This document shows positions 1 to 19,384 of a DNA stretch of 19,384 nt, one piece after another. A model generated the notes under the pieces. The model did no database searches. It was not told the origin of the DNA and saw nothing but the letters and a program-made list of their open reading frames with translations. The DNA is taken from positions 1 through 19,384 of the forward strand of contig JAQGDQ010001954.1 in assembly GCA_030141605.1 (NCBI GenBank), in the 5' to 3' direction. The DNA comes from Tubiluchus corallicola (taxonomy: Eukaryota > Animalia > Priapulida). The stretch's first letter is position 1. Every line of letters starts with the position of its first letter. The position numbers and the translations under genes were made by a program.

Positions 1-492
1 CTTGTTACGGTGTCACATATTTTATTTTTAAGTTAAAATTTGACAAAATAAGTAAAATTATGCGTTGAAGTATTCTGTGCGAATGGATTACAAGGCCAGC
101 AGTATAGCACAATTGGAAGTAGAGTTTGCATCTATAGCTGTTACGCTTACGCCCTTCGTTTTTTTGTAGCTTTAGGCTTGTGAGACCCTTAATCCGCCCC
201 TGGGAATATGGGAGATCTTCATTCCAATCTGCAATGCGTCTCAGTCTTGAATATGAATGACGATATGTTGCTTATTATAGGCGATAATTGCTTTTAACCC
301 TTAAGCGACAAAAGGTTTTTGTATTACGCTAAAAACCAAGCGGGGTAACAAATTACCCCAAGAAAGTTTCGCTTAATATGTGTTACTAACTGGACAGAAT
401 GACCAACTGGCAATCGAGGTGCCCCAGTTAGTGACAAAACCAAGTTCTGCAGCAGGACGGCATAGATGTATGAGGACAGCAAAGACGAAATG

Positions 493-952
493 AAGTGATC
501 CACCATTGCACCGTATAGTTTATGCATGGTTCATCAAGTCTTTTAACAATTCTTCTACAAGGTTAATGATGTTTACTGTTCATTTGTGAGACATCCACTT
601 CATCTCCACTTGCTGTGTATTCTAAAAATTCATCTTCCTCAGCTTCAATCAAGTGATCCACCATTGCACTGTATAGTTTATGCATGGTTCATCAAGTCTT
701 TTAACAATTCTTCTAATAGGTTAATGATGTTCACTGTTCATTTGTGAGACGTCCACTTCATCTTCACTTGCTGTGTATTCTAAAACTTCATCTTCATCAG
801 CTTCAATCAAGCGATCCACCATTGCACTGTATAGTTTATGCATGGTTCATCAAGTCTTTTAACAATTCTTCTACAAGGTTAATGATGTTCACTGTTCATT
901 TGTGAGACATCCACTTCATCTTCACTTGAACTTCATCTTTGTCAGCTTCAAT
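493..952 (+). repeat. 158-bp tandem repeat, about 2.9 copies (mirrored at ~5910-6370; single copy at ~7253-7430)
   Basis: gatccaccattgcac recurs at 497, 655 and 813. Confidence 0.9.
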
Positions 953-1186
953 CTTAGCCGCCTGCACAGCAATGTCCACAAACATGAAATTTCCTCAGTA
1001 GATTGTTAGAAAAATCAGTTTGTGCAGCTACAATTGGAAGTTTGCAGCACTTCTTGGTTGTCAACGTAAACATAATGTTGTTGCCATGAGAAACCTTTGG
1101 ATTTTGTCGTGTTGATGTGCTTTGTAAGTGTCATTTTTTTGCGTAAAGTGACTTTGATAAAAGAGTGAGTGTTATTTTCAAGGTAG

Positions 1187-1360
1187 GTTCAGAAAAGGTC
1201 ATAAATACGTCGGTAATCAACAGCACAGGTTTGGCAGCAGCATCAAGTACTGAGACGTTTATTTTCAAGGATGAGGACGATGGAAAACAACTAACTTGTG
1301 TTGTGTTTACTCATGAGCTCGTCAACAAACAGTTTGTCAACAAAACTCTTGATATCAAAT
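1187..1360 (+). pseudogene. Inverted duplicate of the Ig2 second-half exon (5504-5677): pseudo-exon, or exon of an oppositely oriented paralogous copy
   Basis: Same splice sites and reading frame as 5504-5677; one amino-acid difference (TFIFK vs TFVFK). No compatible downstream + strand exon found. Confidence 0.7.
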
Positions 1361-1488
1361 GTGAGTTTTGAGATATTTTCTCACACTTTCCTTTGTAAAA
1401 AATCGGATAAGAGTTGAGCCGGATTATCTTATAGGCTAGTATGTATAAGTACAGTAGTATATATAGTATATATATATACATATATAGC

Positions 1489-1826
1489 ATACTATACTAT
1501 ACTATACTATACTATACTATACTATACTATACTATACTATACTATACTATACTATACTATACTATACTATACTATACTATACTATACTATACTATACTAT
1601 ACTATACTATACTATACTATGCTACGCTACGCTACGCTACACTGCACTGCACTGCACTGCACTGCACTAAACTACACTACACGAAACTACACTACACTAC
1701 ACTACACTACACTACACTACACTACACTATACTACACTACACTACACTACACTACACTACACTACACTACACTACACTACACTACACTACACTACACTAC
1801 ACTACACTACACTACACTACACTACA
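1489..1826 (+). repeat. Compound pentanucleotide microsatellite (ACTAT)n-(GCTAC)n-(ACTGC)n-(ACTAC)n
   Basis: Direct reading. Confidence 0.95.
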
Positions 1827-2229
1827 CCCACTCTCTGGCTTTACGAGCAGTATTGTACTTCTGACTTAGGTTTTTCTTACACACCTACTCTCTGGCTTTA
1901 CGAGCAGTATTGTACTTCTGACTTTGGTTTTTCCTACACACCTACTCTCTGGCTTTACGAACAGTATTGTACTTCTGACTTGGGTTTTTCCTACACACCC
2001 ACTCTCTGGCTTTACGAGCAGTATTGTACTTCTGACTTAGGTTTTTCCTACACACCTACTCTCTGGCTTTACGAGCAGTATTGTACTTCTGACTTAGGTT
2101 TTTCTTACACACCTACTCTCTGGCTTTACGAACAGTATTGTACTTCTGACTTAGGTTTTTCTTACACACCTACTCTCTGGCTTTACGAACAGTATTGTAC
2201 TTCTGGCTTCGGTTTTTCCTACACACCTA
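1822..2229 (+). repeat. 57-bp minisatellite, 7 copies
   Basis: ctctctggctttacg recurs at 1831, 1888, 1945, 2002, 2059, 2116 and 2173. Confidence 0.95.
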
Positions 2230-2343
2230 AGTAATTCCTGACTGTTAGACAAATAAATTCTAGCTTAATTACCACTGTAATTGTTTATATATTCATTATT
2301 CATTCGAAAAAATTAGCAACAAAGGACAACAAGACCTTCTTAC

Positions 2344-2631
2344 GTTTTGTTTTCAGTGTATATTGGGCAAATCCTGCACCAAACCCATTGTCGACGTCAC
2401 ACGAATAGTCGCCAGCCTCCTCATCTTTAATAAAGTCCAAAGTTAGAATTTGATCAGTCTGATCAGCTAGCCGACCACTCGGACCACTCCAAACGAATGT
2501 CGGCAGGGGATTAGCGCGAACGTTGCACCGAAGAAGAACACTCGCTCCGGTTAGAACCGTAGTTCCATCTACAGCCACTTCGGCGTTTTCTGGTTCTAGC
2601 AGTGCTATGCTTACCGAATCAGGTGTCAGAT
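2344..2631 (-). CDS. Exon: immunoglobulin domain 3 (I-set-like)
   Basis: Acceptor gtattacag|AT and donor AAAC|gtaaga; 288 nt, phase 1-1. Motifs GASVLLRCNVRANPLPTFVW...LTLDFIKDEEAGDYSCDVDNGFG. Confidence 0.9.
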
Positions 2632-2784
2632 CTGTAATACGTTTTGAAATTAGATGTATTTGGAAAAGTTAGCTAACACAAAGACATTTGTAAAATGATA
2701 CAAAATGAAAAATTGTTTGTCAGACCAACCTGAGCATTGAAACGCCACACAACTATTCGACTTCGTTGGCTAAGGGAATGCTTA

Positions 2785-3036
2785 GGGCGCGTTCAGACTA
2801 GCGCGTTTACTGTCAGTAAAAAAGCATTCACAGCTATAAGGTTTGACGATTGTTATTTACAAACAAACTGTCGTTTCACATCTTAAAATAACAAGATTGT
2901 ATGATTCATACGGAGATGACGATAGCTAGCAAATGTTTATTGTTCACAAATTATACTAATCGTTTTCTTATATTGTGCCAGGCTTTGCTGCAAAGGTGCG
3001 AAAAATGTGGCTATTAAGGCCAGTGTGAACCTGACT
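2785..3036. mobile_element. Possible degenerate PIF/Harbinger-like MITE
   Basis: Imperfect TIRs gggcgcgttcagactag / ccagtgtgaacctgact (about 11/17 match) flanked by TTA and TAA. Confidence 0.3.
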
Positions 3037-3541
3037 TAAAAAATATTATTTTTGTAGCCACGGTGGATCCATCTAGATGGAAAGTTTAAAGTGTGGGCAT
3101 TGACCTAGTTATGTTTTCATCATGCTGTTCTGTAGTATATGTGAACATGTGTCTTGTGCAAGCTAGTGAAATTTTTCATTAGATATATGCCGCAACGATG
3201 TAAGTTTACTTCTATTAATTTTTATTTTGATTTATTCATTGATATTTCTGAATGGACTAAATAACTGTCAATCCAACTAAACTTGTAACATTTCATAAAA
3301 TTAGCCAATGTCAGTCACTTTTGCTTTTCTATTTTAATTTTTAAATATTGCAGAAATAAAGATCAGTGGTTTACATGAAATTCAACTGAGACTTTTGAAG
3401 ATTTGTCATAAATGTCTCTCAGAGACACTAACAGTGGCAATGATAAATTTGCACACATGCCAGAAGCACTACAATCATATTGTAACTTATACAGCTTCCA
3501 GATGCCATTGTTATACGTAACTCGTATTTTGTTAAAGACGA

Positions 3542-4452
3542 TAGAGGCGTCTCGTATACAGGTACTGTGGAACTGCAGCACCCCCTATTTTCACTCATTA
3601 TTATCGACAATATACAATATAATAAGTCTTTTTTCTTTAGTTCTTTCTTTATACTTGTACGGTCCAGAGCACGTTAGGGTAGTACTGTTTGCTTCACAGC
3701 CCAGCACAGTGTGCTCTAGCAACGCAGAATTGCGCTGTAGCGGGCATGTGCACACGTCTGAGCCCAGGTAGAGAAAGTACTGTCGCTCACACAGTTTGGG
3801 AACCAGAGCACGGGAGGGTAGTACTGTTTGCTTCACAGCCCAGCACCGTGTGCTCCAGCAACGCAGAATTTGGCTGTAGCGGGCATGTGCACACGTCTGA
3901 GCCCAGGTAGAGAAAGCGCTGTCACTCACACAGTTTGGGAACCAGAGCACGGGAGGGTAGTACTGTTTGCTTCACAGCCCAGCACAGTGTGCTCTAGCAA
4001 CGCAGAATTTGGCTGTAGCGGGCATGTGCACACGTCTGAGCCCAGGTAGAGGAAGTACTGTCACTCACACAGTTTGGGAACCAGATCACGTGAAGGTAGT
4101 ACGGTTTGCTTCACAGATCAAGCACAGTGTGCTCCAGCAGAATTTGGCTGTAGCACACGTCTGAGCCCAGGTAGAGAAAGTACTGTCGCTCACACAGTTT
4201 GTTGTTATTTGTCACGTGCTTAAAAACCGCGTACCTGCATATTCTTGAACAACGGCAATTTAGGCTATTCATAAGCAAACAACATTTTTTGTTTAGGATT
4301 TTACCAAGTTTATGTATAAATTTTCGTACGTTTGTTTGTTTAAAATTACAACATTAAAATTACACGTTTGTTTTGTTTTACACTGTATTAAAACAAAGGC
4401 TAAAAATTGTCTGAAGCAGTACCCCAGTAATTTTAGCAATGAGCCCCCAACG
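3542..4452 (+). mobile_element. Non-autonomous DNA-transposon-like element, copy A (degenerate hAT-like ends), containing the 139-bp array
   Basis: Collinear similarity to 6959-7725 in three blocks (3599-3710, 4171-4237, 4255-4410). Ends tagaggcgtctcgt / atgagcccccaacg; no clear TSD. Confidence 0.5.
3664..4200 (+). repeat. 139-bp tandem repeat, about 4 copies (last copy partly deleted)
   Basis: ccagagcacg-like unit starts at 3664, 3803, 3942 and 4081. Confidence 0.93.
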
Positions 4453-4530
4453 AGTGACATACGATAAAAATTACAACAATATTTCTTAAAAATATGTAAT
4501 TTAACATCGAGGAAACATGCTCTGATTATA

Positions 4531-5375
4531 CTATATATAGCATAGTATATATACTACTATACTATTCATATACCATATATATATATAGTATATATGGTAT
4601 AGTATGGTATATAGTATATATACATAGTATAGTAGTATATATACTATACTATATACATTAATAGTATATATATAGTATAGTATATATATAGTATATGGTA
4701 TATAGTATAGTACATATAGTATGTAGTATACTATACAGTATATAGTATATATAGTGTAATGCAGTGTAGTAAAGTGTTGTGTGGTGCAGTGTAGTGTAGT
4801 GTAGTGTAGTGTAGTGTAGTGTAGTGTAGTGTAGTGTAGTGTAGTGTAGTGTAGTGTAGTGTAGTGTAGTGTAGTGTAGTGTAGTGTAGTGTAGTGCGGT
4901 GCGGTGCGGTGCGGTGCGGTGCGGTGCGGTGCGGTACGGTACGGTACGGTACGGTACGGTACGGTATGGTATGGTATAGTGTGGTATAGTATAGTGTAGT
5001 TTAGTGTAGTGTAGTGTTGTGTAGTGTGTGTAGTGTAGTGTAGTGTAGTGTAGTGTAGTGTAGCGTAGCGTAGCGTAGCGTAGTGTAGTGTAGTGTAGTG
5101 TAGTGTAGTGTAGTGTAGTGTAGTGTAGTGTAGTGTAGTGTAGTATAGTATAGTGTAGTATAGTGTATATAGTATAGTATAGTGTAGTGTAGTGTAGTAT
5201 AGTGTAGTGTAGTGTTGTGTAGCGTAGCGTAGCATAGCGTAGCATAGTATAGTATAGTATAGTATAGTATAGTATAGTATAGTATAGTATAGTATAGTAT
5301 AGTATAGTATAGTATAGTATAGTATAGTATAGTATAGTATAGTATAGTATAGTATAGTATAGTATAGTATAGTAT
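4531..5375 (+). repeat. Compound microsatellite: degenerate TA-rich tract, then (TAGTG)n-(CGGTG)n-(CGGTA)n-(TGGTA)n-(TAGTG)n-(TAGCG)n-(TAGTA)n
   Basis: Direct reading. Confidence 0.95.
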
Positions 5376-6859
5376 GCTATATATGTATATATATATACTA
5401 TATATACTACTGTACTTATACATACTAGCCTATAAGATAATCCGGCTCAACTCTTATCCGATTTTTTACAAAGGAAAGTGTGAGAAAATATCTCAAAACT
5501 CACATTTGATATCAAGAGTTTTGTTGACAAACTGTTTGTTGACGAGCTCATGAGTAAACACAACACAAGTTAGTTGTTTTCCATCGTCCTCATCCTTGAA
5601 AACAAACGTCTCAGTACTTGATGCTGCTGCCAAACCTGTGCTGTTGATTACCGACGTATTTATGACCTTTTCTGAACCTACCTTGAAAATAACACTCACT
5701 CTTTTATCAAAGTCACTTTACGCAAAAAAATGACACTTATAAAGCACATCAACGCGACAAATTCCAAAGGTTTCTCATGACAACAACAATATGTTTACGT
5801 TGACAACCAAGAAGTGCTGCAAACTTCCAATTGTAGCTGCACAAACTGATTTTTCTAACAATCTACTGAGGAAATTTCATGTTTGTGGACATTGCTGTGT
5901 AGGCGGCTAAGATTGAAGCTGACAAAGATGAAGTTCAAGTGAAGATGAAGTGTCTCACAAATGAACAGTGAACATCATTAACCTTGTAGAAGAATTGTTA
6001 AAAGACTTGATGAACCATGCATAAACTATACAGTGCAATGGTGGATCGCTTGATTGAAGCTGATGAAGATGAAGTTTTAGAATACACAGCAAGTGAAGAT
6101 GAAGTGGATGTCTCACAAATGAACAGTGAACATCATTAACTTATTAGAAGAATTGTTAAAAGACTTGATAAACCATGCATAAACTATACAGTGCAATGGT
6201 GGATCACTTGATTGAAGCTGAGGAAGATGAATTTTTAGAATACACAGCAAGTGGAGATGAAGTGGATGTCTCACAAATGAACAGTAAACATCATTAACCT
6301 TGTAGAAGAATTGTTAAAAGACTTGATGAACCATGCATAAACTATACGGTGCAAAGATGGATCGCTTCATTTCGTCTTTGCTGTCCTCATACATCTATGC
6401 CGTCCTGCTGCAGAACTTGGTTTTGTCACTAACTGGGGCACCTCGATTGCCAGGTGGTCATTCTGTCCAGTTAGTAACACATATTAAGCCAAACTTTCTT
6501 GGGATAATTTGTTACCCCGCGTAGTCTTTATCGTAATACAAAAACCTTTTGTCGCTTAAGGGTTAAAAGCAATTATCGCCTATAATAAGCAACATATCGT
6601 CATTCATATTCAAGACTGAGACGCATTGCAGATTGGAATGAAGATCTCCCATATTCCCAGGGGCGGATTAAGGGTCTCACAAGCCTAAAGCTACAAAAAA
6701 ACGAAGGGCGTAAGCGTAACAGCTATAGATGCAAACTCTACTTCCAATTGTGCTATACTGCTGGCCTTGTAATCCATTCGCACAGAATACTTCAACGCAT
6801 AATTTTACTTATTTTGTCAAATTTTAACTTAAAAATAAAATATGTGACACCGTAACAAG
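5224..6859 (-). repeat. Right arm of the large inverted duplication
   Basis: Reverse complement of 1-~1640; mirrored ORFs 324-527/6333-6524 and 1165-1371/5493-5699. Confidence 0.95.
5504..5677 (-). CDS. Exon: second half of immunoglobulin domain 2
   Basis: Acceptor ttttcaaggtag|GT and donor AAAT|gtgagt; 174 nt, phase 1-1. Peptide GSEKVINTS...FKDEDDGKQLTCVV...KTLDIK(Y) carries the DDGxxLTC motif and completes the domain begun at 8905-9045. Confidence 0.85.
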
Positions 6860-6958
6860 TCAGATTGCTACCAAACTTCTTGGAAACCATTAAAAATGTC
6901 GTGGAGCTGTTCTTCAGGTTCTGTAACAGACTTGTGAAGAGCTTTTGTCGTTAGTCCA

Positions 6959-7725
6959 TAGTGGCGGCTCGGCCTATTTTCAGTGGATATTATCGATAAT
7001 AATCGATATAATAAGTCTTTTCCTTTAGTTCTTCTTTATACTTGTACTGAACTAGAGCATATGACGGTAGTACTGTTTGCTTCACAGCCCAGCACAGTGG
7101 TGCGTTCGACTGTTGTGTGCATACGGCCATGCACACATGTCTGAGAAGACACGCGTACGCTTCACTGCTAGCGTCTCCTGCTAGATAGAGAAAGTACTGC
7201 TGCTAATACAGTTTGTTGTCGGTTGTCACGTACTTAAAAACCGTGTATCGGCGTCAGCTTCAATCAAGCGATCCACCATTGCACGGTATAGTTTATGCAT
7301 GGTTCATCAAGTCTTTTAACAACTCTTCTACAAGGTTAATGATGTCCACTGTTCATTTGTGAGACATTCACTTCATCTTCACTTGCCGTGTATTCTAAAA
7401 CTTCATCTTCGTCAGCTTCAATCTTAGCCACCTACACAGCAAAAATCCCTGCCATTTTGTATTAATTGAAGAATGTCCACAAACATGAAATTTCCTCAGT
7501 AGATTGTTAGAAAAATGAATAGCAATTTAGGCTATTCATAAAAAAATTGTGTTTAGGGTTTTATCAAGTTTATGTATAAATTTTCATACGTTTATTTGTT
7601 TAAAATTACAATTATAAATTACAACATTGAAATAACATATGTTTGTTTCATTTTACACGGTATTAAAATAATGACAAAAAATTATTAAGCATCCCTATTA
7701 ATATTTGAGCTACGAGATGCCACAC
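6959..7725 (+). mobile_element. Non-autonomous DNA-transposon-like element, copy B
   Basis: Ends tagtggcggctcg / acgagatgccacac. Homologous to 3542-4452 but with a single 139-bp-type unit and an extra ~260-bp segment (7253-7515) matching ~795-1015. Confidence 0.5.
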
Positions 7726-8236
7726 TCGTAACGAAAGGGAACCATGTTGTTTGCCATGCCTTTTAGCCTGGTTTAACGAAAAGAGAGTTGCTGTTCGTCA
7801 AAGAGGCTGTGCATCTGATGAAGATTCTAAAACGTTGGACAACAAGAAATATCGCTGAACGTGTCTAAATGTTCTACTCTTATTGTTTTGGATATAAGTA
7901 CGTGGTGCCTCCTTGTGTTTGTTTTTTGCAAATCTAGGCTGTTGATAGACAGGTGAGGTACGACAGGAAATAGGCCATTGGCCTCATTTTGCAGACAGGA
8001 TAGGAAAGAAGTCATTCTTGTTCAGTACGTCGTGTCGTTTTATAACAAAATTTTGTCAGTCGAGTTCTGTTTAGCAAGTTAGTAAGATGCGGCAAAGATG
8101 TAAGTTTCATTTCTTCATATTTCATAATATTATTACACATTTTCATTATAGCAGTTAATTATCCTTTTGACATTGGATTAGCAGAAAACGTTTGTTATTT
8201 GCTTCTGATAAAATGAAGTCGAGTCGCTCATAACAT

Positions 8237-8276
8237 GTCAGTCAGTCAGTCAGTCAGTCAGTCAGTCAGTCAGTCA
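8237..8276 (+). repeat. (GTCA)n microsatellite, about 10 units
   Basis: Direct reading. Confidence 0.95.
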
Positions 8277-8281
8277 AATAT

Positions 8282-8549
8282 GTGATACTGATTTTGGGAT
8301 GAGACGATGATTGCCCATTTTGGACAATAAAAAATCATAAATTACATCTAAAAGACTGTTGGACTTGTATTTAGCACATGTCGTGCATACTTATAAGGGT
8401 GAAATTCTTGCATCTAGTTGACCTAAGTATCTACATTACCTTTGTGTTTAAAATACCTTATGTCCAAATTACAGTGTCCAAAACATCGAGTGCCCAAACG
8501 GCCAAATATTGTCTTATCCAAATGTTTTATGGCGAAGCATCCTGTATCC
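8282..8549. mobile_element. Possible old foldback/MITE remnant
   Basis: ttttgggatgagacgatgattgcccattttggaca (~8292-8326) is an imperfect reverse complement of tgcccaaacggccaaatattgtcttatccaaa (~8491-8522). Confidence 0.3.
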
Positions 8550-8904
8550 AAACGTATCGTGAAAAATGAAATATTTTATGTACAATATAGTGTCAATCGC
8601 TCAAATATCTTTAGCGTATTCAGATTAAATAATTAAAAGGCCTTATCATTATTTAACTTGGCTTCAATTTGATGATTTCGAAGGCCTATCAAAATTCAAG
8701 TTATAAGGATATGAACTTGTTAGCCTGATGGTTAATCCGCCCCTAGATACACATTTGGCAAGGTAATGACCCAAGACGAACAGCCATTAACTAATTTTCC
8801 TTCCAGTTACAAACCAGGCTCAATGCTGACTAACTATGACACGCCATGATCACCCAACTGCCTCTCCTCTTAGCATAAGAAGAAATTAAAAACGTTCTGC
8901 ATAC

Positions 8905-9045
8905 CAACAAACCATGTCATGACAGGAGGTGGGTTTCCATTTTCCGTTTCGCACGCGATGTCGACTTCCTCTCCAGCTGTCACGGTGATGGTGGCGCCAC
9001 GTTCAATAACGCCACCAAGTTTCATGTTAAGCCGATTGGGTTGAA
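8905..9045 (-). CDS. Exon: first half of immunoglobulin domain 2 (C2-set-like; not in ORF track)
   Basis: Acceptor ttaattaacag|TT and donor GTTG|gtatgc; 141 nt, phase 1-1. Peptide VQPNRLNMKLGGVIERGATITVTAGEEVDIACETENGNPPPVMTWFVG (C...GNPPP.MTW). Confidence 0.88.
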
Positions 9046-9128
9046 CTGTTAATTAAGCACAAATCGTGATTAGGAAACGGAAAAAGAAATAAAAAACAGT
9101 CGCAGGATAATAAATCATCAACACTATA

Positions 9129-9276
9129 TGGTAAATCCTCGCTTAACGACACCCCGTTTAGCGACGTTTCGTTTTAACGACGCCGATCATTTGAGACCTT
9201 TTTTCACTTAACAACACACGTTTCGCTTAACACGCTTCGCTTAACGTCATTAGCGTTGTTAACTGAGGACTTACTC
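9129..9276. mobile_element. Short pogo/Tigger-like (Tc1/mariner superfamily) MITE
   Basis: Imperfect TIRs tggtaaatcctcgcttaacgac / gttgttaactgaggacttactc, with TA on both sides (9127-9128, 9277-9278) and internal cgcttaac-like subrepeats. Confidence 0.6.
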
Positions 9277-10164
9277 TATTGTGGTCTCCAGTTGGAATAA
9301 TTTTGCCATTTATGGCATCTTCATCTGTAGAGCAAGAAAAACAGTTGAAATTAGTAATAAAATTGTTGGGATGACAATGATATTATATGCCACAATTATA
9401 TCAAAATATTTTGAAATAGCTCCCCAAACATTACCTAAGTCGCATTTGAGTTACCAAAACACATACGAAATTTCTATGTCTACATTTGACTTACCTAAGT
9501 CACATTTGAACTTTCCTGTGTCCACAATTGACGTGTAAAACCTATAGTTATTGTACACTTAACCTTTGACCTACAGCAATTACGCATAGCGAAACTATTA
9601 ACAGGCTGGAAAATTAGTAGAGTACGTGGTGTGGACAATTATTATGCATTATTCGCGATTTTTTCGAAATTTTGACCAAAGAGCCTGCGGAAAAAACGTT
9701 CTAGCGGCGCCTGGTGGGACTGTCAGAAAGTCATATATAGCTTTTTAGAAAGAGGAAGAACAGGGCTACACGATGGTGTGGGCTATATTTTAGGACACGT
9801 CCACTGAGAGGAGTATCAACGAGTTAATTAGATGTTCTATTTTCGGCAATTTTCGCTTAGAAAACTGCTGACGCAATGCCATTGTTGTGACGTCATCCAT
9901 TATACTCTGCCTATAACCTTATAACTTTAATTCTGTAAAAGCTGCCGCTGCTGGCTTTGCGTTAGATAAACAGACAAACACTAGGTAGGATGTTCGCGTA
10001 TTTTTGATTATACGTGTAAATTTATACGCAAAATTTTTTGCGGGGCCTTTGCTAGTGCATTATTATTGCATAGACATTGTTATCCGCACTTTTGTTATAG
10101 TTTTTCATTTGGTTCTGTCCTGTAACGTTAACAAAAGTCACTAAATAATAATGAAAATATTTAC

Positions 10165-10506
10165 CAACGGGCACCAAGCGTCCGAACCGGGACTCCCCAT
10201 ATCCCAGAGAACTTTGGTACGTACAAGCATAAGCACCATTCCACTCCAGACTCACATTTAGGAATCTGATGCTGTAGTCTCCAGATGTTTCTGGATTTGG
10301 ATCAACCAACTCCACATTGGGATCATCCAAACTAAGAGGGGTGTCCACAACCTGTCCAAAAACTCTTCGCTTCCACTGGATAACTTTGTCACCTGCGTTT
10401 TCTGACATGTACACTTCCATTATGACGCAGTCTAGCGAAGCACTCCCTCCCAATAACAAAAATGTCTCAATTTCCGGTTCCTTGGAAAAAACATCCCCTT
10501 CTGAAG
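10165..10506 (-). CDS. Exon: immunoglobulin domain 1 (V-set-like)
   Basis: Acceptor cattttccttgcag|CT and donor GTTG|gtaaat; 342 nt, phase 1-1. Motifs GGSASLDC...IQWKR...GDYSIRFLNVSLEWNGAYAC. Confidence 0.9.
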
Positions 10507-10567
10507 CTGCAAGGAAAATGTATAGCATTATTGTAAAATTTTAGCAACAAAGTGCATGCCTTACATG

Positions 10568-10598
<31 letters not shown>

Positions 10599-10706
10599 TG
10601 AGCTAAACAGGTGAAAGTGCATTGTATTGTTCTATTCATAGGCACCAGGCCAACCTACAGGTAATGTTATGACCTCCACTTTAAACTAGGAAGCCCATCA
10701 CATTAC

Positions 10707-10730
10707 CTGCGATTGGTTGAGCAGTGGTTT
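10707..10730 (-). CDS. Possible 24-nt linker micro-exon (ETTAQPIA)
   Basis: Donor GCAG|gtaatg; pyrimidine-rich acceptor gttcgttctttccacaag| (uncommon AAG) with a CTGAC branch-like motif about 30 nt upstream. Phase 1-1, so inclusion or skipping keeps the frame. Confidence 0.35.
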
Positions 10731-11017
10731 CTTGTGGAAAGAACGAACACGTGACATCGTCAGTTGTCTTCTGGTTGTCGTGGAATGCACTTCTCCTGTC
10801 TGCCTGCCGAGTGTCGTGGATTCCGTAAGAGTAGAAGCATTGTCATCAGGTTATGTTTTTTCTATTGTGTTGTTCTTCTCAGCCGTCCCTTTTGAATTCT
10901 AAGTTTTGGTTTTGTTGTTTCTTTTTTTTAAATTTCTGGAGTGTCCGTTATGCAGCGCTTACCCGCATCACCGATGGCGGCCCGTAAGGCTATCTACCGG
11001 GTCGAACCCCGGAACAC

Positions 11018-11074
11018 ATATATATATATATATATATATATAATAAATACATAGAATAAATATATATATATATA
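11018..11074. repeat. Interrupted (TA)n microsatellite
   Basis: Direct reading. Confidence 0.85.
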
Positions 11075-11269
11075 TTGTTGGCATGGTAACAGTTATGCTG
11101 TTGGCACTAACAGTGTCAGGATCATCAACACCATCATCATTACTGTTGCCATTATTTGGTTGTAGCTGCTACTGCGGCGGTGGTGGCAGCAACGGTGGCA
11201 GTAGTGGCGATGGTAATGGAGGTTGTGGTGAATGATATTCCTGTTGTGTAACAATACAGAGGTATCAGG

Positions 11270-12646
11270 ATAATCACATCAGTGAATGTAAGACTGTTCC
11301 ATGCCATGAGATCATGACAATCACATCAGTGAATGTAAGACTGTTCCATGCCATGAGATCAAGACAATCACATCAGTGCATGCAACACTACTCCATGCCA
11401 TGAGATCAAGACAATCACATCAGTGCATGCAACACTGCTCCATGCCATGAGATCATGACAATCACATCAGTGCATGCAACACTGCTCCATGCCATGAGAT
11501 CATGACAATCACATCAGTGCATGCAACACTGCTCCATGCCATGAGATCATGACAATCACATCAGTGCCTGCAAGACTGTTCCATGCCATGAGATCAAGAC
11601 AATCACATCAGTGCATGCAACACTGTTCCATGCCATGAGATCAAGCAATCACATCAATGCATGCAACACTGTGTCATGCCATGAGATCATGACAATCACA
11701 TCAGTGCATGCAACACTGTTCCATGCCATGAGATCAAGACAATCACATCAGTGCATGCAACACTGTGTCACGCCATGAGATCATGACAATCACATCAGAG
11801 CATGCAACACTGTGTCACGCCATGAGATCATGACAATCACATCAGAGCATGCAACACTGTGTCACGCCATGAGATCATGACAATCACATCAGAGCATGCA
11901 ACGCTGTGTCATGCCATGAGATCATGACAATCACATCAGAGCATACAACACTGTGCCATGCCACAAGGTCAAGCAATCACATCAGTGCATACAACACTGT
12001 GCCATGCCACAAGGTCAAGACAATCACATCAGTGCATACAACACTGTGCCATGCCACAAGGTCAAGACAATCACATCAGAGCATGCAACACTGTGTCACG
12101 CCATGAGATCATGACAATCACATCAGAGCATGCAACACTGTGTCATGCCATGAGATCATGACAATCACATCAGAGCATGCAACACTGTGTCACGCCATGA
12201 GATCGTGACAATCACATCAGAGCATGCAACACTGTGTCACGCCATGAGATCATGACAATCACATCAGAGCATGCAACACTGTGTCATGCCATGAGATCAT
12301 GACAATCACATCAGAGCATGCAACACTGTGTCATGCCATGAGATCATGACAATCACATCAGAGCATGCAACACTGTGTCACGCCATGAGATCATGACAAT
12401 CACATCAGAGCATGCAACACTGTGTCACGCCATGAGATCATGACAATCACATCAGAGCATGCAACACTGTGTCACGCCATGAGATCATGACAATCACATC
12501 AGAGCATGCAACACTGTGTCATGCCATGAGATCATGACAATCACATCAGAGCATGCAACACTGTGTCATGCCACAAGGTCAAGCAATCACATCAGAGCAT
12601 GCAACACTGTGTCACAGCCACGAGGTCAAGTCAATCACATCAGTGA
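11270..12646 (+). repeat. 45-47-bp minisatellite, about 29-30 copies (gacaatcacatcagagcatgcaacactgtgtcacgccatgagatcat)
   Basis: Direct periodicity; sequence variants are clustered along the array. Confidence 0.95.
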
Positions 12647-12742
12647 AGAAACACACCCCTATACTACATGATTTAATCCCACTACAAGCTCTGGTAGTCT
12701 GTTACCCACGACAATGTCATGTAAATCATAATGTCCGCTTAC

Positions 12743-12974
12743 CAGTTTCTGTCTTAAACATGACTGGCGTGGATCTTCTACCCTCAACTTGTTTTCCATA
12801 TTCTCCTGCTGTGACTGCTATAGCAACAAAGTAGTAAGCGTTACGCTCTAGATTCTCAAGAGCGTGGATGGCTTCTCCACGACTAAATAACCGATTATGT
12901 ACGAGCTGCCACTCAGGTTCCAAAGCTTTTCTGAGGTAGACCAGCGTTTGTACGTAGTGAGAACTGGCAGTGCC
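12743..12974 (-). CDS. Exon: C-terminal part of the fibronectin type III domain
   Basis: Acceptor ttttttccag|GGC and donor ACTG|gtaagc; phase 0-1. Peptide includes HALENLERNAYYFVAIAVTAGEYG...STPVMFKT (FN3 LxxxxxY motif and terminal FxT). Confidence 0.85.
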
Positions 12975-13092
12975 CTGGAAAAAAACTGGCAATAATATCT
13001 AATTCGTTTATGATTTTGTTTTTCAAATTGCTTCTAACAAGGCCAGTTTTCAGATTGCTTCTAACAAGGCCAGTAATCGCACACAAAAATAA

Positions 13093-14599
13093 AAATGGTC
13101 AAAAAGTAAACACAAATAGGAAAAGGTAAAGACAAATGGTCAAAAATAATCACAAATGGTCAAAAAGTAAACACAAATGGTCAAGAAGTAAACCCAAATA
13201 GGCAAAAGGTAAACACAAATGGTCAAAAATAATCACAAATGGTCAAAAATACACACAAATGGTCACAACGTAAACACAAATGGTCACAAAGTAAACACAA
13301 ATGGTCACAAATTAAACACAAATGGTCACAAAGTAAACACAAATGGTCACAAATTAAACACAAATGGTCACAAAGTAAACACAAATGGTCACAAAGTAAA
13401 CACAAATGGTCACAAAGTAAACACAAATGGTCACAAAGTAAACACAAATGGTCACAAAGTAAACACAAATGGTCACAAATTAAACACAAATGGTCACAAA
13501 GTAAACACAAATGGTCACAAAGTAAACACAAATGGCCAAAAATTAAACACAAATGGTCACAAAGTAAACACAAATGGTCACAAAAAAACACAAATGGTCA
13601 CAACGTAAACACAAATGGTCACGAAGTAAACACAAATGGTCACAAAAAAACACAAATGGTCAAAAAGTAAACACAAATGGTCACAAACAAAACACAAATG
13701 GTCAAAAAGTAAACACAACACACACGAATGGTCACAAAGTAAACACAAATGGCCAAAAATTAAACACAAATGGTCACAAAGTAAACACAAATGGTCACAA
13801 AGTAACCACAAATGGTCACAAAGTGAACACAAATGGTCACAAATTAAACACAAATGGTCACAAATTAAACACAAATGGTCACAAAGTAACCACAAATGGT
13901 CACAAAGTAAACACAAATGGTCACAAAGTAACCACAAATGGTCACAAAGTAAACACAAATGGTCACAAAGTAACCACAAATGGTCACAAAGTGAACACAA
14001 ATGGTCACAAACAAAACACAAATGGTCAAAAAGTAAACACAAATGGTCACAAACAAAACACAAATGGTCAAAAAGTAAACACAAATGGTCAAAAAGTAAA
14101 CACAAATGGTCAAAAAGTAAACACAAATGGTCACAAAGTAAACACAAATGGTCAAAAAGTAAACACAAATGGTCACAAACAAAACACAAATGGTCAAAAA
14201 GTAAACACAAATGGTCACAAACAAAACACAAATGGTCACAAAGTAAACACAAATGGTCACAAAGTGAACACAAATGGTCAAAAGTAAACACAACACACAC
14301 GAATGGTCACAAAGTAAACACAAATGGTCACAAATTAAACACAAATGGTCACAAACAAAACACAAATGGTCAAAAAGTAAACACAAATGGTCACAAACAA
14401 AACACAAATGGTCAAAAAGTAAACACAAATGGTCACAAACAAAACACAAATGGTCAAAAAGTAAACACAAATGGTCACAAACAAAACACAAATGGTCACA
14501 AACAAAACACAAATGGTCACAAAGTAAACACAAATGGTCAAAAAGTAAACACAAATGGTCAAAAAGTAAACACAAATGGTCAAAAAGTAAACACAAGTG
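13093..14599 (+). repeat. 21-bp minisatellite, about 70 copies (aaatggtcacaaagtaaacac)
   Basis: Direct periodicity; explains all ORFs at 13219-14726. Confidence 0.97.
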
Positions 14600-14638
14600 G
14601 CTCGTACTGCCTAGAAAATTTAAAACTTCAAATCACAC

Positions 14639-14727
14639 CTTATATATTGTTGATTCGTCCCAATTTATATTTGCTGATTTTCCTGTAATGTTGGTCACCC
14701 TTGGGGGATCTTTTAGATATGGATGAG
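14639..14727 (-). CDS. Exon: N-terminal part of a fibronectin type III domain (not in ORF track)
   Basis: Acceptor aatttcatttcag|CT and donor AAG|gtgtga; 89 nt, phase 1-0, which bridges the WSC exon (ends phase 1) and the next exon (starts phase 0). Peptide AHPYLKDPPRVTNITGKSANINWDESTIYK has the FN3 A/B-strand pattern. Confidence 0.8.
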
Positions 14728-15163
14728 CTGAAATGAAATTGTTGTGATAATGAGAATTAATGGTAGCAATGTATAGGAAACAATTTGATGATATACATTT
14801 TGTTATGCAGTTATTGCTATAATGAAAGTAAGTGTTTTTAAGATTTAGACTTAGCAGAAAGTTGTAGTATCTTAGGGAGGTGCTGCCGTCTTTTGGTTGT
14901 TTGCCTGTAAAATTGATTGACCTATTTCTTAAGCTGTTTACTGTACTATCTATTTACATACCATTTACTGGGTTTCAACTAGAGTTAATGATGTGTAACA
15001 GGAGTCCTGGCTATTGTATGTTAGGCAGTAGTAGTTCGGGTTTCATACTCTGCTGGTAAAGTTCAGATTTCAAATTTCATAATGTAGTTTGTTAAAGTAT
15101 GTTTGCTTCAAATTATATTTTGTGGTTTTTTTATTTACCTAAACTGAGGTTAGTGCTTTAAAT

Positions 15164-15381
15164 TGTGTAACGTGGTGTGGTGTGATGTGTGTGTGTGTGC
15201 GTGTGCGTGCGTGCGTGCGTGCGTGTGTGTGTGTGTGTGTTTGTAGTATGTTGTTGTGTAACGTGGTGTGGTGTGGGTGGTATAATATAGGTGGCGCTTT
15301 GTGGGTGGTGTGATGTGTCTGTGTGTTGTTCTGTAACGTGATATGGTTTGATTGGTATGATATAGGTAGTGTTTTGAGGGT

Positions 15382-15419
<38 letters not shown>

Positions 15420-15443
15420 CGTGTGTGTGTGTGCGTGCATGCG

Positions 15444-15474
<31 letters not shown>

Positions 15475-15888
15475 AACGTGGTATGGTTTGATTGGTAAGA
15501 TATAGGTAGTGTTTTGAGGGTGGTGTGTGTGTGTGTGCGTGCGTGTGCGTTGTGTAACGTGGTGTGGTGTGGGTGGTATGATATAGGTGGTGCTTTGTGG
15601 GTGGTGTGATGTGTCTGTGTGTTGTTCTGTAACGTGGTATGGTTTGATTGGTAAGATATAGGTAGTGTTTTGAGGGTGGGTGTGTGTGTGTGTGTGTGTG
15701 CGCGTGTGTGTGTGTGTGCGTGTGTGTGTGTGTGTGCGTGTGTGCGTGTGTGTGTGTGTAACGTGGTATGGTTTGATTGGTAAGATATAGGTAGTGTTTT
15801 GAGGGTGGTGTGTGTGTGCGTGCGTGCGTGTGTTGTGTAATGTGGTGTGGTGTGGGTGGTATGACACAGGTGGCGTTTCGTGGGTGTT
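15164..15888 (+). repeat. GT-rich complex repeat with ~290-bp higher-order structure (A-B-B-A-B-B-A) interleaved with (GT)n/(GCGT)n
   Basis: tgtaacgtggtgtggtgtgggtggta (A) at ~15257, 15553 and 15836; tgtaacgtggtatggtttgattggtaagatatagg-like (B) four times. Confidence 0.85.
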
Positions 15889-15913
15889 TTGGCTAGTTAA
15901 TCATAGCACTCAC

Positions 15914-16099
15914 CTCTATTTGTCTGGTAGACGCTCAAGTAGCCATCAAAACCACCACATATGGCAAAATTTTGTCGTCCTGTAAAGGCACCACCACACA
16001 CGGTATCACAGAATTGCTCATCCACTACTGACGCGTTCACGGGTGCGTCGAAGGCGCATACGCATTCATCGTAACCAGCTAATACTGCAAAATTTATTC
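15914..16099 (-). CDS. Exon of a WSC-FN3-Ig cell-surface/secreted protein: C-terminal half of a WSC domain
   Basis: Acceptor ttgtttttag|GA and donor AGAG|gtgagt; 186 nt, phase 1-1. Peptide GINFAVLAGYDECVCAF...EQFCDTVCGG...AICGGFDGYLSVY fits the WSC pattern (ECxC...CxxxCxG...CGG...SVY). Confidence 0.85.
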
Positions 16100-16166
16100 C
16101 TAAAAACAAGCAACATGCGCATTGTGATTATTACCATAATAAATTAATGCCTTGCGCTGTGGTGTG

Positions 16167-16205
16167 GTTGACCAGCTGACCAGTTGACCAGTTGACCAGC
16201 TGACC
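16167..16205 (+). repeat. 8-bp tandem repeat (gYtgacca) x5
   Basis: gttgaccagctgaccagttgaccagttgaccagctgacc. Confidence 0.85.
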
Positions 16206-16219
16206 TCCAACATGTGGAT

Positions 16220-16330
16220 CAGGGCCGGCCTTAAGCATAGGCAAACTAGGCAACCGCCTAGGGCCTCACCCTCCAGAGGGGCCTCACGCCGAGGTAACAT
16301 TTTTTTTGCTTTATGCGAACATGCTGCCTC

Positions 16331-16361
<31 letters not shown>

Positions 16362-16484
16362 CCTCTCTCTCTCTCTCTCTGTCCCTCCTCTCCTCTCCTC
16401 TCCTCTCTCTCTCTCTCCCCCTCCTCTCCCCTCTCCCCCTCTCCCTCTCTCTCTTTCTCTCTCACTCTCTCTCTCTCCCTCGCG

Positions 16485-16560
<76 letters not shown>

Positions 16561-16718
16561 CCTCTCTCTCTCTCTCTCTCCCTCCTCTCCTCTCCTCTCC
16601 TCTCTCTCTCTCTCCCCCTCCTCTCCCCTCTCCCCCTCTCCCTCTCTCTCTTTCTCTCTCACTCTCTCTCTCTCCCTCGCGCTCTCCTCTCTCTCTCTCT
16701 CTCTCTCCCCCCTCTCTC

Positions 16719-16758
<40 letters not shown>

Positions 16759-16903
16759 CCCTCTCTCTCTCTCGCTCTCTCACTCTCTCTCTCGTAAATT
16801 GCGTAATTTTATTTTTTTCGTTCTTATTTTTTATTTTTCTGTTTCATTTGGGGCCACCAAATTCACTTCGCCTAGGGCCTCCAATTACCTAAGGCCGGCC
16901 CTG
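16220..16903. mobile_element. hAT-like MITE with an internal (CT)n expansion
   Basis: Perfect 14-bp TIRs CAGGGCCGGCCTTA / TAAGGCCGGCCCTG; flanking direct repeat TGTGGAT (16213-16219, 16904-16910); subterminal cgcctagggcctc at both ends. Confidence 0.85.
16327..16793 (+). repeat. Polypyrimidine (CT)n tract with an internal ~200-bp duplication
   Basis: The block ending ...ctttctctctcactctctctctctccctcgcgctctcc occurs at ~16383-16490 and ~16581-16688. Confidence 0.95.
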
Positions 16904-17592
16904 TGTGGATGCTTGAAGCACAAGAAAACCCTTCATAAACATAAAGCTTACAAAATTCGTTTTGAAATTTTATATCACTTACATACTGCCTTTTTGCATG
17001 CAGGACTTCAATCGGCAGTCACGCTGTATAAAACATTTGTGTAAATTTAAACTCCCGCGATGATCGTTAGATGCAGCCATTTTCACAACAGGTCATTTGA
17101 AACAAGTTTAGATAACATTTTGTAAAGTTTGAAAAAATAATCAGAGCATTCGTAGCACACACGTCACTAACTAAATAAAATTTAAAATTACTGTATCTTG
17201 TCAATAATATTAAAAATACGTTTTTGGTTAGTGAGTGGTGACCCTGGAGGGTGAGTCAGCGACATTTTACCAATTGATGAAAACATTTTAAATAATTAAT
17301 AATTTTCTTTTCTAGTTACATAAGTCTTTCTAGTAGGTAAGGGAAAATCTAAGTAACATAGATTTGCACGGAAAGTCTGGAAACATAATTTAACATTGCC
17401 TTTTCTTCCCTTGATTTACGTTTGGTACATGACGTCATGTAATGGCGACTTCGGAACAGTATTGAGGGAGATTTAAAATGAAAACAAACTAAAATTGCTT
17501 TCAGTGCGAGTACGATATGTACATAAAATTGCTGTAAAGTAGTATAATTTTTAAGGCGATTTTTCTGAAACCTACTTCAGGTACCCCTTTTC

Positions 17593-17740
17593 TTGTCCCT
17601 TAATCCCTTCACAGACGAAGGAACTGATCATTGTGATGCTCTTTTGGAGCTTCGAGCGGATTATTCACTGAAAGGAGTTTTCAAAACGTTTAGCCATCCC
17701 ATGAATTTCTGGGCTACCCTGCTTGATATTCCAGAGAGAA
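17593..17740 (+). pseudogene. Fragment resembling a hAT (Buster/ZBED5/FAM200-like) transposase C-terminal region
   Basis: LNPF...DALLELRADYSLKGVF...MNFWATLLDIPE resembles the NPF...LIEL..D..LK..F...FW......PE pattern preceding the hAT dimerisation motif (recalled pattern, not a database hit). It breaks off where the ribozyme array starts. Confidence 0.5.
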
Positions 17741-17742
17741 TT

Positions 17743-17876
17743 TTTTCAGTAGCTTTCACCCTAGCGGGCCTCATCAGCTGAATAGAAAGTGTTGCTAACT
17801 TCAATGTCTTTATAGTCTCAAAGATTATAATGTTTATTCACGAGCTTTCACCCATGCGGGCCTCATCAGCTGAAAA
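17743..17876 (-). ncRNA. Tandem pair of minimal type I hammerhead ribozyme motifs (predicted double hammerhead)
   Basis: Minus strand reads ttttcag-CTGATGA-G-GCCC-gcat-GGGT-GAAAGCTC-gtgaata and, 92 nt later, tattcag-CTGATGA-G-GCCC-gcta-GGGT-GAAAGCTA-ctgaaaa. Confidence 0.8.
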
Positions 17877-17926
17877 GAAAGTGTTTTTAACCCGAAAATC
17901 AGTTATGAAGATTTAGTCCTCTCCCA

Positions 17927-19384
17927 GTTTACCAGCACTTTCTATTCAGCTGATGAGGCCCGCTAGGGTGAAAGCTCGTGAATAAACATCATAATCCTTG
18001 AGACTATAAAGACTTTGAAGTTACCATCACTTTCTATTCAGCTGATGAGGCCCGCTAGGGTGAAAGCTACTGAATGAACATCATAATCCTTGAGACTATA
18101 AAGACTTTGAAGTTACCATCACTTTCTATTCAGCTGATGAGGCCCTCTAAGGTGAAAACTCGTGAATAAACATCATAATCCTTGAGACTATAAAGACTTT
18201 GAAGTTACCATCACTTTCTATTCAGCTGATGAGGCCCGCTAGGGTGAAAGCTCGTGAATAAACATCATAATCCTTGAGACTATAAAGACTTTGAAGTTAC
18301 CACCACTGTCTATTCTGCTGATGAGGCCCGCTAAGGTGAAAACTCGTGAATAAACATCATAATCCTTGAGACTATAAAGACTTTGAAGTTACCATCACTT
18401 TCTATTCAGCTGATGAGGCCCACTAGGGTGAAAGCTCGTGAATAAACATCATAATCCTTGAGACTATAAAGACTTTGAAGTTACCATCACTTTCTATTCA
18501 GCTGATGAGGCCCGCTAGGGTGAAAACTCGTGAATAAACATCATAATCCTTGAGACTATAAAGACTTTGAAGTTACCATCACTTTCTATTCAGCTGATGA
18601 GGCCCACTAGGGTGAAAGCTCGTGAATAAACATCATAATCCTTGAGACTATAAAGACTTTGAAGTTACCATCACTTTCTATTCAGCTGATGAGGCCCTCT
18701 AAGGTGAAAACTCGTGAATAAACATCATAATCCTTGAGACTATAAAGACTTTGAAGTTAGCATCACTTTCTATTCAGCTGATGAGGCCCGCTAGGGTGAA
18801 AGCTCGTGAATAAACATCATAATCCTTGAGACTATAAAGACTTTGAAGTTACCATCACTTTCTATTCAGCTGATGAGGCCCGCTAGGGTGAAACCTCGTG
18901 AATAAACATCATAATCCTTGAGACTATAAAGACTTTAAAGTTAGCAACACTTTCTAATCAGCTGATGAGGCCCGCAAGGGTGAAAGCTCGTGAATAAACA
19001 TCATAATCTTTGAGACTATAAAGACTTTAAAGTTAGCAACACTTTCTAATCAGCTGATGAGGCCCGCAAGGGTGAAAGCTACTGAATAAATATTATAATC
19101 TTTGAGACTATAAAGACTTTGAAGTTACCATCACTTTCTATTCAGCTGATGAGGCCCTCTAAGGTGAAAACTCGTGAATAAACATCATAATCCTTGAGAC
19201 TATAAAGACTTTAAAGTTAGTAACACTTTCTAATCAGCTGATGAGGCCCGCAAGGGTGAAAGCTCGTGAATAAACATCATAATCTTTGAGACTATAAAGA
19301 CTTTAAAGTTAGCAACACTTTCTAATCAGCTGATGAGGCCCGCAAGGGTGAAAGCTACTGAATAAATATTATAATCTTTGAGAC
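17927..19384 (+). ncRNA. Tandem array of 92-bp units, each with a minimal type I hammerhead ribozyme motif (16 copies, runs off the window)
   Basis: CTGATGA at 17950, 18042, 18134, 18226, 18318, 18410, 18502, 18594, 18686, 18778, 18870, 18962, 19054, 19146, 19238 and 19330. Each is followed by a stem II (mostly GCCC-N4-GGGT), GAAA and CTC/CTA, and flanked by stem I strands tattcag / (c/g)tgaata. Confidence 0.85.

Follow-up and report, generated by a model that had tools for sequence, protein, structure and literature searches.

The inverted pair of hammerhead motifs near the right edge of the window (the whole stretch of Tubiluchus corallicola DNA analysed here, 19,384 nucleotides) is probably the inverted end of a 92-nt retrozyme array, left by what was likely a Penelope-type insertion, predicted to be hairpin-locked in host pre-mRNA and likely non-cleaving. 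The original prediction was that the pair adopts a double-hammerhead fold and could cut the pre-mRNA of the gene in which it probably lies. The evidence points to a common retrozyme insertion over a pre-mRNA-cutting ribozyme, and what counts for this reading are the motifs themselves, the array, its head-to-head layout with the inverted piece, a transposase relic cut at the junction and the membership of the element in a multi-locus family. The parts of the element are as follows.

17740 to 17890, minus strand: whole inverted piece, about 1.65 units, recognised by identity to array units 1-2.
17743 to 17784, minus strand: hammerhead motif of inverted copy 2, from core and stems in the sequence.
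17835 to 17876, minus strand: hammerhead motif of inverted copy 1, from core and stems in the sequence.
17891 to 17928, plus strand: 38-nt spacer, the loop of the predicted hairpin, from its position between piece and array.
17929 to 19384, plus strand: tandem array of period 92 and 15.8 copies with one type I hammerhead motif per unit, from repeat and motif scans.

Read on the minus strand, copy 1 has the 5' arm UUUUCAG (17876-17870), a CUGAUGA core starting at 17869, stem II GCCC/GGGU, GAAAGCUC, and then GUGAAUA as its 3' arm, while copy 2 has the 5' arm UAUUCAG, a core starting at 17777, GAAAGCUA, and the 3' arm CUGAAAA (17749-17743) with the changed letter at 17744. Within 17876-17743 the two motifs are spaced 92 nt apart. 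All arms are therefore present as they had been described, and so is the predicted cut of copy 2 between 17750 and 17749; a second predicted cut, in copy 1, falls between 17842 and 17841, where a G.G adjoins the core. The ordered type I core (CUGANGA, GAAA and UH, with stem I at the open end) is found in both inverted copies and in 16 array units. Cross-pairing agrees with the original prediction as well: stem I formed by copy 1 with copy 2 pairs at 7/7 positions, stem I of copy 2 with copy 1 at 6/7 with the G.G beside the core, and AGCU/AGCU at 4/4, so that when cross-paired the hammerhead stems can be closed with 7 and 6 pairs in stem I, 4 and 4 in stem II and 4 in stem III. The further claim that as monomers both copies carry a stem I mismatch needs a qualification for copy 2, which alone still folds best with a 5-pair stem I and stem II. 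These features support naming the pair as type I hammerhead motifs whose helix III is palindromic, and for which the cross-paired topology is the correct one. Since none of the 14 Rfam matches at E up to 1 was a hammerhead, the name rests on the core and stem motif and on the descriptions in PMC4209133, not on Rfam family membership. A motif scan of metagenome contigs gave 0 stretches. In the usual numbering of hammerhead positions, all 18 copies have G10.1.U11.1 and not the G10.1-C11.1 pair of type I hammerheads. According to the excerpt of Cervera and de la Pena (2020; PMC7229834), G10.1-C11.1 is highly conserved and not invariant, an axolotl family having U.U; none of the matches listed in our literature search for data on G10.1.U11.1 contained the term U11.1.

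The array starts at 17929 and extends on its right side beyond the window edge at 19384. The inverted piece, oriented head-to-head with it, is identical to array units 1-2 at 137 of 150 positions, and the right part of the spacer, which resembles the loose ends beside the hammerhead motif at other loci of the family, is likely the 5' leader of the element. That the family occupies many loci was seen when one array unit recruited 150, 125, 55 and 49 contigs in runs X1 to X4, respectively, from two samples. Among the X1 contigs, the CUA+CUG form was the majority on copy 1 (16830 of 22523 depth at 17841, 13674 of 21036 at 17842), and for this reason the form with G.G next to the core, present in 13/16 local array units, looks derived. 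A second joint of opposite strands, at another place of the unit, was seen in two contigs each of X1 and X2, which together represent one sample. Coverage by the four runs was absent over 17915-17935 and came from X1 only over 17635-17704, neither of which is counted as evidence, and an X1 piece with 0 differing letters over 17740-17800 was set aside, a same-length X2 record having 9. Among the variant rows listed for these runs, none is for 17875, 17783 or 17744. On 17680-17800, runs X1, X2 and X4 also revealed other family loci with much shorter units of about 59-60 nt, with joints leading from 17790 or 17794 back to 17751, 16-19 letters between, and with a leader-like stretch directly after the predicted cut triplet. 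Within the array, the units at 18962/19054/19146 and 19238/19330 suggest a higher-order repeat.

The host gene reads on the minus strand, and its visible exons are listed below.

15914 to 16099, minus strand: exon running from phase 1 to phase 1 that encodes the latter half of a WSC domain, the first visible exon of the host gene.
14727 to 14639, minus strand: FN3-like exon, named by eye.
12974 to 12743, minus strand: FN3-like exon, named by eye, without a Pfam match.
10506 to 10165, minus strand: Ig exon.
9045 to 8905, minus strand: Ig exon.
About 5700 to 5504, minus strand: Ig exon.
2631 to 2344, minus strand: Ig exon.

The WSC-FN3-Ig gene looks intact, its minus-strand exons chain in phase, and the pair is in sense orientation to it, as had been claimed. 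WSC domains start with G-C-Y/F, and of 9 open candidate exons listed in 16130-17930, where the first WSC half was sought, 0 have such a start; two repeat elements take up the space, together with the hAT relic. Because the gene looks intact and the first half of its WSC domain is absent from 16130-17930, the pair likely lies in an intron, and the claimed intronic place stands at that strength, the upstream WSC exon having been looked for and not found in this interval. A homolog search with the WSC exon returned 19 candidates, of which 0 passed, and the Thr-rich stretch near 10707-10860 yielded no clean exon. Elsewhere in the window, a large inverted duplication (1-2230 and 4527-6855) includes a copy of a host C2-set Ig exon, minus-strand 5493-5714 recurring at plus-strand 1147-1368, and its arms would flank exon 2631-2344 within the pre-mRNA. 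There are also intronic minisatellites at 11264-12643 and 13093-14600, with periods of 47 (29 copies) and 21/42.

To the left of the junction lie two further features.

17605 to 17736, plus strand: relic of a hAT (FAM200-like) transposase, the likely insertion target, recognised by its peptide relatives.
16916 to 17603, strand not assigned: element of very high copy number whose terminal inverted repeats are imperfect, MITE-like, from run depth and repeat comparison.

Eight relatives of the hAT peptide passed; the best four are 77-86% identical up to the junction, two are named FAM200-like, and two have a weak Dimer_Tnp_hAT match under the curated cut-off. The similarity ends at DIPE, where the relatives continue with YKNL, YKDL or YNDL, which argues that the element broke the relic and places the A-run 1-7 nt from the junction. 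In the DNA of the relatives, 22 stretches fitted a pattern and 0 were confirmed. Positions 17737-17743 may belong to the element, or else be what a short deletion has left of the K-N-L codons. An ATT stands at 17740-17742 and also fits the element consensus; the excerpted account of Penelope-type insertion describes an AT-rich target with ATT at the cut (PMC11167929). The element at 16916-17603 ends in TTAA, is inserted at the hAT relic's left edge and fills most of the space from the WSC exon to the pair. Beside it, the element at 16220-16903 has 14-nt perfect terminal inverted repeats and an inner long CT microsatellite, and is flanked on both sides by a 7-nt direct repeat.

What decides against cleavage of the pre-mRNA is the array, which the original prediction left out. 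In a minus-strand transcript coming from beyond 19384, the antisense of at least 15.8 units precedes the pair, 38 nt upstream. The stretch 18110-17720 folds into a single hairpin (-260.7 kcal/mol, z -30, reached by 0/100 shuffles), in which 135 of the pair's 148 nt are predicted to be bound to 17929 and beyond and both cores have a pairing probability of 1.000. To impose the double hammerhead takes 169-175 kcal/mol over the ensemble in transcripts of three lengths, as against 14-16 kcal/mol when the array is left off. These energies do not include tertiary contacts, proteins or kinetics, and the excerpt of PMC11167929 reports that a Penelope hammerhead required protein for cleavage, a caveat on the hairpin reading. 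The best array pair costs 15.0 kcal/mol by the same method, so costs of 10-16 cannot separate active from inactive pairs, and it is the added 155-160 that does. Even alone, the pair folds best by joining two UCAGCUGA palindromes, carried by 17/18 copies, in an inactive form that hides both cores. Since the antisense array would be made first, capture in the hairpin during transcription is likely. The active fold is thus predicted not to be accessible in host pre-mRNA and, with the pair predicted to be locked against the antisense array, a cut of the host transcript is unlikely; the claim of cleavage finds no support. It is highly improbable that a double hammerhead cuts the pre-mRNA with its compensation kept by selection: this would fit the sense orientation, the likely intronic place and the perfect cross stem I, and it is opposed by the penalty of about 170 kcal/mol in the pre-mRNA and by an arrangement that is young, confined to a single locus and marked by 6 private letters. 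In addition, by an account of two earlier studies (PMC2995048, in excerpt), splicing went on although a slow hammerhead had cut the intron, and cleavage itself may therefore be without effect.

The compensation in stem I stands on the other side. The changed letters at 17875 and 17744 face each other and pair, as had been claimed, and are absent at those columns from 16/16 array units; they are, however, two of 6 private letters in about 150 nt of the inverted piece and not its sole departures, and 3 of these 6 are found no more than 5 nt from one of its ends. With 6 random changes, the probability of at least one compensatory pair is 0.0056 in the cross stem I and 0.0104 in any helix, and with 8 changes 0.010 and 0.020. 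Such compensation is uncommon by chance at one locus (0.6-2%) and is to be expected at one locus or another when a family has many, a 1% event over 100 loci having a 63% chance of one appearance. The swap brings the cross duplex from -3.7 kcal/mol with the mismatch to -5.7, a gain of about 2 kcal/mol. In the isolated pair, the double fold beats two monomers by 2.8-3.1 kcal/mol, whereas monomers are better in 15/15 array pairs, and a 7-pair stem I together with a 4-pair stem III is otherwise intact in only 1/15 adjacent array pairs. These three points, the low chance of compensation, the double fold favoured only here and the two intact stems, count against the hairpin and insertion reading. 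The covariation consists of a single pair next to an insertion junction, and the array itself tolerates stem I changes without compensation, the uncompensated arm UAAUCAG occurring in 4/16 units. A full AGCU/AGCU stem III occurs in only 3/15 adjacent array pairs, all 3 in the order CUC-then-CUA, as in the inverted pair.

The same points would be explained if the pair were a two-unit retrozyme that is active and transcribed leftward on its own from the head-to-head junction, with the U-A swap either passed on by a parent dimer functional only when cross-paired or selected in that dimer, and this we consider unlikely. It would account for intact cross stems I and III, for a double fold preferred to monomers only here and for a compensation uncommon by chance; the CUC-then-CUA order is present 3 times in the array, and bidirectional promoters have been argued for Penelope pLTRs (PMC3846280, in excerpt). 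Yet the active fold exceeds the ensemble by 10.7-16.2 kcal/mol even when the array is absent, G10.1.U11.1 is in every copy, the letters at 17875/17744 are in none of the array units, and a scan of 17880-18120 found no box A and a single loose box B match. A sigma-70 scan found nothing and is irrelevant for an animal locus. Very doubtful is the extension in which this junction-driven two-unit RNA is a coevolved obligate double hammerhead that host read-through switches off in the 135-pair hairpin; if true, it would provide natural compensatory evidence for the dimer fold, and the hairpin could be a source for editing, or for small RNAs that silence the family as a whole.

Finally, the two letters might have no function, having been matched by copying (fold-back or template switch), or 17744 might be an allele or an assembly slip in a T-run. 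Position 17744 belongs to a run of six T, at 1-7 nt from the junction, the changes at 17875 and 17744 each close the one gap in a homopolymer run, and the single contig that spans the junction differs at 1 letter in 17680-17774, its place not given. Against these stand a complementarity that stops at the 7 pairs, array singletons of which only 2/7 copy their neighbour, and a neighbour-copy bias that raises the chance just from 0.010 to 0.013, and we regard this explanation as quite improbable.

Under the preferred reading of an inverted retrozyme end, a hammerhead-repeat element, probably mobilised by a Penelope-like reverse transcriptase/endonuclease, would have inserted into an old hAT relic within a likely intron, leaving an inverted two-unit end piece head-to-head with the array. 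Host read-through would transcribe the antisense array before the pair, a hairpin of about 135 pairs would then form, and it would block the double hammerhead in the pre-mRNA. The U-A swap in stem I would be a coincidence of the junction-side 17744 with the private 17875 and not the outcome of selection for a host function. Activity of the pair would be expected at best in its own transcripts, as for other dimer-type hammerhead repeats. Had the original prediction been right, the locus would have offered a transposon-derived ribozyme cutting host pre-mRNA and a natural covariation for the double-hammerhead fold; as it is, its value is small: it illustrates a retrozyme array whose end is inverted in the Penelope manner, and it recalls that ribozyme copies on the sense strand of introns are likely silenced by such a layout.

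Inverted Alu-type repeat pairs in introns form long intramolecular double-stranded RNA, and two opposite copies of one repeat likewise give a long predicted duplex here, with the difference that the repeat is a ribozyme unit. The pair also shares with the double-hammerhead fold of tandem repeats of Forster et al. (1988), as described in the excerpt of PMC4209133, its cross-paired topology through AGCU/AGCU, and differs from it in that the upstream antisense array is predicted to block the fold in read-through RNA. In Penelope-like elements, an inverted 5'-truncated copy lies beside the 5' end, mostly head-to-head (PMC8557442, PMC3846280, in excerpt), and minimal hammerheads are found 100-700 bp apart on opposite strands (excerpt of PMC4209133). 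The inverted piece is likewise a truncated inverted copy beside the 5' end in head-to-head orientation. Compared with the elements as these excerpts describe them, the locus has no reverse transcriptase ORF, its stem II has 4 pairs closing with G.U and not G-C, and its junction is a 38-nt spacer and not a palindrome. Among the matches listed in a literature search, none gave an account of the exact head-to-head layout, from which we do not claim that it is absent from the literature.

The closest systems are the non-LTR retrozymes of animals (Cervera and de la Pena, 2020; Li, Clavereau and Pollet, 2026; both in excerpt), which the latter preprint (10.64898/2026.07.22.740005) derives from Penelope-like elements. 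Like them, the Tubiluchus array consists of non-coding tandem units with one type I hammerhead each, has a GC content of about 40% and is present at many loci. Intronic copies are common among them, about 42-44% of retrozyme copies in two Xenopus species (excerpt of 10.64898/2026.07.22.740005), and the present one is likely intronic, while amphibian retrozyme motifs were most active as dimers (excerpt of PMC7229834). The 92-nt unit is shorter than the 150-450 bp given in PMC7229834 and inside the 51-972 bp given in 10.64898/2026.07.22.740005, as excerpted. It differs from those retrozymes in that 13/16 of the local units have the G.G beside the core. The working definition of a non-LTR retrozyme in the excerpt of the 2026 preprint calls for two successive units or more carrying a type I motif and an energy below -5 kcal/mol, and the 4 of 18 motifs that were folded gave -9.3 to -13.2 kcal/mol. 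We conclude that the locus is a new family member but not a new kind, namely a non-LTR retrozyme array whose end is inverted as in Penelope-like elements.

Follow-up and report, generated by a model that had tools for sequence, protein, structure and literature searches.

The tandem hammerhead repeat at the right end of the analysed stretch of Tubiluchus corallicola DNA (19,384 nucleotides, hereafter the window) resembles a non-LTR retrozyme in construction and a Penelope insertion in layout. Overall it is best explained, with a probability of about 0.6, as a head-to-head pair of hammerhead repeats pasted by a Penelope enzyme, reshaped by later repeat turnover and mostly unable to cut itself. 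The array is likely a mostly decayed member of the published Penelope-derived hammerhead tandems, and neither the hammerhead-repeat class nor the unit size is new, since both have been published.

The right arm of the repeat occupies 17927..19384 on the plus strand and comprises 16 tandem 92-bp units (R01-R16), continuing past the end of the window. The earlier note had described 16 or more copies with an exact 92-bp period, and this was borne out: TRF reported 17929-19384 as period 92 with 15.8 copies, 94% matches and no indels, and the CUGAUGA box was found in all 16 plus-strand copies at 17950+92k (the last at 19330), the spacing being 92 in 15/15 cases. Each right-arm unit carries one minimal type I hammerhead motif, in which a 7-nt stem I strand, the core box, an extra G, stem II, GAAA, the stem III word, the cut-site base and the second stem I strand follow one another. 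Stem II is 4 bp long with a G-U closure in 12/16 copies and one mismatch (C-A) in 4/16, and the extra base stands after A9. The stem III word is loopless and reads AGCU in ten copies, AACU in five and ACCU in one, in agreement with the counts given before. Of the stems described in the earlier note, the motif itself stood, but stem I proved mispaired beside the cut site in 13/16 copies and stem II carried the C-A mismatch in 4/16; similarly, the plus-strand extent was correct, but an inverted two-copy arm at 17740-17893 had been overlooked.

The core boxes CUGANGA, GAAA and UH occur in type I order in all 16 plus-strand and both minus-strand copies. A relaxed minimal-hammerhead descriptor matched 13/16 plus and 2/2 minus copies, the three plus-strand misses having two stem I mismatches each. 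The hammerhead motif is not due to chance, because the descriptor was empty in shuffled units (0/20000) and found no site in 100 shuffles of positions 1-17700. An Infernal-type check with a hammerhead type I model, suggested in the earlier note, fell short: Rfam Hammerhead_1 (RF00163) scored 15.1-16.6 bits, against a gathering score of 34, on three of the five copies in 17700-18200, and reported nothing at E<=1 over the whole window. Such scores, far below the gathering score, would suit a plain satellite whose likeness to a hammerhead is accidental, or an artefact of the assembly, but this explanation is hardly credible in view of the 20000 shuffled units that all failed the descriptor, the patterned block differences, the diverged inverted arm and the clean junction.

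A pattern scan for relatives gave no match in viral contigs and none in prokaryote genomes, in collections that hold little animal DNA. One match in a metagenome contig was dismissed as chance, lying in frame inside a 1158-codon bacterial gene and without stems I and III. A conserved run of peptide (L001, 3024-3047) in a bacterial outer-membrane receptor gene, which we take to be SusC-like, can spell the hammerhead core pattern and produce false hits.

The origin of the hammerhead motif is very probably Penelope, and the repeat is likely a non-coding piece of the terminal repeat of a Penelope-like element. According to the accessible text of Cervera and de la Pena 2014 (PMC4209133), the minimal hammerheads of Penelope elements have a base between 9 and 10.1, a palindromic 15.2-16.2 pair, U-rich sequence before and AU-rich sequence after the motif, and they are found paired on opposite strands, 100-700 bp apart. 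Judged by eye in the 56-motif alignment of that source, several motifs have G10.1-U11.1, several have AGCU and at least one has an extra G. The motif anatomy supports the earlier assignment to minimal type I hammerheads of the Penelope kind, workable only as dimers. The description of the core as atypical was overstated, given that the extra base after A9, the G-U pair at 10.1-11.1 and the palindromic stem III are all present in published Penelope motifs. At 17978-17991 and in each unit, the 11 bases after stem I match an acorn worm Penelope hammerhead at 10/11 positions, by eye. No frame of 100 codons that could represent the Penelope reading frame (reverse transcriptase plus GIY-YIG) was found in 17045-19384, and this lack within the window counts against the explanation by Penelope insertion.

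The left, inverted arm lies at 17740..17893 on the minus strand and holds two motif copies, L1 with its core at 17869 and L2 with its core at 17777. Both arms begin at one phase, ~22 nt upstream of the core, in each a CUC copy comes first and a CUA copy second, and phase and copy-for-copy register agree between them. The match of the left arm to the unit ends at 17740, 10 nt past the predicted L2 cut site. Comparison with all 15 neighbour pairs of the right arm gave 11-21 differing bases in 150, the nearest being distant pairs (11/150) and the adjacent pair differing at 14/150. Since the left arm is this far from every right-arm pair, the arms must have diverged after their formation. Together they make up an inverted repeat of ~150 bp with ~90% identity (17740-18080 in the window). 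An intron transcript of both arms would give a long double-stranded hairpin, a possible source of edited or small RNAs, and an Rfam MIR821 match was set aside as reflecting the long inverted repeat only.

The outer end of the left arm adjoins a dead transposase fragment at 17599..17736 on the plus strand, FAM200-like (hAT/Buster-type, the label Buster being our assumption), with 42/46 residues identical to P0002. In Pfam, P0002 matches the hAT dimerisation domain only weakly (E 0.043). Transposase homology stops at 17736, three bases before the outer end of the arm, and these three bases (17737..17739, strand unassigned) are the outer junction, not clearly assignable to either the unit or the expected target. 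As the left-arm end adjoins the transposase just where homology stops, the hammerhead repeat interrupts unrelated transposon DNA. The named relatives of the transposase are from decapod crustaceans; hAT-type transposons can move between hosts. A preceding transposase piece (16194..16220, plus strand) is cut off by two other insertions. The first, at 16220-16903, splits the dead transposase and is a non-coding element with inverted ends, flanking 7-bp direct repeats and a long CT run, presumably a MITE. The second, at 16914-17598, has imperfect inverted ends flanked by TTAA and TTGA, one on each side, and is assumed to be Kolobok-like. Three insertions lie within ~170 bp of one transposase.

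The nearest host exon (15915..16078, minus strand) encodes the latter half of a WSC domain (Pfam E 0.0037, short of the curated threshold) and starts at a splice acceptor. Because this exon begins mid-domain at an acceptor, the hammerhead element probably lies in an intron upstream of the WSC exon, in an inferred gene model. Over 1100-16078 the minus strand carries exons of a probable WSC, FN3-like, multi-Ig cell-surface protein, the FN3 label being assigned by eye to an exon for which Pfam gave no match. A search with two Ig exons for relatives returned no close homologue, and their searches in the protein-cluster atlas gave generic Ig clusters only. The Ig C2-type exon at ~5500-5684 (minus strand) has a near-identical copy in opposite orientation at ~1100-1330 (plus strand), and both copies are flanked by a 158-bp repeat and a 5-bp microsatellite, forming a large inverted duplication (~490-1830 and 4750-6370). 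More minisatellites are present in the gene at 11264-12643, 13093-14600, 1824-2229 and 3664-4201, with units of 47, 21, 57 and 139 bp, respectively. Tandem expansion is common at this locus, since these four further minisatellites lie in the same gene.

In the preferred explanation, both ends of one DNA cut would have primed reverse transcription on an uncut multi-copy RNA, leaving the 3' ends facing outwards and the 5' ends joined in the middle; this two-ended priming is favoured at somewhat better than even odds. The left arm would stop at an untailed start site, leaving 31 nt up to the unit boundary, as many as a Penelope 'tail' has; likeness to the end of this 31-nt segment may have favoured the site. 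The later multiplication of the array would likely have been that of any repeat DNA.

In Penelope insertions, an inverted copy lacking its 5' part typically sits directly at the 5' end, as presented in the accessible parts of PMC8557442 and PMC3846280, and this arrangement, with 3' ends outwards, is what was found here. Purified Penelope protein is described in the available text of PMC11167929 as cutting and extending both strands, starting inside the RNA and using uncut RNA. The left arm passes through a well-formed site and ends 10 nt beyond it, and arm ends that ignore the ribozyme cut fit enzyme start sites inside uncut RNA. The 31-nt segment, with a weak hairpin within it, is missing from the left arm; the published Penelope tails mentioned in the portions at hand of PMC11167929, PMC8557442 and PMC3846280 are 30-40 bp long, a range that would be reached by luck with a chance of ~1 in 8, and the right end falls outside the window. 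Two points count against the insertion model: the right end, at which a duplicated target and the remaining transposase would be expected, lies beyond the window, and a DNA fold-back also gives two in-register arms with equal starting phase.

The unit carries a segment that matches the codons expected after the transposase break (for example 18005..18018, plus strand), made up of the last 14 nt before the arm-start phase. It is present in 15/15 complete right-arm units and once in the left arm. For the match of the unit to the target codons, with the target continuation back-translated from homologous proteins and not read from DNA, 0/400 shuffles and 0/95 other transposase positions scored as high. 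From the sequences, this match is read as a look-alike target, with capture of target DNA into the unit as the main rival. A copied target duplication inside the unit was rejected, the left-side match being not significant (308/400 shuffles).

Such capture belongs to a scheme of birth in place, in which a truncated Penelope tip of ~78 bp and ~14 bp of duplicated target would have made up the 92-bp unit, followed by minisatellite expansion and later by a fold-back arm, with no mobile multi-copy RNA. It would account for the position of the target-like 14 nt exactly before the starting phase of both arms and for arms in register copy for copy, and a match of 12-14 nt exceeds what is usual for priming microhomology (2 bp or more in L1 data). 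The scheme requires three separate events, however, and the left arm is nearer to distant pairs (11/150) than to the adjacent pair (14/150). Moreover, the outer end is not random, lying just past stem I and an AATAAA-like word, and head-to-head arms are the norm for Penelope insertions in what was available of PMC8557442 and PMC3846280. Birth in place is accordingly considered unlikely.

The joint between the arms is 33 bp long (17894..17926, strand unassigned). Its segment 17904-17917 resembles the unit's own upstream segment as well as the codons expected after the transposase break, the latter match being weaker than that of the unit to the same codons, and a plain local alignment of the joint with the unit gave p 0.3. 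On these resemblances, the segment may come from the target or from a part of the unit that has since diverged. If it were target, two opposite-strand nicks ~15 bp apart could each have been primed separately, the intervening target being kept centrally or copied into the joint in repair. Positions 17904-17918 read Y-E-D-L-V, compared with mostly Y-K-D-L-A in 20 homologues; 1/400 spacer shuffles scores as high, and this is the sole place in the window with homologue-seen residues at all five positions (1 of 38740). However, E and V are each found in 1/20 homologues, so two amino-acid changes in 15 nt would be needed, and the spacer may itself be a diverged piece of the unit. The retained-target reading was lowered because the unit itself matches the same codons, and does so better, which leaves the two-nick route improbable.

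Variation among the copies points to turnover at the DNA level. Blocks of variants are duplicated (R03=R09, R06=R08, R13=R16), and the near-identical units seen in blocks today likely arose through later unequal exchange. Unit identity at lag 3 exceeded that of shuffled order with p 0.004 (one of four lags tried) and that of lag 1 with p 0.09. The signal comes from a triplet of a CUC copy, a CUA copy and a broken copy (R01-03, R12-14, R15-16), in which the CUC/CUA cases at R12-13 and R15-16 are not independent, being duplicates. With the arms diverged and some right-arm units identical, an old insertion with later DNA-level turnover is indicated, rather than a polymerase having gone once round one 92-nt circle.

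The earlier note had made stronger conservation of the core than of the spacer a test of its claim, and among the array copies no significant difference was seen: 0/12 core positions and 8/50 spacer positions were variable (p 0.34, a comparison of low power within one array), and the whole motif (9/42) varied like the spacer (p 0.59). Six changes are private to the left arm. Two of them, at 17875 and 17744 (17744..17875, minus strand), break their own stem I and pair together only in the dimer register, in the outer stem I. Random placements gave such pairing in 2258/200000 cases (p 0.011, noticed post hoc). Both changes lie in short runs near the arm ends. Paired changes could also arise when an imperfect palindrome is corrected at the DNA level. 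The 12 core positions unchanged in 16/16 copies, together with the compensatory pair in the left arm, give a hint of past or present function.

Whether the copies can cut was judged from their stems. The 1.1-2.1 pair is formed in R02, R13, R16 and L2 only, the other 13 right-arm copies and L1 having G2.1 facing G1.1. The stem III palindrome is broken in 6/16 right-arm copies, and a full 4-bp dimer stem III is possible only in R01-R02, R12-R13 and R15-R16 (3/15 neighbour pairs) and in L1-L2. In each of these four competent dimers the well-paired site is the second one, and in 0/15 neighbour pairs are both sites paired at 1.1-2.1. The R01-R02 dimer (17943..18076, plus strand) is the best formed of the right arm, with a 4-bp stem III, a 7-bp outer stem I and a predicted cut at 18069/18070. 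The R12-R13 dimer (18955..19088, plus strand; predicted cut 19081/19082) has one outer stem I mismatch and is near-identical to R15-R16 (19231..19364, plus strand; predicted cut 19357/19358).

The forced dimer fold lay above the best fold by 11.2-11.5 kcal/mol for L1-L2 and R01-R02 and by 16-24 kcal/mol for the other 14 pairs, in energies that omit magnesium and tertiary contacts and carry no calibration on a known active dimer. The chief reason for its disadvantage is an 8-nt palindrome spanning the start of the core, through which the copies pair with one another. In the presumed pre-mRNA of the host the left arm is sense, and folding predicts that the antisense right arm would hold it in a long hairpin (mean pairing 0.89). 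A mispair beside the core was used to reject hits in a published hammerhead survey (PMC3088659), and the weight given here to the G-G mismatch follows general background and that rejection rule. Published minimal hammerheads cut weakly even when intact, by the account in the accessible text of PMC4209133. Among the frog dimers tested, 8/9 gave no cleavage. In the lizard, according to the available text of PMC11167929, the Penelope ribozyme needs protein and is dispensable for insertion in vitro. The mispaired copies count as degenerate motifs, and most copies are predicted not to cut. It is highly probable from these models that the transcript is not cut every 92 nt but at best at a few CUA sites, by the core of the preceding copy and probably with the aid of protein.

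The earlier note had proposed that a transcript would be self-processed into 92- or 184-nt pieces that might circularise, making the array a very small retrozyme-like or Penelope-derived RNA replicon. With the 1.1-2.1 pair at 3/16 sites, none of them adjacent, cutting at the paired right-arm sites only would give predicted pieces of 276 and 1012 nt instead. The claim of a tiny circularising replicon fared no better: the predicted circles are no more folded than shuffles (z +0.52 and +0.22 for 92 nt, +0.33 for 184 nt, -0.66 for 276 nt, in a test that had no known retrozymes as positive control), and the arm ends lie off the cut site. In favour of an active array that spreads as a very small retrozyme are the core boxes, unchanged in 16/16 right-arm copies, and the circular RNAs given by tandem hammerheads of coral, mussel and axolotl, as reported in the part of PMC7229834 at hand. 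The mispair beside the core at 13/16 sites, the 12/15 neighbour pairs without a 4-bp stem III, the dimer fold 11-24 kcal/mol above the best one, the weak cutting of intact published motifs and the uncut frog dimers make this view quite improbable.

A more selective form of function may be imagined, in which the functional unit would be a helper-plus-substrate pair: an uncuttable CUC copy would lend its core and 5' strand and cut the next CUA copy, once per 276-nt triplet, the arrangement being kept by RNA selection and the RNA pasted by the Penelope enzyme at a look-alike of its own 31-nt tail. Taken as a whole this reading is doubtful; if true, it would also explain the stacking of Penelope elements into tandems. 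The literature on minimal-hammerhead tandems, echinoderm and crustacean cases and tail-like targets, covered mostly at the level of titles, describes no helper-substrate pairs or look-alike targets, and the supplements of PMC7229834 and of the 2026 preprint cited below may hold similar arrays. Should helper-substrate pairs or look-alike targets prove general, they would bear on the birth of Penelope tandems and retrozymes, and the role of minimal hammerheads in Penelope elements is still open according to the accessible text of PMC8557442. The locus is useful as a clean fossil, with a transposase target recognisable codon by codon, which makes the far end of the array informative about the mode of insertion. 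Its side-by-side natural variants (paired and mispaired cut sites, a compensatory pair) offer a ready test of the dimer model.

Each unit of this non-coding tandem repeat contains a type I hammerhead motif, as in the structural description of a retrozyme. Two consecutive complete motifs, which define the 'active' class of retrozymes, were found in 0/15 neighbour pairs by our own approximation of the authors' descriptor, and the highly self-paired circle expected of a retrozyme was not obtained for the predicted circles of 92-276 nt. The remark that the unit is short for such elements was overstated: in the available text of the 2026 preprint (bioRxiv 10.64898/2026.07.22.740005), which searched tandem repeats with canonical and minimal models, units range over 51-972 bp with a mean of 98 bp in its one lobe-finned fish, and arrays reach 300 units. 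Like the animal non-LTR retrozymes of PMC7229834 and of this preprint, as far as their accessible parts describe them, the array is a non-coding tandem with one type I hammerhead per unit, GC below 50%, a unit size within the published range, a proposed Penelope origin and local amplification. Unlike them, it has a 92-bp unit in place of the experimentally shown 170-400 nt circles, a minimal and not a canonical hammerhead, a weakly self-paired predicted circle and no two adjacent fully paired sites. It shares with newt satellite 2 and the axolotl retrozymes, in the portions at hand of PMC7229834 and PMC6155905, the tandem order, a weak palindromic stem III and a dependence of cleavage on dimers (predicted here), but not the 330-350 bp units, the palindromic tetraloop or the loop 1-loop 2 contacts of those repeats, whose expression and cleavage have been demonstrated.

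The minimal hammerheads in Penelope-like element pseudo-LTRs, as depicted in the accessible text of PMC4209133, agree with those of the array in the missing loop III, the palindromic 15.2-16.2, the extra base after A9, the U-rich 5' and AU-rich 3' flanks, the G-U pair at 10.1-11.1 (in some families), the nearby opposite-strand copy and the predicted action as dimers. In contrast to the motifs shown there, stem II is 4 bp (often 5-8), the extra base is G (consensus A, C or U), most copies are without the 1.1-2.1 pair, at least 16 copies stand in direct tandem and the window holds no Penelope frame. The insertions of endonuclease-bearing Penelope-like elements, in what was available of PMC8557442, PMC3846280 and PMC11167929, resemble the present locus in the inverted truncated 5' copy, the 3' ends facing outwards, the location within another transposon, an end that lies within the RNA and misses the ribozyme cut, and the absence of the 31-nt segment from one arm; unlike in those insertions, both arms here consist of 92-bp repeats. 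The unit resembles its target over ~12-14 nt at the break, whereas the lizard enzyme primed without homology in vitro in the account available from PMC11167929.
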